Assembly (NCBI GenBank): GCA_963662335.2 | Contig: CAXXVD010000002.1 | Coordinates: 448,001-512,000, forward strand | DNA from: Chloroflexota bacterium | GTDB lineage: Bacteria > Chloroflexota > UBA11872 > VXOZ01 | DNA length: 64,000 bases | Direction: 5' to 3' | Shown: positions 1-64,000 of the stretch, piece after piece | Numbering within the stretch: position 1 is the first letter of the stretch | Layout: every line of letters starts with the position of its first letter | The notes under the pieces: model-generated | The model's input: only the letters and a program-made list of their open reading frames with translations | The model's database searches: none | What the model was told of the DNA's origin: nothing | Program-made: the position numbers and the translations under genes

Positions 1-296
1 GGCATGTTCCAGAGCGTCGCGATTCCGCGCTCTAGAAGCTCTTTCACGACTGAAGCGCCGCCAACCGATATGTCTGCGATAGTCGGATTGGCATTCTGGA
101 AGTTGGGGTCGCGCACGCTAACCGGGGTGCCGACTGGCAGTAGTTCCTCCAATGCCTCTTTGCACTCCTGCTCCTTGTCATCCCGTGCCGCGATTGGTAG
201 GAATACCCTCTTGATGGTATGTTCAGGGTCGTGCACTCCAACCTCTACGGTATTGAAGTCCGCGACCTTGCAGACAATGCAATGGACCGCTACCAT
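1..296 (-). CDS. Degenerate thermonuclease (SNase)-like protein, 3' end outside window
   Basis: Manual translation from ATG at 296 (upstream RBS AAGGAG) gives MVAVHCIVCKVADFNTVEV...ECKEALEELLPVGTPVSVRD...IADISVGGASVVKELLERGIATLW, open to the window edge. The pattern follows the SNase OB-fold but lacks DGDT and GIDAPE. Confidence 0.55.
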   Translation of the reverse strand, partial: MVAVHCIVCKVADFNTVEVGVHDPEHTIKRVFLPIAARDDKEQECKEALEELLPVGTPVSVRDPNFQNANPTIADISVGGASVVKELLERGIATLWNM

Positions 297-306
297 CGCA
301 CTCTCC

Positions 307-525
307 TTAGCCATTTCGCAAGATTGTGGTAATGACAGTCAAGAGGCCGCCAAAGATGGCGATGCACAGTATGAGAATGACATGGACTTCCCACTGCGTT
401 CTTGCCACTACCTTGTTGGTAGCTTCGATCATGCCCTTAGCCTCGGCCACGCTCTCCTTTGTAGCCAAATACTCGCACGTACGTTCGACAATCGCGATCC
501 TCTCGTCTAGGGAAGGTCTGAACAA
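307..525 (-). CDS. Small coiled-coil + C-terminal TM protein (DUF1640/CCDC90-like), 5' end disrupted by IS5
   Basis: LDERIAIVERTCEYLATKESVAEAKG plus a hydrophobic tail. It resembles the ORF at 62523-62711. The first 5 codons lie within the IS inverted repeat. Confidence 0.55.
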   Translation of the reverse strand: MFRPSLDERIAIVERTCEYLATKESVAEAKGMIEATNKVVARTQWEVHVILILCIAIFGGLLTVITTILRNG

Positions 526-1731
526 GTCGGTTTTAGCCAGGGAAGTAGTGGTGCGGGATTGTGGTGGTCATTTGAGGAGTGTTTTGGCGATTGAGCGGGG
601 CTGTTTTGCCCCACTGTGGGCGCTGCTGGGAGCGTTTTTTGCTCCCGCTCGTGTTTTGGGCGCACTACGCCTGTGTCAGGCCACCAAGCGGGGTGCGGTC
701 GTGGCCAGGTTGGCCAGTCCCAGCAGCAGCGCCAGCCGTTGCGTGTATTTGTGCAGGCCCCGGTAGCGCACCGTGGCGTAGCTGTCTTCGACAAGGTCGC
801 CGAAGCGCCGCTTCACCCAGAGGAACGGATGTTCTACCTTGGCCCTGACCGACGCTTTGCGCTGCTCTGCCAGCGCCGCCGCGCTCCCTGCCGTCAGCCA
901 CCGCCGCTGCCCAGGCCGCAGCGCCACCTGCCAGACCACCGCGCGCCCCTGATGTTCCGGCCGCTTCTGCACGCCTATGTACCCCGCGTCTCCCCAGACC
1001 TCCTGCTCCGCCCCGTGCAGCAACACCGCCGCTTGCGTGATGTCGTGCACGTTGGCCGACGTGGTGGCAAGACTATGCACCACCCCCGTCGCCGCGTCTG
1101 CCCCAATGTGCAACTTCATCCCGAAATGCCACTCGTTCCCCTTCTTCACCTGTCGCATCTCCGGATCCCGCTCCCCCGCAAGGTTCTTCGTCGATGTCGG
1201 CGCCGCGATAATCGTCGCGTCCACCACCGTCCCCTCCCGCAGCCGCAACCCCTGTGCCGCCAGATGCCCGTTGATCTCCGCCAGCAACCGCTCGCCCAAC
1301 CGGTGCTTCTCCAACAAGTGCCGAAAGTGCAGGATCGTCGTCTCGTCCGGCAACGCGTCCCGCAGCCGCAACCCCACGAACCGCCGCACCGGTTCCACCT
1401 CGTACAGCATGTCCTCCATCCCAGGGTCGCTCAGGTTGTAGAACAACTGCACACAGTGGATCCGCGACCTTGTCGAAGACAGCAGCATCACCGACAAGGG
1501 ATACGGCGGCCGCCCCCGTCCCGCTTTGGGATAGAACGGCGCTATGCACGCCTCCAACTCCGCCCACGGGATCAAGCCGTCCATGTGCTCCAAGAACTTC
1601 TCCCGACGCGTCTTGCGCTTCTTATGCGTGTACTCCATCTCCGCAAACGACTGCTGCTCCATCACCTTACTCCTCCACTCGCGGCATTTCCTTGGTATCA
1701 TAGGTATGCCACGTACTTGTTCAGAGGTTCC
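511..1731 (-). mobile_element. IS5-family (IS5 subgroup) insertion sequence
   Basis: IRs GGAAGGTCTGAACAAGT (511-527) and ACTTGTTCAGAGGTTCC (1715-1731); YTAR flanks CTAG and TTAG; contains a transposase. Confidence 0.92.
676..1701 (-). CDS. IS5 family transposase (likely start ATG near 1662) with two 6-aa in-frame insertions
   Basis: QQSFAEMEY..KRKTRREKFL, GRPPYPL, PDETTILHFRHLLE, VDATII, WHFGMKLHIG, WGDAGY, RAKVEHPF. Confidence 0.93.
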   Translation of the reverse strand: MIPRKCREWRSKVMEQQSFAEMEYTHKKRKTRREKFLEHMDGLIPWAELEACIAPFYPKAGRGRPPYPLSVMLLSSTRSRIHCVQLFYNLSDPGMEDMLYEVEPVRRFVGLRLRDALPDETTILHFRHLLEKHRLGERLLAEINGHLAAQGLRLREGTVVDATIIAAPTSTKNLAGERDPEMRQVKKGNEWHFGMKLHIGADAATGVVHSLATTSANVHDITQAAVLLHGAEQEVWGDAGYIGVQKRPEHQGRAVVWQVALRPGQRRWLTAGSAAALAEQRKASVRAKVEHPFLWVKRRFGDLVEDSYATVRYRGLHKYTQRLALLLGLANLATTAPRLVA

Positions 1732-1837
1732 TTAGATTCCTCGCTGCGCTCGGAATGACATTTACTTGCCCCTGTCAGCCCTCACCCCGGCCCCAGGGAG
1801 AGGGAGTTTCTTAGCGGTACCAAGCGCTTGGGCGTTG

Positions 1838-2725
1838 TCAGCGGGAGACGGGGATGCCGGTCGTATGCAGGCGGATGCGGTAGAGGCTCGTGCGGGCGGT
1901 GACGTAGAGCGTGCGCAGGTCGTCATCGCCCCATGCCACGTTGGCGGGTTGCTCGTCGCCGATGATGCGTCCGAGCACGTGCCCGGCCGGATTCATCACC
2001 CAGATGCCGCCCGGCCCGGTGCAAAATACGTTGCCGTTGGTATCCACCTTCATGCCGTCGGGACTGCCTTCGTCGTTGGAGGTCATGTCCGTCCACAGGC
2101 GGCCGTCCGCCAGCGCGCCGTCGGCCTTGACCGTGAACGCGCGGATGTGACGGCGGCGGCTGTCGTCGATATAGAGCGTCTGCTCGTCGGGCGCCAAGGC
2201 AAGGCCGTTCGGGCGGTCGAAGTCGTCCACCAGGAGGCGCAGCGCGCCGTCAGGCGTAATTAGATAGACGCCGCGAAAGTCCAGGTCCGGGGCCTGCCCC
2301 AAGTCTTCCACGCCGTAGGGCGGATCGGTAAAGTAGAGCGTGCCGTCGGAGCGCACGACCACGTCGTTGGGGCTGTTGAGTTTCATGCCCTGGTAGGAGT
2401 CCGCCAGGGTGACGTAACTGCCGTCGGCTTCCTGGCGGCTCACGCGGCGGCCCGAATGCTCGCACGAGATGAGGCGGCCCGCGCCGTCCAGGGTGAGGCC
2501 GTTCGCGTTGCCAGAGGGCGCGCGGTAGGTGCTTACTGAAAAGCCTTCCGGCGCCTCGCACCAGCACACCGTGCGGTTGTTGCGAATGTCGCTGAAGAGC
2601 AGACTGCCGTCGCGCCACACCGGCCCCTCGGTGAACGCGAAGCCGCCGGCCACGCGCTCCAGTTCCGCGCCGCGGGGCACGAGGTCGAAGAAGGCCGGGT
2701 TGCGTACGTCGAACGTGGTTGCCAT
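1838..2725 (-). CDS. SMP-30/gluconolactonase/LRE family protein
   Basis: FTEGPVW, LLFSDI, NGLTLD, LNSPNDVVV, PNGLA, PDGMKVD motifs. Confidence 0.93.
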   Translation of the reverse strand: MATTFDVRNPAFFDLVPRGAELERVAGGFAFTEGPVWRDGSLLFSDIRNNRTVCWCEAPEGFSVSTYRAPSGNANGLTLDGAGRLISCEHSGRRVSRQEADGSYVTLADSYQGMKLNSPNDVVVRSDGTLYFTDPPYGVEDLGQAPDLDFRGVYLITPDGALRLLVDDFDRPNGLALAPDEQTLYIDDSRRRHIRAFTVKADGALADGRLWTDMTSNDEGSPDGMKVDTNGNVFCTGPGGIWVMNPAGHVLGRIIGDEQPANVAWGDDDLRTLYVTARTSLYRIRLHTTGIPVSR

Positions 2726-2831
2726 GGTTCATTGCCTCCGGGAAGTTTCTGGCGTAGTTGTGCTGAAGTGGCGATTCTGGGCGTGGTTGTGGAGAATCGC
2801 CCTCACTCTCACCCTAACCCTCTCCCTCAAG

Positions 2832-3925
2832 GAGACCTTTGCGTAATCCTGGTTTTGGGCGAGACAGAGGCGTGCCGGGCTGGGAAGCGGGATTTTTCAG
2901 CTTCCGCCGGGGGGTGTTCTTCGCCCGTGCGTGAGTATTGAGCGGGCTCTTTGCCCCCGCGCAGGGGTCAGATTGGTGCTGTGGAGGTGCGGGAACCGGG
3001 TTCCCGCCGTCTCTGCTCTGCCTTTCTCGGTTAGGCCGCGCGTGCCAGCAACGTCTCCGCCGTCCGCAGGTTGTACGCTATCAGTTTGAACCACACCTCC
3101 ACGCCGTTGCGGCCCAGGCCGCGGTAGCGCACCCGCCGGTAGCCGTAACTCCGCTTCAGCGTGCCGAACACCCGCTTCACCACCGCCCGCACCGGCGCTA
3201 TCCGCGCGTTGCGCTCCTGCTGCCACTGCGGCAATTCCCGCTGGTGCTTGTGCGACCGGTGCATGATGCAATCGTCTATCCCCTGTGACCGCAGCCACTC
3301 TCGCCGCCGCTTGGACTCGTACGCCTTGTCTGCGTACACCGCCTCCTCGTCACCACAGACCAAGTGGTCCGCCACCTCACTCTCAGATACTTTGGCCGGC
3401 GTCAGTTCCGCCCGCCGCACCAACCCCGACCCTAAATCCATCCCCACGTGCGCCTTGTACCCATAGTGCGCTTGCCGCTTGGCCCCGCTGCGCGTCCAAT
3501 CCGCGTCCGGGTCTTTCTCCCCTTTCTGCCCTAACTCCGCTTTCACCGACGGCCGCCGCACCTGCGCTTCCACCAGCGTCGCGTCCAGCAACGTCCCGTT
3601 CTTCACCACCAACCCTCGCTCCTCAAACTGCGCTCCCAACTCCGCAAACAACGCCTCGCTCAATCCATGCTCCGCTATCTGCGCCCGAAACCGGCTCAGC
3701 GTCGAGTGATCCGGCGTCTTGTCTGCCAATCCCAACCCCACGAACCGCCGGAACGAGAGCCGATCCCGCAACATCTCCTCCATCACCGGATCCGATAGGT
3801 TGTACCACTGCTGCAACAACAACACCTTCACCATCACCAACGGCGGATAGCTTGGCCGACCCCGCTCAGACGCATAGATGCCCGACACCAACTCCCCCAT
3901 CCGCTCCCAATCCACCGCCGCCAGG
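2832..3925 (-). mobile_element. IS5-family element (IS1106-like end), 5'-truncated
   Basis: Terminal GAGACCTTTGCGTAATCC at 2832. No matching second IR was found; the transposase lacks its N-terminus. Confidence 0.8.
3031..3915 (-). pseudogene. IS5 family transposase, N-terminally truncated
   Basis: GRPSYPP, LQQWYNLSDP, PDHSTLSRFR, LDATLV, YGYKAHV, YADKAY. The catalytic Glu position reads RAVVKRVF instead of R.VE..F. Confidence 0.8.
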
Positions 3926-3977
3926 ATTCACGCTCACCCCGGCCCTCTCCCTCAGAGAGAGGGGGCAAGAGCGGCGC

Positions 3978-4796
3978 CTAGGCCTCGAGCACGTGCTCCT
4001 CAATCGCCACGGCCACGCCGTCTTCCTCGAAGGTGGCGGTCACGAAGTCCGCCGCCGCTTTCACGCGCGGGGCGCCGTTGCCCATGGCCACGCCGAAGCC
4101 GGCCGTCTGCACCAGGCTCAGGTCGTTCAGGTTATCGCCGATGCCCATCACCTGCGCCAGCGGGACGCCGAGCGCGTCGGCAAGCTGTGTCAGGGCGCGC
4201 CCCTTGTTCACGTCCGGATGAATCGCCTCGGTGTAGTAGGGGTGCGACTTGGTGATGCCCAGGCGGTCGCCAAAGTGGGCGGCGAGTTCTTCCACCAGGC
4301 GGTCTGTCTTATCCTCATCCAGGTTCACCAGCACCAGTTTGGTGGGGGGATTTTCCGCCACGAACGCCGCCAAGTCCGGTACCACGGTAGCCTCCACGTT
4401 GGCAATGCGCATGTAGACCTCCGCTTCCGGCGTCAGGGTCTCCACGTGCAGGCGGTCGTCGACGAAGGCGTTCACCTGGATGCCCCGCGCCCGCGCCAGT
4501 TCCACCACTTCAAGCGCCAGCGCCGTCGGCACGGCCAGGTGGAACGTCGTCTCGCCGCTGACCGGGTGGCGCACCAGGCCGCCCTGGTAGCAGATGAGCG
4601 GCGCGGTGATGTTTAGCTCCTGGGCAAAGGGCGCCATGGCCGCGAACATACGTCCGCTGGCAAGCGTGACCGTGACCCCTTGCGCCTGGGCCGCGGCAAT
4701 CGCCCGCTTCACCCGGGGCGAGATCGTCAGGCTATGGTCGATGAGCGTGCCGTCCAAGTCGATGGCGATCAGCCGGTAGCCGGGCTTGGCGCTCAT
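3978..4796 (-). CDS. Cof-type HAD-IIB hydrolase
   Basis: IAIDLDGTL, LASGR, NKGRAL, IGDNLNDLS, VAMGNG; ATGA overlap with the nfo stop. Confidence 0.93.
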   Translation of the reverse strand: MSAKPGYRLIAIDLDGTLIDHSLTISPRVKRAIAAAQAQGVTVTLASGRMFAAMAPFAQELNITAPLICYQGGLVRHPVSGETTFHLAVPTALALEVVELARARGIQVNAFVDDRLHVETLTPEAEVYMRIANVEATVVPDLAAFVAENPPTKLVLVNLDEDKTDRLVEELAAHFGDRLGITKSHPYYTEAIHPDVNKGRALTQLADALGVPLAQVMGIGDNLNDLSLVQTAGFGVAMGNGAPRVKAAADFVTATFEEDGVAVAIEEHVLEA

Positions 4797-5629
4797 GCGC
4801 AGAGCCCCCGCACGATGTCCATGTTGGCCTGGTCGGGCCCCTTGTCGTCGAACCCAGGCACTTCCAGCACCGCGCACGTGTCCGCCAGCGCCGCGTGGTT
4901 GACGATGTAGCGGAAGGCTTCCAGGCCGATGTGGCCCTCGCCGATGTTCTCGTGGCGGTCCTTCTGGGAGTTGAAAGGCACCTTGGAGTCGTTGAGGTGG
5001 AAGGCGGCCAGGCGCTCCAGGCCGAATTCCGCGTCGATCTCCGCCAGCATGGCGTCGAACCCCTCCGGAGTCTCCACGTGGTAGCCGGAGGCGAAGGCGT
5101 GGGCGGTGTCCACGCAGAGCTTGATGCGCTCATGGCTGCCGCAGGCGCGGAGGATCGCGCCCAGGTCCGCGAAGTTCGACCCGATGTTGCCGCCGGAGCC
5201 GGCGCTGTTCTCCAGCAGCAGCGGCACGGTGTCGGAGGCCGCCAGCGCGTCGCCAATGGCGGCTTCGACGCGGGGCATGGCCTGCTCCAGGCCGTCGCCC
5301 ATGTGACTGCCGACGTGGGTGATGACGCCGGCGGCTTCGAGCAGGTCGCCCGTTTGCAGTTGGTGCGTGAGCGTCATCACCGAATTCTGGTAGTTCTGCG
5401 GTTTGGGCGAACCGGTGTTGATCAGGTATTGGGTGTGGAAGAAAGCGGGCATTGGCGTTTCCGCGTAGGCGGCCTTGTAGGCGGTCACGTGCTCGTCTTT
5501 GGGCAGCGCGCGTTGCCAGCCGCGCGGGTTGGCGCTGAAGATCTGCATGCATTCGCACCCCAGGTCCGCGGCCCGGGCAAACGAGGTGGCAATGCCGCCG
5601 GTGGTGCGCACGTGGGCGCCAAGTTGCAT
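4793..5629 (-). CDS. nfo: Deoxyribonuclease IV (endonuclease IV)
   Basis: LGAHV, QIFSANPRGW, HTQYLIN, LLENSAG, CVDTAHAFASG, HLNDSK, DRHENIGEGHIG. Confidence 0.95.
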   Translation of the reverse strand: MQLGAHVRTTGGIATSFARAADLGCECMQIFSANPRGWQRALPKDEHVTAYKAAYAETPMPAFFHTQYLINTGSPKPQNYQNSVMTLTHQLQTGDLLEAAGVITHVGSHMGDGLEQAMPRVEAAIGDALAASDTVPLLLENSAGSGGNIGSNFADLGAILRACGSHERIKLCVDTAHAFASGYHVETPEGFDAMLAEIDAEFGLERLAAFHLNDSKVPFNSQKDRHENIGEGHIGLEAFRYIVNHAALADTCAVLEVPGFDDKGPDQANMDIVRGLCA

Positions 5630-5952
5630 GAGTTGATCCCTTCGTGAGCGTTGCTGGAAAGGGGACGAGCGGGCAGTGAACTGTGACTATTATAGCAAAG
5701 CCGGCGGCCGGGGTGGGGCTGGCGGACCGAGACGTGATGGCTTCAAGAGGCGAGGTTCCTGTCATTCCGAGCGCAGCGAGGAATCTACGCGCGCCCGCAC
5801 GAGATTCTTCGTCGCTGCGCTCCTCAGAATGACAGAGCTTGAGAAGGATGACAGCCTGAAAAGGCGCTCTGTGCATGCGCGGTGTCTACGGCCGCCGCGT
5901 GGGGTGTGTCCGCGCCTGCTCATGCCGCGCACGAGCGCCGCCGCCGTGACGC

Positions 5953-5958
5953 TATAAT
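5953..5958 (+). promoter_or_regulatory. Putative sigma70 -10 box upstream of AAA-VWA module
   Basis: Perfect TATAAT in GC-rich context. The same 13-mer CGCTATAATGTGG occurs upstream of zwf (46807-46819). Confidence 0.45.
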
Positions 5959-6049
5959 GTGGAATGTGGGCCGGCCGCCGCGACGAGCGCGCCGCGCGCG
6001 TGAATGCGGGCACGGACGGCGCAAGAGCACAGGTAAGTAGCCGACGAAG

Positions 6050-6195
6050 AGGCGGGGGACAAGCCCCCGCGCTACGACATTTGCGCAGTGGCGGGGATTG
6101 AGACCCCGTGATACGGCATATGCGCAGTGGCGGGGGCTGAGACCCCGTGATACGGCATATGCGCAGAGGCGGGGAACGAGCCCCCGCGCTACGAT
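6050..6195. repeat. Tandem array of four ~39-bp REP-derived units
   Basis: GGCGGGG...CCCCGYG.TACGRCATWTGCGCAG units with varying hairpin loops. Confidence 0.85.
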
Positions 6196-6229
6196 CCGTC
6201 AGTGAATTGTGGAAGAGAGTTGCGGTCGT

Positions 6230-8680
6230 ATGCGGAATATCCTGAGCGGGCTGCTGGGCAGCCGGAGTGAGGAGGAAGCGCGGACCGCCACGCGTGCGCG
6301 GCAACGGGACGCCGGCGACTTTGGCGCGTTGCTGGGCGACCTGGGCGGCGGCGTTCTGCTCTACGAGGATGCGTTCGTCCTGGGCAGCGACGCCTACCGC
6401 CGCCGCCAGCCGCCGCTCGCGCTTGCATTGGAACGCGGCGACGAAACTGCCTACCGCGAGATTCAGAGCCAGTTCGACGGCTGGGACGGCGCGCGGAGTT
6501 TTGCGGGCGCTGTGCCGCGGGCGCGCGAGGTCTTCCGCCATTGCACGCCGCGCATGACCGCCACGCTGCGGCAGATGGCGCACGTGCTGGGCGGCGCGAG
6601 CGCGGCCAACCCTTCCCTGCTGCTCACCGGGCCCACCGGCTGCGGCAAGACCACACTGGCCAAGACCTTCTGCCACCTGGCAAACGAGCCGTGCGTGGAG
6701 ATCACGTTCAGCGGCGATACGGCGCTCAGCGACTTCTACCAATCGGTGGAGGTGGTCACCCAGGCCGGCAGCCAGGCGCACAGCACGGCCACGGTGCTCG
6801 GTCCGGCGGTGGACGCCATGCTCACCGGCAAGAAACTGCTGCTCAACGAGGTGAATATCATTCCCCAGGACCTGCTGAGCGTCTTCACCCAGGCGCTGGA
6901 CGCGCGCCAGGTGGTCCTCTCCGGCAGCGAGTGGGGGAACGTGACCGTGCCGGTGCACCCGCAGTTCGGCGTGATCGCCACCGCCAACCCCAACTACACC
7001 GGCACGCTGGAGATCGGCGTTACCTGGGAACGGCGCTTTGGCCGCGGCACGGGCAACGTGGCGCTGGACTTCCTGCCGCCGGAAGAAGAGGCCGAGGCGG
7101 TCTATCACGAGTTGCGGCGCGTGGCGGCGCTGGCGCAGGTGGGCGCGCCGCCGCCCATGGAGGCCTGCACGGCCGCGGCTGCGGTGGCGGCGGAACTGCG
7201 CAGCCACCCGGAACTCGGCGGCATCATGCGCGACCGGATTTCCACGCGCTCGTTAGTGCACTGGCTCAGCGTGTGCGGCCTCACCGGCTTTGCCATGGCC
7301 GCGGTGGCGCGGGACGCGATCTTGACGCTCGCGCCGCCTGAGGCGCGAGAGGAAGCGGCCGCGCTTGTGGGGAAACTGCTGCGCACCGTGGGCTGGCCCG
7401 CGCGGACGCAGCGCCGGGTGAGCGGCGTGCTGCTGCCGGAGATTACCGTGCCGGAGGAGAGCGTGGTCGCGCTGAGCAGTCTCGCGCCCGCGCCGACGCC
7501 CTTTGCTCAGGACGAAGAGAGCGCCCAGCGCGCCGGCGGGTTGGAGCAAGAGGTCTACCAGCCGCTCGACGGCGCCGCATCGGGCGGCCAACCGGCGCTG
7601 GCGCGCTACCAGTGCGTTCTCCCCGACGGCACGCGCTTGCGCCTGGAAGAGCCGCTCTACACCTGGGCCGGAAACCCCATGGCCCTGGGGCTGCGCCTGC
7701 GGGCGTGGGATCCAAACGGGTTCGAGATTGCGGACCCGGCGCGGCTGGAGGCGTTGGAGGCCGTCCTCGGCGCGGAATACGGCCTCACGGTGCCTAGGCC
7801 AATTGGCAACGTGCCGGCCGCCGGCGTGGCCCTGCCCTGCCTGACACGCTCCGGCTGGACGGCGCTGCGCCTGCTGGAGGCGGCGCTGGCGCTCGACCGG
7901 CCGGTGTACGTCAAAGGCCCGCCGGGCAGCGGCAAGTCGGCGCTGGTGCGCACGCTGGCCCGGCTGCGGCAGACGCCGCTGGTGGAACTCTCGTTTACGG
8001 GCGAGACCTCCAAGCACGACCTGCTGGTCAGCCGCCGCCTGCGCACGGGCGAGACCCAATGGACGGTGCAGGCCTTTCTGGAAGCGGTGCTCAAGGGCTA
8101 CCTGGTGCTGGTGAACGACTATAACCTGGCCTATTCGGACGTGCACTCCCTGCTGAATAGCCTCTTCGACAAGGGCCGGCGCATTACGCTGCCGGACGGC
8201 CGGACGGTGACGGCGCACCCGGGCTTCCGGCTGGTTGCCACCGGCCAGCCGGAAGGCCCGGGCGTGAAGCCGCTCAACGAGGGCGTGGAAAACCGCTTCG
8301 GCGCGATTCTGGAACTCGCGTATCCGTCGTCCGGCGAAGAACTGGCCATCCTGCGCAGCGTGGGGCGCGGCCTGCCCGCGCCAACCCTGCGCGCGGTGGT
8401 GGACTTCGTCGGCCAATGCCGGCGCTGGGCGGCCGGCGCGGCGCCGGAGGACCTGGCGCAGGAAACGCTCTGGCAGGACGCGGTCTCGCCGGAGTTGATC
8501 GCCGCCGTGGCGGCGGCCGGCAACTGGAGCACGGCGGAATTGGTGGCGCTGGCGCGAGAGGCGGAAGACGGCGCGGCGGTGGTGGAACGGTTCCAGGAGG
8601 GCGTGCTCTCAGCCGCCAGCCCCGCCGCCCGCCGCATCCTGGAGGCGCTGCTGCTGCAATATAACGTGACGGTAGAGTGA
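6230..8680 (+). CDS. Tandem (double) AAA+ ATPase, MoxR/CbbQ/midasin-like (AAA_5)
   Basis: Two P-loops, GPTGCGKT and GPPGSGKS. Walker B LLLNE and LVLVND. HPQFGVIATANP / HPGFRLVATGQP; ERRF / ENRF. Confidence 0.88.
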   Translation: MRNILSGLLGSRSEEEARTATRARQRDAGDFGALLGDLGGGVLLYEDAFVLGSDAYRRRQPPLALALERGDETAYREIQSQFDGWDGARSFAGAVPRAREVFRHCTPRMTATLRQMAHVLGGASAANPSLLLTGPTGCGKTTLAKTFCHLANEPCVEITFSGDTALSDFYQSVEVVTQAGSQAHSTATVLGPAVDAMLTGKKLLLNEVNIIPQDLLSVFTQALDARQVVLSGSEWGNVTVPVHPQFGVIATANPNYTGTLEIGVTWERRFGRGTGNVALDFLPPEEEAEAVYHELRRVAALAQVGAPPPMEACTAAAAVAAELRSHPELGGIMRDRISTRSLVHWLSVCGLTGFAMAAVARDAILTLAPPEAREEAAALVGKLLRTVGWPARTQRRVSGVLLPEITVPEESVVALSSLAPAPTPFAQDEESAQRAGGLEQEVYQPLDGAASGGQPALARYQCVLPDGTRLRLEEPLYTWAGNPMALGLRLRAWDPNGFEIADPARLEALEAVLGAEYGLTVPRPIGNVPAAGVALPCLTRSGWTALRLLEAALALDRPVYVKGPPGSGKSALVRTLARLRQTPLVELSFTGETSKHDLLVSRRLRTGETQWTVQAFLEAVLKGYLVLVNDYNLAYSDVHSLLNSLFDKGRRITLPDGRTVTAHPGFRLVATGQPEGPGVKPLNEGVENRFGAILELAYPSSGEELAILRSVGRGLPAPTLRAVVDFVGQCRRWAAGAAPEDLAQETLWQDAVSPELIAAVAAAGNWSTAELVALAREAEDGAAVVERFQEGVLSAASPAARRILEALLLQYNVTVE

Positions 8681-8739
8681 GCGCGGCGGTCGATCCGTAG
8701 CGCGGGGGCTTGTCCCCCGCCTCCTGCGACGCGCCGCTA

Positions 8740-8783
8740 CCGTCGGAGTAGGGGCACGACATGTCGTGCCCCTACTCCGACGG
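8740..8783. repeat. Perfect 44-bp palindrome containing a GTAG-type REP
   Basis: CCGTCGGAGTAGGGGCACGACA|TGTCGTGCCCCTACTCCGACGG. Confidence 0.9.
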
Positions 8784-9032
8784 AAAGAGAAGATGAATTC
8801 CCGCGAAGGGGAATTCACCATGATCGGACAACAGCCACATTAGAGAATGAAGATGAACCGTTCTTTGTCCGTCATTCCCGCGAAAGCGGTAATCCATCTT
8901 CGCCGCGCCCGCAGTGGATTACCGCTTTCGCGGGAATGACGGATACCATCGCGCTACATTCATCGTATTTGCGAAATCGTAGCGCGGGGGCTTGTCCCCC
9001 GCAGCAGCGGGAGCGCGGCACGAGAGCAAGGC

Positions 9033-11030
9033 ATGGCCACAACGGCAACAACAAACGCGGCAACGCGGGCCGAGGCCCGCGTGCGCGAAACGCGCTACAC
9101 CCACGGCGAGGTCGTGGCGCTGGCGCGGCTGATTCTGCGCGACGCGCGCCTGAACGTCGTTGCGGGCAGCGAGTGGGCCTACAGCGCCCGCGGCCACACC
9201 CTCGCGTACCCGTCGCGGGTGCTGGACACCTGGCCCGGCACCAGCGTCGTCGGCGCGATCTGCCAGCAGATGGCGGAAGCGCGGCACACCGGCGTCATGG
9301 GTGAGCGGGCACTCCAGAGCTTTGCCCGCATCGCGCCACTGGACTTCGGCGCCGTCATGCCGTTCGCGCGTTTCGTCAACGAACTGCGCGTCAACCGCAT
9401 GCACCTGGAGCGGCACCCCGGCTCGGCGCGTTTCCTGCGGGCGCTCTACGCCGACAATCCCCAGTGGGCGTCGGCCCGGCGGCGCAGCACGCCCTTGCGG
9501 GAACAGGTGGAGCAGGGCTTGCTGGCGCGCTGGCTCCAAGAGGTGTGGCCGGAGCGCGCGCGCCCGCCGCGGGTTGGCGGCGCAGCGCACCGCTACGTGG
9601 AGGCGCTGTGGCCCGGCGTGCGCGACGCGCTGCTGCGGGACTCCATGCCGCAGATGTTGGACGTGCTCGCGCGGCGGATGCTGCCGATTCTGGACGAACT
9701 GGTGGCGGAAGACGACCGGCGCGCCCGCCAGCGGCCCGAGACCGAACGGCCTACGCCCGAAGAAGACGCGAGCGCCGAGGACGAAGCCGAGGCCCTGGGT
9801 GAGTTGCGCATCGAAACGGTCGTGGCTGAGGCCGGTTCAGCCGCCGCCCGGCCAGAATCCGGCGAGCGGCAAGATTCCGCCGATTCCAGGTCCGATTCCG
9901 AGCCGGAGCCAGGCTCAGCGGCTGAAGACGGCGGCCCGGCCAAGGTGGAGAGCAGCCCCCACGAGCAGGCCGAATTGCGCGACGACGCCGAGCCGGGCGC
10001 GCAGCCGCAATCCCGTCCCCAAGGCCCGCCGCGCCTGATCGACCCGCGCATGTTCAAGGCGCGTCCCGGCCAACTCACGCCCATGCCGCGCACCATCGTG
10101 CAGGGGCTGGGCGAGCGGCCGGCCGCGCCCAAGACCGACTACGAGAACTTCGACTACCGCGCGGCCGTGCGGCGGCTGGAACCGGCCATCCGGCGCTCGC
10201 TGGACGGCGAGGCCGGACGGAAGGGCCTCAAGGAGATCATGATGCGCCGCCGCTTTGGCACCCTGGAACCGGGGCGGCGTCCCCGCCGGCGGCGCGGCGG
10301 CGACAGCGGCGAGATCGACACCGACCACGTGGAGCGCCTGGTCGTCGCGCCGGAACAAGCCTTCCTCAAGGGCGTGCGCGCGCCGCGGGCGGACCACCAG
10401 AAGGACTTTGCCGCTATCATCCTCATAGACGTCAGCGGCAGCATGGTGGCCAAGGGCTACTCGACGCGCAAGTTCGACCACACCGTGAACGCCGCGATCA
10501 TCTTCAGCGAGATCCACGAGCGGCTGCGCATTCCCTACCAGATGATGGCGTTCTCCGAGGAGGTCTGGCGGCTGCGGACGTTCGAAGAATGCGCGTTCGC
10601 GACGCAGGTGGTGGCGAACGAGCGCACCTACACGCCCAAAGACCTGAGCGGCGTCTTTCGCGCCATGTACGAGCAGCCGCACAAGAAGACGGACGACGCC
10701 GGCGCCGTGCGCCAGGCGGTGGCGGACGTGCAGCAGCAGAAGGGATTCAAGACTATACTGGTCTTAACGGACGGCATCTCCTCCAACCGGCGGAAGTTGC
10801 AGGAGGTGCTGCTGCGCGTGGAGCGGCGCAACGGGATGGTCGGCGCCGGCGACGCGCTGGGCATCATCGTCTTCGGCATCGGCGTGCCGGGCGACGCGCT
10901 GAGCGAATCCTACGTGGCGCAGGCCGACGGCAAATTCCTGCGCTGCCTGCAAACGGTGGTGGTGCCCGACGTGTCCCGGCTGCCGCGCATGATACAGACG
11001 ACGATCGAGCGCCGCATCCGCGGCGTATAG
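9033..11030 (+). CDS. VWA-domain protein (CobT/NorD-like architecture) with acidic linker
   Basis: MIDAS IDVSGSM ... T ... LTDG; E/D/P-rich linker; N-terminal helical domain. Confidence 0.88.
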   Translation: MATTATTNAATRAEARVRETRYTHGEVVALARLILRDARLNVVAGSEWAYSARGHTLAYPSRVLDTWPGTSVVGAICQQMAEARHTGVMGERALQSFARIAPLDFGAVMPFARFVNELRVNRMHLERHPGSARFLRALYADNPQWASARRRSTPLREQVEQGLLARWLQEVWPERARPPRVGGAAHRYVEALWPGVRDALLRDSMPQMLDVLARRMLPILDELVAEDDRRARQRPETERPTPEEDASAEDEAEALGELRIETVVAEAGSAAARPESGERQDSADSRSDSEPEPGSAAEDGGPAKVESSPHEQAELRDDAEPGAQPQSRPQGPPRLIDPRMFKARPGQLTPMPRTIVQGLGERPAAPKTDYENFDYRAAVRRLEPAIRRSLDGEAGRKGLKEIMMRRRFGTLEPGRRPRRRRGGDSGEIDTDHVERLVVAPEQAFLKGVRAPRADHQKDFAAIILIDVSGSMVAKGYSTRKFDHTVNAAIIFSEIHERLRIPYQMMAFSEEVWRLRTFEECAFATQVVANERTYTPKDLSGVFRAMYEQPHKKTDDAGAVRQAVADVQQQKGFKTILVLTDGISSNRRKLQEVLLRVERRNGMVGAGDALGIIVFGIGVPGDALSESYVAQADGKFLRCLQTVVVPDVSRLPRMIQTTIERRIRGV

Positions 11031-11045
11031 AGCGAGAAGGAGCGT

Positions 11046-11819
11046 GTGGTGAGGCCCGGTATTCAACACTACGCAAACGACAACCTGCCGTGGGGCATCC
11101 GTGCGGCGCTCCTGGTGTGGCTGCTGTGGCTTGTGCTGGCGCACCTCTGCCGGGCGCTGCTCGACTTCTACACGGCATTCGCGCCGCTGCGCTTTCTGGC
11201 CGACGCGAGCCCCCAGACGCTGCGCGGCACCAGTTTCTCCCCCGGCGTCTTGGTTGCCGCCGTGTTGCTGCTGCCCGCGCTGCTCGCCGCCGGTATTGCC
11301 TTTCGCCTGGTTGCCGCCCGCTACCCGGGCGCGCCCTTGCAGGCGCTGGCGTTCACGCGGCTCAATCCGGTGTGGGTGCTGGCGGCCGTGGTGCTGCTGG
11401 GGGTGCTGCTGACGTTTCTGCTGCGGCTCGCCCTGGGGTGGTCGGGCTACCCCCTGCCGCTGCTGGAAGCGCCCGCCGGCTACTTCTCCCTGCTCGATGC
11501 GCTCGCCTACGGCGTGAGCGTGCCGCTGACGGCGCTGCTGGCGGGGGTGCTGGTCTTTGGGTTCTGCTATCCGGTGCTGGTGGCGCGCTTGGGCCTCTGG
11601 GCCGGCGGCTTGGCGTGCGCCGTCTGCTTCGCGCTGCCGCAGCTTGCCGCGCAAGGCGTCTACTGGCAACCGGCGGCGGCCCTGCTGGTCATGGGCGTCT
11701 ACCTGACGGCGGTGCGGGCGCGCACGGAATCGGCCTACACCGCGACGCTCGGCTATACCGGCGTTGCTATCTACCTGGCGCTGTCGGCAGTGGTGGCGGA
11801 GCTAGCCGCGGCCGCTTAG
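11046..11819 (+). CDS. Multi-pass membrane protein, CPBP/Abi-like with degenerate motifs
   Basis: About 7-8 hydrophobic segments. The C-terminal ..YLTAVRARTES.. pattern is CPBP-like, but EExxxR, FxxxH and HxxxN are absent. Confidence 0.6.
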   Translation: MVRPGIQHYANDNLPWGIRAALLVWLLWLVLAHLCRALLDFYTAFAPLRFLADASPQTLRGTSFSPGVLVAAVLLLPALLAAGIAFRLVAARYPGAPLQALAFTRLNPVWVLAAVVLLGVLLTFLLRLALGWSGYPLPLLEAPAGYFSLLDALAYGVSVPLTALLAGVLVFGFCYPVLVARLGLWAGGLACAVCFALPQLAAQGVYWQPAAALLVMGVYLTAVRARTESAYTATLGYTGVAIYLALSAVVAELAAAA

Positions 11820-12235
11820 CCGTCCCGCAAGAGACTGCGGCCCGTGGCGGCGGCGACGATTGCGTACAGCGGATCGATGACCGACCACATGACCAGATAG
11901 GGCATCTGCTGCACGTCGGCTTCCAAGGTCAGGAAGTCGAACCAATTCCAAAAGAACCACAAGGCCAGCAGAATGGCGGCCCACTTGGCGGCGTTGGCCG
12001 CCAGTGACGCGGCGGCCCCGGCCTCAGAATCCGCGGCCTGCTCCGCCGCCAACCCGCGGCGCACGTTCACCACCACGGCAACCACGATGCCCAACGCCAT
12101 GAACCAATCCAAGACGCTCCACACCGCGATGGGGTCGAGCGCGTCGCGGTAGAACGGGCTGAATACGAAGTGCACCGCCACAACGAGGGCGCTGCCGAGC
12201 AAGTATATGCCTAAGGGTTTCCGTGCGGCGTCCAT
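11816..12235 (-). CDS. Hypothetical 4-TM membrane protein
   Basis: Hydrophobic ORF with RBS AAAGGA before MDAARKP. Confidence 0.7.
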   Translation of the reverse strand: MDAARKPLGIYLLGSALVVAVHFVFSPFYRDALDPIAVWSVLDWFMALGIVVAVVVNVRRGLAAEQAADSEAGAAASLAANAAKWAAILLALWFFWNWFDFLTLEADVQQMPYLVMWSVIDPLYAIVAAATGRSLLRDG

Positions 12236-12311
12236 GCGCGTATCCTTTCTCCGGCTGCAACCTGAACTCCTAACGAATGACATTCATCCCGTAGCGCGGG
12301 GGCTTGTCCCC

Positions 12312-12472
12312 AATGCTGTCGCATTAAACTCAAATGGCGATGTGAACCACGCCTCGCATCTCCGGTAGCGCAGGTTTGTAACCTGCGAATCTTGCAGGTC
12401 AATCCTTAGCGTACCAGTTTCAATGGCTCCGGCGGGGGACAAGCCCCCGCGCTACGTTAATGCGACAACATT
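12312..12472. mobile_element. MITE-like element with 16-bp TIRs carrying two REPs (related copies ~17778-17921, 20463-20605, 30427-30569)
   Basis: AATGCTGTCGCATTAA ... TTAATGCGACAACATT; the internal layout is conserved across four copies. Confidence 0.7.
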
Positions 12473-12560
12473 TGGGCTTGTCCCCCGCCCGGCGCCGGGC
12501 CGGATTTCCTGATGGATTCCCGCTTGCCCGGGAATGGCAGACTCTGGCGCGGCGGGAGCG

Positions 12561-14966
12561 TTAGCAGCGGGAGTAGCCGCAGACCAGGCATTTCTCGCAG
12601 CCTTCCTCGTAGACCACGCCGGCCGCGCCGCAATCCGGGCAGATCTCGCCGTGGCGCGCCTCGCGGGTTGGGGCTTCCGCCTGCGCCCCCGGCTGCAAGC
12701 CCAGTTGCACCACCGACGCCTCCTCGGCGGCGCCGTTCGCGCCGGTGGGAATCTCGTAGATCTCGGCAATCACCTGCGCGATGGCGTCCGGCACCGAGAG
12801 CACGCGGTTGGGGCCGATGCCCATCACGTCCAGGGAGCCGATGCCGCGCAGGTGCTTGTAGTGCTCCTTGATCGGCACGCCGCTGCGCAGGCCGAGCGTA
12901 ATCGAGCGCGCCAGCGCCTCCAGATAGGCCTGGTCGGCGGTGCCGGCCTTGCCCAGCGTCAGGAAGATCTCGATTGGCCGCCGTTCCTCGCCGTCGCCGT
13001 CGTGGTTGATGGTCACGTAGAGGTCGCCCCGCGCCGTGACCTTCTTCACGGTCACGCCGGAGACCACGGCCGGGCGTTTGCGCGGGTGCATGGCTACCGG
13101 CACGGCCGGGCCGCGCGGCTGCTCTGTGTCTGCGGCTTTTTCACCAGCCTCTTCCTTCTTCTCCTCCACGCGGGAGAGCACCGGCGTGCGCGAACCGTCG
13201 CGGAAGAACGTGATGCCCTTGCAGCCCAGGTCGTAAGCCAGGGTGTAGAGCTTCTCCACGTCCGCTACCTCGTAGGAATTCGGCGCGTTCACGGTTTTGG
13301 AAATGCTGGAGTCGGTGAATTCCTGCACGATTGCCTGTACGCGCACGTGGTCTTCCGGCCGCAGGTCGTTGCTGCTGGCGAAGTAGTCCGGCACAGGCTC
13401 GCCCGCGTGGGCGTCCTGCCACTCCTTGAAGAGCGGGTGGTAGAGAATGTGCTCGCCGGTGCGATCCACGCGCTTCATGGCAAAGTCGAAGACCGGCTCG
13501 ATGCCGCTGGAAACGCCGGAGAGCAGCGAGGTGGTGCCGGTGGGCGCTTGGGTGAGCAGCACGCCGTTGCGGACGCCGTGCGCGGCAATCTGCGCTTGCA
13601 GCGCGGCCGGCAATTGGCGGATGAAGTCGCCCTGCAGGAACTTCTCAGAATCGAAGTGCGGAAACGGCCCTTTCTCCTGGGCGATTTCAACCGACGCGCT
13701 GTAGGACGCGTCGCGGATGGTGCGGTAGATGCGCTCGACCACCGGCATCGACTCCGCGCTGCCGTAACGCACTTTCAGCTTGATGAGCGCGTCGGCCAGC
13801 CCCATGGTGCCCAGGCCCGTGCGGCGCGTGCCGTGGCGCTGCTGGCGCTCGTTGTCGGCGATGAAGTAGGGCGTGGCGTCGATGACGTTATCCAGGAAGC
13901 GGATGGCGACTTTGGACGTCTCGGCCAGCAGGTCGTAGTCCATCGCGCCGTCGCGCACGAACGCCGAGAGATTGATCGCGCCCAGATTGCAGACGCCCCA
14001 TTCGGGCAGACCCTGCTCGCCGCAGGGGTTCACGCAGCGGATTTGCTCGAAGTACCAGGTGTTGGAACGCTTCTGGTAGCGCTCCATGAAGACCAGGCCG
14101 GGCTCCGCTGAGCGCCAGGCGGCCTCGCAAATCTTCTGCCACATCTCCCGCGCCTTGACCGTGCGCTGGACGGTGACGGCCTTGCCCCGCGCGCGCCACG
14201 CGGCCAGATCGCCGTTCCAGACCTCGTCGTACTCCGGGTCGGTGGTGTCCGGAAAGACCAACTCCCAGTCGCCGTCGGCTTTCACCGCCTCCATGAAGCT
14301 ATCCGAGGCGCAAATGGAGAGGTTGGCGTGGTTGATGCGGGTGAGGTCGGTCTTGACCGTGATGAATTCCTCGATGTCCGGGTGCCAATCGTCCAGCATG
14401 AGCATGAGCGCGCCGCGGCGGGAGCCGCCCTGCTGGATGACGTCGCCGGTGGCCACCGAGTACAACTCGCCCCACGAGCACGGCCCGCTGGCGGTGCCGT
14501 TCACGGACCGGATATAGGAACCGCGCGGCCGTAAGCTGGAAAGATTAATGCCCACGCCGCCGCCGCGCGCCATGATCTCGGTCATGACGCTCAGGTTCTC
14601 CAGAATCCCGCCGCGGCTGTCGTGCGGCGAGGGGATGACGTAGCAGTTGTAGAAGGTGACCTCATGCCCCGTGCCGGCGCCGGCCAGGATGCGGCCCCCC
14701 GGCACGAACTTGAAGTCCCGCAGCGCGTGGTAGAATCTTTCTTCCCACGCGGGGCGGATCGGCTCTTCTTCTACGGCGGCAATGCCCCGGGCCACCCGCC
14801 GCCACATCTGCTCCGGATACTCCTCCAATGCCGCGCCGGTCTCGTCCTTGAACGAATAGCGGTCGGCAAAGACCTTCTGCCGGATGCCGTCGAGCATAGT
14901 GCCGTCTGCTACGTGGGCGACGGGCTGCCCGTTGGCGCTCTTGCCGTTGGTGTGAATGACTGCCAT
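12561..14966 (-). CDS. nrdJ: Class II (adenosylcobalamin-dependent) ribonucleotide reductase with TSCPD domain and C-terminal Zn ribbon
   Basis: FVPGGRIL, NCYV, GGGVGINLS, QQGGSRRGA, NPCGEQ, CNLG, APTGTTS, SISKTVN; CPDC..CEKCLVCGYSRC. Confidence 0.95.
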   Translation of the reverse strand: MAVIHTNGKSANGQPVAHVADGTMLDGIRQKVFADRYSFKDETGAALEEYPEQMWRRVARGIAAVEEEPIRPAWEERFYHALRDFKFVPGGRILAGAGTGHEVTFYNCYVIPSPHDSRGGILENLSVMTEIMARGGGVGINLSSLRPRGSYIRSVNGTASGPCSWGELYSVATGDVIQQGGSRRGALMLMLDDWHPDIEEFITVKTDLTRINHANLSICASDSFMEAVKADGDWELVFPDTTDPEYDEVWNGDLAAWRARGKAVTVQRTVKAREMWQKICEAAWRSAEPGLVFMERYQKRSNTWYFEQIRCVNPCGEQGLPEWGVCNLGAINLSAFVRDGAMDYDLLAETSKVAIRFLDNVIDATPYFIADNERQQRHGTRRTGLGTMGLADALIKLKVRYGSAESMPVVERIYRTIRDASYSASVEIAQEKGPFPHFDSEKFLQGDFIRQLPAALQAQIAAHGVRNGVLLTQAPTGTTSLLSGVSSGIEPVFDFAMKRVDRTGEHILYHPLFKEWQDAHAGEPVPDYFASSNDLRPEDHVRVQAIVQEFTDSSISKTVNAPNSYEVADVEKLYTLAYDLGCKGITFFRDGSRTPVLSRVEEKKEEAGEKAADTEQPRGPAVPVAMHPRKRPAVVSGVTVKKVTARGDLYVTINHDGDGEERRPIEIFLTLGKAGTADQAYLEALARSITLGLRSGVPIKEHYKHLRGIGSLDVMGIGPNRVLSVPDAIAQVIAEIYEIPTGANGAAEEASVVQLGLQPGAQAEAPTREARHGEICPDCGAAGVVYEEGCEKCLVCGYSRC

Positions 14967-15089
14967 TGCTGGGATCTCCTTGCGTCAGTGGATTGGCAGA
15001 GTGAACGAAGGTGCGCGCAGAAGAGGGATGCGCTCAAGACTCGCGTATGCGCAATGCGGCGTAGCGGCGCTGCTCAAAATGCTGCGTGC

Positions 15090-15143
15090 TCAATATATCT
15101 TGTTGTAGTGGAGATTATAGATAACAAGATATGGGGGCGTCAA
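15090..15143 (-). promoter_or_regulatory. nrdJ promoter with tandem NrdR boxes
   Basis: Boxes TCAATATATCTTGTTG (15090-15105) and TAACAAGATATGGGGG (15122-15137), 32 bp apart. Minus-strand TTGACG-N18-TATAAT overlaps them. Confidence 0.85.
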
Positions 15144-15503
15144 GGGATATAGGCGCGTTTTGCCAGGATTTTTGCGGTTTGGCAATTAAGACAGCGAGAC
15201 AGCCGAAGGCGTTCAAACGAGGGGTGTATACAGCATAGCACACCTGCCGGAGCCGATGCTAGGTTACGCGCCGGTGCGCCGGCACTGCGGCTGTTGCTGC
15301 CATAACTCCCATCCTGCTACATTGGGTACAGCCTCAGCTTGCCACCACTAGCCTGCTTTGACGACACGCCCTAATTCCCGAAGCGCCCCGGCTGCCGCGC
15401 CAAAGACGTATACTGTTCACGTGGACGCCTGCCATCGCTTGCGGCTCCCAGCGCAAGGCGCCGCCCGTAGACCCGCTACCGCAAAGGAGAACGCACACCC
15501 GCC

Positions 15504-17706
15504 ATGCCACCGGAATACGATGCAGCGACGTTGCGCGAATACTGCGGCACGGTCGCATTGACGCCCACCGGCGACGTGGCGGCCGGCTCGTGGGGCACGT
15601 GGACGTTCACCTTTACCGTTGGGACGTACGGCATGGACGACCGTTCCAACCTGCGCCTGGTGATGCGGGGCGTCTGCGACTGGGGCAAACCGAATTTCAC
15701 CGATCCCGCCGCGCCGAACTACTGCCGCGTCCACACCGACGGGAACGCCGAATTGCGGGTGCACTTCGACCCGGAAAACCACGTGCGGCCCTGGCGGCGC
15801 ACCATCCACGTGCACGTGCACGATGGCACCCTTAAGGCAGGCGAGCACATCTGGATCGTGCTGGGAGACCAATCCGGCGGCAGCCCCGGCAGCCAGGCGC
15901 AGACGTTCGTGGAACGCACCTTCGAGTTCAAGTTCTTTGCCGACAACTTCGGCACGCTGCAATTCCGCGAACTGCCCGACGCGCCGGTGGTGCGCATCGC
16001 GGCGGGACCGGTGGCGCATCTGGTGGCGCAAGCGCCGAGCATGGCGGCGATGGGAGAAGAATTCGACGTGCTCGTGCGCGCCGACGACGCCTGGGGCAAT
16101 ACGGCGGACGGCTTTCGCGGCGCGGTCGGCCTCTATCTGCCCCATCAGGCGGAGCCGCTGGCGCGCCACACGTTCAGCGCGGAGGACGGCGGGATCCACC
16201 GCTTCACCGGCCTGACGATTCAAGAGACCGGCATTATCCGCCTGGAAGCGCGCAGCACAAAGCCGGCGTTCAGCGTTCGCAGCAATCCCATCCACGTGCA
16301 GGCGGACGCGCCCGCCGTGCGCCTCTACTGGGGCGACATGCACGCCCAGACCGAGGAGACCGTGGGCACCGGCAGCCCGGACGAGTACTTTACCTACGCC
16401 CGCGACCACGCCGGCGTGGACTTCCTGGGCATCCAGGGCAATGATTTTCAAATTACCGCTGAATTCTGGTATGAGTTACAAGAAATCGTGAAGCGCTACA
16501 ACGACCCCGGCCGTTTTCTCACGCTGCTCGGCTACGAGTGGTCCGGCAACCATCCGGCCGGCGGCGACCACAACGTGCACTTTCTCGGCGATGAAGGCCC
16601 GCTGCACCGCTCGTCCCACTGGCAGGTACCGGGGGACCCGGGGCCGTGGGAAGACACGTGCCCGGTCTCGAAACTGGTTGACCTCTACCGCGGGCGGGAC
16701 GACGTCTTTCTGATTCCCCACATCGGCGGGCGGCGCGCGAACCTCGACTACTTTGACTCAGAGGTCATGCCCCTCATCGAGATTGCCTCGGCCCACGGTT
16801 GGTTCGAGTGGGTCTGGCAGGAGGCGCTGGCGCGCGGCTATATCACCGGCTTTGCGGCCGGCAGCGACGACCACACAGGACGTCCCGGCACCAGCCGCCC
16901 TACAAACGGCGGCATGTTCGGCGTGCGCGGCGGCTTGCTCGGCACGTACGCGCCGGCGCTCCAGCGCCGCTCGATCTGGGACGCCATCCGCGCCCGGCAT
17001 ACGTTCGCCTCCACCGGCGCGCGCATGATTCTGCACGTGACCGCCGACGGACACCCGATGGGCGAGGTTTTTTTGTAACACCAATCCGCCGGTGTTAAGC
17101 GTGCAAGTGGCCGGTACCGCCCCGCTGGAGAAAGTGGAGGCGCTGCGCGGCACGGAGGTGGTCTACTCTCATCCCCTCGTGGAGCGGGAAAGCGGCCTCC
17201 CGCGCAAGATTCGCGTCGGCTGGCGCGGCGCGCGCGTGAAAGACCGCACCCGCCGCCTGCGCTGGGACGGCAGCCTGCGCGTGGAGAACGGCCGCATCCT
17301 GGCGGCTAAGGGCTGGGCCTTCGACGACCCCACGGAAGGCATCGTGGAGTGGAACGAAGAGAGCGTGCGCTGGGTCTCGCAGACCTCCGGCGACTGGGAC
17401 GGCGTGGCGCTGGAAATTGCCGGTGATGCCGAGACCACGCTTCACTTCACGTCCGCGCCCGCCACTTTTGCGGTGCGGCTAGACGAACTCGCCGCTGGCA
17501 GCGAAATCGTGCGCCCCGGCAGCACCGGCGTCGGCAGCGAAGTCCGTATCAGCCACGACCATGAGGAGCGCGCGCCCTATGACGTCGCCTTCACGTTCCA
17601 AGACCCGCAACCGCTGCAAAGAGACCTTACCCCCTATTTCGTCCGCGTCACCCAATACGACGGCGAGATGGCCTGGTGCAGTCCGGTGTTTGTAAAGAAG
17701 GCGTAG
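15504..17706 (+). pseudogene. DUF3604/PHP-like metallohydrolase split by a frameshift at a T7 run (ORFs 15504-17078 and 17092-17706)
   Basis: YWGDMHAQT, GYEWSGN..GGDHNV, IPHIGGR, GSDDHTGRPG, YFVRVTQYDGEMAWCSP. Deleting one T at 17068-17074 fuses the two ORFs. Confidence 0.8.
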
Positions 17707-17954
17707 ACGCGCCTCACGTGCACGATCAAGCGGGTTGGTATTGTCATCCTAGACACGAAGAGGCGGGGGACAAGCCCTAATGGTGTTGCATTAAACGTAA
17801 TGGCAATGAGAATCACGTCTCACATCTCCGGTAACGCAGATTTACAATTCACGGCGCTGTAGGGTCAATCCTTTGCACGTCCTTTTTTCTTGCTCCGGCG
17901 GGGGACAAGCCCCCGCGCTACGCAGTCACGTGTCTTGACTAAGCGCAGATCTCC

Positions 17955-18725
17955 ATGCCGTATCCAAACTTCCCCAACAAACACCGTGAAGCGGCGCTTA
18001 TCACGCCGCAAGCTGCCGTTGCGCACTTGGTGACCGAGGAGCCGCCTCTGCCGTATCCGGATGCCGTGATCTTCTGCTATCAGTCTTCCTTGCTGGCGCA
18101 TATCCTCGAGCAGCATGAGACCATTAGTCCTGGGCGGGGAAGTTACCGCCATCTACATTGGCTCGCGGAAACGGAAAACCGCGTCGCCGTCGCCGGTGGC
18201 TTTGGTGTAGGCGCGCCCGCGGTGGTGCTGGCGCTGGAAGCGCTGATCGTGCAGGGTGTCCGCCGCTTTCTTTCAATTGGCACGGCGGGCAGTTTGCAGC
18301 GGCACGTCGCCATTGGCGACATCGTCGTCTGCGACCGGGCGATCCGGGATGAAGGCACGTCGCACCACTACGTGCCGCCGGAAAAGTACGCCCAGGCTTC
18401 GCCCGCCATGACCGCCCGGTTGGTCGAGGCGCTACAGGACGCGGACATCGCGCATACCGTCGGCACGAGTTGGACCATTGACGCGCCGTACCGCGAGACC
18501 GTCACGGAAGTGCGGCGCTATCAGGCCGAGGGTGTGCTGACCGTCGAGATGGAAGCCGCGGCGCTCTTTGCGGTGGCGGCCTATCGCGGCGTGGAGATGG
18601 GATCACTCCTGACGATCAGCGACTCCCTGGCGGACCTCACCTGGGAGCCGCACTTCCGCTCCGACACCACGCGCGTCGGATTGGAAACGCTCTACCGCGT
18701 GGCGCTCCAGGCGCTTGCGGGCTAA
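17955..18725 (+). CDS. Nucleoside phosphorylase (PNP_UDP_1 family)
   Basis: GVGAP, IGTAGSL, AIRDEGTSHHY, WTIDAPYRET, VEMEAAAL. Confidence 0.9.
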   Translation: MPYPNFPNKHREAALITPQAAVAHLVTEEPPLPYPDAVIFCYQSSLLAHILEQHETISPGRGSYRHLHWLAETENRVAVAGGFGVGAPAVVLALEALIVQGVRRFLSIGTAGSLQRHVAIGDIVVCDRAIRDEGTSHHYVPPEKYAQASPAMTARLVEALQDADIAHTVGTSWTIDAPYRETVTEVRRYQAEGVLTVEMEAAALFAVAAYRGVEMGSLLTISDSLADLTWEPHFRSDTTRVGLETLYRVALQALAG

Positions 18726-18749
18726 ATCCGGCTAGAGCCAGACAAGCGC

Positions 18750-20258
18750 TCAGGCCGTTGCCCAGTCGCGGGCGCGGCTGACGGCGCGTTGCCAGGTCGC
18801 ATAGCGGGCTTCGCGTTCGTCGGCGCCGATTTGGGGTTCGTAGCGCTGCGCGACGCGCCACTGCGCGGCCACAGCCGACGTATCCGGCCAGAAACCGACG
18901 CCCAGGCCCGCCAGATACGCCGCGCCCAGCGCGGTGGTCTCCGTGACCGCGGGCACGACCACCGGAATGCCAAGCAGGTCGGCTTGGGTCTGCATCAGGA
19001 GCGCGTTGGCTGCCGCGCCGCCGTCCGCGCGCAGTTCCCGCAGCGCCACGCTCGATTCCTCCTGCATCGCCTGCGCCACGTCGCGGGTCTGAAACGCGAT
19101 CGCATCCAGGGTGGCGCGGGCCACGTGCGCCTTGGTAGACCCCAGCGTCAGGCCGAGGATCGTGCCGCGCGCCGCCGGATCCCAGTAGGGCGTGCCGAGG
19201 CCCGTGAAGGCGGGCACCACGACCACGCCGCCGGTGTCGGGCACCGTGTGGGCCAGCGTCTCGCTCTCCGCCGCGCTGCCGATGACGCCCAGTTTGTCGC
19301 GCAGCCACTGTACCGCCGCGCCGGCCACGAAGACCGATCCCTCCAGCGCGTACGCCGGGCCGTGCGCCGCGGCCGCCACCGTAGTCAGCAGGCCGGACTC
19401 CGAGTGCGCGGGCCAGCCGCCGGTGTGCGCGAGCAGGAAGCAGCCGGTGCCGTAGGTATTCTTAGCGTGGCCGGGCCGCCAGCACGTCTGGCCGAAGAGC
19501 GCCGACTGCTGATCGCCGGCAACGCCCGCAATGGGAATTGCCGCGCCCAGCACCGCCGCGTCGGTCTCGCCTATCACCCCCGTCGAGGGCGCGACTTCCG
19601 GCAGGGCTTCACGCGGAATGCCAAAGAGCGCCAGCAGTTCTTCGTCCCAAACCCGCGCGTGAAAATCGTAGAGCATGGTGCGGGAGGCGTTGGTCGGGTC
19701 GGTGAGGTGTTGCCTGTGTCCCGTGAGGTTGGCGATGAGCCAGGCGTCCACGGTGCCCAGGCAGAGGTCTTCCCGCGCCGCCAGTTCCCGGGCGCGGGGG
19801 ACGTTGCGCAGGAGCCACTCGAACTTGGGGCCGGAAAAGTAGGCGTCCAGCACCAGGCCGGTCTTGCGGCGTACCTCATCGGCCAGGCCCGCCGCCGCCA
19901 GTTCCTGGCAACGCGCCGCCGTGCGGCGGCACTGCCATACGATCGCGTTGGCTAGCGGCTCGCCGGTGGAGCGCTGCCAGGCGAGGGCGGTCTCGCGCTG
20001 GTTGGCGATGCCAATTGCCGCTATCTCGTCCGGCGCAACCGCCGTTTCATGCAGCACGGCCTGGATGGACTCACGCTGCGTCCGCCAGATGTCGCGGGGG
20101 TCGTGCTCCACCCAGCCGGCTTGCGGGTAGATTTGCGGCAATTCCCGCCCGGCGCTGCCCACCACGCGCCCGGCGGCGTCGAAGAGCATGGCGCGGGACG
20201 AAGTGGTGCCCTGGTCCAGCGCCAATACGTACGTGCTCACGGCAATCCCCTTTCGCAT
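18750..20258 (-). CDS. glpK: Glycerol kinase (true start may be the GTG about 7 codons downstream)
   Basis: LALDQGTTSSR, NQRET, IVWQCRRT, NASRTML, GDQQSALFGQ, KNTYGTGCF, YALEGS. Confidence 0.96.
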   Translation of the reverse strand: MRKGIAVSTYVLALDQGTTSSRAMLFDAAGRVVGSAGRELPQIYPQAGWVEHDPRDIWRTQRESIQAVLHETAVAPDEIAAIGIANQRETALAWQRSTGEPLANAIVWQCRRTAARCQELAAAGLADEVRRKTGLVLDAYFSGPKFEWLLRNVPRARELAAREDLCLGTVDAWLIANLTGHRQHLTDPTNASRTMLYDFHARVWDEELLALFGIPREALPEVAPSTGVIGETDAAVLGAAIPIAGVAGDQQSALFGQTCWRPGHAKNTYGTGCFLLAHTGGWPAHSESGLLTTVAAAAHGPAYALEGSVFVAGAAVQWLRDKLGVIGSAAESETLAHTVPDTGGVVVVPAFTGLGTPYWDPAARGTILGLTLGSTKAHVARATLDAIAFQTRDVAQAMQEESSVALRELRADGGAAANALLMQTQADLLGIPVVVPAVTETTALGAAYLAGLGVGFWPDTSAVAAQWRVAQRYEPQIGADEREARYATWQRAVSRARDWATA

Positions 20259-20827
20259 TCGCCGAGGCTGTTGCGTATCCCTGGCGGTTCAACCCGCTTG
20301 CAGCGCTGTCGCTTGCGCCGATACTACCTTCATCACAATAGTACTGGACTGCGAAGTATCTTGCCAAGACGGTGAGCGCCCTTGGTTGCCAAGCGGCGGT
20401 GTCCCTGTGGCTGCCAAATGGCGGCGCCCGTCAGCGGTTGCCAAGAGGCGGGGGACAAGCCCAATGTTGTCGCATTAAGCAGAACGACAGCAAGACTCGC
20501 GTGCGAAACGTCCGGTAGCGCAGGTTCGCAACCTGCGAAGCTGTTAGGTCAATCCTGTGCGTGCCAGTTTCAATAGCTCCGGCGGGGGACAAGCCCCCGC
20601 GCTACTCTTGGTTCACCCTCTTGGTGGGAGAGGACTAGGGTGAGGGAGAGAGTGCTCGCCAGCGGGGCACAAGGCCCCGTGTTGCGATTCTAGATTCCTC
20701 GCTGCGTTCGGAATGACATTAGCTGTCAACACCCCTAGTGAAGAATATCTTGTCAGCGAATTGCTCAACACTAACAAGGAATGACGTGAACTTGCCTGCG
20801 CAAAGCGTGATCCAGTACCAACACAGC

Positions 20828-21499
20828 CTAGCCGCGCCGCGCGCCGATCGCGATTTTCGCCGGCAATCCCCAGAGCTTCTCTTCCTCGCTGTGGGCGATT
20901 GTGAATCCGGCCTCTCGCAGCGCCCGTTCCACGTAGATGGGCCGGCAGTCGATATACTGAGTCATGCGTTGCGCCAGCCACTCGTAGAGCCGCAGCATGG
21001 GCGGCGTTCCCTCTTCCCGCGACAGGCTCACCACGCCCAGCCGGCCGCCCGGCCGCAAGACGCGCCGGACTTCACCGAGCACGCGCGGCATTTCGGGCGT
21101 ATCGAACAACTCGAGGGTAAAGCTCATGAAAGCGGCGTCGAAACTCTCGTCGGTGTAGGGCAGCGCCGCGGCGTCGCCGCAGTGCAACGCAACTCTCTCC
21201 AGCAGTCTCGCCCGCGCCAGCCGCCGCCGGCTCACCGCCGCCATGCCGGGCGAGATGTCGATGCCGCACACCCGTCCCCGCGCGCCCACGGCCGCGGCGA
21301 TCCGCTCCAGGGCGTGCCCCGTGCCAAAGCCGATTTCCAGCACGGCCTCGCCTTCCGCAATGCCGAGCCTTGCCAGCGCCAGGGTGCGCAGCCGCCGCTC
21401 GAACGCGCCCGCAAACAGGTCGTACGAGCGACTCATCCGGTCGTAACTCGCGCGCGCTTGGGCCTTGGTGCGGGAAATGCGGAGCATGTCGTCGCTCAC
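20828..21499 (-). CDS. Class I SAM-dependent methyltransferase (UbiE-like)
   Basis: VLEIGFGTG, GIDISPGM, GDAAALPY, RVLRPGG. The upstream part of the tracked ORF is REP-derived. Confidence 0.9.
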   Translation of the reverse strand: MSDDMLRISRTKAQARASYDRMSRSYDLFAGAFERRLRTLALARLGIAEGEAVLEIGFGTGHALERIAAAVGARGRVCGIDISPGMAAVSRRRLARARLLERVALHCGDAAALPYTDESFDAAFMSFTLELFDTPEMPRVLGEVRRVLRPGGRLGVVSLSREEGTPPMLRLYEWLAQRMTQYIDCRPIYVERALREAGFTIAHSEEEKLWGLPAKIAIGARRG

Positions 21500-21845
21500 A
21501 GCTATCCTTTCGCGTATGCCGGCGCGCCTGAGGCCGTGGGTAGAGTATGCCACGGGCGCGTGATGCCGCGCCTCTTCACGCCGGTAGCGCGGGGGCTTGT
21601 CCCCCGCCGGGTTGGCCGCAGTGCGCCTAGGATTTCCCGTAGCCGTCCAAGACGGATTCCCGCGTTCGCGGGAATGACGGATTGTAGCGCGGGGGCTTGT
21701 CCCCCGCCTCTTCGCTTCCCAACGGACACGGTCTCCACCACATCCCTTTGGCCGCGCCGCCTTGCCCGCAGCCGCGCGGCGGCGTATGCTATGGGCAGCG
21801 CGCAACTCACGCCTGACCCCGCAACGAGTGACAGAGATTCTCCCC

Positions 21846-24548
21846 ATGAGCCAACCCTCCGCCGATTCGCTCGTCCTCATCGACGGACACTCCATCGTCC
21901 ACCGGGCGTTCTTTGCCGTGCCGGATACGTTCACCAGCGCCTCCGGCGAGGCCACCAACGCGGTCTTTGGTTTCACGAACACGCTCCTCTACGTCATCGA
22001 CAAGCTCAAGCCCAAGTACGTGGCCGTGGCGTTCGATCTGCCCGGCCCCACCTTCCGCCACGAGCAGTACGCCGACTACAAGGCCACCCGGCCCGAGGGC
22101 GACCCGCAACTCTACGCGCAGATGGGCCGGGTGCGCCAGGTAGTGGAGACCTTCAATATCCCGATTTTCGCGGTGGAAGGCTACGAGGCCGACGACGTGC
22201 TCGGCACGCTTTCCCGCCAGGCGGCGGCGCAGCGGATTCCCACCTACATCGTCACCGGCGATACCGACGCCTACCAACTGGTGGACGACACGGTGCGCCT
22301 GCTGGTGCCCCGGCCCCGCTCCGGCGAGTTGGCCGAAGTCGGCGCGCCCGAGGTGGCGGCGCGCTTCCAGGGTCTGACGCCCGCGCAAATCATCGACTAC
22401 AAGGCGCTGGTCGGCGACACCTCCGACAACGTGCCCGGCGTGCGCGGCATCGGCCCCAAGACCGCCGGGACGCTCCTGCAGAAATACAACGACATCGACG
22501 GCATTCTGGAAAACCTCTACGAACTGCCCGCGCGCCAGCAGAAGGCGCTGGAACAAGGCCGCGCGCAGCTCGCGCAAAGCCGGGACCTGGTGACGATCGT
22601 GCGCGACGTGGACATCACGCTGGAACCGGCGGCCAGCGAACTGGGCAACTACGACCGGGAAGAGGTGCTGGCGCTGTTCCGGGAGTTGAGTTTCCGCTCG
22701 CTGCTGGACCGGTTGCCGCAGCCGGCCGGCGCGGCGGCGGAGCAGGCGGCGCTCTTTGGCGAGGTAGCGGCTCCCGCCGCGGCGCGGGTGCTGGCGGATG
22801 CCGGCGCCGTCGAGGAGTTTTGCGCCGCGTTGCGGGACGTGGGCGAGGTGGCGGTGGCGCCGGTCCTCGAGCCGGAGCCGCCCGCCTGGCCTCACCTGCG
22901 CGGGCTGGCATTCGCGTGGGGCGATAGCGACACGGCCTACGTCGACCTGGCCAACCCGGCGGCGCTCCCGGCGATCGCGCCCGCGCTGGCCGATCCGCGC
23001 ATCCCGAAAGTGGCATTCGACGCCAAGACGCTGGGCCTGGCGCTGCTGGCGCAGGGCGTCGGCGTGGCCGGCGTGGCGTTCGATTGCCACCTGGCCGCGT
23101 ACCTGGCCAACCCCACCGGCAGCCGCGCTCATACCTTGCAGCACATCGTCTTCGATAGCCTCGGCGCGACGCTGGAGGGCGTGGACGCGCTCCGCGACCG
23201 CAAGAAGTCGCTGGCCGCCGCCGACGGCGCGAAACTGGCGCAGGCGGCCGCCCAGGAGGCCGGGGCGCTGCTGCCCCTCCGCGCCGCGCTGGCCAAGGAC
23301 CTGGACGCGCGGGACGTGCGCGCGCTGCACGACGACCTGGAATTGCCGCTGGCTACGGTGATTGCGCAGATGGAGCGTGACGGCATCGCCGTGGACGTAG
23401 ACCTGCTGCGGGAACTCACGGCGGACATGGCGGCGCGCATCGCGGAGATCGAAGCCGCCATCTACACGGAAGTTGGCGGCGAGTTCAAGATCAACTCGCC
23501 GAAGCAACTCGGCGACGTGCTGGTAGAGAAGTGCAATATCCCCTTGACCAAGAAGACCAAGACGGGGTTTTCTACCGATTCCTCGGTCTTGGAACCGCTG
23601 CGCGACTCATTCAAGATCGTCGATCTCGTGCTGGCGTACCGCCAACTCACCAAGCTCAAGTCCACCTACCTCGACGCGCTGCCAACGAAAGTGAACCCGC
23701 TGACCGGCCGCATCCACACCTCGTTCGAGCAGACCGGCGCGGCCACGGGACGGCTCTCGTCCAACGACCCCAACCTGCAGAATATCCCCATCCGCACCGA
23801 CGAGGGCCGGAAGATTCGCAAGGCGTTCGTGGCCGGCGCTGCGGGCCAGGTCTTGCTGGCCGCCGACTACTCGCAGATCGACCTGCGCGTGCTGGCGCAC
23901 CTGAGCCAGGACGAGGAACTCTGCAAGGCCTTCCGCAACGAGGAGGACATCCACACCTTCACCGCCAGCCAACTCTTCGACGTGGCGATGGATGGGGTCA
24001 CCGCCGCCATGCGGCGCACGGCAAAGACCGTAAACTTCGGCATCATCTACGGCGTGACCGCCCACGGCCTGGAACAGCGCACCGACCTGGACTACAAGGC
24101 GGCGGAGGAATTCATCGAGAATTATCTGAATACCTACGCCGGCGTGCGCGACTACACCGAACGAACGAAGCAGTTTGCCCACGAGCACGGCTACGTGCAA
24201 ACGCTGCTGGGCCGCCGCCGCTACCTGCCGGAACTGAACGCCTCCAACTACAACGTGCGCCAGGCCGGGGAGCGCATGGCGATCAACATGCCGGTGCAGG
24301 GCACCTCCGCCGACATCATCAAGGTGGCCATGCTCCACGTGGACGCGCAACTGGCGGCTACCGAACTGCCGGCGCGTATGCTCTTGCAGGTGCACGATGA
24401 ACTGGTCTTCGAATGCGACGCGGGCGCGCTGGACGCCGGCGCGGACCTGGTCGTGCCGCTCATGGAGAACGCGGTCACCCTGGACGTGCCGGTGAAGGTG
24501 GACGCCAAAGCGGGGCCAAGCTGGGACGAGATGGAGCCGCTGGGGTGA
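21846..24548 (+). CDS. polA: DNA polymerase I
   Basis: LIDGHS, YEADDV, GDTSDNVPGV, TGRLSSNDPNLQNIP, ADYSQIDLR, AKTVNFGIIYG, LQVHDEL. Confidence 0.97.
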   Translation: MSQPSADSLVLIDGHSIVHRAFFAVPDTFTSASGEATNAVFGFTNTLLYVIDKLKPKYVAVAFDLPGPTFRHEQYADYKATRPEGDPQLYAQMGRVRQVVETFNIPIFAVEGYEADDVLGTLSRQAAAQRIPTYIVTGDTDAYQLVDDTVRLLVPRPRSGELAEVGAPEVAARFQGLTPAQIIDYKALVGDTSDNVPGVRGIGPKTAGTLLQKYNDIDGILENLYELPARQQKALEQGRAQLAQSRDLVTIVRDVDITLEPAASELGNYDREEVLALFRELSFRSLLDRLPQPAGAAAEQAALFGEVAAPAAARVLADAGAVEEFCAALRDVGEVAVAPVLEPEPPAWPHLRGLAFAWGDSDTAYVDLANPAALPAIAPALADPRIPKVAFDAKTLGLALLAQGVGVAGVAFDCHLAAYLANPTGSRAHTLQHIVFDSLGATLEGVDALRDRKKSLAAADGAKLAQAAAQEAGALLPLRAALAKDLDARDVRALHDDLELPLATVIAQMERDGIAVDVDLLRELTADMAARIAEIEAAIYTEVGGEFKINSPKQLGDVLVEKCNIPLTKKTKTGFSTDSSVLEPLRDSFKIVDLVLAYRQLTKLKSTYLDALPTKVNPLTGRIHTSFEQTGAATGRLSSNDPNLQNIPIRTDEGRKIRKAFVAGAAGQVLLAADYSQIDLRVLAHLSQDEELCKAFRNEEDIHTFTASQLFDVAMDGVTAAMRRTAKTVNFGIIYGVTAHGLEQRTDLDYKAAEEFIENYLNTYAGVRDYTERTKQFAHEHGYVQTLLGRRRYLPELNASNYNVRQAGERMAINMPVQGTSADIIKVAMLHVDAQLAATELPARMLLQVHDELVFECDAGALDAGADLVVPLMENAVTLDVPVKVDAKAGPSWDEMEPLG

Positions 24549-24555
24549 GGGGGAA

Positions 24556-26136
24556 CTATCCCCGCCGCAGCGCCCGGCCCGGGCGCGCGCCGGTGGGCGC
24601 GCCGTCCGCAATCACCGGCGCGCCGTTCACGAGCACGTGCTCGATGCCCACCGGGAATTGGCGCGGGTTCTCGAACGTGGCGCGGTCAATGACGGTAGCG
24701 GGATCGAAAACCACCAGATCGGCGGCCATGCCGTTGCGGACGATGCCCCGGTCGTGCAGGCCAAAGCGCTGCGCCGGCAAGCCGGTGAAACGCCGTACCG
24801 CATCTTCCAGCGTAAAGAGACCGAGTTCGCGGGTGTAACGGCCCAGGAAGCGCGGGTAGGTGCCGTAGGCGCGGGGGTGCGGCGAACTGCCCATCATGAT
24901 GGCGTCGGTGGAACCCATCTGGGCGGGATGGCGGATAATTGCCTGCACGTCGGCCTCGTTGCCGAAGTGGAAGGTGAAGCCGATGTCCAGCGCGCATTCG
25001 TCCAGCAGCCGCAGCAGGAGCGCGTCCGGCGCGGCGCCAACCTCGTCGGCCACGTCCGCCAGGCGGCGGCCCTCCCATTCGCGGTAGCGCGCCGGGCCGA
25101 TGTGCGTAATCTGCATGCGGGCGTAGAAATCGCGCTCGCGCCCCTGGATTTCGTCCAGAATCTGCGCCATGACGCGGGGCGAGCGCACCCGCCGCAGCAT
25201 GGCCTGCGGCCCGTCCGCGCCCATCCAGAGCGGCAGCACGAACATGCCGGTAGTGGAACCGGCGGGATAGCAGTAGGCGTCGAACGTGACGTCGAGGCCC
25301 TCGGCGCGGGCCGCGTCCACCAGCGCCAGCCGTTCGCTGCTGAGTCCCCAGGTGTCCTTGCCGGAAATCAGATAGTGGGCAATGTGGACCGGAATATCGG
25401 CCTGGCGCGCCACGTCCAGCGTCTCGTGCACCGGGTCGAGGAACTGGTCGCCCAGGTGGTAGCGCATGTGGGTGTTGTAGACGCCGCCGTGGGCCGCCGC
25501 CGCCCGGCTGATGACAACAAGCTCTTCCAACGTGCTGAAGACGTGCGGGTGGTACGAGAGGCCGGTGGCGAAACCCACGCAGCCCTGCTCCATCGCCTCC
25601 GCCGCCAGCCGCGCCATCTGCTTCAGGTCATCCTCGCTCGCGGCGCGGTTTTCCCAGCCGATCACCGCCAGCCGCAGCGCGTTGTGGGGCACCTGGTAGG
25701 CCACGTTCACGGCGGCTTTGCGGTCGAAGCGCTCCAGGTATTCGGGGATGGTCTGCCACGGCTCTACGTCCGCCGGCAGGCCGCCGTTGATGGCGTGGTA
25801 GAGTTGCGCGGTTTCGCGGAGGTGCGTAGGCGACATGGGCGCGTAGCCGATGCCGTCGGAGCCGAGAATCTCGGTGGTAATGCCCTGGGCGACCTTGGGC
25901 GTGTGGTCCGGCTCCCGCAGCAGGATCAGGTCCGAGTGGTTGTGGACGTCGATGAAACCGGGACAAACTATTTTCCCCCCGGCATCGATCACAGTCTCCG
26001 CGGTACAGGTATCCAACCGCCCGACGGCTTCGATGCGGCCCCGGCGAACGCCAACGTCGGCCCGAAACCACGGGTTGCCCAAACCGTCGATGACGCGGCC
26101 GTTGCGAATGAGGAGGTCGAAGGTCATGGTGTACAC
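24556..26136 (-). CDS. N-acyl-D-amino-acid deacylase family amidohydrolase
   Basis: PGFIDVHNHSD, PHPRAYGTYPRFLG, ADLVVFDP, GARPGRAL. Confidence 0.9.
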   Translation of the reverse strand: MYTMTFDLLIRNGRVIDGLGNPWFRADVGVRRGRIEAVGRLDTCTAETVIDAGGKIVCPGFIDVHNHSDLILLREPDHTPKVAQGITTEILGSDGIGYAPMSPTHLRETAQLYHAINGGLPADVEPWQTIPEYLERFDRKAAVNVAYQVPHNALRLAVIGWENRAASEDDLKQMARLAAEAMEQGCVGFATGLSYHPHVFSTLEELVVISRAAAAHGGVYNTHMRYHLGDQFLDPVHETLDVARQADIPVHIAHYLISGKDTWGLSSERLALVDAARAEGLDVTFDAYCYPAGSTTGMFVLPLWMGADGPQAMLRRVRSPRVMAQILDEIQGRERDFYARMQITHIGPARYREWEGRRLADVADEVGAAPDALLLRLLDECALDIGFTFHFGNEADVQAIIRHPAQMGSTDAIMMGSSPHPRAYGTYPRFLGRYTRELGLFTLEDAVRRFTGLPAQRFGLHDRGIVRNGMAADLVVFDPATVIDRATFENPRQFPVGIEHVLVNGAPVIADGAPTGARPGRALRRG

Positions 26137-26204
26137 CCTAAGGCTGGATGATGGTGAGACACGGATTGACGCTAATCAAGCGGTACCTTCGAGTAGTTGG
26201 CGCC

Positions 26205-27101
26205 CTATGCGCCGGAGAGCGACTGCTCCGCTTCGGCTTTCGCTTCAGATTCCTGCAGGCCATCGAGAAAGACCGCGTCTTTCATGACCAAATCGCGTGC
26301 AAAAGGCTTAAGTCCGCTCTCCGTGACTACGTCTACCTTACGCTGAAAGTAATCCTGCAGGAAGTGCTGAAGTCCAAAGAGGTTGTCAGCCGTCATGTGA
26401 CCGTTCGGAATGTCAACGAGAATGTCAATGTCGCTGCCGGCGCGCGCGGCGTTGCGGGCAACCGAACCAAAGACCCCAATGCGGCGTACGCCAAACGACC
26501 GCAGTCTTGAACGAACGCCGTAAAGCGCCGCCAGCACGATTTCTCGTGCGGGCGCTATCTCGCCCTCAGTGAGCGCACGTAAGCGCTCAGCGTCTAACTC
26601 GCGTTCTACCCCCGGTCTTGGCCGCCAAACTGTAGCGCGGGGGCTTGCCCCCCGCTCCTCTGCCTGCCTAACCGTAGCGCGGGGGCTTGTCCCCCGCTCT
26701 GCGGCGCCCCCGGTTGAATCCATCGCTGGCTCGGCGCTAAGTACGCTCTCCAGCAGCGCGAGAAGACTCGGCGCAAGTTCCGTCGCAGCTTTCCATACTA
26801 GCTCATCGTCCGTAGGCGCGAGCGACGGCGTCAGATGATTGCGCAAGTCGTCAATCTGTCGCCACGGGAATTCCGTGTGCTGCGTCTTGCAGTCGTCCGA
26901 TACACGTTGAGCCGCCTGACCGACGATCTCCATAATCCGTTCCGTGGCGGCGCGCAGCGTAGAGTTCTCCGCCGCCGTGTATTCCGCTACACTGACGCCG
27001 GAAACCAGGGCTATCGCCATCCTGGAAGCATCCGCCATGTGGAGCAACCGCACTCGATCCACTTCGGTCATCATGCGGACATCCTTCGACCCAACTGTCA
27101 T
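26205..27101 (-). CDS. Fusion of HepT/DUF86-like HEPN domain and MntA-like minimal nucleotidyltransferase
   Basis: N-term DRVRLLHM..ATERIMEIVGQAA..FPWRQIDDLRN; C-term GVFGSVARN..SDIDILVD..KVDVVT; REP-encoded linker. Confidence 0.8.
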   Translation of the reverse strand: MTVGSKDVRMMTEVDRVRLLHMADASRMAIALVSGVSVAEYTAAENSTLRAATERIMEIVGQAAQRVSDDCKTQHTEFPWRQIDDLRNHLTPSLAPTDDELVWKAATELAPSLLALLESVLSAEPAMDSTGGAAERGTSPRATVRQAEERGASPRATVWRPRPGVERELDAERLRALTEGEIAPAREIVLAALYGVRSRLRSFGVRRIGVFGSVARNAARAGSDIDILVDIPNGHMTADNLFGLQHFLQDYFQRKVDVVTESGLKPFARDLVMKDAVFLDGLQESEAKAEAEQSLSGA

Positions 27102-27355
27102 CGAAGCGCCGAGCCCACGCCCATCGTTAGCATACCATTAGGCGAATCGACGCGCCGCCAAGCACTTTGCCGAGATGGTGGGCGCGGTTTGCGGCAAGAA
27201 GCGGGGGACAAGCCCCCGCGCTACGGTGATGGTGGGCGCGGTTTGCGGCTAAGAGCGGGGGACAAGCCCCCGCGCTACGGCTTGTTCGCTGGGATCAAGT
27301 GCACGTGCAGCACCCGGGGCGCTAGGCAGGTCCAGTTGACTAGCGGCCGGCGCCG

Positions 27356-28324
27356 CTACGGCAAATATCGCTTTGGAAACTTGGCCACCACCGTATAGTT
27401 CGGGTCCACCACGTTGCCGACGCGGGTGCGGCCCACCTGGGAGACGACCTGGAAGGCGTCCCAGAGGTCGAAGCCGAAGTCGGCGGCCAGCCAGCGGATG
27501 AGTTCCACGTGGGCGATGCGGTAGGCGTCCATGAGCGGGCGCGTGTTGGCCGCCACCATAATCCACTCGTCGTCCGCGAAGCGCGGCCAGTTGATAGGCT
27601 CGCGCTCCTTGTATACGCCCACCTCCACCTCAACTTCCGCCGTAGTTTCCAGCGCCACGCCGCAGAGTTCGCCGTCGCCCTGGGCCGCGTGCACGTCGGC
27701 GAATTGCAGGTACGCGCCCTTGACGAAGACCGGCAGGTAGACCGTCGTGCCCGGCCCGGTTTCCACGCAGTCCATGTTGCCGCCGTGGTTGGCGGACGAG
27801 AGCGTGCTGACGTGTTCGCCAAAGCGCGGCGCGACCCCGATGCAGCCGAGAAACGGGTGGCACGGGATGGTGATGCGGCCCAGTTTGCTCTCCGGCAGAT
27901 CCAGGCTTGCCGTTTGGTTCGCGTGGTCGAGTTCCCAGTGGTAGTACTTCTGCGGCAGCGGCGGGTTGAGGCCGGTCGGGCCGCCGGGGTAGTCTTCCAC
28001 GCCCATGGCGCCAAAGCCGGGATTGTAGCGCGAGAACGCCCAGTCCCGGTTCAGGTCTACGCGCAGGATGCGGACGCGCAAGATGTCGCCCACGTCGGCC
28101 TCTTCCACGTAGTAGGGGCCGCACTGCGGATTGGATTGGCGAAACTCGGTGTCGGGACGGCTGTGGCGCTTTGCTTCCGCCAACTGCTCGCCGTTGCTGT
28201 CCCAATGACCGGCGTCCACAGTCTTGACGATCACGCGGTCGCCGGCGTTGATGCGCAGCGCCGGTTCGTGCGGGCCGAACGTGTAGTAGTAGATGTCCGG
28301 TTCGTGCCGGTGTACGGTAGCCAT
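27356..28324 (-). CDS. Acetamidase/formamidase family protein
   Basis: NPQCGPYYVE, PFLGCIGVAP, HGGNMD, DVHAAQGDGE. Confidence 0.9.
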   Translation of the reverse strand: MATVHRHEPDIYYYTFGPHEPALRINAGDRVIVKTVDAGHWDSNGEQLAEAKRHSRPDTEFRQSNPQCGPYYVEEADVGDILRVRILRVDLNRDWAFSRYNPGFGAMGVEDYPGGPTGLNPPLPQKYYHWELDHANQTASLDLPESKLGRITIPCHPFLGCIGVAPRFGEHVSTLSSANHGGNMDCVETGPGTTVYLPVFVKGAYLQFADVHAAQGDGELCGVALETTAEVEVEVGVYKEREPINWPRFADDEWIMVAANTRPLMDAYRIAHVELIRWLAADFGFDLWDAFQVVSQVGRTRVGNVVDPNYTVVAKFPKRYLP

Positions 28325-28621
28325 GTGATGCGCCTTTCTCTGTGATGTGAGGCTTTATTCGTCCAGCTGTTTCGCGTTGTTCCGGGAACCGGCGTCCCGC
28401 TACGATCGTCATTCCGGCGAAAGCCGGAATCCAGTCCCCCGGCCCCGCCAGTCCCTACGGCAAGGAAGTCTGTCACCGCCTATACCGGGGAAACACCCTC
28501 CGCAACTTTGGAGGATTCAGGGGGGCAAGCGGGGGACAAGCCCCCGCGCTACGGCTTGTTCGCTTTTCTCTTGCTCCGGCGGGGGACAAGCCCCCGCGCT
28601 ACGTCCCAACTTCCTTCCAAG

Positions 28622-30349
28622 CTAGCCGCCCATGCGGCGGTATTCGTTCACGTCGATGTCAACCGCCACCAGCGCGGGCTTGTTCAGCGCCAGTGCTTCC
28701 GGCAGCGCGGCGGCGCAGTCTTCTTCCTTGTCAATATGAAACGCGGGCAGGCCGAACGCCGCCGCCAGCGCCAGGTAGTCGGTCTCGCCGAAGTCGTTCT
28801 CGCGTCCCTCGTAGCCGCGCTCTTCCGACTTCATGCGAATCAGGGCCAGGGTAGAATCTACGAAGACGACGATGAGGAACGGCGTCTCGCTCGGCGGCGC
28901 GAGACGCTTGACGGTTTCCAGTTCACCGGCGTACATCAGCAGGCCGCCGTCGCCGGTGACGCAGACTACCGGCCGTTCGGGCGCGCGGAGTTTGGCCGCC
29001 AGCGCCGCCGGCACGCCAAAGCCCATGGTGGAGAGGCCGTTGGAGACCAGGAACGTCCGCGGCTGGGTGCTCTGCCACCACTGGCACGCCAGCAGCTTGT
29101 GCGACCCCACGTCGCAGGCAAAGACCGTCTCCGGCGGCGTGAGTTCGCGCAGCGCGGTGAGCACGGCCTGCGGCGCGACGCCAGTTCTTGGCGGGGACGC
29201 GGCGCCCGTGCCTTGCGGCGCGAGCAGCCGCCGGATCTTCTCCCGGCAGGCGGCCGCGGCGCGCGTGCCCCACTCGCCCTGGTGGGTGAGTTCCGGCGTG
29301 AGCCGGCGCACGGTGGCGTCCAGGTCGCCGACCAGCGCGTAGTCCGCGCCAAAGGCGGAATCGACCTCCGTGTGCGGATGGATGGCGATGGTCGTCGCGT
29401 CCGTCTGCCAGGGATGGATGAAGTCGGAACCGTCGAGGCCCACCGCCAGGATGCAATCGGCCTGGGCGAGAAACTCATCCACAAGGGCGTAGCCGTAGAC
29501 GCTGTGAATGCCGGCAAAGAGCGGGTGGTCTTCCGGAAAGACGCCCTTGCTCATGGGCATGTTCACCACCGGCGCGCCCCACTGCTCCGCCAGCGCCACT
29601 ATCGCATCCTGTTCCAGGTGGTGATTGGCCTCCAGGCCCAGCACGATCACCGGCGCGTCGCAGGTGGTGAGGCGCGCCAGGGCCGTGCGCGGCAGGGGCG
29701 CGGCGTCCAGCACGCCCAGCGGCCGGGCCGCGGTCTGGAGCGGCGGCGCGGCCAGCGTCTGGCGCGCCACGGCCGCCGGCAGCGCCAGGTGCACGGGCCC
29801 CGGCCGCCCCTGCGCCGCCACCGCCCAGGCGTAGGCCAGCGCGCCGGCGACGTTGGCGGGCGTGAGCCGTACGTTCCACTTGGTGATGGGGCGCAAGAGT
29901 TCCAGCAGCGGCGCGTTCTGGTGGGTGGCAAACTCCACCGTAGGGTCTTCGAAGTCGGCGGTGATGACGATCAGCGGCAGCCGCGCCAGAAACGCGTCGG
30001 CCACGGCGTTGATGATGTTCGTGGCGCCGGGGCCGAGGGTGGTGAGGAAAACCGCCGGTTCGCCGCTGAGGAAGGCGGTATTTTGCGCCAGAAACGCTGC
30101 CGTGTTCTCGTGGTGCACAAGCTGGAAGTCGATCCCCTCGGCGTAGCAGGCGTTGATGAGGTCCACGTTCTCGCCGCCGGTCACGCCCCAGAAGCGTTGA
30201 ATGCCCTGCTGGCGCAGGAATCTGGCGACGTACGCGGCGACGGTAAGGTCTGAATGCCGTGAAGTTGCGGTCATGGGAGTGCGCAGAATAGTGTAAGGGT
30301 GGTGATAGCGTTCATCGCATAGCTTGCGCGTCGCAGGTGGCTGTGTCAA
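28622..30349 (-). CDS. Thiamine pyrophosphate-binding protein (acetolactate synthase-like); start probably near 30274
   Basis: HHENTAAF, TLGPGATN, DVGSH, TMGFGVP, GDGGLLM. Confidence 0.9.
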   Translation of the reverse strand: MTQPPATRKLCDERYHHPYTILRTPMTATSRHSDLTVAAYVARFLRQQGIQRFWGVTGGENVDLINACYAEGIDFQLVHHENTAAFLAQNTAFLSGEPAVFLTTLGPGATNIINAVADAFLARLPLIVITADFEDPTVEFATHQNAPLLELLRPITKWNVRLTPANVAGALAYAWAVAAQGRPGPVHLALPAAVARQTLAAPPLQTAARPLGVLDAAPLPRTALARLTTCDAPVIVLGLEANHHLEQDAIVALAEQWGAPVVNMPMSKGVFPEDHPLFAGIHSVYGYALVDEFLAQADCILAVGLDGSDFIHPWQTDATTIAIHPHTEVDSAFGADYALVGDLDATVRRLTPELTHQGEWGTRAAAACREKIRRLLAPQGTGAASPPRTGVAPQAVLTALRELTPPETVFACDVGSHKLLACQWWQSTQPRTFLVSNGLSTMGFGVPAALAAKLRAPERPVVCVTGDGGLLMYAGELETVKRLAPPSETPFLIVVFVDSTLALIRMKSEERGYEGRENDFGETDYLALAAAFGLPAFHIDKEEDCAAALPEALALNKPALVAVDIDVNEYRRMGG

Positions 30350-30747
30350 CTTGGGGCGACTCTTGCCTAGCCCTGCAAGTTGCTTGGAGGTGGATTGCGG
30401 CAGCGGCGAAGCGCCTCCCTCACCCTAGCGCTGTCGCATTAAACGGAACGATGGCAAAACTCGCGTCCAAAGTCCCCGGTAGCGCAGGTTTGCAACCTGC
30501 GAAGCTGTTAGGTCGATCCTCTTTCGTGTCAGTTCAATGGCTCCGGCGGGGGACAAGCCCCCGCGCTACAGAATTCCCCCTCTCCCTAAGTGTATAGCCC
30601 GAGGACATAGGTAACACATGTACCCGGGCTGTACAGGGAGAGGGCCGGGGTGAGGGGGCAGAACGCGCGCGGCATTTGACCTGGAGGGCGCGCGTGTGTT
30701 CTGCTGGCTGCAAGCGCGCGGTATTTCCAAGGAGTGATCGTTCAGCC

Positions 30748-31722
30748 ATGGTGCGCCAACTGGCCAGAGTTACCCTGAAGTCCGGTGAGCGGATGCGGTG
30801 TCTGCTGGTGGAAGAGCCGGAAGAAAGCTGGGCCGCGGACGTGCAGGAGTTGCTCGTGCACAAGCGCGAGCACGTGCACTGGCACATCGCCCACGCCATT
30901 GCCGGGCCACTGGACGCGCTGGAGACGCGCTTCTACCTGGGCGTGGTGGAAGGCCGGGCGGTGGGCAACGTGATGACGGTTGAATACGGCGGCGTCGGCA
31001 TCCTGGGCCACGTCTTCACCCGGCCCGACCAGCGGCGCAAGGGCATCGCCAGCCGCATCATGGCGGCGCTGATGGAGGACTTCCGCGCGCGCGGCGGACG
31101 GGCGCTGACCCTGGGCACCGGCTTCGAGTCGCCGCCGTATTGGATCTACCACAGTTACGGCTTTCGCAGCAGCGCGCCGGGCACGGGCGCGATGTGGTAC
31201 TGGCGGCAACCGGAACAGGCGGAAGACCTCTGGCAAGCCGCGGTTGTGGGCGCGGAAGAAATACGTTGGGAGCACTGGCCGCTGCTCAATCTGCTCTGCC
31301 ACCAGCCCCGCGGCGACCGGCTGCGCAACGCCGCCCGGCGCGTCTGGGGCCAACGCAACTTCGAGGGCGAATTCGTGCCCTACAAGCGGGCGCTGGATTC
31401 TGAGGATTTTTCACCTGCGGCGCGCGTGCTGCGGAACGAGGCCGGCCTGGTGGTCGGCTGGGCGAGCCTCGAGGACGATCCGCTCTGGGGCGGCGCGGCG
31501 GCGCTGCTCGACCTCTTCGTCCATCCGGCCGCCTGGCCCGCCGCCGGCTCCCTGCTGACGGCTCTCCCCCTGCCGCCCAAGCCCACCTTCGCCTACGCCG
31601 ACCAAGATTCCCCCAAGAACGACCTCCTCCACGCCCACGGCTTTGCTCAACAAGCCTCCTGGCCGGCTTGGCTGCCGGTGGGCGGCGAGTTGCACGGCGT
31701 AAACTGCTGGCTGCGGCGCTAA
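30748..31722 (+). CDS. GNAT family N-acetyltransferase
   Basis: VFTRPDQRRKGIAS acetyl-CoA motif; YHSYGF. Confidence 0.85.
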   Translation: MVRQLARVTLKSGERMRCLLVEEPEESWAADVQELLVHKREHVHWHIAHAIAGPLDALETRFYLGVVEGRAVGNVMTVEYGGVGILGHVFTRPDQRRKGIASRIMAALMEDFRARGGRALTLGTGFESPPYWIYHSYGFRSSAPGTGAMWYWRQPEQAEDLWQAAVVGAEEIRWEHWPLLNLLCHQPRGDRLRNAARRVWGQRNFEGEFVPYKRALDSEDFSPAARVLRNEAGLVVGWASLEDDPLWGGAAALLDLFVHPAAWPAAGSLLTALPLPPKPTFAYADQDSPKNDLLHAHGFAQQASWPAWLPVGGELHGVNCWLRR

Positions 31723-31874
31723 CGGCCCGCTCTGGGCCAGCCCCCGCGTCACTGTCCACAGGCCTACCTTAATGTTTTATTCCCTTCTATCCTATTGACA
31801 CACCGTGTTACAATGACATTATGAGGTAAGAGGGCAGAGAGCGGGAACCGCTGCAAATGTGGGGGGACTGCGCG

Positions 31875-32202
31875 ATGCTTACACGACGCGCCTTGATAGG
31901 CGGCACGGCGGCATTGGCGGCCGGGTGCAGCACTCTCGAGTCGTCGTTTTCCGTGCCGAGTCAGCCTCAAGTAATCAATCTGACGTGGGCGTCAAGTGCC
32001 TTTGGAGGGTTCCGCGAAAGGGGCCTTGGACCGAGCGGATTTGAGGAAACGCTTAAGCACATAGTGGCGGCGCTGGAAGAAGACACGGAAAACCCAAATG
32101 GGCCGGCAAGGGCGCGCTATGCCCGCCCTGGAAGAGGGCATCGTGCGCGGCGACGAAGTTCTCGCCGTGGTGAGCGACGCGTGCGCCGAAATAGATAGTT
32201 GA
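31875..32202 (+). pseudogene. Remnant of a Tat-exported lipoprotein (solute-binding protein-like)
   Basis: MLTRRALIG..LAAGC signal and lipobox. The ORF is short and shifts frame near 32120. Confidence 0.5.
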
Positions 32203-32261
32203 CAGTGAGATGAATTGAGCGCGCTGCGCTCAACCGGAACGTCACTGTTGGGCGCTGTTGC

Positions 32262-33245
32262 TCATTTGGAGACGCGGTAGTGGACGACGCCGGGGCGTGA
32301 CGGGCCTTGTGGAATGCCTAGGTCGTCGTGCATGAGCGGGGCGGTTTCGCTGAACGCGCATGGGTCGGGGTCAACGGGCGCGAGCGGGGCGTCCGGCCGC
32401 AGGAAATCCCCTGGCAGCCAGATTGTGCCCTCGGTGTCCCACGACCAGAGCATGGAAATTCCGGCCGCCGTGGTGTGGCGCACGAACGGCGCGGTCAAGA
32501 GACCCAGGAACGTCAGGTGAACGCCGTCCCACCGCGCGCCGACGCGGCGCCAGTCCGGCGATAGCGAACCGGCGCCCGCCGGGCTATTGGGATCCTGATT
32601 GACGCTGGGAAACGCAACGCAGAGCGCGTGCCAGCCGGCGGGCCCGTTGATTTCGCAGACGCGGGCGGACTGGTCGATCTCCGCAGCGAATCTGCGCTGC
32701 AATTCTACTTCCGGCCAGTCACCGACGCCGGAGGCAATGGCTGTGTCAAGACACGAATACCCGCCCCTTAGGGTGGAAGTGATGCGCCATTCCGTTGGAC
32801 GTTGCGCGTAATCCTCCCAGCGGGTATTTGACGGGGACGCCGCCGCGCGGGAGGGAGGCCGCTTGACCCGGCGAGATACGCGCGCCAACATGCGGCTTGC
32901 CAGCGTTTGGCGGGCGGGAGGCGGAGGCGGCGTGTCGTCCCGCACGAGCGCCTGGCGGGCGCGGTCCAGCGGCTCCGTCCACCAGCGGCTTGCCGGATGC
33001 GCCGCCGCGTCCCGCGCCAGGTGGGTCAGTTCCGCGCCGCGAGAAAGCGCGGCGGTGACGGCCTCATCGAAATCCACCGACCACGGATTGAGCGCGTTCA
33101 GGGCTACGGCGGCGCGGGCGAAGGCCTGCGGCGGCGTGACGGCGCGCGCCACGGGAATGCCATCCCGCGCGATGGTCAGCAGAAAGGCGCACCCCACCGG
33201 GCAGCGCAGCAGCCGGGCGGCAATGTCGTCGGTGTGGGATTCCAT
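32262..33245 (-). CDS. Hypothetical protein
   Basis: Clean 327-aa ORF with a W-rich C-terminal motif PDW..V..WDGVHLT..WDTEGT.WL. Confidence 0.7.
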   Translation of the reverse strand: MESHTDDIAARLLRCPVGCAFLLTIARDGIPVARAVTPPQAFARAAVALNALNPWSVDFDEAVTAALSRGAELTHLARDAAAHPASRWWTEPLDRARQALVRDDTPPPPPARQTLASRMLARVSRRVKRPPSRAAASPSNTRWEDYAQRPTEWRITSTLRGGYSCLDTAIASGVGDWPEVELQRRFAAEIDQSARVCEINGPAGWHALCVAFPSVNQDPNSPAGAGSLSPDWRRVGARWDGVHLTFLGLLTAPFVRHTTAAGISMLWSWDTEGTIWLPGDFLRPDAPLAPVDPDPCAFSETAPLMHDDLGIPQGPSRPGVVHYRVSK

Positions 33246-33483
33246 GGTTCACCGCTCTTTCGGCTGGGATGCGCCGTCTTCCCCCGTTTTTCAAGGCAAG
33301 AGGATTCATCCCCGACATGCGGGCGCACGCTGCCGGAGGCGGGGGACAAGCCCCCGCGCTACGCAAAGGCGTCACCATAGGCCCAAGGCCGCGCGCTATG
33401 CCCTAGATTCCTCGCTGCGCTCGGAATGACAGTCACGGACAATATGCAAATTGCGCGGAATGGCGCTTAGGGTCAAATTCTGC

Positions 33484-35079
33484 CTAGCCGCGTTCGACGA
33501 ACACCGGCGCGAGCATGTTGTCCACCGGCGCGTAGCTGTCGGTGAGGATGACGGCGGAACTGTTGTCCACGTACGCGCGCAGGCGGGCGGGGTCGAGCAT
33601 GGTGCTCACCGGGCCCTTGGGCAGCAGGCCGGCCACCCGGTCGTGCAGGGCCGCTTCCGTGAGCGGCTGCGCGCCGGCCACCAGCACGAACGTATTGCGG
33701 CCCTCCTGCTCCCAGCCCGGGCCTTCCGCCAACAGGTAGACGTGGGGAAAGACCTGCTCCAGGGTCAGAATCAGCGACGGCAGGAAGCGGCCGTGTTCGA
33801 ACGTATCCACCACGTTCAGCATGTAGTAGCCGTCCGGGGTCAGCAGCGCGCGCACTTTCTCGGCGAACTCCCGGGTGGTCAGGTGATAGGGCACCGAGAG
33901 GTCGTTGAAGGCGTCGCCGATCACCGCGTCGTACCGGCCGGCTTCCAGGCGTTTCACCACCAGGCGCGCGTCCTCGTTGTAGGTGATTACGCGGGTGTCG
34001 CGGGGGAGGCCCATCTTGGCGTGGGCCATTTCCGTGACCGCCGGGTCGATCTCCGCCACCTCGATCACCGCGCCGGGATAGACCGCCTCCAGGTAGCGGG
34101 GAAAGGTGTAGCCGCCCCCGCCAATGGAGAAGGAGCGGATGCCGTCCCGGTCACCGGCGATATAGGAAATTAGCTCGGCGTATATCTTTACGTAGTCATA
34201 GTCAAGCCGCGTGGGGTCTTCCAGGATGCTGTAGCTGTGGATCAGGTGGTCCAGCACCAGGCGGCGTTGGGTGACGTTTTCTTCCAGTTTCTTTTCGCTC
34301 ACCCGGATGCAGAAGTAGTTGGTCTCCACGTCGCACGGCGCGGCAAACGCGCCGCGCGGCTGCAAGGTCACGGCGTCCTGCGCCAGATTGCGCACGTAGT
34401 TCCAGCCCAGGGGCATGGAATAGGCGTTGCGCCCGTAGCTGACGACGCTCAGTCCCACGAGCAGCAGCGCGCCGCCGCCCAGCAACAGACGGCGGTTCCA
34501 GAGGTCGCCGAAGACGATCGCCACCAGCAGCAGAATCACGGCCACGAGCAGGATGACCGTGCGCGTGCCGAAGAACGAGACCAGGAAGAAGCCGGTGGCA
34601 AAGGTGCCGGCGATCGCGCCCACCGTGGAGAGGGCGTAGATGCGGCCCACCACGCCGCCGGTGCGGGAAAGATCGTCCAGGATGAGGCGCACGACTACCG
34701 GCGTGATGGTGCCCATGAACACGCTCGGCAGGAAGAAGACCGCGGCGGTGAAGAAGAGGATCTTCAACATGAGGTGCACGGGCAAGTCCTGCGCGATGCC
34801 GGAAATGACGGCCGTCAGCGGCAGGATGGCGAGCGTAAAGACGCTGGAGATGAGAAAGAGCACGCCCAGCGTGGAGACCGCCGGAAAGCGGTCGCCGATG
34901 CGCCCGCCGGCGTAGTTCCCCAGGCTGATGCCCGCCAGCATCACGCCGATCACGCTGGTCCAGGTGTAGAGCGAGACGCCCAAGTACGGCGCGATCATGC
35001 GCCCGGCCGTGAGTTCCACGACCAGCGTGCAGAAACTCGCGATGAAGACGATCGTGCCCGCCCGCCAGGTGCCGCGCAT
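33484..35079 (-). CDS. Fused MFS-like membrane domain / spermidine synthase-like methyltransferase
   Basis: PYLGVSLYTWTSVIG, GRIYALSTVGAIAG, IGGGGYTFP, EIDP, DAF..VPYHLTT, LTDSYAPV. Confidence 0.9.
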   Translation of the reverse strand: MRGTWRAGTIVFIASFCTLVVELTAGRMIAPYLGVSLYTWTSVIGVMLAGISLGNYAGGRIGDRFPAVSTLGVLFLISSVFTLAILPLTAVISGIAQDLPVHLMLKILFFTAAVFFLPSVFMGTITPVVVRLILDDLSRTGGVVGRIYALSTVGAIAGTFATGFFLVSFFGTRTVILLVAVILLLVAIVFGDLWNRRLLLGGGALLLVGLSVVSYGRNAYSMPLGWNYVRNLAQDAVTLQPRGAFAAPCDVETNYFCIRVSEKKLEENVTQRRLVLDHLIHSYSILEDPTRLDYDYVKIYAELISYIAGDRDGIRSFSIGGGGYTFPRYLEAVYPGAVIEVAEIDPAVTEMAHAKMGLPRDTRVITYNEDARLVVKRLEAGRYDAVIGDAFNDLSVPYHLTTREFAEKVRALLTPDGYYMLNVVDTFEHGRFLPSLILTLEQVFPHVYLLAEGPGWEQEGRNTFVLVAGAQPLTEAALHDRVAGLLPKGPVSTMLDPARLRAYVDNSSAVILTDSYAPVDNMLAPVFVERG

Positions 35080-35275
35080 GGGGATGTCCCTTTCGTTGCC
35101 GTGGTACGTGCTGCTTTGTGTGTTCGTGAGCGTGTGGGTGTCGAGCGCAGAAAAGGCCTGATTCCACTACGTTTCTATTGTAGCCCTCAGCTTGCCCCGC
35201 TCGCATCCCCGCTGGCGCTCGGCTACACTATGTGAGAGGCGCATGCAGACGCAGACGGCATGAAGAGCAACGGCT

Positions 35276-36613
35276 ATGGCAGGCATTACGGCGGCACAGC
35301 GCGGCGACATGATGGCGGTGTTGGCGGCGGCGCTCAAGGCCGTGGACCCGGCGCAGGCGGTACGGAACCGCGTGCGGCGGGAGGGCGCGCGGTTGACGGT
35401 TGGGGACGCGGTGTACGACCTGGACTCGTACCGGCGGGTTCTTGTGGTAGGCGCGGGCAAGGCGAGCGGGCCGATGGCGCAGGCGCTGGAGGAGATTCTG
35501 AGCGACCGCCTGGCCGGCGGCGTGGTCAACGTCAAGGAGGGCTACGCCGTTCCCACGCAACGAATCGAGTTGATCGAGGCGGCGCACCCGGTGCCGGATG
35601 AGAACGGCGTGCGCGGCACCGAACGTATCTTGCAGATGGCGGCGGACGCCGGCGCGGACGATCTGGTGTTCTGCCTGATTTCCGGCGGCGGCTCGGCGCT
35701 CATGGAATTGCCGACAGCCGGCATTACGCTGGACGACGTGCAGCAACTCACCGACCTGCTCCTGCGCAGCGGCGCGACCATCAATGAAGTAAACACCATT
35801 CGCAAGCACATCTCGCAGGTGAAAGGCGGCGGCCTGGCGCGCGCCGCCGCGCCCGCCACGCTCATCGCGCTCATTCTCTCCGACGTGGTGGGCAATCCGC
35901 TGGACTTCATCGCCTCCGGGCCGACCGTGCCGGACACGACGACATTTCAAGACGCCTGGCAACTCCTGGGGAAGTTCCGCTTGCAGGACGCCATACCGGC
36001 CAGCGTGCGCGCGCAACTCCGGCGCGGCCTGGACGGCGCGATACCGGACACGCCCAAAGCGGGCGACCCGCTCTTCGCGCGCGCGGCGAGCGAGTTGGTG
36101 GGCAGCAACGAGATCGCGGCGCGCGCCGCGCTGGACGCGGCCACGGCCTTGGGGTATAATACAGTCCTGGTCACCACGTGGGTGGAAGGTGAGGCGCGTG
36201 AGGTTGCCAAAGTGATGGCCGGAGTCGCCAAGGGTCTGATTCGCCACCACTCCCCCGTCCCGCCGCCGGCGTGCCTTATCTTCGGCGGTGAAACCACGGT
36301 CACGGTGCGCGGCGATGGGCAGGGCGGGCGCAGCCAAGAAATGGCACTGGCCGCCTCTCTTGCGCTGGACGGCTGGGAAGACGTGGCGGTGATGGCGGTG
36401 GGCACCGACGGCACCGACGGCCCGACCGACGGGGCCGGCGGCATCGCCGACGGCGCGGTGCGCGGCCGGGCGCAGGCGCTGGGCCTGGACCCGCTTGCTT
36501 TCCTGGACCGCAACGACTCCTACCACTTCCTGCGGCAGACCGACGCGCTGCTGGTCACCGGACCGACCAACACCAACGTGAACGACCTGATCTTCGTCTA
36601 CGCTTTTGGCTAG
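35276..36613 (+). CDS. Glycerate 2-kinase (DUF4147/MOFRL)
   Basis: GAGKA, AAHPVPD, LISGGGSAL, RKHISQVKGG, GGETTV, GTDGTDG, TGPTNTNVND. Confidence 0.93.
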   Translation: MAGITAAQRGDMMAVLAAALKAVDPAQAVRNRVRREGARLTVGDAVYDLDSYRRVLVVGAGKASGPMAQALEEILSDRLAGGVVNVKEGYAVPTQRIELIEAAHPVPDENGVRGTERILQMAADAGADDLVFCLISGGGSALMELPTAGITLDDVQQLTDLLLRSGATINEVNTIRKHISQVKGGGLARAAAPATLIALILSDVVGNPLDFIASGPTVPDTTTFQDAWQLLGKFRLQDAIPASVRAQLRRGLDGAIPDTPKAGDPLFARAASELVGSNEIAARAALDAATALGYNTVLVTTWVEGEAREVAKVMAGVAKGLIRHHSPVPPPACLIFGGETTVTVRGDGQGGRSQEMALAASLALDGWEDVAVMAVGTDGTDGPTDGAGGIADGAVRGRAQALGLDPLAFLDRNDSYHFLRQTDALLVTGPTNTNVNDLIFVYAFG

Positions 36614-36695
36614 GGGAATGCCCTAGCATCCTCGTTCGTTCGTCTCCTCGGTTCAGCTTATCCTCCTCTCGCAGTCTACGGCAGGTGATTCCCCC

Positions 36696-37163
36696 ATGGA
36701 ACTGAAAGAAAGAGTCCGCCCTCCTCTGCATTCGTCGCTTCTCTCTTCCGCCCCAGCGCAGCGCTGGCACTCGGTGAGCCGGCGCAGCGACCTGCGGCCG
36801 TTGTCCCGGGGCCGCAGCCAAACGGCGCTGCTTGGGTTTTGCCTGGTGTTCGCGGTACTCGCGCTCAGCGGCGGCGTGCTGCTGTGGTGGGCGGGTCAAG
36901 CCGCTAACGCCGGCGAGCAGAGCCCCCAGGTTAGCGAGGCGTTGCAGATTACGCCCGTGCCCCCCACTCCCAGCCCGCTTCCCGCCGAACCGACGGCAAC
37001 GCCCATGCCCACGTCCCACGTCGTGCGGCCGGGCGAGTCGCTCACCGCCATAGCCGAGCGGTATAATACGACCGTGGCGGTCCTGGCGGAACTGAATGGC
37101 ATCGCGAATCCGAATGCGATCCGGGCCGGCACGGAACTGCGCCTGCCGTCCGCGCAGCCGTAG
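36696..37163 (+). CDS. Membrane-anchored LysM protein
   Basis: TM helix, PT linker, [28 protein letters not shown]. Confidence 0.88.
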
Positions 37164-37256
37164 GACGCGCGCGGGGGCGCGGAATCCATTCGGGAGGCCC
37201 GCGAAGATAGATTCCCGCTTTCGCGGGAATGACGGAGTTGCTACCCGCTTTCTTCG

Positions 37257-37529
37257 CCGTTCACCCTTCGACGTTGCTCAGGGCGAACGGCTTGGTTGCG
37301 CTATCTTCATGGTAACGACGGAGTTAGACGTGCCGTTTTCCTGGTAATCACCATGGCCCCACGACGGCCACGCGAGGGAATGAAAGTGAACGCACCTCTC
37401 TCCGTTCGTGCTGAGCCTGTCGAAGCATGAACGGAGAGAGGTGCGTGCGGAGTTGCTGCCCGCCTCCTCCACCGTTCACCCTTCGACGCCGCTCAGAGCC
37501 TGCCCCGTACTCGATACGGGGGCGAACGG
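37257..37529. repeat. Cluster of CCGTTC..CTTCGAC..GCTCAG..GAACGG palindromic repeats
   Basis: Copies at ~37257-37290, ~37402-37433 (inverted) and ~37472-37529 (with 24-bp insert). Confidence 0.75.
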
Positions 37530-37553
37530 TATGAGTGCCTATTTTTCATAGAA

Positions 37554-39245
37554 ATGACGGAACGTGGAAATGATGGAACGTGCGGGATAGGCGGCGGTTG
37601 GGGGAGTGACGGCGTGGATGAGACATGGTCGCAGTGGCGGCAGGCGGCACGGATCTTTCCCCGCGCGGCGCATCTCTGGCGCGCCGGGTTGGTGGCGCTG
37701 GCGCTGTGGCTGAGCACGGTGGGCGCCGCCGGCGCGGCGTCTGGGACCCCCTGGCATTCCGGCAGCGCCGCGCCGGCGGGCGCCATGCTGCCGGTCTGGC
37801 AGCTTTGGGTGAACGCGCTCGACCCCGGCGCGTGGACGCAAGCGGAGCAGTCGTGGGTGCCCAGCAGTCCGCCGTGGCTCGTCGCGCCGCACCCCAGCGA
37901 CGCGAGCCGGGCGCTGGCGGCCGGCCCGCTGGGGCTGCATCGCACCACCGACGGCGGCGCAACCTGGACGCGCCTGCCGGGCATCGTGGCGCCGGTGCTG
38001 GCCATCGCCTACAATGCGCTGAACCCGCAGGTCGTCTACGCCGGGACCGAGTTGGGCGGCATCTACCGCAGCGTGGACGGTGGCCGCTACTGGCGGCGCA
38101 GCGACACCGGCCTGCCGCGGGACGGGCTCGGCCACGTGGCCGGCGCGGTGGCCCTGGCGGCCGATCCGGACCGCTCGTTTACGCTCTACGCGGCGACCAC
38201 GCTCAGCGGCGGGCTCTACCGGTCGCTCGACGACGGCAGCGCCTGGGGCCTCGCGAGCGCCGGCTTGCCGGAGGAGCCGGTGCTCGGCCTCGCCGTCACC
38301 GCGAGCGGGCCGCCCCGTCTCTATGCCGCCACGCCGCGCGGCCTCTTCCTCTCCACCGACCGCGGCGGCCAGTGGTCGTTGCTCGGGGCCTTGCCTCTGG
38401 AGGCGCCGACCTCGTCGCAGACACCGACCTCGTCGCAGACGTCGACTTCGTCGCAGGCACCGACGCCATCGCAGACCTCGTCGCAGACGCCGCACAAGTT
38501 GTTGGTAGAGCCGGATGCGTCGGGGCAAGGAATGCTGCTGGTGGCCGCGGATGCGCTCTATCGCTCGACGAACGGCGGGGTGTCGTGGGTCACGATAGAC
38601 CTGCCCGCTGCCATGCCGCCCATCCGGGACGCCGTGTTCGTGGCCGGGCCGGCCTACACGCATCTCTTCGTGGCGGGCGCGGACGGCCCCTACTGGCAGC
38701 GGTTCACGCCGGCCTCGCCGCAGTCGCCGCCGCACGGAGAGTCGGATTCGGAAATCTACGTCGCCATCACCGGGCATACGATTAGAGAGCCGTTTCTCAG
38801 CTTCTTCGCTACCCACGGCGGCGTGGCGCGCTTCGGCTATCCGCGCACGGATGCTGTCAGCGAGGACGGCAAGACGGTACAATACTTCCAACGGGCGCGG
38901 CTGGAGATCGTGACGGACGAGGCCGGCGAGCGCGTGGCGCGGTCGCCGCTCGGTGCGATGCTGCGCTTTGGCGCGCCGTCCGCCGCCGGTGAGTCGTCGA
39001 ACGGGTCGCAAATGCAGTACGCCGTAGACCGGGTATTTGCGAACTTCTACGCCAGCAACAACGGACGCGAGTCGTTCGGCAGGCCAATCGCGCCGGCGGC
39101 GGACGAGGAGCAACGAAACGGGCATACTGTGTATACCCAGTATTTCGAGTTCGCGCGCCTGGAACACTATCCGAATGCCGAGACGCCGGTGCTGCTGGGG
39201 TTGATCGGCGATGAGTACCTGATACGCATAGGTTGGCTGGAGTAA
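37554..39245 (+). CDS. Secreted BNR/WD40-like beta-propeller protein with C-terminal Chloroflexi-type surface repeats
   Basis: Repeated YRSxDGGxxW Asp-boxes; TGHTI..F..GG..FGYP, VQYFQRARLE and TQYFEFARLE; start uncertain. Confidence 0.8.
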   Translation: MTERGNDGTCGIGGGWGSDGVDETWSQWRQAARIFPRAAHLWRAGLVALALWLSTVGAAGAASGTPWHSGSAAPAGAMLPVWQLWVNALDPGAWTQAEQSWVPSSPPWLVAPHPSDASRALAAGPLGLHRTTDGGATWTRLPGIVAPVLAIAYNALNPQVVYAGTELGGIYRSVDGGRYWRRSDTGLPRDGLGHVAGAVALAADPDRSFTLYAATTLSGGLYRSLDDGSAWGLASAGLPEEPVLGLAVTASGPPRLYAATPRGLFLSTDRGGQWSLLGALPLEAPTSSQTPTSSQTSTSSQAPTPSQTSSQTPHKLLVEPDASGQGMLLVAADALYRSTNGGVSWVTIDLPAAMPPIRDAVFVAGPAYTHLFVAGADGPYWQRFTPASPQSPPHGESDSEIYVAITGHTIREPFLSFFATHGGVARFGYPRTDAVSEDGKTVQYFQRARLEIVTDEAGERVARSPLGAMLRFGAPSAAGESSNGSQMQYAVDRVFANFYASNNGRESFGRPIAPAADEEQRNGHTVYTQYFEFARLEHYPNAETPVLLGLIGDEYLIRIGWLE

Positions 39246-39250
39246 GGCGT

Positions 39251-40744
39251 ATGCGACGCACCCGCATCGTGGCCACGATTGGCCCGGAAACCGCGAATGA
39301 GGATACGCTCCGCGCCATGCTGGAGGCTGGCTTGGACGTGGCGCGCGTCAACTTCTCCCACGGCGATCACGAGTCGCAGGGGCGCTCGATCGGCTTGCTG
39401 CGCCGGTTGGCGGCCGCGGCCGGCGCCACCCTGCCCATCATGGCCGATCTGCAAGGCCCGAAAGTGCGCGTGGGCACGATTGCCGACCCGCCGCTGCGTC
39501 TGGCGCCGGACAGCCTGCTGGTGCTCACGGTGGACGGCGACGGATTTGACGCGGGAGCGCGCCAACGGCTGCGGGACTACGCGCAATCGCTCGATCCCGA
39601 CGCGCCCGGCGTGGCCGACGCGCCGGTGCGCTTTGCCGGACTGGCGGCGGAGACGCGGCCGGGCGATACGATTCTGCTCGATGACGGCTTGATCGCGGTG
39701 GAAGTGCTTGCCACGCGGGTCGAGACCGGGCAGGCGGCGGTGGTGGCACGGGTGACGCGCGGCGGCGATTTGATCAGCGGCAAGGCCGTGGTGGTGCGCG
39801 GGCGCAGCCTGAGCCTGCCCAGCCTCACCGCCAAAGACTGGGAAGACGTGCGCTTTGCCGTGGAGCAGGAGGTGGATTGGGTAGCGCTCTCCTACGTGCG
39901 CGCCGCCACCGACGTGGAGATATTGCGGCAACTCATGCTCAACTACGGCGCGACGATCCCCATCATTGCCAAAATCGAGACGCAAGAAGCCATCGAACAC
40001 TTCGATGAAATCCTGGCGGCGGCGGACGGCATCATGGTGGCGCGGGGCGACCTGGGCGTGCAGGTGCCGCCGGAAGAGGTGCCGCTGCACCAGAAGTCCA
40101 TCATCCAGAAGTCGCGCGAGCGGGGCAAGCCGGTCATTACGGCCACCCAGATGCTCGAATCGATGATGCAGCATCCGGTCCCCACCCGCGCCGAGGCCAG
40201 CGACGTGGCAAACGCCATCCTGGACGGCAGCGACGCGGTGATGCTCTCCGGCGAAACGGCCGTCGGCCCCTATCCGGTAGAGGCCGTGTCGGTTATGGCG
40301 CGCATTGCCACAAAGGTGGACCCCCATGTGGAAAGCTTTGGCTCCGTGGATGCCAGCGATACCACCGACGCGATCGCGGAGGCCACGCATCGCATTGCCG
40401 AAGAGCTTGACGCAACGGCTATCTTTGCGCTCACGCAGTCCGGCTACACCGCCCGCATGTTGGCCCGCCTGCGCCCCCACGTGCAATTGCTGGCGGTGAC
40501 GCCGGAGAAACCGATTTGGCGCCAACTCGCGCTGTGCTGGGGCACGGAGCCGCTGCTGGCAACCGTGAAGACCGATACCGACGCGGCCATGCGCGAGGCC
40601 GTGGCGCTGGCGAAGGAGGCCGGCCACGTGCGGGACGGCGATACGGTGGTCTTTACGGCCGGCATGCCGTTCGGCGTGGGCGGCACGACGAACCTGATCC
40701 GCATCCACGAGATCGGCCAGCCGCTCAGCTTGAAAGGGGACTAG
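39251..40744 (+). CDS. pyk: Pyruvate kinase
   Basis: RTRIVATIGP, RVNFSHG, DLQGPK, IIAKIE, MVARGDLG, TATQMLESM, MLSGETA. Confidence 0.97.
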   Translation: MRRTRIVATIGPETANEDTLRAMLEAGLDVARVNFSHGDHESQGRSIGLLRRLAAAAGATLPIMADLQGPKVRVGTIADPPLRLAPDSLLVLTVDGDGFDAGARQRLRDYAQSLDPDAPGVADAPVRFAGLAAETRPGDTILLDDGLIAVEVLATRVETGQAAVVARVTRGGDLISGKAVVVRGRSLSLPSLTAKDWEDVRFAVEQEVDWVALSYVRAATDVEILRQLMLNYGATIPIIAKIETQEAIEHFDEILAAADGIMVARGDLGVQVPPEEVPLHQKSIIQKSRERGKPVITATQMLESMMQHPVPTRAEASDVANAILDGSDAVMLSGETAVGPYPVEAVSVMARIATKVDPHVESFGSVDASDTTDAIAEATHRIAEELDATAIFALTQSGYTARMLARLRPHVQLLAVTPEKPIWRQLALCWGTEPLLATVKTDTDAAMREAVALAKEAGHVRDGDTVVFTAGMPFGVGGTTNLIRIHEIGQPLSLKGD

Positions 40745-41101
40745 GCGGGGCTGTCAAGAGCGAAGATGCCCCGCTCCCCGGGGAGAGGCTGAACGGGGGT
40801 ATGCATTCTACGTCCAACTTCGCGCGTCATTCCGAACGGAGCGCAGCGGAGAGAGGAATCTAGGGAACAGCCCGGCAGAGTCCGTGATTCTAGATTCCTC
40901 GCTGCGCTCGGAATGACATTTGCAAGCCCCGGTTTGTTGGGAAGAGGGCCGGGCGCAAGAACCCCCTCTCCCTGGAGGCCTCTGTATAACCCCCTTCCAC
41001 CTTTGAGGGGGAAGGTTGGGATGGGGAAGAGGGGCATCGAAACTGCCCATCTCCGATAGTTCTGCGGAATCGCGCAAGAACTCTTGCAGGGGAGTTGAAC
41101 T

Positions 41102-42847
41102 TTGCACCCAGGCGTCCAACCCATCGGCGTCTATCTGCAGGATGGCGGCCATGCGCCGCGCAGCGCCTACGTGCTGGAGATTCTCGCCCACGCGGGCATT
41201 CCGTTTACGCGCGTGGACGCCGCCGCGCTGCCGGAGGCGCTGGCGACGCTGCACGTGCTCATCCTGCCGCACCACGAGGTCACCACGCCGGAGATGGGGC
41301 GGCTCTATGGCTTCGTGACGGCGGGCGGCGTGCTGATCGGGCTGGGCGGTACCAGCGGCTTGGACGACCTCTTTGGCGTGCGCGCGCAGGCGGGCACGCA
41401 CGAAGGGTTTCTGCGGGTCGCGCAGCCGGAACATCCGCTGGTGCGCGGTCTGCGCTCGTCGTTGCACGTGTGGGACGCCGCGGCGGCGCGGGCGGCCGGG
41501 GCCGGTGTGCTGGCCAACCTCTGCGACGCGGAAGGGAAGCGCATCGGCGTGGGCGTGAGCGTCTACCGCCTGCAACGGGGCCTGAGCATCTTCTGCGCCG
41601 CGGACTTGCCCTGGTGCATCCTGCACCTGCTGCAAGGGCGGCCCGTGCGACAGGACGGCGCGCCCGCGCCGGACGGCACGGCCAACGTGGACGACGGCAT
41701 CCTGAAGTGCGACGACGGCGTCGTGCTGGATTGGGAAGCGGACCGCGCCAGCGATACGGCTCTGCCGTTCTTCCGCGAGGCGATTGGCGATGAACTGCGC
41801 GCCATTCTGCTGCGCAGCGTCTTCTACGGCGCGCAGCACGCGCAAACCGCGCTGCCGCTGCTGTGGTACTGGCCCGGCGCTTTGGAAGCCGTGGCCCACC
41901 TTTCCCACGATTCCGACAACAACGTCCTCGACCGCGCGTTCCAACTCCTTGAAAATACACGCGGCCTCGACGTGCGCTCCACGTGGTGCATCCAGTATCC
42001 GGGCTACACGCCGGCGCTCTACGCCGCCGTGGCGGATTACGGCAGCGAGATTTGCCTCCACTACGACGCGCTCTCGGGCACGGAGCCGAACCGCTGGGAA
42101 TACGATGATATGGTCTTCCAGTGGGAGCATCTGCGGCGGGAGGCCGGGTTGGACGCCATTACGACCAACAAGAACCACTACACCCGCTGGGAGGGTTCGC
42201 TGGAGTTCTTCGGCTGGCTGGAGCGCGTCGGCATTGCGCTGGACCAGTCGAAAGGCCCCTCCAAGCACGGCAACACCGGCCACCTCTACGGCAGCACGCA
42301 CCCGTGGTTTCCCATGGACCCGGCTACCGGCCGCCGCTACGACGTGTTGGAGGTCAACTTCCTGAGCCAGGACATGGTGAATCCGGCCAACCATCCCGAC
42401 GCGCCGGTGGATGAGTACGCGCCGTACGCCATTGCCGAACCGCTGGTAGACCGGGTGAAGCGGCACTACGGGGTTGCCCACTTCCTCTTCCATCCCCACC
42501 ACTGCCGGCGGCCCGGCGTGCCCGCGGCCCTGGCGGACGTGGTGCGCTACGCGCGGGAACAAGGTCTGCCGTGGTGGACGGCGGCGCAAATCAACGCCTG
42601 GGAGCGCGGCCGGCGCGCGGTGTCGTTCGCGGACGTGCGCGGCGGCGGCGCGGACCTGACGGCCGGCGCGCCGCTGGAGGACGCGACGCTGCTCGTGCTG
42701 CGCGTTGGCGATGAAGAACGCGGTCTGCAGATCGACGGCCGGCCCGCGGCCGCGCGGAGTGTCGCACGCTACGGCTTCCGGTTCCACGCGGTCACGCAGA
42801 CGCTGGACGCCGGCGCGCACACGCTGCGGTGGGACGGCTCTCCTTGA
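41102..42847 (+). CDS. Hypothetical protein with polysaccharide-deacetylase-like domain
   Basis: LSHDSD, EICLHYD, NHYTRW, LFHP motifs; TTG start with a GGGGAG RBS. Confidence 0.6.
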   Translation: MHPGVQPIGVYLQDGGHAPRSAYVLEILAHAGIPFTRVDAAALPEALATLHVLILPHHEVTTPEMGRLYGFVTAGGVLIGLGGTSGLDDLFGVRAQAGTHEGFLRVAQPEHPLVRGLRSSLHVWDAAAARAAGAGVLANLCDAEGKRIGVGVSVYRLQRGLSIFCAADLPWCILHLLQGRPVRQDGAPAPDGTANVDDGILKCDDGVVLDWEADRASDTALPFFREAIGDELRAILLRSVFYGAQHAQTALPLLWYWPGALEAVAHLSHDSDNNVLDRAFQLLENTRGLDVRSTWCIQYPGYTPALYAAVADYGSEICLHYDALSGTEPNRWEYDDMVFQWEHLRREAGLDAITTNKNHYTRWEGSLEFFGWLERVGIALDQSKGPSKHGNTGHLYGSTHPWFPMDPATGRRYDVLEVNFLSQDMVNPANHPDAPVDEYAPYAIAEPLVDRVKRHYGVAHFLFHPHHCRRPGVPAALADVVRYAREQGLPWWTAAQINAWERGRRAVSFADVRGGGADLTAGAPLEDATLLVLRVGDEERGLQIDGRPAAARSVARYGFRFHAVTQTLDAGAHTLRWDGSP

Positions 42848-42908
42848 CGGCGCGGAATCTAGCGCCGTACCCGCCTAATCCGGTAGGATAGAGCGGAAGG
42901 GAGCCGCG

Positions 42909-43400
42909 ATGCGGATTGTAATCGGCGCCGACCACAACGGTTTCGACAGCAAAGAGGCGGTGCGGCAGTGGCTGGAGGCCGCCGGCCACGCCGTGGTTGA
43001 CGTTGGGCCGCACGAACTAGATCCGGACGACGACTATCCGGACTTCGCCCGCCTGGTCGGCGAGACCCTGCAACGCGGCGAGGCCGACCGGGGTATCCTG
43101 CTCTGCGGCAGCGGCGTGGGCGCGAGCATTGCGGCCAACAAGCTGCGCGGCATTCGCGCCGGCCTCTGCCACGACGCGTACTCCGCGCACCAAGCGGTTG
43201 AGCACGACAACGTCAACGTGTTGTGCTTGGGCCCCCGAGTGGTAGGCCCGGCGCTGGTGGAGGAGTTGGTGGCGGCCTTCTTGGCCGCCGAGTTTACGGG
43301 CGAAGAGCGGCATGAGCGCCGCCTGGCGAAAGTGACGGCCCTGGAGCAGGCGGAACGAGAGGCCGGTCTGGGCCGGGCGGCGGAAGCGGAAGTTTCCTAG
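42909..43400 (+). CDS. rpiB: Ribose-5-phosphate isomerase B
   Basis: IGADHNG, DYPD, LCGSGVG, ANKLRGIRA, HDNVNVLCLG, RHERRL. Confidence 0.95.
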   Translation: MRIVIGADHNGFDSKEAVRQWLEAAGHAVVDVGPHELDPDDDYPDFARLVGETLQRGEADRGILLCGSGVGASIAANKLRGIRAGLCHDAYSAHQAVEHDNVNVLCLGPRVVGPALVEELVAAFLAAEFTGEERHERRLAKVTALEQAEREAGLGRAAEAEVS

Positions 43401-43486
43401 GGTGTGTCAGTGAGGCTCCTTTGGGGATTGCACAAACGGACTACACGAACAAATCGCTAACCGCGCGGTAGCGAGAGGAGGCAACG

Positions 43487-44614
43487 ATGGCGGCGCAGAA
43501 TAGACTCGTGCAGTTGCAGGACTACGACCAGAGCGTGTGGCTGGACAGCATCAGCCGGGGGTTGATCCAATCGGGACAACTGCAGGACCTGGTGGACAAC
43601 GATGGCCTGCGGGGCATGACGTCGAACCCGGCCATCTTCGAGAAGGCGATCAGCGGCAGCGACGACTACCGCGACCAGTTGCGCGCGCTTCACGCCGGCG
43701 GCAAGAGCACGGCGGCAGTCTACGAAGCGGTGGCGGTCACCGACATCCAGGCGGCCTGCGACGTGCTGCGCCCGGTCTACGACGCCAGCGACGGCGAGCA
43801 CGGCCTGGTCAGCCTGGAGGTCTCGCCGGAACTCGCCTTTGACACGGCGGGCACGATTGCCGAGGTGCGCCGGCTGTGGCGGCAGGTGGACCGCCCTAAC
43901 CTGATGATCAAGATTCCGGCCACGGACGAGGGCATTCCCGCGGTGCGCCAGATGCTCACCGAGGGCTACAACGTCAACATTACGCTGATGTTCTCGCTCA
44001 CCGACTACGATAACGTGGCCGAGGCGTACATTTCCGCCTTGGAAGCGCGCGCGGCGGCCGGGCAGCCGATCGACCGGATTGCGTCCGTGGCGAGTTTCTT
44101 CGTGAGCCGCATCGACACGCTGGCCGACGAACTGCTGGAGGCGCGCGTCCAGGCCGGCGAATCCCGCGCGCAGGAACTCATGGGAAAGGTGGCGATTGCC
44201 AACGCGAAGATCGCCTACCAGCACTTCCTGGACTTCTTCAAGTCGGAGCGCTTCGCCAAACTGGAGGCGCACGGCGCGCGGGTGCAGCGCGTGCTCTGGG
44301 CCAGCACCAGCACGAAGAATCCCGCGTACGCCGACGTGATGTACGTGGACAATCTGATCGGCCCGCATACGGTGAACACCCTGCCGGACGAGACCATGGA
44401 CGCCTTCCGCGACCACGGTACGCTGGCGCAGACGGTGGACACCGGCGCGGCGGAGGCGCAAGCCGTGCTGGATGCGCTGGCGGACGTGGGCGTGGATTAC
44501 GCCGCCATGACGCGGCAACTCCAGCAGGAAGGCGTGGATAAGTTCGTGCAGCCCTACCACGCGCTGCTGGAACGCATCGAGCAGGTGTGCGCGGAACTGG
44601 TCGCCGCTACCTAA
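43487..44614 (+). CDS. tal: Transaldolase
   Basis: QSVWLD, TSNPAIF, VSLEVSP, MIKIPAT, ASFFVSRID, LWASTSTK. Confidence 0.95.
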   Translation: MAAQNRLVQLQDYDQSVWLDSISRGLIQSGQLQDLVDNDGLRGMTSNPAIFEKAISGSDDYRDQLRALHAGGKSTAAVYEAVAVTDIQAACDVLRPVYDASDGEHGLVSLEVSPELAFDTAGTIAEVRRLWRQVDRPNLMIKIPATDEGIPAVRQMLTEGYNVNITLMFSLTDYDNVAEAYISALEARAAAGQPIDRIASVASFFVSRIDTLADELLEARVQAGESRAQELMGKVAIANAKIAYQHFLDFFKSERFAKLEAHGARVQRVLWASTSTKNPAYADVMYVDNLIGPHTVNTLPDETMDAFRDHGTLAQTVDTGAAEAQAVLDALADVGVDYAAMTRQLQQEGVDKFVQPYHALLERIEQVCAELVAAT

Positions 44615-44768
44615 GCGCCTGGAATCGGTTGATGTTCTCGTGCCACGAGTACGCCCGCTGCGTGCAAACTAGCCGTAGCGCGGGGGCTTGTCCCCCGCCT
44701 CCCCGTGTCGGGGCGCGGGGCAGGCTTGACCCGAAGCGTAAACACCATCTTGGGCAAGGCGCTTAGCA

Positions 44769-46451
44769 ATGGCGGGGCAAACCGGTAGCACGGAGGCCGC
44801 GCTTGCGCAGGCGCTTGAGTCGCTCGCGCAGGGAGAAGTAGGCAAGCGCCTCTGGCGGAAAGACGCCAGCCTCTGGACTGACGAGCCGCCGGTGCAGGCG
44901 GCAATTCGCGACCGCCTGGGTTGGCTGAACGTGGTCGCGGACGTGCGGCGCGCCGGGCTGGACGAGATCAACGCCGTGGCGCGCGCGGCGCGGGCGGACG
45001 GCTTTACCGACGCCGTGATTCTCGGCATGGGCGGCAGCAGTCTTTGTCCGGACGTCTGCCGCGTCACGTTCGGCAGCGCGCCCGGCTGGCTGCGGCTGCA
45101 CGTGCTCGACAGCACCCATCCCCGCGCCGTGCGGGCTATTCGAAACGGCGTAGACCCGGCGCGCACGCTCTTCGTGGTCTCCAGCAAGTCCGGCACGACC
45201 GGCGAATCCAACGCCTTCTTCCACTACTTCTGGGAACAGGTGGTGAAAGCCGGTGTCGCGCAACCCGGCGCCAACTTCATCGCCGTCACCGATGCCGGCA
45301 CGCCTCTGGATGAAGAAGCCGCCGCGCGCGGCTTTCGCCACGTCTTCCGCAATCCCGCGGACATCGGCGGCCGCTATTCGGCGCTTTCGTTCTTTGGGCT
45401 CGTGCCCATGGCACTGATTGGCATGGAGGTGGCCGGCTTTCTGGAGCGCGCCGGGGACATGGCGCGCCGCTGCGGGCCCGGCGTTGCCGCCGCAGATAAT
45501 CCCGGCCTTGCGCTGGGCGCGCGGCTTGCGGTTCATGCCCGGCAGGGCCGGGACAAGCTGACGCTGGTCTGCGCGCCGGAGATTGCCACGCTGGGCTGGT
45601 GGCTGGAGCAACTCGTGGCGGAGAGTCTCGGCAAGCAGGGCGTGGGCATCGTGCCGGTAGAAGGCGAGGAACTTGGTCCGCCGGAAGCGTACGCGAATGA
45701 CCGCGTGTTCGTGCACGTCACGCTTGCGAACGCGGATGAAGGTGACACCGAACAACGCCTGTGCGCGCTGGCTGCGGCGGGCCAGCCGGTAATCCGCTTG
45801 GAGACGGCGGCGCCGCTGGACGTGGGGCAAGAATTCTTCCGCTGGGAGACGGCAACGGCGGTCGCCGGACACCTGCTCGGCGTCAATCCCTTCGACGAGC
45901 CGAACGTCCAGGAGAGCAAGGACAACACCGCCGCGCTCCTGCGGACGTATGAAGAGGAAGGAAAGCTCCCCGCTGAGAAGCCGGCCATCGCTGATGGTGT
46001 TCTCTCCCTATACGGGGAGTGCGCGGGCGAAAGCGTCACCGCCGCGTTGCGCCGTTTTGTCGGCCAGGCCGGGCCTCGCGATTACGTCGCGCTGATGGCG
46101 TACCTGCCACAGGAAGAAGCGATCCAAGGCGGTTTGGACGCCATTCGCCGTGCCGTGCGCGCCGCCACGGGCGCGGCGACCACGGTGGGCTACGGCCCCC
46201 GCTTTCTCCACTCCACGGGACAATTGCACAAGGGCGGGCCGAACACCGCGGTGTGCCTGCAACTTACGGTTGACATTGCCGAGGACCTGCCAATTCCCGG
46301 CGCGCCGTACTCGTTCGGCGCGTTCCTCCAGGCGCAGGCGCTCGGCGACCTGCGCGCCCTGCAACGCCACGGCCGGCGGGCGCTGCGCGTGCACCTGGGC
46401 GCGGACTGCGCGGCAGGTCTCGCCGCGCTGGAACAGGCGCTGGGCGGATAG
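44769..46451 (+). CDS. pgi: Glucose-6-phosphate isomerase (type seen in Tal/Pgi fusions)
   Basis: GMGGSSL, SSKSGTT, IGGRYSALS, QLVAESLGK, NPFDEPNVQESK, HSTGQLHKGG. Confidence 0.92.
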   Translation: MAGQTGSTEAALAQALESLAQGEVGKRLWRKDASLWTDEPPVQAAIRDRLGWLNVVADVRRAGLDEINAVARAARADGFTDAVILGMGGSSLCPDVCRVTFGSAPGWLRLHVLDSTHPRAVRAIRNGVDPARTLFVVSSKSGTTGESNAFFHYFWEQVVKAGVAQPGANFIAVTDAGTPLDEEAAARGFRHVFRNPADIGGRYSALSFFGLVPMALIGMEVAGFLERAGDMARRCGPGVAAADNPGLALGARLAVHARQGRDKLTLVCAPEIATLGWWLEQLVAESLGKQGVGIVPVEGEELGPPEAYANDRVFVHVTLANADEGDTEQRLCALAAAGQPVIRLETAAPLDVGQEFFRWETATAVAGHLLGVNPFDEPNVQESKDNTAALLRTYEEEGKLPAEKPAIADGVLSLYGECAGESVTAALRRFVGQAGPRDYVALMAYLPQEEAIQGGLDAIRRAVRAATGAATTVGYGPRFLHSTGQLHKGGPNTAVCLQLTVDIAEDLPIPGAPYSFGAFLQAQALGDLRALQRHGRRALRVHLGADCAAGLAALEQALGG

Positions 46452-46907
46452 TGTTGACACCTCAGCCGCTAGAGTCCTTCATCCCGATCCTCTCCTCAGC
46501 TATTGGTAATTGTATTCGATGGGCGACTTAACGTGTCATTCCGAGCGCAGCGAGGAATCTAGGGCACATCCTCCACGCAGTCTCATGGCCTCAGCACGCT
46601 AGATTCCTCGCTGCGCTCGGAATGACATTTACGAATTTCCCGTTAGCCTCTCCCAGGGAGAGGGAGATGTGCGGCGAGCGAGGCGGGGGACAAGCCCCCG
46701 CGCTACGTCGGAGCGACCGCATTGCCCCCTCACCCCGGCCTTCTTTCTGAAGGAGAGACAGTTTACTTGCGCTGGCGGCTAATGCGGAAAGTTTGGCAGC
46801 CGCACGCGCTATAATGTGGGGCAAGCGCTGTTCCTGGCGCTGTGCAGCGGGAAGTCCAGTTGAGCGGCGGAAATCGAAGTTGAGCCGCGGGATGAGGAAA
46901 GCAATTC

Positions 46908-48455
46908 ATGCAAATCACGCCGCCCGCCGATGACAGGGAAACGGGCGCGCCCACGCCGCGCGGGCCGGAAGGCTGCGTCATCGTGATCTTTGGCGCGACC
47001 GGCGACCTGACCGGCCGCATGATCGTGCCGGCGCTCTATAGTTTGCGCCAACGCGGCCTGCTGGGAGACGACTTTGCGATCGTCGGGTTCTCCCGCAGCA
47101 AGTGGGACAGCGGCAAATTCCGGGACGAGATGAAGTCGGCCGTGCGCGAGTTCGGCGGCGAGGAGCGGCTGGACGATGCAGCCTGGGGGCGGTTTGCGCA
47201 GCGGCTGCACTACATCTCCGGCAACTATGACAATACGGAGGACTTCCGGCAGCTTGCGGCGCTGCTGGGCGCGGTTTGCGCTGAAATCAACTGCGGCGGC
47301 AACTACGTGTTCTACCTTTCCACGCCGCCCAGCGTCTATTCCGACATCATCGCGCAACTGGGCGCGGTGGGGCTGCACCAGGCGCAGGCGGACGCGTCGT
47401 CCTGGCGGCGCGTAGTCATCGAAAAGCCGTTTGGCCGGGACCTGGCCTCCGCCCACGCGCTGAACGCGCAACTTGCCAGCGTCTTTGCCGAAACCCAGAC
47501 CTACCGCATCGACCACTACCTGGGCAAGGAGACCGTGCAGAACATCCTGGTCTTCCGGCTGGCGAACCACATCTTCGAGCCGCTCTGGAACCGGCGCTAC
47601 GTGGACCACGTGCAGATTACGGCATCGGAAAGCATCGGCATCGAGCACCGCGCCGGCTACTACGAAGAGTCGGGCGCGATGCGCGACATGTTCCAGAACC
47701 ACCTGCTGCAACTCTATTCGCTGGTGGCGATGGACCCGCCGGTGGTGTTCGACGCCGAGGCGGTGGGCGCGGAAAAGGTCAAGGTGCTGCGCGCGACGCG
47801 CCCGATCCCGCTGATGCAAATCGACCAGTGGGCGGTGCGCGGGCAATACGGGCCCGGCTGGGTGCGCGGCGAATACGCAAAAGGGTACCGCGAAGAGGAG
47901 AATACCGACCCGAACTCGAACCGCGAGACCTTTGCCGCGCTCAAGCTCTACATCGACAATTGGCGCTGGGAGGGCGTGCCGTTCTATCTGCGCTCCGGCA
48001 AGAGCATGACGAAGAAGGTGACCGAGATTGCCATCCAGTTCAAGCGCGTGCCGCATTTGCTCTTCGGGCTGACCCCCGCCGATACGCTGAATCCCAACGC
48101 AATTGTCATTCGCGTGCAGCCCAACGAGGGCTTCTCGCTGCAATTCCGCGTGAAGTCGCCCGGCCAGACAATCCGGGTGCATCAGGTCAGCATGAATTTC
48201 GATTACGAGTCGCTCTTCAATGGTGAAGCGCCGCCGGCGTACGAAACGCTCTTGCTGGACATCATGCGGGGCGATCGGACGCTCTTCGCCCACGGCGAAT
48301 GGATCGAATACGCCTGGGACTTGATTACGCCTATCATCGAGACTTGGGAATCCCGCCCGGCCAACAACTTCCCGAACTATGAAGCCGGTAGCTGGGGGCC
48401 GCCTGAGGCCGATGCCCTCATCGCCATGGACGGCCGCTCCTGGCGGCGGCCGTAA
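46908..48455 (+). CDS. zwf: Glucose-6-phosphate 1-dehydrogenase
   Basis: IFGATGDL, EKPFG, RIDHYLGKE, NWRWEGVPF, YEAGSWGP. Confidence 0.97.
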   Translation: MQITPPADDRETGAPTPRGPEGCVIVIFGATGDLTGRMIVPALYSLRQRGLLGDDFAIVGFSRSKWDSGKFRDEMKSAVREFGGEERLDDAAWGRFAQRLHYISGNYDNTEDFRQLAALLGAVCAEINCGGNYVFYLSTPPSVYSDIIAQLGAVGLHQAQADASSWRRVVIEKPFGRDLASAHALNAQLASVFAETQTYRIDHYLGKETVQNILVFRLANHIFEPLWNRRYVDHVQITASESIGIEHRAGYYEESGAMRDMFQNHLLQLYSLVAMDPPVVFDAEAVGAEKVKVLRATRPIPLMQIDQWAVRGQYGPGWVRGEYAKGYREEENTDPNSNRETFAALKLYIDNWRWEGVPFYLRSGKSMTKKVTEIAIQFKRVPHLLFGLTPADTLNPNAIVIRVQPNEGFSLQFRVKSPGQTIRVHQVSMNFDYESLFNGEAPPAYETLLLDIMRGDRTLFAHGEWIEYAWDLITPIIETWESRPANNFPNYEAGSWGPPEADALIAMDGRSWRRP

Positions 48456-48595
48456 CAGGTGTTTACGAGCGCCGCCGCTCCGCGCGGTCACGCTTGGGTG
48501 AGCGAGATTCTGCTACACTGAGAACACTTGCCTTGGCAGCGCCATCGCTTGATTCTCTGGATAGAGACTGCCACTGTGGAGTACTCATAGGAATC

Positions 48596-50350
48596 ATGAG
48601 ACGTTCAATCCTACTCTGCGAAACCCTGCGTGACGATCCCGCGGAAGCGGACGTGCCCAACCACAAGCTGTTGGCGCGCGGCTGCTATATTCGCCAGCTT
48701 GCCTCCGGCATCTATAGCCTGCTGCCGCTGGGCGCGCGGGTGGCGGCCAAGATCGAGCGGGTCTTGCGCGCGGAGATGGACGCCATCGGCGGGCAGGAAC
48801 TCATCATGCCGGTGGTGCAGCCGGCCGAGATTTGGCAGCAGTCGCGCCGCTGGTACGACATTGGCGACGACCTGGTGCGGCTGAAAGACCGCGCCGACCA
48901 CGACCTGGTGCTGGCGATGACCCATGAGGAAGTCATCACCAGTCTCATCGGCTACAACGTCCACTCCTACCGCCAATTGCCGGTGATGCTCTACCAAATC
49001 CAGACCAAATTCCGGGATGAGCCGCGTCCGCGCGCGGGCGCAATCCGGCTGCGCGAGTTCACCATGAAGGACGCCTACAGCGCCCACGTCTCGCAAGAGG
49101 ACCTGGACCGCTACTACCCGGCGGTCTACCAGGCCTACTTCAACATCTTCCGCCGCTGCGGGCTGGACGTGATGTCGGTAGATTCCGACGTGGGCATGAT
49201 GGGCGGCACCATGGCGCATGAGTTCATGTCGCTAACGCCGGTGGGCGAGGACACGCTGGCGCTCTGCGACGCCTGCGGCCTGAGCGCCAACCGGCAGATC
49301 GCGACGTTTCGCAAGGACGTCGTGGACGGCGGCGCGCCGCTGCCGCTGGCAGAGGTGGCCACGCCGGACACCAAGACCATTGCCGCATTGGCGGACCTGC
49401 TGGACATTCCCGAGACGAGCACCGCGAAAGCCGCCTTCTTCATGGGCGATAGCGGCCTGATCTTCGCGGTGGTGCGCGGCGACATGGAGGTGAACGAGAC
49501 CAAGCTGGTGAACGCCACAAAGACCACGGCGCTGCGGCCCGCTACCGAAGGCGAATTGCGCGAACACGGCATTGTGGCGGGCTATGCCTCGCCGATTGGC
49601 GTGACCGGCGTGCAGGTGGTGGTGGACGACCTGGCGGCGGAGTCGGCCAATCTGGTGGCCGGCGCGAACCGGGAAGGCTACCACCTGCGCAACGTGAACT
49701 ATGGGCGCGACTTTTCCGCGGACGTGGTGGCGGACATTGCCAGCGCGTACGACGGCGCGCCCTGTCCCCGCTGCGGCGGGCCGCTGCGCCTGGAGCGCGC
49801 GATCGAGGTGGGCAACATCTTCAAGCTGGGCACGAAATACGCGGCGGCGCTCAAAGCCCAGTACCGCGATGAGGCCGGGCAGCAACATCCCATGGTGATG
49901 GGCTGCTACGGCATCGGCGTGGAACGGCTGATGGCGGCGATCGTGGAGGCCAGCCACGATGAGCGCGGCATCATCTGGCCGGTTGCGGTCGCGCCGTATG
50001 ACGTCTACCTGGTCGTCTTGAACCAGAACGACGAAGCCGTAATGCACGCCGCCGAGCAACTCTACGCCGACCTGGGCGCGGCCGGTATCACCGTGCTCTT
50101 CGACGACCGCAACGAAAGCCCCGGCGTGAAGTTTACCGACGCGGATCTCTTGGGCATGCCGCTGCGCCTGACCGTCAGCCGCCGCACATTGAAGAACGAG
50201 GCGGTGGAATTGAAACACCGCACGGACAAAGACTTTACGCTGGTGCCGCTGGCCGAGGCTGTGGCGCGGGCGCAAGCGCAGATTGCGGCCTTGCAGGCGG
50301 CCATCGACGCGACGGTAGTGGCGGAAGCATTTCCGGCGCCCGCCGGCTAG
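48596..50350 (+). CDS. proS: Proline--tRNA ligase
   Basis: MTHEE, YQIQTKFRDEPRPR, REFTMKDAYS, IEVGNIFKLG, MGCYGIG. Confidence 0.97.
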   Translation: MRRSILLCETLRDDPAEADVPNHKLLARGCYIRQLASGIYSLLPLGARVAAKIERVLRAEMDAIGGQELIMPVVQPAEIWQQSRRWYDIGDDLVRLKDRADHDLVLAMTHEEVITSLIGYNVHSYRQLPVMLYQIQTKFRDEPRPRAGAIRLREFTMKDAYSAHVSQEDLDRYYPAVYQAYFNIFRRCGLDVMSVDSDVGMMGGTMAHEFMSLTPVGEDTLALCDACGLSANRQIATFRKDVVDGGAPLPLAEVATPDTKTIAALADLLDIPETSTAKAAFFMGDSGLIFAVVRGDMEVNETKLVNATKTTALRPATEGELREHGIVAGYASPIGVTGVQVVVDDLAAESANLVAGANREGYHLRNVNYGRDFSADVVADIASAYDGAPCPRCGGPLRLERAIEVGNIFKLGTKYAAALKAQYRDEAGQQHPMVMGCYGIGVERLMAAIVEASHDERGIIWPVAVAPYDVYLVVLNQNDEAVMHAAEQLYADLGAAGITVLFDDRNESPGVKFTDADLLGMPLRLTVSRRTLKNEAVELKHRTDKDFTLVPLAEAVARAQAQIAALQAAIDATVVAEAFPAPAG

Positions 50351-50510
50351 TTTCCCTGAACTCCCGGCGCCAAGCCGTAGCGCGGGGGCTTGTCCCCCGC
50401 TCCTTCGTGCGCAACGCACACATCACTTCTGGCACAGGCCCAAGCCGTAGCGCGGGGGCTTGTCCCCCGCTTCTTTGCGCGGTGCATACGCTTCCTCTCT
50501 GGCACGGCGC

Positions 50511-51428
50511 TTAGGTGAACGAACGCGGGGAGTGCACCTCCAGTTCGATGCGCAAATCGAGCGTCCAGCGCGCTTGGTTGAGATAGGCGGCAAAGTCCAT
50601 TGGCCGGAAGCCGAGCGTCTGTTCCATTGTTTCCACGTTCGCCGTGAAGCCTGCTTGCCAGAGCCAGTCGTAGTACGCCGCGTAGTCCGCGCCCATGCTC
50701 TCGGCAACCCACTCCGGCGGCAGGGGATAGAAATCCACCGTACGGCCAATGGCGACACCGATCGCTGCGGCAATACCCTCCCACGTGAGCGCATCGCCGG
50801 CGAGGTCGAGGGTCTTGCCGGCCCAGACCTCCGGTTCGCTCAGAATCGTAGCGGCGGCGCGGCCTATGTCGTCCACGGCCACCAGTTGGGTGGCGATATG
50901 CGGCGGCATGGGCGCGTGCAGCCGTCCCGCCAGCAGATTGCCCGCCAGCGCGCCGGCGCCAAAGTTGTCCATGAAGAAGACCGGCCGCAAGATTGTCCAG
51001 GCAAGGCCGCTGGCTTGCAGATACGCTTCCGCGCGCTGTTTCTGCGCGTAGTGGGGCACGTGCGCCAGGTCTGCCGCGCGCTGCACCGAAGAATAGACGA
51101 CGTGCTCTACGCCTGCGTTCCCCGCCGCGTCGATGCACGTTTCAAGCTGCCGCCACTCCGTTTCCGGTCCGGCCGGCTGTGTGGGAGACGCGGCATAGGG
51201 CGTGCCCATGAGAAAGAGGGAGTCTACGCCCTGGCAGGCGCGCCGCATTTCCTGGTGCGCGGTCATGTCGCCGACGACCACCTGCGCTCCGGCTTCGATG
51301 AGCGTTTCGGCGCGGGCAAAGTCGCGGGTTAGGGCGCGCACGGTGTGTCCCGCCGCCAATAGCGCCCTAGCCACCGCGCCGCCTTGCTGGCCGGTAGCGC
51401 CGGTCACGAGCGTCACCGCTTTGGACAT
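50511..51428 (-). CDS. NmrA family NAD(P)-binding protein
   Basis: VTGATGQQGG, HVVYSSV, VPHY..K, TILRPVFFMDN. Confidence 0.9.
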   Translation of the reverse strand: MSKAVTLVTGATGQQGGAVARALLAAGHTVRALTRDFARAETLIEAGAQVVVGDMTAHQEMRRACQGVDSLFLMGTPYAASPTQPAGPETEWRQLETCIDAAGNAGVEHVVYSSVQRAADLAHVPHYAQKQRAEAYLQASGLAWTILRPVFFMDNFGAGALAGNLLAGRLHAPMPPHIATQLVAVDDIGRAAATILSEPEVWAGKTLDLAGDALTWEGIAAAIGVAIGRTVDFYPLPPEWVAESMGADYAAYYDWLWQAGFTANVETMEQTLGFRPMDFAAYLNQARWTLDLRIELEVHSPRSFT

Positions 51429-51511
51429 TGGGAGCAACCCCCCTTCTCTGCGCCTGTGCGCTCGTGAATGGTACCACGCCCGGTGGTATAGTGGTGATGG
51501 GAGGGATTGCA

Positions 51512-51952
51512 ATGGAAGTCTACCGGCAGACGAGCGCGGACGAGCACGCGGCGCTCAGCCGCCGGTTCGCGCCTCAGGCGCAAGAAGAATTCGATAACGG
51601 CGATCCGCTGCAGGCTTCCGAGAAGGCCTGGGGCGCGGCGGCGCACGCGGTGAAGGCCGTGGCCGCGGCCCGCGGCTGGAACCACAACACGCACCGGCTG
51701 CTGTCCGACGTGGTAGACCAAGTGTCTCGAGATACGGGCAATCTTGCGTTGGGCGCGTGGTTCCGAGAGGCCAACTCCTTGCACCAGAACTTCTATGAGA
51801 ACTGGCAGCCGGACTTTTCGGTGCAAGAAGGCATCAAGGCGGTGAAGCGGTTTGTGGACCTGCTGGAAGACATTCGCAGCCGGCCCGCGCCGCCGTCGGT
51901 TGTAATCGACCCCAGGCAGTGGGATCGGCTTACGCGCGCGCCAGCGGAATAG
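51512..51952 (+). CDS. PaREP1 family (HEPN-like) protein
   Basis: GDPLQASEKAWGAAAHAVKAVA..RGW and ANSLHQNFYE signature. Confidence 0.85.
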   Translation: MEVYRQTSADEHAALSRRFAPQAQEEFDNGDPLQASEKAWGAAAHAVKAVAAARGWNHNTHRLLSDVVDQVSRDTGNLALGAWFREANSLHQNFYENWQPDFSVQEGIKAVKRFVDLLEDIRSRPAPPSVVIDPRQWDRLTRAPAE

Positions 51953-52002
51953 CCTAGTTCGCGATAAAGGCGCGGGCGAGTCTGGGTGAAGGGGAAAGTG
52001 GG

Positions 52003-52059
52003 ATGGAGAAATACAGACACGCGCGGGTGGACGAGCACGCGGCCCTCAGCCGCCATCTA
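52003..52059 (+). pseudogene. 5' fragment of a second PaREP1 paralog interrupted by IS
   Basis: MEKYRHARVDEHAALSRH versus MEVYRQTSADEHAALSRR; it ends at the IS insertion. Confidence 0.65.
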
Positions 52060-52875
52060 GGGTCTGTTTATACTAAGCGCAAAGCATCGACGATGATGGC
52101 AAAGACAATGAAGGCGGCGTAGATGCTGTCGAGTTTGTCGTAGCGGGTATAGATCTTGCGGAACCGTTTGAGCCTGCCGATGAAGCGTTCCACCTCGTTG
52201 CGTCTCTTGTATACCTCCTTGTTGTAGGCCCACGGCTCTCTGCGGTTCCGTTTCGGCGGCACGACCGGTTCATACCCCAGACGCCGTGCCAGCGCTCTGG
52301 TGGTCTCCCCTTCATAGGCGCGGTCCATCGCCAGATAGGGTGTGCCTGCCTGTGTGCCCACCGCGCGCAGCAACTTCTCCCCTTCCGGGGCGTCGTGCGC
52401 CTGCCCAGGCGAGAGGCAGAACTGTACCGGACTACGCTCGTCGACAACCAGCACGTGGCTCTTGGTGGTCACTCCCCCGCGCGAGCGGCCAATGGCCTGG
52501 GGTCCGTCTTTTCCGCGCCCCAGTGCCCTGTGGGTGCACCGTGACCGTGGTGCTGTCCAGGGCGGCCACGACCACCTCGGTGCGGAGCACTCCCTGCTCA
52601 CGCAAGGCCGCCAGCACACGATCCAACACCCCAGTCCGCGCCCAGCGGCTCAGCCGTGCGTAGATGGTGCTCCACTTGCCGTAGTGGGGCGGCAAGGCAC
52701 GCCACTTGCAGCCGTTCTCCGCCATGTAGAGCACGGCATTGAGCGCCTGCACGTTGGATACCCTGACGTTCCCGCGCGGCACCGGAAACAGATGTGCGAT
52801 ATGCTCGTACTGCGCTTGTGTGATTCCACAATGCCACTAGAATACCACAGTAATCTGCTTAGTTTAGACATGCCC
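52060..52875 (-). mobile_element. IS5-family element (IS427-like, two-ORF transposase), probably inactive
   Basis: IRs GGGTCTGTTTATACTAAGC / GCTTAGTTTAGACATGCCC, inserted in CTAG with TA duplicated. OrfA ENGCKWRALP..GKWSTIY; OrfB GRSRGG.TTK, DRAY, YKRRNEVER, TRYDKL. Confidence 0.88.
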
Positions 52876-52907
52876 TAGTTTCGCGGCCCTTCGGCTGGCA
52901 CTCTGTA

Positions 52908-53564
52908 TCAAGACGAGAAGAACAGGCGCGCGCCGTGCCAGATGAAGTAGAACCCAAAGAGCGCCAGCAGGACGCCGAAGAGGTAGAGGGCCCAGCGGTA
53001 CACCCGGTCCGTGATGAAGCGCCGGCCGGTGGCAAAGACGATGGCGACGAGCGTGAACCAGGCGAAGTCACTGGCCACGTGGCCGATGGTGAACGCGGTG
53101 AGACCGAGCGCGCCGCGCGGCAACGCCAGCGTGGTAATCGTGGAAATGCCGACGGTGGCCCACCAGAACGACCAGTAGGGATTCGCCAGGCTGAGCACGG
53201 CGCCGCCGAGCATGGGGTTGCCCGCGTGGCGGCCGGAAATAGACTCGGTGAGCGTAGCGCCTTCCCGCCGCACGCCGCTGACGATCTTCCAGCCCATCCA
53301 CAGCATCACCAGGCCGCCAACCACGCCGATTGCGGCCAGCACCGGGTCCCATTGCAGGACGCGGGCGAGACCCAGCCACAAGAGCACGACCAGCGCGACT
53401 TCCAGCAGCCCGTGCCCCAGCGAGGCGAGCGGGCCGGCCAACACGCCGTGGCGGGCGCTCTGGCTCATGACGAAGATCGTTAGCGGCCCGGGCGACATCG
53501 CGCCGGAGAGGCCGATTGAGAATGAGGCGGCAAAGACGAGAAGGAACGATTCGAGGGCTGCCAT
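52908..53564 (-). CDS. LysE family translocator
   Basis: SGAMSPGPL, GHGLLE, SLANPYW..WW. Confidence 0.9.
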   Translation of the reverse strand: MAALESFLLVFAASFSIGLSGAMSPGPLTIFVMSQSARHGVLAGPLASLGHGLLEVALVVLLWLGLARVLQWDPVLAAIGVVGGLVMLWMGWKIVSGVRREGATLTESISGRHAGNPMLGGAVLSLANPYWSFWWATVGISTITTLALPRGALGLTAFTIGHVASDFAWFTLVAIVFATGRRFITDRVYRWALYLFGVLLALFGFYFIWHGARLFFSS

Positions 53565-53633
53565 TGGCGTTGGGGTTGGGATGTGTGGACGCGGGCTTGC
53601 CTTCTTTGTGGACCGTTAGCCGGAGACGCGGGC

Positions 53634-54389
53634 CTAGTCCATGATCATGCCGCCGTTGATCGCCAGCGTGTGGCCGGTAATGAAAGCGGAGGCGTCACTG
53701 ACAAGATAGAGCGCGCCGTAGGCGATTTCCTCCGGTTTGCCCAGGCGCGCCAGCGGCGTGCGGTCGAGCACTGTGCGCAGGCGGTCTGCCGGAATGCGGC
53801 TCATGCCGGTGTCGATCTGGCCGGGCGCGATGTTGTTGGCGCGGCCCCAGGGCGCCATCTGGCGTGCCAGCGCCTTGGTGAAGGCGATCATGCCGCCTTT
53901 GGAGGCGGCGTAGTGCACGCGGGCGCTCTGGCCGCCGTTCTGGCCGCTGATGCTCGCCATGTTGACGATGCTGCCCCGCCGCCGCCGCTCCATGTGCGGA
54001 AAGACGGCCTTGCTGCACAAGAAGGCGCTGCGCAGGTTGTTGCCGAGCAGGTCGTCCCAATCCGCGGCGGAGGTCTCGCCCATGGCGCCGTGCCGGCCGG
54101 ATTCGCCGGCGTTGTTCACCAGCGCGTCCACCGCGCCAAACGCCGCCAACGCGCGCTCCACCAGCATCTCGGCGTCTTCCGGCACGTTCACGTCGGCGCG
54201 CACGGCCAGCGCCGTGCCGCCGGCGCTGGCGATTTCCTGCGCCAACGCGGCGATGGCGCTCTCGGTGCGCGCCGCGGCTACCACGTTCGCGCCCGCCGCC
54301 GCGAGCACATCCGCCGTGGTGCGCCCAATACCCCGGCTCGCGCCGGTGACGATGACGGTGCGGCCCGTGAGGTCGAATGCGTCGAGCAT
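53634..54389 (-). CDS. SDR family oxidoreductase (FabG-like)
   Basis: TGASRGIG, NNAG, YAASKGG, ITGHTLAINGG. Confidence 0.92.
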   Translation of the reverse strand: MLDAFDLTGRTVIVTGASRGIGRTTADVLAAAGANVVAAARTESAIAALAQEIASAGGTALAVRADVNVPEDAEMLVERALAAFGAVDALVNNAGESGRHGAMGETSAADWDDLLGNNLRSAFLCSKAVFPHMERRRRGSIVNMASISGQNGGQSARVHYAASKGGMIAFTKALARQMAPWGRANNIAPGQIDTGMSRIPADRLRTVLDRTPLARLGKPEEIAYGALYLVSDASAFITGHTLAINGGMIMD

Positions 54390-54578
54390 GAAGAATGCCT
54401 CTCTTGCTGTGTCTTGGATTGCGCTGATCTTGCTAGGAGTTTCTCACAGAACAAACACGACCAGTCGCTGAACAGTGCCCGTAGTCGAGAAGCGCGTAGA
54501 CTACCGTCCGCATTGTGCAGGGAGATTGCGCATGACCCCCAAGTGTCTAGCACTCGAAATTAAGGCTACGGCCCGCTT

Positions 54579-54926
54579 CTATGGTTCAACGATCACTCGC
54601 TGCCCGTGGTCGAGTGTGATCTTGAATTGGTCGGCTACTGCGCGGCCAAGTATTGGCTCGTTGCCTAGAGCTATCACTATCGTGGTCACGGGTGGTAGCG
54701 AGCCAACTTGCACGGTTGCAAGATATGCGGGAGCGTCCACCCGGGAACCATCGGCCAATTCAAAGGCGATGCTCCACTTGAGGGATCGCCCGTAGGCAAC
54801 GGTGCTTGCGGATACCGCCAAACCGGCATCGCACCCAGTGTCGAGGAGAGCTTCCAACTCGGTCTTGCGGCCCTGAAGTGAGAGACTAACAGGGAGGTAG
54901 GGATAGCGATCGCTTTCGACACGCAC
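54579..54926 (-). CDS. Clan AA (retropepsin-like) aspartic protease
   Basis: ALLDTG, LADGS, PILGR motifs in a 115-aa protein. Confidence 0.85.
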   Translation of the reverse strand: MRVESDRYPYLPVSLSLQGRKTELEALLDTGCDAGLAVSASTVAYGRSLKWSIAFELADGSRVDAPAYLATVQVGSLPPVTTIVIALGNEPILGRAVADQFKITLDHGQRVIVEP

Positions 54927-54941
54927 GGCTGTAGCGCCTCG

Positions 54942-55196
54942 TCATCTCCACTTCATGGCACAGCGGTCGGCGGTGAGCCTGAACACGAAACTGCCCGGGC
55001 CAAGCTGTTTCAATGACTCGTCGAGGACTTGCTGCAGTGTAGGCGCAAGTACAACCTTCCCCTGAGTAGAGATCGCTATGAATTCGCCATGGTGTTTCGC
55101 TTCAAGCGGCTTGCCGTAGCGCTCATAGAGGTCTTCAGCCTGCTGGCTAAATCTATGTTTGGTGGATTTGCGCGTACTCTGGGCATCAACTGCCAT
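54942..55196 (-). CDS. Small DUF5678-like protein
   Basis: LEAKHHGEFIAISTQGKVVLAPT pattern, directly upstream of the protease; RBS GGGAG. Confidence 0.65.
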   Translation of the reverse strand: MAVDAQSTRKSTKHRFSQQAEDLYERYGKPLEAKHHGEFIAISTQGKVVLAPTLQQVLDESLKQLGPGSFVFRLTADRCAMKWR

Positions 55197-55351
55197 TGCG
55201 TCTATCTCCCTTTACTTCACCGGTGGCTGTGTCCCATTGCCACCGCACTGGTGTTGAAGTCGGTCGTGCACTCAGCGTGCTCGACGACACTGCTCAAACT
55301 GCTGCCGGGGCATAGCGGTATTCTATATCTCTTGCTCCGATTTGTCCCGCA

Positions 55352-56653
55352 TCAGGAGGCCGCGACCGCCGCGCCGTTGCGCGTCGCCTGGGTGAACATC
55401 CCCTGCGCGTCGAACGAAATCTCTTCCGGCTCGCTCACCGGGCGCACGCGCCCGGTGGCTTCCATCTGCGGCAGCAGCGGCTCCGAGACCCAGAGGTCTT
55501 CCAGGCGCTTGGTATCCTGGATGCGCATGATGCGCGCCGTCTCGTTCTCGGTCTGCAGGCAGCAGGCCAGCGCCACGTAGAGCGCCTCCCGGTCGTTGGC
55601 GACCGTGAGCGGAATGCGCGCGCCTTCCGGCCCCTTGGCGGTGATGGTGTTCATGTAAGTCTGCACCGGGTCCAGCTTATCCACGACCTGTTGCAGCACC
55701 ACGTCGCCCAGGCCGATGCCGCAGGCGTTGCCCTCCGTATCCTTGGTCAAGTCGCGCATGACGAGACGCTGGATGCGCGGCGGCTGGGGCAGCGGGCCGC
55801 TCCAGTAGCGGTTGACCACGTTGGTATCCGCGCCGATGCCGCTGATGTCCTTGCCGAACTGATCGACGATGAGCACGTCGATCTCCTCGCCGGGCAGGCG
55901 CGCCATGCGCTCGCGGGCGACCTTGAGCAACTCCTGCTCTTCTTCCAAAATGCGGTCGGCCGGCACGGCCTGGATTAGCGAGAGGCGGGAGTGGCCGTCC
56001 TCTACCAGCGCCAAGCCGAAGGGAATCGGCACGTTTTGCAGCGTAAACTGGCCCACCGCCGGAATGAGCGTGGGAAATTCGGCGAAACTGCGGCCATGGA
56101 ACGTGTCGGCCCCCTTTTGCTTGCCCAGGCCGATGGCGAGCAACTTCATCAGGCCGGATTCGATGTGCCCGTGAAAGTCGGTGTGGGGCTTGACGCGGTT
56201 GATGGGGATGGTTACGTCGGCCTCTTCATAGGCCGTCTTGTCGAACCAGACCGGCACGCCGCCTTCCACGTGGCCGAGCAGCACGGTCTCCATGCTGGAG
56301 CGGATGGGGCAGCCCATGGCTTCTTCGGTAACACCGTAGTGGGCGAGCAGTTCGACTTGGCCCTGCGCCGTCGCGCCGCCGTGGCTGCCCATGGCCGGCA
56401 CGATGAACGGCTCCGCGCCAAGCCGTTTGACCTCATGGGCCGCGGCTTTCAGCACCTGGTCGATGCGGTCGATGCCGCGGCTGCCGCCGGTGAGCGCCAC
56501 GCGCTGCCCGGCCTGGATTGTCTGGCCGATTTCGGGACGGGCGAATTCCTGGGCGACGGCGGCCGCCACGTCTTCGATGGTGGCGGTGAAGAGACTCTGC
56601 CGCACCCGCACCCAACGCGGGAGCTTGCCCCGCTCGAATATATCCAGAGACAT
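55352..56653 (-). CDS. Lactate racemase (LarA/DUF2088)-domain protein
   Basis: GSRGI, PAMGSHGGATAQGQ, NRVKPHTDF, ESGLMK..IGLGKQKGA, GKDISG.G.DTNV. Confidence 0.8.
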   Translation of the reverse strand: MSLDIFERGKLPRWVRVRQSLFTATIEDVAAAVAQEFARPEIGQTIQAGQRVALTGGSRGIDRIDQVLKAAAHEVKRLGAEPFIVPAMGSHGGATAQGQVELLAHYGVTEEAMGCPIRSSMETVLLGHVEGGVPVWFDKTAYEEADVTIPINRVKPHTDFHGHIESGLMKLLAIGLGKQKGADTFHGRSFAEFPTLIPAVGQFTLQNVPIPFGLALVEDGHSRLSLIQAVPADRILEEEQELLKVARERMARLPGEEIDVLIVDQFGKDISGIGADTNVVNRYWSGPLPQPPRIQRLVMRDLTKDTEGNACGIGLGDVVLQQVVDKLDPVQTYMNTITAKGPEGARIPLTVANDREALYVALACCLQTENETARIMRIQDTKRLEDLWVSEPLLPQMEATGRVRPVSEPEEISFDAQGMFTQATRNGAAVAAS

Positions 56654-56837
56654 GGTTCTGCTCTCCTTTGCGTTGCGGCGCTGCGCGGCAATCTTGACAA
56701 GCGCCGGCGCGCACGGCTCGTTTCAGCCTCAACTTCTCCTGGTTAATGTACCACTGCCCCGCGCATGCTGTCTGCTTCCTGGCGTTATGCCGCTGCTGAA
56801 CCACGAGTGGGTGGCCCTCGGTGTGTCCTTGCGGCGG

Positions 56838-58553
56838 TCACTCGGCGGGCGGCGGCGTTTCTTCAGCGGATTCTTCAAACGTAATGTCGCCGTGGAAGAG
56901 CCGCTGCGCCGCGCGCACCACCGGGTCCTGGGCGGGGTCTTTGGCGTTGAGGTTCGTGGACGGCGGCTTCTGCGCCAGGGTGCATTCGATGGCGTAGTGG
57001 CGGCCCAGGGTTTGCGCCACGGCTTTTTCCACCAGGATGAGATTGTCCGGCTGGCGCACCTTGTCGCGGTGCCAGGCGTGGGCGAACTCCAGCGTGAGCG
57101 CGCGGTCGTGCACGGCGACCGGCGTGCAATCGCGCAGCACGCCGCGCAGATGGACGTTGGGACGGCGGAAGGAGTCGACCACCGCGTCCCAACGCTGCTG
57201 GATCTCCGCCAGCGGTGTGTCCGCCGCGGCTGGGGGCGCGTCCGCCGGAGAATCCGCAGCTTGCGTTGGTGCGGCCGGGGCGTCGGCGGTAGGATTCGGT
57301 GGCTGCGCGGCGCCGGGACCGGCTGGCGGCGAATCCCCGGCAGGAGCCGCGCTTGGCGAAGGGGCTGCGCTCGCGCCGGCGCCTTGGGCCGCAGGGGCGG
57401 TCGCTGCGCGCGGGGCGCTTGCTGCCGGTGCGGCGGCAGGCGCTGTCGTCGGCGCGGTCGCAACCTCTTCCGCGGCGCAAAACTCCACCAAGGCCAGTTC
57501 CACCGGCAATTGCGGAAAGACCCCCAGCCGCAGCGCCTGTTCGGCTTCCGAGAAGAGCCGGATCGCCTTCACGATCTCGGCCAGCGAGATGCGCCCGGCC
57601 AGGCCGTCCATCAGCGCGGCCTCTTCCTCGCTCATTTCCAGCAAGGCGGCGGCCTCCATGCCGCTCTTGTGGAGCAACGTGCCGCGCAGGTAGCGGATCG
57701 TCTCCCGGGCGAACTGGCGCATGTCCAGCCCCTGGTCGGCGGCCTGTGAGAGGACGCGCAGGCCCTCGCCGGTGTCGCGCCGCGCCAGGGTATTGACGAA
57801 CTCGGCTACAACCGCCGTGTGGGCCAGGCCGAGCATCTCGCGCACCGCGGCCGCGGTCACGCCGCTTTCGGCGTAGATGGTGGCCTGGTCGAAGAGGCTC
57901 ACCGCGTCGCGGGCGCTGCCGCCGGCCATGCGCGCCAGGATGTTCAGCGCCTCCGGTTCGGCGCTCACCTTCTCCGCGTCGGCAATTTCCTGCAAGCGCC
58001 CCACCAGCGCCGTGACGGGAATGCGGCGGAAGTCGAACCGCTGGCAGCGCGACAAGATGGTGGGCAAGACGCGGTGGATTTCCGTGGTCGCCAACACGAA
58101 GACGGCGTGTTCCGGCGGCTCTTCCAGGGTTTTCAGCAGGGCGTTGGAGGCTTCCGGCGTGAGCTGGTGCACCTCGTCGATCAAGTAGAATTTGTAGCGG
58201 CCGTTAACAGGGGCAAAATTGACCCGCTCGCGCAGGTCGCGAATGTCCTCGATGCCGCGGTTGGAGGCGGCGTCCAGTTCCACCAGGTCCAGGAAGCGCC
58301 CGGCCACCACGTCCGCGCAGGCGTCGCACTTGCCGCACGGTTCCGGCTGGACGCCTTGCAGACAGTTAAGCGCCTTGGCCAGGATGCGCGCCAACGAGGT
58401 CTTGCCCGAGCCGCGCGGCCCGGCAAAGATGTAGGCGTGCGCCACCTGCCCCGACGCCAGCGAGTTCTGCAGCGTGCGCACCGTCGGCTCCTGGCCGACC
58501 ACGTCCGCAAACGTCTGCGGCCGCCACTTGTTGTACAACACGACCCGCGACAC
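56838..58553 (-). CDS. dnaX: DNA polymerase III subunit gamma/tau
   Basis: KWRPQTF, GPRGSGKTS, C..C..C zinc site, DAASNRG, IDEVH, ALLKTLEEPP, SRCQ. Confidence 0.97.
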   Translation of the reverse strand: MSRVVLYNKWRPQTFADVVGQEPTVRTLQNSLASGQVAHAYIFAGPRGSGKTSLARILAKALNCLQGVQPEPCGKCDACADVVAGRFLDLVELDAASNRGIEDIRDLRERVNFAPVNGRYKFYLIDEVHQLTPEASNALLKTLEEPPEHAVFVLATTEIHRVLPTILSRCQRFDFRRIPVTALVGRLQEIADAEKVSAEPEALNILARMAGGSARDAVSLFDQATIYAESGVTAAAVREMLGLAHTAVVAEFVNTLARRDTGEGLRVLSQAADQGLDMRQFARETIRYLRGTLLHKSGMEAAALLEMSEEEAALMDGLAGRISLAEIVKAIRLFSEAEQALRLGVFPQLPVELALVEFCAAEEVATAPTTAPAAAPAASAPRAATAPAAQGAGASAAPSPSAAPAGDSPPAGPGAAQPPNPTADAPAAPTQAADSPADAPPAAADTPLAEIQQRWDAVVDSFRRPNVHLRGVLRDCTPVAVHDRALTLEFAHAWHRDKVRQPDNLILVEKAVAQTLGRHYAIECTLAQKPPSTNLNAKDPAQDPVVRAAQRLFHGDITFEESAEETPPPAE

Positions 58554-59043
58554 TGGTAGGGCATCTCCTGGTTTGCGCTAACGCCCGCCGTCTGTCAGCA
58601 GGCGCACGCGGTTGCGGCAAGCGACCGTCACGTCCGGTCAACCGAGACTGCACGCACTCGCTGTGTTGAATTGTACGTCATTCCGAGCGCAGCGAGGAAT
58701 CTGGAGCTTACGATAGCAGGGCTTGATAGTGGTGCGGCAATCAAGAGGCTGCGGGCGGGACAGTGCGTATTTTGGCGCTGCTGGCAATCGGCAACCGGCG
58801 CTGCTGGCGCTGCGGATGAGGAGAATGGTAAGAGCCCCAGAGTCCGTCATTCCCGCGCACGCGGGAATCCATCTGCGCCTCTTTCAGGACAGAGTGACGA
58901 GCGAAGAGCCAACCGCCGGTATTCGCACAAGCGAGCTAAGACGGATCAGCCCGGAGCACGGGCAAGAACGGCGCGCCGGAAACCGCCTGGAACGTCCAGA
59001 TGACGTAGGAACCCGGCAATCCGTGGCAAGGAAAGCGCAAAGA

Positions 59044-59313
59044 GGCCGCGCCTTTCCATCGATTCCGCCCCCTGAAGCGCCCACGCGGCGCTAGCTCCGG
59101 CCAAGCTTCCTTGCGGCACCCGAAAGTAACCGCTTACCGCTGCTTCCTTCCGGACCTGACGGGGTTCACGGCCTCTCGCCGCGCAAGACCCAGCCATCAA
59201 CGCCGCAGACCACGCGGCAGCCTCCAGGACGCGCAAACCTCACGGAAAGCTGTCAACCCCGCTATAGCGGATTGCGGGTAACAGGGCACCGCTAACTCCC
59301 CGCCTAGCACGGC
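59044..59313 (-). ncRNA. ffs: Signal recognition particle RNA, large (Alu-containing) type
   Basis: Minus strand begins GCCGTGCTAGGCGGGGAGTTAGCGGTGCCCTGT (Bacillus scRNA-like). It contains the helix-8 motif GTCAGGTCCGGAAGGAAGCAGC, its ends pair, it is ~270 nt, and it lies upstream of dnaX. Confidence 0.93.
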
Positions 59314-59323
59314 CTCGGGTTTA

Positions 59324-59353
59324 ATGCTACGCAAACTCAAGCCACAGCGTCAA
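59324..59353 (-). promoter_or_regulatory. Putative ffs promoter
   Basis: Minus-strand TTGACG-N18-TAGCAT just upstream of the RNA 5' end. Confidence 0.5.
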
Positions 59354-59359
59354 GCGCTG

Positions 59360-59791
59360 CCGGTTGAAGTTGGTGGGATCAAGCAATGGAGAAAATCGAC
59401 GAGACGCGATGGCGGTGGAATTACAAGTCGTAGGCTTTACTTTTCTATTGCCACTCTGGTCTCCCCACGTCTGACTGCGTCGTACATCAGTGCTTTCCAG
59501 AATCACAACATTGATCCGCGCGCAATCCTCATGATGGACTATTCCACCGGCTTCAACGGAGTTCTTGACCAAGTGCTGCACCTGCGCGTCAACCATAGCG
59601 AGCGCTATGCAGATAGCGCGATTCGCGCCAGCACCATTGAGAGATTATGGTCATTGGTGAAGCGTGCGATTGCCGGCCGCCACTACACGGTAGAGCACAC
59701 TGCGTCCTACATTGATGAGGTGGCGTACAAGTACAGTATTGGGAAGTCTGAAACGCCCTGGGACGACTTCATGCAGAGGGGTGTGGCTTAG
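59360..59791 (+). pseudogene. IS1595-family transposase C-terminal remnant
   Basis: IDP.AILM.D, HLRVNHSERY, STIERLWSLVKRAI.G.H, YIDE..Y.Y pattern; N-terminus missing. Confidence 0.75.
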
Positions 59792-60077
59792 TATCTTGGT
59801 TCTTGCGACTGTTTTCGAGCTCTTCAATGCGCTTCTCAAGGGCCTGTATCAGGTGAAGGCAATCGCGCAATACTTCGGCTGCGGCGAGATTGAGAAAAGG
59901 CACAAAGGTGACTCTGCTATCAACGTACTTTTCGGGTAGATACTCTTTCAGACTCCAGTGCACGTCCTTATTGGGCATCTCGTCGTCTGGCACGGGCCAC
60001 ATCCACGACCATTTTTGATAGGTTGCAATCAACTCCTCCGCTCTTTCCGATACGGTTTTCTCAGTTGCCATTCTCAA
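59769..60077 (-). CDS. Hypothetical protein (IS1595 passenger-like)
   Basis: Lower-GC 102-aa ORF convergent with the transposase remnant; RBS AAAGGA. Confidence 0.5.
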   Translation of the reverse strand: MRMATEKTVSERAEELIATYQKWSWMWPVPDDEMPNKDVHWSLKEYLPEKYVDSRVTFVPFLNLAAAEVLRDCLHLIQALEKRIEELENSRKNQDTKPHPSA

Positions 60078-60274
60078 TCCTTTCGCCAGGTAAGGGAATG
60101 ATTCAGGGTAGTAATCCTATGGTCGAGTATCCCCGTAAGCTGCATGTACTCAGTGAGGCTTTGCCTCCTTGTAGTGCGTTCCGGTGTTCTGCGTGCGGTC
60201 TGTTTGCGCAAGTGAGCGACTTCAAGCCTCAGTCGCTCTTTCTCTTCGTCTAAATCGTCCACCTCTTCGCACAA
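60074..60274 (-). CDS. Small coiled-coil hypothetical protein
   Basis: 66-aa ORF overlapping the next ORF; start uncertain. Confidence 0.35.
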   Translation of the reverse strand: MCEEVDDLDEEKERLRLEVAHLRKQTARRTPERTTRRQSLTEYMQLTGILDHRITTLNHSLTWRKD

Positions 60275-60469
60275 CCAGCTTGAGGCATCATCGTTGACGC
60301 CATCGCTGAACTCGTGTAACGTAAGTCTAACTCCTTTGCAAGTATTATGAGTCGAAGCGGGCTGGTGTCAGCGCACCAGTCCGATTTGCCTAATCCTATT
60401 GATGTTGCGATCGACTGTCGATTCTATGGGAATAACGTACTTGACTTGAATCTGGCGTTCAATGTCGAG

Positions 60470-60697
60470 TTACGACTCTCCGTACGGTCCTAGAAACGAC
60501 TCAATCTCCTCGTGGTCACACTCCAAAAATGCAAGCCATGTCCGGACATAGAGGTCAGCCAAGAACTCCCCTCTAGGTATTGGCACGTAGATTGTGCTTC
60601 CGCTTTTGCGCCACACGTCTGTGCGGTCATTTGAAGTCACAAAATAGCAGCCTAAGTCCTTGATTTTATTGATGAAGTGCTGCCGACGTATACGCAT
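60470..60697 (-). CDS. HicA-like toxin, non-canonical
   Basis: Size and pattern FINKIKDLG.YF...VW.K..VPIP..EEIESFL; lacks the GSH histidine. Confidence 0.6.
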   Translation of the reverse strand: MRIRRQHFINKIKDLGCYFVTSNDRTDVWRKSGSTIYVPIPRGEFLADLYVRTWLAFLECDHEEIESFLGPYGES

Positions 60698-60983
60698 GGT
60701 TGTCTACCTGTTGTGCAATAAAGGGCATATCGATCGGTGTGCCTACTTCCAGTCCTGGCGGCTTTGTCCATCCGCGATCAGAAAAGAACTCGTCAATCTC
60801 TCCCTCAATGAGCAGGCTCAGGAAAAGCAGGCTCATTGCATCCCCAATGTTCTGCATTAGTTGCGACCAAGTCTCGCCCTGGGTTGCCATGGTCAAGCCT
60901 TCGCAGAACGCCACATAGTAGCCGGACTCAGTATCTGTAACAAGCCACTCCACTGATGCGTCTATAGTCACCTTGTCGATCAC
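60666..60983 (-). CDS. HicB-like antitoxin (no DNA-binding domain)
   Basis: ESGYYVAFCEGL..ATQGETW..L..NI.DA..L; GTG start after AGAGGAG. Confidence 0.75.
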   Translation of the reverse strand: MIDKVTIDASVEWLVTDTESGYYVAFCEGLTMATQGETWSQLMQNIGDAMSLLFLSLLIEGEIDEFFSDRGWTKPPGLEVGTPIDMPFIAQQVDNHAYTSAALHQ

Positions 60984-61306
60984 GGCATTTTCTCCTCTAG
61001 GGTTGCCTTGATCTGAACACAGTAGCAGACTTGCGTCACGCGAAAGTCCGCTACTTCTGGTTCCACAAGTTACCGCACAAAATTGTGCAAATGAACCTAG
61101 ACCCATTATAGCGTTATACGCTAGAAAGGAGTCAAGGGTTATCAGACTAAAATCCTAGGAAATCTATTCTTTCAGAGCCGGACGATGTGATCAATGCGGT
61201 TCCAGCGGCTCTTCCCCGTCCAATAGCAGCGGTATAGGTGAGAGAAAGAGACCAGCTAGAATCAAGCTAAGTACGTTATTCCGGATTCTATCCAGGAGCG
61301 GTAGTT

Positions 61307-62242
61307 TCAACTAAGGGAGAAGATAGCAGAGTATTGCGACATGTCCTTTTGGTCGTCGTCCATATGTATTACAAGGACAACGTTCATACCTTTCCAAATA
61401 CGCCAAGCTTGCCAGCCGACAACGGAATCGCCAATGCTTAGATAAGGCACCCATTCAATTGGATTGCCGACGAAATCAGGGTAAGGGTGGACTGATCCTT
61501 GACTGCCACTCTCCATAATGAGGCTAGTTGGTTGGGCACTGCTGCATCGAACGATCCATGTACCTACGCATATGTGATAGTTGAAGAATGCCTTGTTCTC
61601 TCCTAGTGTATTGATGCCTGCGAGCTTGACCCTGTACTTCACGGCTACGTCTTCTTCGTCGTGTTTAGGTGCCGTATAATCAATATATTTGTTGCTTCGC
61701 TTTAGGAGATTAGCTTGATCAACTACTGCCTGACCTCTCATGACCTCCAGTACAGTCACCTCCCAGGTTTCGCCATCGTGAGTGAAGCGATGCGGCACAC
61801 CCACAGGCACGGTTGATACACCAGGCCATGCCACTGGTGCAGGCGTGGGTGTGGATAGTGGCACTGGCGTTGGCTGCGGTACCGGCGTTGCGACACCGCC
61901 CCCTGGCGCGTAATCTGCCTCCCAGGGGAAACGCTCGGTGTTGAGCCGCACCACTAGCCCGTTCGGGCCGTTGATCCACGTGCGGTAGCCGTCGGTGAAC
62001 GCAGTCCAATTGTCGGCCTTGCGCCACGCCATGAGGCCGCCAGTGGTCTGTTGATTGCTGTCGCCAATATGGTTGTAGTGCTCGTTCTCCAGGCAGTCGC
62101 CGACAATGTCATGCCCAATTAGATCCCGCAGGGTTGCGAAGCCGAGCCGGAACTCGCAGTGATTGGTGGCGGTTGTTGGAGTGGATAGTAGCAAGAACAA
62201 AAACGCGGACAGAATGAGAGATCGTTGGACTAAGGAACGCAT
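61307..62242 (-). CDS. Secreted protein: conserved-looking N-terminal module + PT linker + DUF4352-like C-terminus
   Basis: Signal peptide; CEFRLGF..WRKADNWTAFTDGYRTWINGP; PTP linker; WEVTVLEV.RG..GDSVVGW. Confidence 0.7.
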   Translation of the reverse strand: MRSLVQRSLILSAFLFLLLSTPTTATNHCEFRLGFATLRDLIGHDIVGDCLENEHYNHIGDSNQQTTGGLMAWRKADNWTAFTDGYRTWINGPNGLVVRLNTERFPWEADYAPGGGVATPVPQPTPVPLSTPTPAPVAWPGVSTVPVGVPHRFTHDGETWEVTVLEVMRGQAVVDQANLLKRSNKYIDYTAPKHDEEDVAVKYRVKLAGINTLGENKAFFNYHICVGTWIVRCSSAQPTSLIMESGSQGSVHPYPDFVGNPIEWVPYLSIGDSVVGWQAWRIWKGMNVVLVIHMDDDQKDMSQYSAIFSLS

Positions 62243-62269
62243 TGCTGGTGCCTCCTTGCGACACGCTAC

Positions 62270-62423
62270 ATAGTGAACGGGTTGCTACAGCCTGACACCA
62301 GAGTGGGCCGCAAGGAGACGTGCAAGCACGTCACTACGAGGGTGTCTCGATCTGAGACCCACTGCTGGTGCGTATTCAAGCTGTAGCAAGTTGCAAGGTA
62401 GCAAGAGGCAAAATGCTAGTCAA
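62270..62423 (-). promoter_or_regulatory. Promoter and structured 5' leader RNA
   Basis: TTGACT-N17-TACCTT; nested stems TTGCTACAGC/GCTGTAGCAA, CACCAG/CTGGTG, AGTGGG/CCCACT, plus two hairpins. Confidence 0.6.
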
Positions 62424-62522
62424 GTTTAAGTCTGCCTACTCCGGGAAGCGCCGCCATTGACAAGCTAGCACTCGCTGGCTAGGATTAAGGGGAGTTTGAG
62501 GCAGGCTTGAGGAGGAGCGGCA

Positions 62523-62711
62523 GTGGCGGCGATTGACGAGAGGGTTGCGCGGATTGAGGGCGGCTACGAGCACTTGGTGACGAAGGCTGACATCGCACGG
62601 CTTGAAGGCGAAATGAAGGCGATGGAAAGCCGGCTCATTCGCTGGATAGTGGTAGTGATGGTACTGTGGGGCGGGGCGCTGATAGCCGCGATGCAGTTTA
62701 TCCCGGTCTGA
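62523..62711 (+). CDS. Small DUF1640/CCDC90-like protein
   Basis: HLVTKADIARLE..MESRLIRWIV plus TM; RBS GAGGAGG. Confidence 0.75.
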   Translation: MAAIDERVARIEGGYEHLVTKADIARLEGEMKAMESRLIRWIVVVMVLWGGALIAAMQFIPV

Positions 62712-62871
62712 TGCGGTTCTTCGCATTCTGACAGGCTGCGGGTAGTTGAAAGAGACCGATATCTGCATCTTCCGAGTTGCTGGCAGCGAGATTGCTTGAC
62801 CAATAGGCTTGGAATCAGTACGATAGAAGCAGTGGCAGGCGCCGTAGCGTTGAGTGGGTAGGATGTCATTT

Positions 62872-63231
62872 ATGTTATCTGTGACACCGACGGCGGTTGA
62901 GCATTTGAAGGGGTTGTTGACGCAGCAGGGGAATCCTGAGGCGGGGTTGCGGGTATTTGTGTCGCCGGGGGGGTGTTCGGGATTTCAGTACGGGATGTCG
63001 ATGGAGGAGCGCGCGGACGACGGTGACGAGGTGATCGAGGAGGCGGGTGTGCGTGTGTTCGTGGACCCGTTCAGCCTGATGTACCTCAGCGGCTCGGAGA
63101 TCGACTTTAGCGACGCCTTGATTGGCGGCGGGTTTACCATCCTGAATCCCAACGCGGAAAAGTCGTGCTCGTGCGGGCAGTCGTTCGATACGGCGGAGAG
63201 CGCCGGCGAGGCGCGGCCTTGTAGCACGTGA
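62872..63231 (+). CDS. Fe-S cluster assembly accessory protein (HesB/IscA/ErpA)
   Basis: LRVFV.PGGCSGFQYGM, NPNA..SCSCGQSF. Confidence 0.93.
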   Translation: MLSVTPTAVEHLKGLLTQQGNPEAGLRVFVSPGGCSGFQYGMSMEERADDGDEVIEEAGVRVFVDPFSLMYLSGSEIDFSDALIGGGFTILNPNAEKSCSCGQSFDTAESAGEARPCST

Positions 63232-63259
63232 CTGACGGGATAGTAAAGGCCGGTTCGTG

Positions 63260-63295
63260 AAGTCCCACTTGTGGTGAGTGGGGCTTTTCTCTTTC
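63260..63295 (+). terminator. Rho-independent terminator
   Basis: AAGTCCCACT-loop-AGTGGGGCTT followed by TTCTCTTT, downstream of the IscA gene. Confidence 0.6.
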
Positions 63296-63740
63296 TATAG
63301 ATGGTCTTCCTGTGGCGTAGCGCGGGGGCTTGTCCCCCGCTGGCCTCTGACATGGGTACGTCTTCAGTGATCGACTTCACGAGTCATTCCGAACGGAGCG
63401 CAGCGGAGTGAGGAATCTTAGGCGCTGCCCCACAATGTCAACATCTCTAGATTCCTCGCTGCGCTCGGAATGACATTTATGTACCCCTGTCAGCCCGCAC
63501 GGGTGGTGGGGTGCGCCGGCAAAGAGAAGATGGATTCCGGCTTGCGCCGGAATGACGGAGAGAGGCGCGGCCGTGCGGCACGTGACGTGATTCCGCACGG
63601 TTTGGTAGGGGAAGTCCCGCTCCACCGGAGCGGGGCTTGCTTCATTAGTTGGGTAGACGACTTTGTGGGGTTTGGATTCGCCGTTTTTGCCACCAGACGC
63701 GGTGGCGGAGACGCGCTTGGGCACGTGTAAGCTCTCTCAG

Positions 63741-64000
63741 AGGCGGGGGACAAGCCTCCGCGCTACAAGGTGTGAGGCCCCATGCTTCGGACCAAGAGCG
63801 GGGGACAAGCCCCCGCGCTCCAGGGCGTGAGGCCTCATGCTTCAGACCAAGAGCGGGGGACAAGCCCCCGCGCTACAGGGCGTGAGGCCCCATGCTTCGG
63901 ACCAAGAGCGGGGGACAAGCCCCCGCGCTACAGGGTGTGGGGCCTCGTGCTAGGGAGCAAGAGCGGGGGACAAGCCCCCGCGCTACAAGGTTTGAGGCCC
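63741..64000. repeat. 55-bp tandem array of REP-containing units (5 copies, runs off window)
   Basis: REP GCGGGGGACAAGCCYCCGCGCT at 63743, 63798, 63853, 63908 and 63963, with near-identical linkers. Confidence 0.9.

Follow-up and report, generated by a model that had tools for sequence, protein, structure and literature searches.

How did one and the same stretch of 16 bp come to lie twice, in frame and in opposite orientations, within a single transposase gene, and is it a discrete piece of DNA that has also entered other genes? The locus that raises this question lies in a 64-kb window, by which we mean the whole stretch of DNA that was analysed. A sequence-only reading of this window had described two copies of a 16-mer, each enclosed by GC dinucleotides, and had attributed them to an ultra-small mobile or copy-in element. 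Here, we compare the transposase with its relatives, follow the 16-mer and its variants into other genes and other genomes, and weigh the mechanisms by which such short sequences could have been acquired. With a probability of about 0.9, the sequences described below are real and recurrent insertions of one family of units; on how these units are copied, we advance several proposals of lesser and unequal strength.

The host insertion sequence

Both copies of the 16-mer are found in an intact gene of the IS5 family (table 1), for which an alternative upstream ATG at 1701 would give a transposase of 341 aa. The protein has the Pfam domains DDE_Tnp_1 (2.6e-21) and DUF772, and it matches the IS5 family model NF033581 (transpos_IS5_4) of NCBIfam with 298.6 bits against a cutoff of 140. 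Its insert-free relative P0002 attains 334.4 bits with the same model, which places the insert-bearing transposase 36 bits lower. The insertion sequence (IS) has terminal inverted repeats at 511-527 (GGAAGGTCTGAACAAGT) and 1715-1731 that agree in 15 of their 17 positions. Members of the IS5 group generate a 4-bp target duplication, YTAR, and the sequences that flank the IS, CTAG (507-510) and TTAG (1732-1735), both fit this motif and differ from each other at one base. The IS is located within a copy of a REP-like repeat (TAGATTCCTCGCTGCGCTCGGAATGACA, family D6). A REP-like family has at least 24 copies in the window, and such a family is common to the window and the L028 locus considered below. 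The remainder of the window is ordinary chromosome, with genes for DNA polymerase I, ribonucleotide reductase, ProRS, DnaX, G6PD, and pyruvate kinase, and its named best protein matches are from the Chloroflexota; the plasmid-borne relatives of the IS are only 63-68% identical to it.

Table 1. Positions in the window of the insertion sequence, its transposase gene, the two inserts, and the array of related units
Feature	Position	Strand	Description
Whole IS	511..1731	.	1221 bp; 1185 bp minus both inserts
IS5-family transposase gene, intact	676..1662	-	328 aa from the start that homologues use
Insert site 2	781..800	+	GC + 16-bp core + GC, 18 bp net
Insert site 1	1464..1483	-	18-bp unit of site 2, opposite orientation
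Tandem array of related 18-bp unit	38404..38492	+	TRF consensus CCGACCTCGTCGCAGACA (D10)

Two separate insertions in one transposase gene

The exact 16-mer, TGTCTTCGACAAGGTC, has two copies in the window, at 783-798 on the plus strand and at 1466-1481 on the minus strand. A GC dinucleotide stands on both sides of each, and the resulting 20-mers (781-800 and 1464-1483) are exact reverse complements, so that the positions, the sequences, and the opposite orientations are just as had been described. On the gene strand, site 1 reads LSSTRS (residues 61-66, context ML[LSSTRS]RIH) and falls in the N-terminal DUF772 domain; site 2 reads DLVEDS (residues 289-294, context RFG[DLVEDS]YATVRYRG), which lies four residues after K284 in the stretch KVEHPFLWVKRRFG. 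A search of the 64-kb window revealed no third copy of the 16-mer with one mismatch or none, and nine matches with at most three mismatches, versus 0.30 expected from shuffles. In unrelated loci, near matches of the latter kind number 23 per 890 kb, and those scattered in the window consequently mean little. The core had also been likened to a repeat near 37413, a resemblance that amounts to a single match of 11 of 13 bases and is not above chance.

The comparison with other transposases was made with the best 120 of the 7919 IS5 homologues that were matched among 8000 scored candidate proteins. The alignment contains two clean 6-residue gaps exactly at LSSTRS and DLVEDS, as would be anticipated from the earlier claim that removal of 18 bp at each site restores the family motifs. 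The nearest relative among these 120, P0002 (316 aa, 93% identical), is without both hexapeptides, and a paralogue elsewhere in the window, an IS5-type transposase at 3031..3915 that is 32% identical, likewise has gaps at both places. LSSTRS is present in none of the 120 and DLVEDS in only one, P0009 (264 aa, 96% identical, beginning at Met59), where ML-RIH is uninterrupted by LSSTRS; close homologues thus proved to be without these residues, with this one informative exception. Since P0009 also carries DLVEDS, the insert at 781-800 is apparently the older of the two, and that at 1464-1483 appears to have been added later, in a very close lineage. To all appearance, then, one short repeat unit entered an ordinary IS5-family transposase gene on two separate occasions, both of them fairly recent.

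The exact core in other genomes

An exact scan for the 16-mer in 185,579 species genomes (596 Gb) matched at least 119 stretches. Because some 280 exact matches would be expected by chance in 596 Gb (assuming equal base use), most of these are noise. Each of the 119 loci listed has a single exact match, several groups among them have conserved coding flanks in common, and none of the 119 contains a homologue of the IS5 transposase, the window's own IS not being among them. The 20-mer was not found in plasmids and phages (the best match was 19 nt, E = 0.2), no Rfam family overlaps the unit, and no solved structure matches it.

Four loci among the matches listed belong to the Chloroflexota. Two of them were set aside: in L042 the 16-mer is a native part of a der/engA-type gene, where it encodes NKWDLVED, and in L101 it is equally native and encodes DVFDKV in a gene for an Asn/Asp-tRNA synthetase. 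The third locus, L028, contains two head-to-tail units, GACTTTGTCGCAGACA-GC-GACCTTGTCGAAGACA, in a gene of the PrpD family, one with the exact core and the other a copy with two mismatches. Together they form a 36-bp in-frame insertion that adds 12 residues, DVFDKVAVCDKV, to the protein P0121. In an alignment of P0121 with 28 relatives (one of which, P0149, falls short of the site), this peptide is present only in P0121 and is missing in all 27 orthologues that cover the site (70-84% identical). The 16-mer of the transposase gene does therefore recur elsewhere as part of an indel, as the original idea requires. The residue that follows the insertion in P0121 is Ala (GCN), so the empty site would contain GC.

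In the fourth locus, L076, a unit flanked by GC on both sides is intergenic, 5 bp past the stop codon of a groES-like gene. It is the only one of the 119 matches listed with GC on both sides; about 0.8 such matches would be expected by chance among them (GC stands on the left in 9 and on the right in 11). It is possible that the L076 copy is a genuine unit, and it could also be due to chance.

Diverged units and the census of insertions

Elsewhere in the window, a BNR-repeat gene (ORF 37554..39245) contains some four to five tandem copies of a related unit, which encodes (P/S)TSSQT. The consensus of this array shares 15 of its 18 bases with the insert unit, and CC stands on either side of the array units as well as between them. 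Compared with orthologues, the array is a 28-residue insertion that is absent from 24 of the 26 (these being 56-75% identical); the two others, P0241 (90%) and P0242 (83%), have an 18-residue version consisting of three units. A further IS5 relative, P0006, has an extra LTSSKT at a third site in the transposase, and this hexapeptide is compatible with the unit read in its third reverse frame if a single base is changed (P0006 was compared as protein). The variant GTCGCAGACA is common to the second L028 unit and the window array. This shared variant and the fit of LTSSKT to a frame of the unit connect the second L028 unit, the array, and the P0006 insert as variants of one family. The pattern GACYTYGTCGMAGAC, which was built after the fact, matches in the window only at the places of the inserts and the array and, among the 119 loci listed, only in L028, twice. 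One look-alike, at 264-276 (TGTCTGCAAGGTC; 12 bases as in site 1 and its flank), was discarded as native, since a 61%-identical homologue has the corresponding residues without a gap.

Rare internal insertions were also counted across 51 PrpD, 25 BNR, and 112 IS5 homologues, with 3, 0, and 8 sequences, respectively, dropped by length. All such insertions of six or more residues belong to the unit family and the remainder are four residues long, a result to be read with the proviso that the PrpD and BNR sets were picked for carrying the unit and that only the IS5 set is unbiased. Taken together, the units are found singly, as pairs, or in arrays; both orientations are represented, as are four of the six reading frames, and five of the six sites are inside genes.

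Could there have been no insertion at all, with ancestral residues having been lost in the relatives, the assemblies or libraries being at fault, or the matches elsewhere being coincidental? The native 16-mers in the conserved genes of L042 and L101, the conserved coding flanks in several groups of the matches listed, and the native status of the look-alike at 264-276 all lend something to this explanation. It would, however, require exact and repeated loss in 118-120 of the best 120 IS5 homologues, in 27 of 27 PrpD proteins, and in 24 of 26 BNR proteins. Furthermore, the genes that carry the inserts are intact, with the reading frame preserved, and the inserts are present in independent assemblies: P0009 is one example, and P0121 is known from a 23-kb contig as well as from the L028 chromosome. 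We regard this as the least credible of the explanations considered here.

Anatomy of the core and its flanks

The sequence-only reading held each insert to be a 16-bp core plus an apparent duplication of GC. The flank pairs are GC/GC in three of the four exact copies, GA/GC in L028 (where GA is the left flank), and CC/CC in the array, the relatives without an insert having been compared as proteins; a strict duplication of GC is hence not supported. The array being spaced by CC and the exact copies by GC, the duplicated dinucleotide would vary with the site. Conservation is greater on the right flank (in the orientation of the core), which at the four exact sites begins with GC in 4/4, with GCCG in 3/4, and with GCCGAAGC in 2/4 (site 2 and L028). 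A common flank prefix of 8 or more has a chance of 3.5e-5 per random pair, and this sharing of GCCGAAGC by site 2 and L028 looks like homology priming from a donor flank rather than transposition. The core itself is without a GC dinucleotide; the window has 8289 of these dinucleotides, and 8% of the GC-to-GC intervals are 16 nt or longer.

The absence of stop codons had been remarked on for both frames in use, and it is uninformative when one considers that 50% of random 20-mers from the window are also stop-free in all six frames. The core forms only 4-bp stems, and its folding does not stand out from that of shuffled sequences (z about -1), so that a hairpin was rejected as the driver of its dispersal. 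Its ends, TGTC... and ...GGTC, do not form an inverted repeat, as those of a MITE would, and no significant match was found between them and the inverted repeats of the host IS.

These features bear on the idea that the units are excision scars, that is, the few bases of each end left behind when a larger transposon with 2-bp target duplications was imprecisely excised. A dinucleotide duplicated on both sides is what such an event would leave. Yet the scars would have to agree in every base between independent sites and to occur in tandem as well, the halves of the core are not mutual inverted repeats, and neither an intact larger element with such ends nor half-sites were found in the window, L028, L042, or L076. 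An origin by excision is accordingly very improbable.

How are the units copied?

Four observations, namely the discrete and repeated boundaries, a duplicated dinucleotide that changes with the site (GC or CC), the exact core in three genomes, and the dominance of the family among mid-size insertions, suggest that a discrete unit may be copied in; the REP-like family common to the window and L028 also counts in its favour. What we propose, at odds that fall somewhat short of even, is that this occurs with a 2-bp target duplication and by a function that acts in trans. A break with a 2-bp stagger would receive the whole unit in one piece, and the target dinucleotide (GC here) would end up on both sides of it, the copying-in itself being performed by a candidate function supplied in trans. 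The sum of 16 + 2 = 18 bp would always preserve the frame, with the consequence that hits in genes would survive as hexapeptide insertions. Tandem copies would be made later, either by replication slippage or by re-insertion at the duplicated dinucleotide. Against a copy-in unit are the low copy number, the lack of terminal inverted repeats, and the GA on the left flank in L028. As for the enzyme, it had been suggested that a RAYT or reverse transcriptase gene might co-occur with the unit. The scan covered 54 ORFs (43 by Pfam, 17 by NCBIfam, 6 in both) and the two IS5 transposases, and among these 56 window ORFs the only transposases were of the IS5/IS1595 types; neither a reverse transcriptase nor a Y1/HUH gene was found, and this suggestion was not borne out in the ORFs scanned.

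No dedicated element is needed if the units arise by template switching. A nascent strand ending in GC would re-pair at a GC beside an existing copy (GC being self-complementary, either strand could serve), copying would stop at the next GC, 16 bases on, and the strand would then return. The insert at 1464-1483 would be a fold-back copy of that at 781-800, and the copies in other genes would have been primed by longer chance homology of the flanks. Much at this locus is in keeping with such a process. Relative to 781-800, the insert at 1464-1483 is identical, inverted, and bounded by GC at both junctions, as a template switch would leave it; both lie on one molecule, the proposed donor is the older copy, and the core is free of GC. 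Homology to the flank of site 2 is one-sided and graded, its length being 8 nt for L028, 4 nt for L076, and 2 nt for site 1. The core also has an inverted match of 8 bp at a distance of 10 nt from site 1 (p about 0.03), but homology between the unit and the native flank is not significant at three of the four sites (p 0.86, 0.15, 0.41). That the units undergo slippage is shown by arrays that differ in unit number, and the low copy number fits rare accidents. Moreover, template switching (quasipalindrome mutation) is documented as a source of short inverted copies within one molecule that requires only microhomology and the replisome (PMC7202029; 10.1101/2021.11.26.470150). The known cases are nonetheless local, the survey having kept only events that span at most 250 bp (10.1101/2021.11.26.470150), and copy whatever is near, whereas 683 bp separate the two inserts in the IS and one unit is found across genes and genomes. 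A generic process should also copy arbitrary GC-to-GC intervals, but the insertions of six or more residues in three gene families belong to one unit family, three different genomes contain the exact core, and the same two boundaries recur three times. On balance we consider template switching the main rival to a copied-in unit and somewhat less probable than it.

The unit might instead be synthesised repeatedly from a small dedicated template, for example in the way of a telomerase, with a reverse transcriptase that copies its own RNA, and added to a broken end that pairs with GC at the template boundary before being joined to the other end. The fixed length of the unit, its occurrence as single, double, and multiple head-to-tail copies, its two orientations, the one-sided end-homology of variable length, and the presence of one core in different genomes would all follow from such a mechanism. 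The array units, on the other hand, end in CC and not in GC, unlike the products of a fixed template, and both the lack of a reverse transcriptase among the 56 window ORFs and the lack of an Rfam family that overlaps the unit speak against it. We know of no bacterial precedent for the template-directed synthesis of units, and we judge this mechanism to be highly unlikely.

To return to a unit that is copied in, the strongest form of this proposal would make the 16-bp core a genuine mobile element, non-autonomous and smaller than any seen so far, which a function of these Chloroflexota would move in trans in either orientation and with a 2-bp duplication. This is a doubtful proposition. What stands of the original idea is a very short unit that has probably been copied in within this lineage; active mobility with a dedicated mechanism is not supported, given the low copy number, the lack of inverted termini, and the lack of an enzyme.

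Possible consequences

If an 18-bp unit has truly found its way by copying into genes that are unrelated, it would be smaller than all repeats known to move, and the responsible mechanism would be either a new form of mobilisation or long-range template switching with an unexpected sequence preference. Either mechanism would offer a route by which proteins acquire putative loop insertions of six residues and, subsequently, repeat linkers; the (P/S)TSSQT array, with three units in orthologues that are 83-90% identical and nearly five in the window, may illustrate the second step. Were the core a true mobile element, its six stop-free codons could colonise coding genes, including the transposases of other elements, where it would make hexapeptide insertions and seed peptide-repeat linkers. 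Transposase genes can themselves carry smaller passengers, and such inserts can mislead family models that are based on alignments, as the 36-bit drop with NF033581 indicates.

Comparison with known systems

The SDR1-8 families associated with Elhai et al. 2008 are reportedly 21-27 nt long, numerous per genome, and confined to nostocacean cyanobacteria; they are said to have a conserved secondary structure backed by compensatory changes and, in the case of SDR5, a fixed short G+C palindrome (HIP1) as target. Our unit resembles the SDRs in being a very short repeat inserted at many kinds of sites, including repeats and mobile elements (PMC5861425). It also resembles them in that it encodes no enzyme and has no established mechanism. 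It differs from them in measuring 16 + 2 bp, in its low copy number (two exact copies and one array in 64 kb), in its occurrence in the Chloroflexota, in being often tandem, and in being without a convincing conserved fold.

REPs are G+C-rich hairpins that measure 20-40 nt, bear a GTAG or CGTC tag, and are mostly extragenic; REPs and REPINs are mobilised by RAYT (Y1/HUH) transposases, and IS200/IS605 elements move by "peel and paste" transposition. They share with our unit the character of a short non-coding repeat moved in trans, if it is so moved (for this group of elements, see PMC3116915, PMC3733652, and PMC6006769). The one-sided GC(CG) flank described here would fit the sequence conserved on one side, without inverted termini, of the REP/IS200 type. 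Unlike REPs and REPINs, the unit lacks a hairpin and a tag and lies mostly in genes; it is not a member of the REP-like family of the window, and no Y1 gene accompanies it among the 56 window ORFs.

The palindromic elements of Rickettsia, of which 44 insertions are described in R. conorii, are numerous, palindromic, and about 150 bp in size (PMC10969869). They too are found in unrelated coding genes, where the frame is kept and a peptide is added to the product; our unit is about a tenth of their size and rare (PMC10969869). The PARCELs are likewise coding repeats with dyad symmetry, variable-number tandem arrays, and an apparent spread between genes, but a PARCEL unit has 25 residues (75 bp) and builds whole repeat proteins, in contrast to inserts of six residues (PMC2996958). 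A literature match for an 18-bp in-frame repeat insert was not found, which does not prove that nothing of the kind has been published. Of the defining features of MITEs, SDRs, and REPs that were tested, the unit has none that would admit it to these classes, and it is best placed with the very small dispersed repeats that insert in frame.

Repeat Families of the Window

A palindromic repeat family, TAGATTCCTCGCTGCGCTCGGAATGACA, is the second repeat family of the window, where its core occurs eight times (family positions are in the table), and the TAG end of one copy is the exact location of the IS5-family insertion sequence whose transposase gene carries both inserts. A single copy of TAGATTCCTCGCTGCGCTCGGAATGACA is also present in the 8-kb locus L028 of another Chloroflexota genome, and its occurrence in both places ties the two genomes together.

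The window is also very rich in GTAGCGCGGGGGCTTGTCCCCCGC, a REP-like hairpin with a GTAG tag, whose 18-base core was counted 24 times in the 64 kb. Some copies form tandem arrays with periods of 39, 54, and 55 bp, the last of which (63743-64000) continues past the end of the window. A CRISPR identity for these arrays was ruled out because their "spacers" are repeated as well. Members of a third family of hairpin repeats, comprising GTCATTCCCGCGAAAGCGGGAATCC and its variants, are frequently found beside GTAGCGCGGGGGCTTGTCCCCCGC copies. Upstream of the BNR gene, a window ORF with a tandem array of a related 18-bp unit, lies an intergenic block of nested palindromes (CCGTTCACCCTTCGAC...GCTCAGGGCGAACGG) that contains a nearly perfect 23-bp inverted repeat at 37390-37446 and a direct repeat with a spacing of 215 bp; it was to the repeat in this block that the sequence-only reading had likened the insert.

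Repeat families and other features of the window
Feature	Position	Strand	Remarks
TAGATTCCTCGCTGCGCTCGGAATGACA copies	1733-1760, 20691, 33404, 40891, 46600, 63448
TAGATTCCTCGCTGCGCTCGGAATGACA inverted copies	5761, 46535, 58677
GTAGCGCGGGGGCTTGTCCCCCGC example copies	8696-8720, 21683-21707, 50376-50400
GTAGCGCGGGGGCTTGTCCCCCGC tandem arrays	6051-6194, 27174-27280, 63743-64000
GTCATTCCCGCGAAAGCGGGAATCC family copies	8867-8943, 12502-12541, 21642-21681, 37197-37236, 58842-58879, 63520-63559
Nested palindromes	37233-37561		intergenic, upstream of BNR gene
IS5_4-type transposase gene	3031-3915	-	N-terminally short; CCCTCTCCCTCA repeats on flanks
IS5_3-type transposase	52068-52619	-	C-terminal fragment
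IS1595-type transposase	59324-59791	+	fragment; adjoins SRP RNA gene
SRP RNA gene	59046-59312	-
PaREP1-family protein gene	51428-51952	+
AAA_5 gene (its product has a pair of MoxR/GvpN-like AAA_5 ATPase domains)	6209-8680	+
665-residue ORF	9033-11030	+	downstream of AAA_5 gene

Transposases and Neighboring Genes

Beyond the insert-bearing element, the window holds three transposase remnants. The first 50 bases of the PaREP1-family gene recur 491 bp downstream (about 52003) with 77% identity, and this second copy of the gene start adjoins the IS5_3 fragment. The AAA_5 gene and the 665-residue ORF, for which Pfam and NCBIfam gave no match, may constitute a two-gene system.

Among database relatives of the insert-bearing transposase, the close IS5 homologues P0001, P0003, P0015, P0018, and P0105 have large internal tandem duplications, in which 42-135 residues of their own sequence are repeated. 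Such duplications could either be real within the IS copies or reflect assembly collapse of adjacent copies.

In the Chloroflexota locus L076, where the unit lies between genes, it has CACCGGC on either side (6238-6269 of that locus); this direct repeat of 7 bp is longer than the GC at the other unit sites.

Follow-up and report, generated by a model that had tools for sequence, protein, structure and literature searches.

A conserved Chloroflexota gene pair encodes a tandem MoxR-class ATPase without the Walker B aspartate and a putative CobT-superfamily VWA adaptor

A double AAA+ ATPase and a VWA protein that are encoded side by side, and that both depart from canonical catalytic motifs, raise the question of whether they form a machine of a known kind, a variant of one, or the remains of one. 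We examined such genes in a 64-kb stretch of Chloroflexota DNA (the window), in which the genes under study are all located on the + strand (Table 1). A preliminary description of this DNA had proposed a split, membrane-linked counterpart of midasin and VWA8, composed of the ATPase, the VWA protein, and the product of a third gene. The start of gene 1 was placed at the ATG at 6230 because MRNILSG is the N-terminus of all close homologs and of a database protein of 816 aa that is identical to this one, and gene 1 residue numbers count from the GTG at 6209 (823-aa ORF). The motifs of genes 1 and 2 were checked by translating the coordinates listed in Table 1. Genes 1 and 2 are separated by only 5 to 10 nt in most relatives, compared to 352 nt in the window. 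Scanning for promoters and terminators gave no useful signal (0 promoters; 4 terminators versus 4.0 expected), an Rfam search over the whole window found SRP RNA only, with no riboswitch near the genes, and NCBIfam had no match for gene 2, gene 3, or a 155-aa neighbor.

Table 1. Coordinates of the genes, domains, and motifs, numbered from the first nucleotide of the window
Feature	Position	Strand	Basis or remark
Gene 1, tandem AAA_5 (MoxR-class) ATPase, 816 aa	6230..8680	+	Pfam, identical protein, homologs
AAA module 1, residues 100-400	6506..7408	+	alignments, translation
Module 1 Walker A, GPTGCGKTT	6629-6655	+	
Module 1 Walker B, KLLLNEVN (Asn213, Glu214)	6833-6856	+	
Module 1 sensor-1, ATANP	6977-6991	+	
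Module 1 ERRF	7028-7039	+	
Module 1 sensor-2, STR	7241-7249	+	
Inter-module region, residues 401-529	7409..7795	+	small beta-rich domain and helix
AAA module 2, residues 530-823	7796..8677	+	alignments, translation
Module 2 Walker A, GPPGSGKSA	7916-7942	+	
Module 2 Walker B, LVLVNDYN (Asn636, Asp637)	8102-8125	+	
Module 2 sensor-1 position, VATGQPE, no Asn	8234-8254	+	
Module 2 ENRF	8288-8299	+	
Module 2 sensor-2 position, STAE, no Arg	8528-8539	+	
Gene 1-gene 2 spacer, 352 nt	8681..9032	.	dispersed hairpin repeats and two perfect palindromes
Gene 2, putative CobT-superfamily VWA adaptor, 665 aa	9033..11030	+	profiles, AlphaFold model, Foldseek
Helical N-domain, residues 1-236	9033..9740	+	derived from HExxH domain
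N-domain site QQMAEARHT, residues 78-86	9264-9290	+	
N-domain second motif, ARFVNELRVN	9366-9395	+	
Disordered acidic Pro-rich linker, residues 237-367	9741..10133	+	composition, AlphaFold
Most conserved segment, residues 368-458	10134..10406	+	
Basic loop RRRFGTLEPGRRPRRRRG	10218-10328	+	inside most conserved segment
VWA domain with MIDAS	10407..11027	+	motifs, Foldseek
MIDAS DVSGS	10428-10442	+	
MIDAS Thr553, in HKKTD	within 10680-10694	+	
MIDAS TDG	10767-10775	+	
C-terminal RIR	within 11007-11027	+	
Gene 3, polytopic membrane protein, 257 aa	11046..11819	+	hydrophobic segments, language-model features

The single chain encoded by gene 1 contains two clade-7 AAA+ modules, both with an intact Walker A motif, as had been noted earlier. 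Pfam AAA_5 matches two stretches (E 3.5e-36; 124.7 bits versus a cut-off of 22), and these matches, the conserved H2-insert segments at residues 168-200 and 598-620, and a NorQ/CbbQ-like fold place the protein in the AAA_5/MoxR class (clade 7). An AlphaFold model of moderate confidence (pLDDT 73.7, pTM 0.67) shows strands at residues 463-500 and a helix at 510-524 between the modules. As was also recognized at the outset, neither Walker B motif has the canonical hhhhDE form (LLLNE and LVLVND). Both align residue for residue with the hhhhDE of midasin AAA modules, and the Asp is replaced by Asn in both modules of 65/65 homologs. Module 1 reads hhhhNE in every one of these, whereas module 2 reads hhhhNE in 46/65 and hhhhND in 19/65.

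Module 1 otherwise keeps every catalytic residue, and its motifs are unchanged in form across the 65 homologs except for one in which ERRF is replaced by ERRL. Since the catalytic Glu, sensor 1, the Arg fingers, and sensor 2 are kept, module 1 is likely the working site. Module 2 is likely a nucleotide-binding, regulatory site because it retains only Walker A and one Arg finger; the ATGQP previously read at its sensor-1 position was confirmed. With Asn replacing the Walker B Asp in module 1 and module 2 alike, ATP turnover is probably slow or switch-like. The available text of PMC9599734 describes this Asp as strictly conserved and its replacement as abolishing activity, and thus the gene 1 product may not be a motor at all.

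The nearest solved relatives of the individual modules, as judged by HMMER, are NorQ (61 bits, the best match of module 2), CbbQ (41 bits), and CobS. Foldseek places NorQ hexamer chains at the top (TM 0.74-0.79 normalized to the target), with CbbQ also among the top matches. The best single module of midasin reaches 50 and 31 bits, which is below NorQ and CbbQ, and its high total score comes from summing over its six modules. The precomputed Pfam list for the identical protein includes neither the lid nor the linker domain of midasin. We rejected an assignment of gene 1 to midasin/Rea1 on the basis of these per-module scores, its two modules rather than six, and the location of the VWA domain in a separate gene. 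GvpN was likewise rejected (64.9 bits versus an NCBIfam cut-off of 266.8). When shorter, single-module relatives of module 2 were sought, 25 matches were obtained, mostly contig-end fragments of the tandem family and including two read-through chimeras that join the ATPase end to the adaptor start; no single-module sister family was seen in this word-indexed search.

The product of gene 2 ends in a VWA domain whose MIDAS is intact (DVSGS, HKKTD, and TDG), in agreement with the preliminary description, and DVSGS, T553, and TDG are invariant in 57/57 sequences that reach the MIDAS. Foldseek groups this domain with MDN1-MIDAS and NorD VWA, with E values down to 1.5e-07 against MIDAS and VWA domains and with MDN1-MIDAS as the best match. 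Pfam VWA_2 remains below threshold on the gene 2 product alone (23.2 versus 27 bits), and it is found at E ≤ 1 in 25/25 members of the adaptor alignment (best E 5.3e-08). The acidic linker proposed earlier is borne out by its composition (28 D+E, 15 K+R, and 18 P) and by pLDDT values below 50 over residues 237-353 of the AlphaFold model. The basic loop that follows it (RRRFGTLEPGRRPRRRRG) is a candidate pore-inserting finger.

To place gene 2 as a whole, we used our own alignment and profile of a wider family, the HExxH-VWA proteins, as a bridge to CobT. The adaptor aligns with this family end to end (hhalign probability 100%, E 6.6e-41, 558 columns), and the wider-family profile in turn matches solved CobT at 1e-39 over profile positions 94-584, the midasin tail at 1e-14, and NorD at 1e-9. 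The CobT link emerged only via the wider family: there is no match of the gene 2 product to Pfam CobT or CobT_C, and the adaptor profile alone reaches only E ~0.25 among solved structures, to integrin I-domains. Judged by this two-step profile chain, gene 2 appears to encode a distant member of the CobT superfamily rather than the midasin-like partner previously envisaged. Over its full length, the fold of the adaptor matches phage CobT-like proteins at E values down to 5e-14, and the language-model neighbors of the N-domain are unnamed phage clusters, in one of which 15% of the members carry Pfam CobT. The second N-domain motif of the wider family, N..ED.R(V/I)(N/E), aligns on the corresponding motif of CobT itself.

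The QQMAEARHT that had been singled out at an HExxH-like site aligns exactly on the HExxH of the wider family. There, the motif is kept in most of 54 aligned domains, with both His residues invariant or nearly so. The same position reads QQMAE in 16/16 sequences of the clade to which the window belongs and H-x-x-A-E in the other 46 Chloroflexota members. We therefore rejected a zincin-like metallopeptidase assignment for gene 2. These data tie CobT-type adaptors to an HExxH domain that has been disabled stepwise, from HExxH to HExxE to QQxxE.

Missing motifs raise the possibility that the genes are in decay and that their ATPase and peptidase sites are dead, and the clade of the window does sit on a long stem (1.45 changes per site). 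However, we give this possibility almost no credence, because every complete locus has intact reading frames, the substitutions are fixed throughout the family, and each folded domain has a dN/dS of 0.05-0.10, the same as in housekeeping controls. Overall, the ATPase has a value of 0.09 and the adaptor one of 0.093, compared to 0.084 for both RNR and a TIM-barrel neighbor; a HAD neighbor was left out as a control owing to saturation (NaN). By region, dN/dS is 0.128 between the modules, 0.19 in the linker, and 0.039 in residues 368-458 of gene 2. The preliminary description had regarded canonical DE in orthologs, along with relaxed selection here, as the mark of decay, and this objection fails because the canonical DE occurs in 0/65 orthologs. 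Both genes are under strong purifying selection, and the missing canonical motifs are family traits, not decay. An Asn in place of the Walker B Asp at both sites of all 65 homologs under such selection, in a protein whose module 1 retains its catalytic Glu, its two sensors, and its Arg fingers, amounts to a natural test of the need for this Asp.

Synteny across Chloroflexota had been put forward as a check, and the ATPase and VWA genes are adjacent in 61/64 loci. Two of the three loci without adjacency are contig ends, and at locus L051 the ATPase is present with no VWA gene within 8 kb. The genes beyond the pair differ by clade and are housekeeping in nature, and the tree of the pair tracks these neighborhood clades, as expected under vertical descent. 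The earlier view of an uncharacterized MoxR-class AAA+/VWA pair is supported by conservation, synteny, and purifying selection. We consider it fairly probable that genes 1 and 2 encode a two-component AAA+/VWA remodeling module of the CobS-CobT, NorQ-NorD, or CbbQ-CbbO kind, vertically inherited within Chloroflexota.

Each of the known systems shares some features with this pair. Like CobS-CobT, the motor unit of aerobic cobaltochelatase, it combines a clade-7 AAA+ protein with an adaptor made of an N-domain, a long flexible linker, and a C-terminal MIDAS-VWA domain, and the adaptors are homologous through the profile chain; gene 1 differs from CobS in having two modules per chain, Asn in Walker B, and a module 2 that lacks sensors 1 and 2. 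When modules are compared singly, the MoxR-class chaperones and activases NorQ-NorD and CbbQ-CbbO match each of the two AAA modules best in both sequence and fold. They also share the adaptor layout and a conserved extreme C-terminus with the pair, and a finger-in-pore mechanism is expected by comparison with what the available portion of PMC13036017 describes. However, the ATPase is tandem, the gene 2 N-domain descends from an HExxH domain, and no nor or rubisco genes lie near the pair; indeed, no CobN, rubisco, or nor domains were found among the scanned ORFs of the 64-kb window, as claimed before. Phage CobT-like VWA proteins that occur with CobS-like ATPases resemble the pair in full-length fold and PHROG matches, and they are among the language-model neighbors of the gene 2 N-domain. 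Unlike the chromosomal, vertically inherited pair, in which the Chloroflexota family has HExxE or QQxxE, the wider-family proteins mostly keep HExxH.

The likeness to CobS-CobT invites a narrower interpretation in which the pair is the class I chelatase motor of this lineage (a CobST equivalent), with the CobN/ChlH-type subunit encoded elsewhere in the genome. Such an arrangement would be in keeping with the placement of the adaptor in the CobT superfamily and with the fact that cobN is often unlinked from cobST. Module 2 also has weak CobS matches: a PHROG annotated as "porphyrin biosynthesis" (CobS-like) at 2.3e-44, solved CobS at 6.7e-07, and the CobS equivalog TIGR01650 at 5.6e-07. The equivalog score, however, is only 29 bits against a cut-off of 558.55, and we rejected gene 1 as CobS itself on this score and because an 816-aa protein with two modules differs from a single-module protein of ~330 aa. 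Moreover, NorQ and CbbQ outscore CobS per module, and neither a CobN domain (scanned ORFs) nor a cobalamin riboswitch (Rfam, whole window) was found in the window. Members of the superfamily also occur widely in phages, for which involvement with cobalamin is doubtful. The pair is further distinguished by its two modules per chain, the Asn in Walker B, and the loss of HExxH, and we regard a chelatase function as unlikely.

A second alternative takes in gene 3, whose product has ~6 hydrophobic segments and would serve as a CPBP-like pseudo-protease that is the anchor or client of the pair in a three-gene, membrane-anchored machine. The CPBP likeness claimed for gene 3 is one of language-model features (30/30 neighbors in Rce1-like/CPBP clusters, score 0.95), which are a lead and not an alignment. 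No Pfam match was found at E ≤ 0.01, and the reported lack of EExxxR, FxxxH, and HxxxN was confirmed: the CPBP motifs are missing from 15/15 aligned sequences, with VFGFCYP, FALPQ, and LGYTG as the conserved equivalents. We therefore rejected a CPBP/Rce1-like protease (PF02517) assignment, which would require EExxxR, FxxxH, and HxxxN/D.

Gene 3 begins 15 nt past gene 2 on the same strand, its dN/dS is 0.153, and, within the window's clade, the 14 loci with contigs reaching that far all retain it behind the VWA gene. In 15 loci of a second clade, the same position is occupied by the gene for a different polytopic protein of 285 aa, and membrane complexes such as cNOR are among the MoxR/VWA clients named in the accessible part of PMC13036017. 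However, the two membrane-protein families are unrelated (hhalign probability 0.1%), and further clades carry rpsA-clpC-radA, a solute-binding protein, or mutL beside the pair instead; no third gene is conserved across clades. The gene 3 family gave 26 matches, each with at least 64% identity, and none was detectable beyond the window's narrow clade; in several close relatives the gap to gene 2 widens to 170-510 nt. The claim of a membrane link comes down to adjacency, which carries little weight because the flanking genes, and indeed the whole neighborhood, are equally syntenic in this clade. Therefore, the term "membrane-linked" is not upheld, gene 3 is probably not part of the core system, and the three-gene machine has only a small chance of being correct.

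A third alternative is that the pair is a vWA-MoxR system that acts in anti-phage defense or in conflict, since conflict systems of this type have been reported in Chloroflexi in the part of PMC7159879 available to us and the superfamily of the adaptor is common in phages. However, PADLOC has no match for the adaptor or gene 3, and the ATPase yields P-loop-local matches only. The pair also lacks an effector or VMAP-like third component, it is located among housekeeping genes, and its tree follows the neighborhood clades. Thus, a conflict system is very improbable.

If the pair is instead a remodeling module, the solved complexes of CobST and NorQD suggest by analogy how it would operate, with the mechanisms of CobT and NorD taken from the available text of bioRxiv 10.64898/2026.10.09.757910 and PMC13036017. 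Three tandem chains would close a six-module ring in which modules 1 and 2 alternate; the pseudo-hexamer with weak and dead sites suggested earlier is plausible. The adaptor N-domain, formerly zincin-like and now without HExxH, would dock on the AAA lid, while the conserved basic loop before the VWA domain and the conserved C-terminal RIR would contact the H2 inserts of the pore and the loops that follow sensor 1. With an acidic residue of the client held by the MIDAS face, nucleotide-driven movement of the ring might twist or stretch the adaptor and thereby remodel the client, for instance to insert a cofactor or to mature a complex.

The proposal of a split midasin/VWA8 machine fares unevenly. 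In its favor, the same N-domain and VWA domain are fused to one, two, or six AAA_5 modules in prokaryotic giants from Deltaproteobacteria, Elusimicrobia, KSB1, and a Halobacteriota MAG. The layout of two AAA modules, a linker, and a VWA domain thus recurs in one chain, a six-AAA chain is also found, and the Pfam midasin AAA lid domain is present in the fused relatives. Eukaryotic midasin/Rea1 and VWA8 share with the pair several AAA_5 modules followed by an acidic linker and a MIDAS. VWA8, which was compared by description only, has two AAA+ domains and a VWA domain according to the accessible portion of PMC10743472, which is the same layout but split into two genes here. The part that does not hold is a closest relationship to midasin, because per module the nearest relatives are NorQ, CbbQ, and CobS. 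It is possible, if doubtful, that the pair represents a MoxR-class machine that has long been without the Walker B Asp, in which a three-chain alternating ring, slow and gated by ATP, clamps a CobT-like pseudo-zincin adaptor. This machine would be a compact, split prokaryotic counterpart of midasin/VWA8 rings, with six-AAA bacterial chains on the same evolutionary route.

Literature on midasin-like proteins or midasin homologs is eukaryotic among the matches listed. No paper on a bacterial or prokaryotic midasin was found in full text, and no description of the tandem ATPase family was found in the literature. The tandem chain and its fused relatives show that prokaryotes, too, have concatenated MoxR-class rings that carry a VWA tail, and such rings could be simpler models for midasin and VWA8.

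The AAA+/VWA system picked out in the preliminary description is real, and the observations made there are accurate. The pair formed by gene 1, a tandem AAA_5 ATPase, and gene 2, a VWA adaptor, belongs with CobST, NorQD and CbbQO as an uncharacterised variant restricted to one lineage. As read from sequence, it is set apart by the tandem ATPase, by Asn in place of the Walker B Asp and by a CobT-like adaptor of pseudo-zincin type. We found no description of this family in the literature searched outside subscription journals and supplements. Gene 1 starts at ATG 6230; its opening residues, MRNILSG, also open every close homologue as well as an 816-aa database protein of identical sequence. Pfam detects AAA_5 twice in gene 1 (E 3.5e-36), and its sole match for gene 2 is VWA_2 below threshold (23.2 bits versus a cut-off of 27). 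Gene 3, a CPBP-like membrane protein, has no Pfam/HMM match, and NCBIfam and PADLOC returned nothing specific for the three genes.

Coordinates of the three genes, the predicted parts of the adaptor and other window features
Feature	Position	Strand	Description
Gene 1	6209/6230-8680	same as genes 2 and 3	tandem ATPase
Gene 2	9033-11030	same as genes 1 and 3	VWA adaptor
Gene 3	11046-11819	same as genes 1 and 2	membrane protein
Gene 2 N-domain	residues 1-236		helical; AlphaFold model
Gene 2 disordered stretch	residues 237-353		AlphaFold model
Gene 2 three helices and low-confidence basic loop	between disordered stretch and VWA		AlphaFold model
Gene 2 VWA fold	from residue 459		AlphaFold model
Bacterial large SRP RNA	59046-59312	(-)	185.9 bits
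Hairpin element, examples	6052-6075, 8697-8720, 8979-9002, 12432-12455, 63743-63986		24-nt repeat

The surrounding 64 kb are ordinary chromosome, with genes for class II RNR, PolA, ProRS, DnaX, transaldolase and RpiB, an SRP RNA and a few IS fragments. As stated in the preliminary description, cobN, rubisco and nor genes are missing from the vicinity; none of the corresponding domains occurs among the scanned ORFs of the window. An IS-type DDE transposase ORF (3031-3915, minus strand, 294 aa) carries DDE_Tnp_1 and DUF772, and two shorter transposase ORFs, apparently fragments, lie at 52068-52616 (minus strand) and 59324-59788 (plus strand), with DDE_Tnp_1 and IS1595-like matches, respectively.

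A word-indexed search with gene 1 returned 75 matches, 74 of which belong to a single family of approximately 530 to 840 aa whose members, where named, are Chloroflexi/Chloroflexota “MoxR-like” or “AAA family” ATPases. The remaining match is a partial fungal midasin (1.6e-13). A genome scan gave 131 pattern matches, of which 108 were confirmed, and the best 80 of these 108 correspond to 64 distinct loci, all titled Chloroflexota/Chloroflexi apart from one titled Dehalococcoidales. One short ATPase fragment on a 2-kb contig is labelled Actinobacteria.

The unusual motifs noted earlier, NE and ND at Walker B and ATGQP at sensor 1, are real and follow family-wide patterns, as judged from a motif table of 65 sequences (64 loci plus the window). 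In module 1, Walker A reads GPTGCGKTT, and Walker B (hhhh-N-E-(I/V/L)-N), sensor-1 ((A/G)TANP) and sensor-2 (STR) are kept in 65/65; RRF is present in 64, with RRL in the other. Module 2 also has an intact Walker A, and its Walker B reads N-E in 46/65 and N-D in 19/65, the latter being the 16 members of the window's clade and three further loci (L018, L022 and L051). The sensor-1 position of module 2 is AT(G/A), without Asn, and ENRF is present, both in 65/65, and (S/T)TAE occupies the sensor-2 position in all 63 sequences that reach it. Asn213 and Asn636 (numbered from GTG 6209) align exactly on the Walker B Asp of midasin modules in HMMER alignments. Because canonical DE is found in 0/65 orthologues, the Asn is, on the evidence of these alignments, a fixed family trait rather than a lesion confined to the window. 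Modules 1 and 2 are paralogues that share 29% identity across 143 residues (E 2e-16).

The Walker B Asn is also older than the Chloroflexota family, since it occurs (hhhhNEIN) in the first modules of P0170, P0171 and P0180, three fused ATPase-adaptor relatives. The second module of P0180, the only one in which this motif was read, has DE, and two other fused relatives have EE. One source calls the Walker B Asp strictly conserved and describes its replacement as abolishing activity (PMC9599734). For this reason, the retention of all other catalytic residues by module 1 is the most puzzling and most testable feature of the system.

The midasin/VWA8 likeness proposed in the preliminary description holds in part. 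The layout of genes 1 and 2 parallels both of these systems, and midasin ranks first when the family profile is compared with solved structures (2.7e-67, a total summed over six midasin modules). However, the best matches of individual modules lie elsewhere: module 2 scores 61 bits with NorQ, 47 with CbbQ and 32 with CobS, whereas no single midasin module exceeds 50, and module 1 scores 41 bits with CbbQ, 26 with NorQ and 31 with midasin. Foldseek searches with the AlphaFold model of gene 1 (pLDDT 73.7, pTM 0.67) place NorQ chains at the top (TM 0.74-0.79, normalised to target), followed by dynein motors over approximately 800 columns at high rmsd. Furthermore, PHROGs assigns module 2 to a CobS-like “porphyrin biosynthesis” family (2.3e-44).

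Synteny, suggested earlier as a check on all three genes, held for the ATPase-VWA pair across Chloroflexota: a VWA homologue lies directly downstream of the ATPase on the same strand in 61/64 loci. Two of the three loci without it (L047 and L064) end at a contig edge. The third, L051 (7875-11873; module 2 Walker B N-D), is the sole complete locus without a VWA gene after the tandem ATPase; an aldehyde dehydrogenase follows instead, and there is no VWA gene within 8 kb. Beyond the pair, no gene is conserved across clades in the 64 loci. Downstream are gene 3's family (window's clade only), a 285-aa polytopic protein that is not related to gene 3 (15 loci) or, each in another clade, rpsA-clpC-radA-ispD, a solute-binding protein on the opposite strand, or mutL; upstream are glycosyltransferases with GH57, or lexA. 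These contexts track clades on the ATPase tree (64 sequences, the 642-aa L047 being excluded), on which the window's clade of 16 has a long stem (1.45 changes per site, SH-aLRT 100).

Selection was assessed, as had also been suggested, by pairwise NG86 estimates of dN/dS within the window's clade (at least 60% identity, 90% coverage), from which saturated pairs and those with dS <0.05 were dropped. With dS near 1, the values are approximate: 0.090 for the ATPase (module 1, 0.080; middle region, 0.128; module 2, 0.053) and 0.093 for the adaptor (N-domain, 0.095; linker, 0.188; pre-VWA, 0.039; VWA, 0.055), near the 0.084 of both controls, RNR and a TIM-barrel neighbour. A HAD neighbour was unusable as a control. 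Gene 3 gave 0.153.

The AlphaFold model of the adaptor (pLDDT 72.2) has four parts. Its VWA domain matches MDN1-MIDAS, NorD and integrin I-domains in fold searches, in which phage “CobT” and VWFA proteins match over the full length. The intact MIDAS and acidic linker reported previously are both present: the MIDAS residues are invariant across aligned adaptors, and the linker, also Pro-rich, contains 28 D+E, 15 K+R and 18 P and is net acidic in 22/25 aligned adaptors. Three to five residues from the C-terminus lie R-I, which is invariant, and R, which is nearly so.

Among 1.84 billion representatives, a profile search with the adaptor gave 527 matches at E <= 0.001, with only about nine close full-length representatives before scores fall to approximately 110 bits. 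The distant matches form two groups: proteins of approximately 600 aa with Pfam CobT_C or VWA, and giants of 1,100 to 5,200 aa in which AAA_5 modules are followed, or in two cases preceded, by the same N-domain and VWA. Without the linker, the N-domain alone matches proteins of this wider family along most of its length, at 35-75 bits. Profile-profile comparison joins the Chloroflexota adaptors to the wider family with a probability of 100% (E 6.6e-41, 558 columns), and the wider-family profile in turn matches solved CobT (1e-39, profile 94-584 on CobT 100-616), the midasin acidic tail plus MIDAS (1e-14) and NorD (1e-9). The wider family carries HExxH followed by N..ED.R(V/I)(N/E), with H106, E107, H110, N132, E135, D136 and R138 invariant or nearly so. 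Chloroflexota adaptors read H-(E/L/Q)-x-A-E and N-D-(L/M)-R-V-N, and those of the window's clade Q-Q-M-x-E and N-E-L-R-V-N. Because QQMAEARHT, described earlier as HExxH-like, aligns on the HExxH of the wider family, it is a genuine homologous site that is disabled.

The giants, named examples of which come from Deltaproteobacteria, Elusimicrobia, KSB1 and a Halobacteriota MAG, include five with two modules (P0107, P0143, P0170, P0171 and P0180), and several carry a Pfam “midasin AAA lid”. Three of them, P0161 (4471 aa, six AAA_5 modules of alternating types), P0162 (4405 aa, one AAA_5 module) and P0152 (5198 aa), look like single-chain midasin-like machines and merit separate study as such candidates.

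By analogy, the pair probably works as do solved CobST and NorQD. In CobST, as two preprints describe it, the N-domain of CobT docks on the small AAA subdomain and is followed by a flexible linker; in the presence of ATP, the VWA domain settles on the concave face and places a finger in the pore (bioRxiv 10.64898/2026.10.09.757910; bioRxiv 10.64898/2026.07.21.739949). In NorQD, the finger touches the H2 inserts and the C-terminus of NorD attaches to post-sensor-1 loops, while ATP, bound step by step, turns the VWA domain relative to the docked N-domain and stretches the linker (PMC13036017). Counterparts of the NorQ H2 inserts would be the H2-insert segments conserved in both modules (R609, G614, T616 and W618 are invariant in module 2 in an alignment of 33 family members). 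Likewise, the basic loop that immediately precedes the VWA fold, where the adaptor is most constrained, could correspond to the pore finger, and the conserved C-terminal R-I and R to the NorD C-terminus. Three tandem chains would form a six-module ring, an arrangement encouraged by the six alternating modules in the single chain of P0161.

The proposed membrane link was not supported. Gene 3 has approximately six hydrophobic segments and is CPBP-like, as described, by language-model likeness, with 30/30 neighbours in CPBP/Rce1-like clusters (score 0.95); the catalytic motifs EExxxR, FxxxH and HxxxN are absent from it. Its family comprises 26 database clusters, all at least 64% identical, and is found only where the entire neighbourhood is syntenic. 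Gene 3 is probably a lineage-specific neighbour, perhaps co-transcribed, and not a demonstrated component. The 285-aa protein that follows the VWA gene at L025 (12086-12952) and 14 further loci belongs to another clade; it has five to six hydrophobic segments and no Pfam match; kinship with gene 3 was rejected (hhalign probability 0.1%). Convergent with gene 3, and overlapping it by 4 nt, is a 155-aa ORF (11816-12283, minus strand) with three hydrophobic segments and no family match, kept only in the window's clade at 42-59% identity.

A 24-nt hairpin element, GTAGCGCGGGGGCTTGTCCCCCGC, occurs at 28 window sites at <=3 mismatches, versus 0 expected. It looks REP-like and lies mostly between called ORFs, often in pairs. 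Gene 1 has copies at both ends, and its gap to gene 2, 5-10 nt in most loci, is in the window a 352-nt spacer filled with such repeat elements. The spacer also holds two perfect palindromes, at 8740-8783 (22+22 nt, no loop) and 8868-8943 (29-nt arms, 18-nt loop). A CRISPR array was considered at 63743-63986, where five copies recur with a 55-nt period, and was rejected in favour of a tandem repeat with nearly identical “spacers”. A few copies lie inside called ORFs (26632, 26674, 28529 and 28579). The first two fall within an ORF (26205-27098, minus strand) in which a HepT-like domain accompanies a nucleotidyltransferase (MNT-like) domain; this is probably a HepT/MNT toxin-antitoxin pair fused by crude ORF calling or disrupted by repeats.
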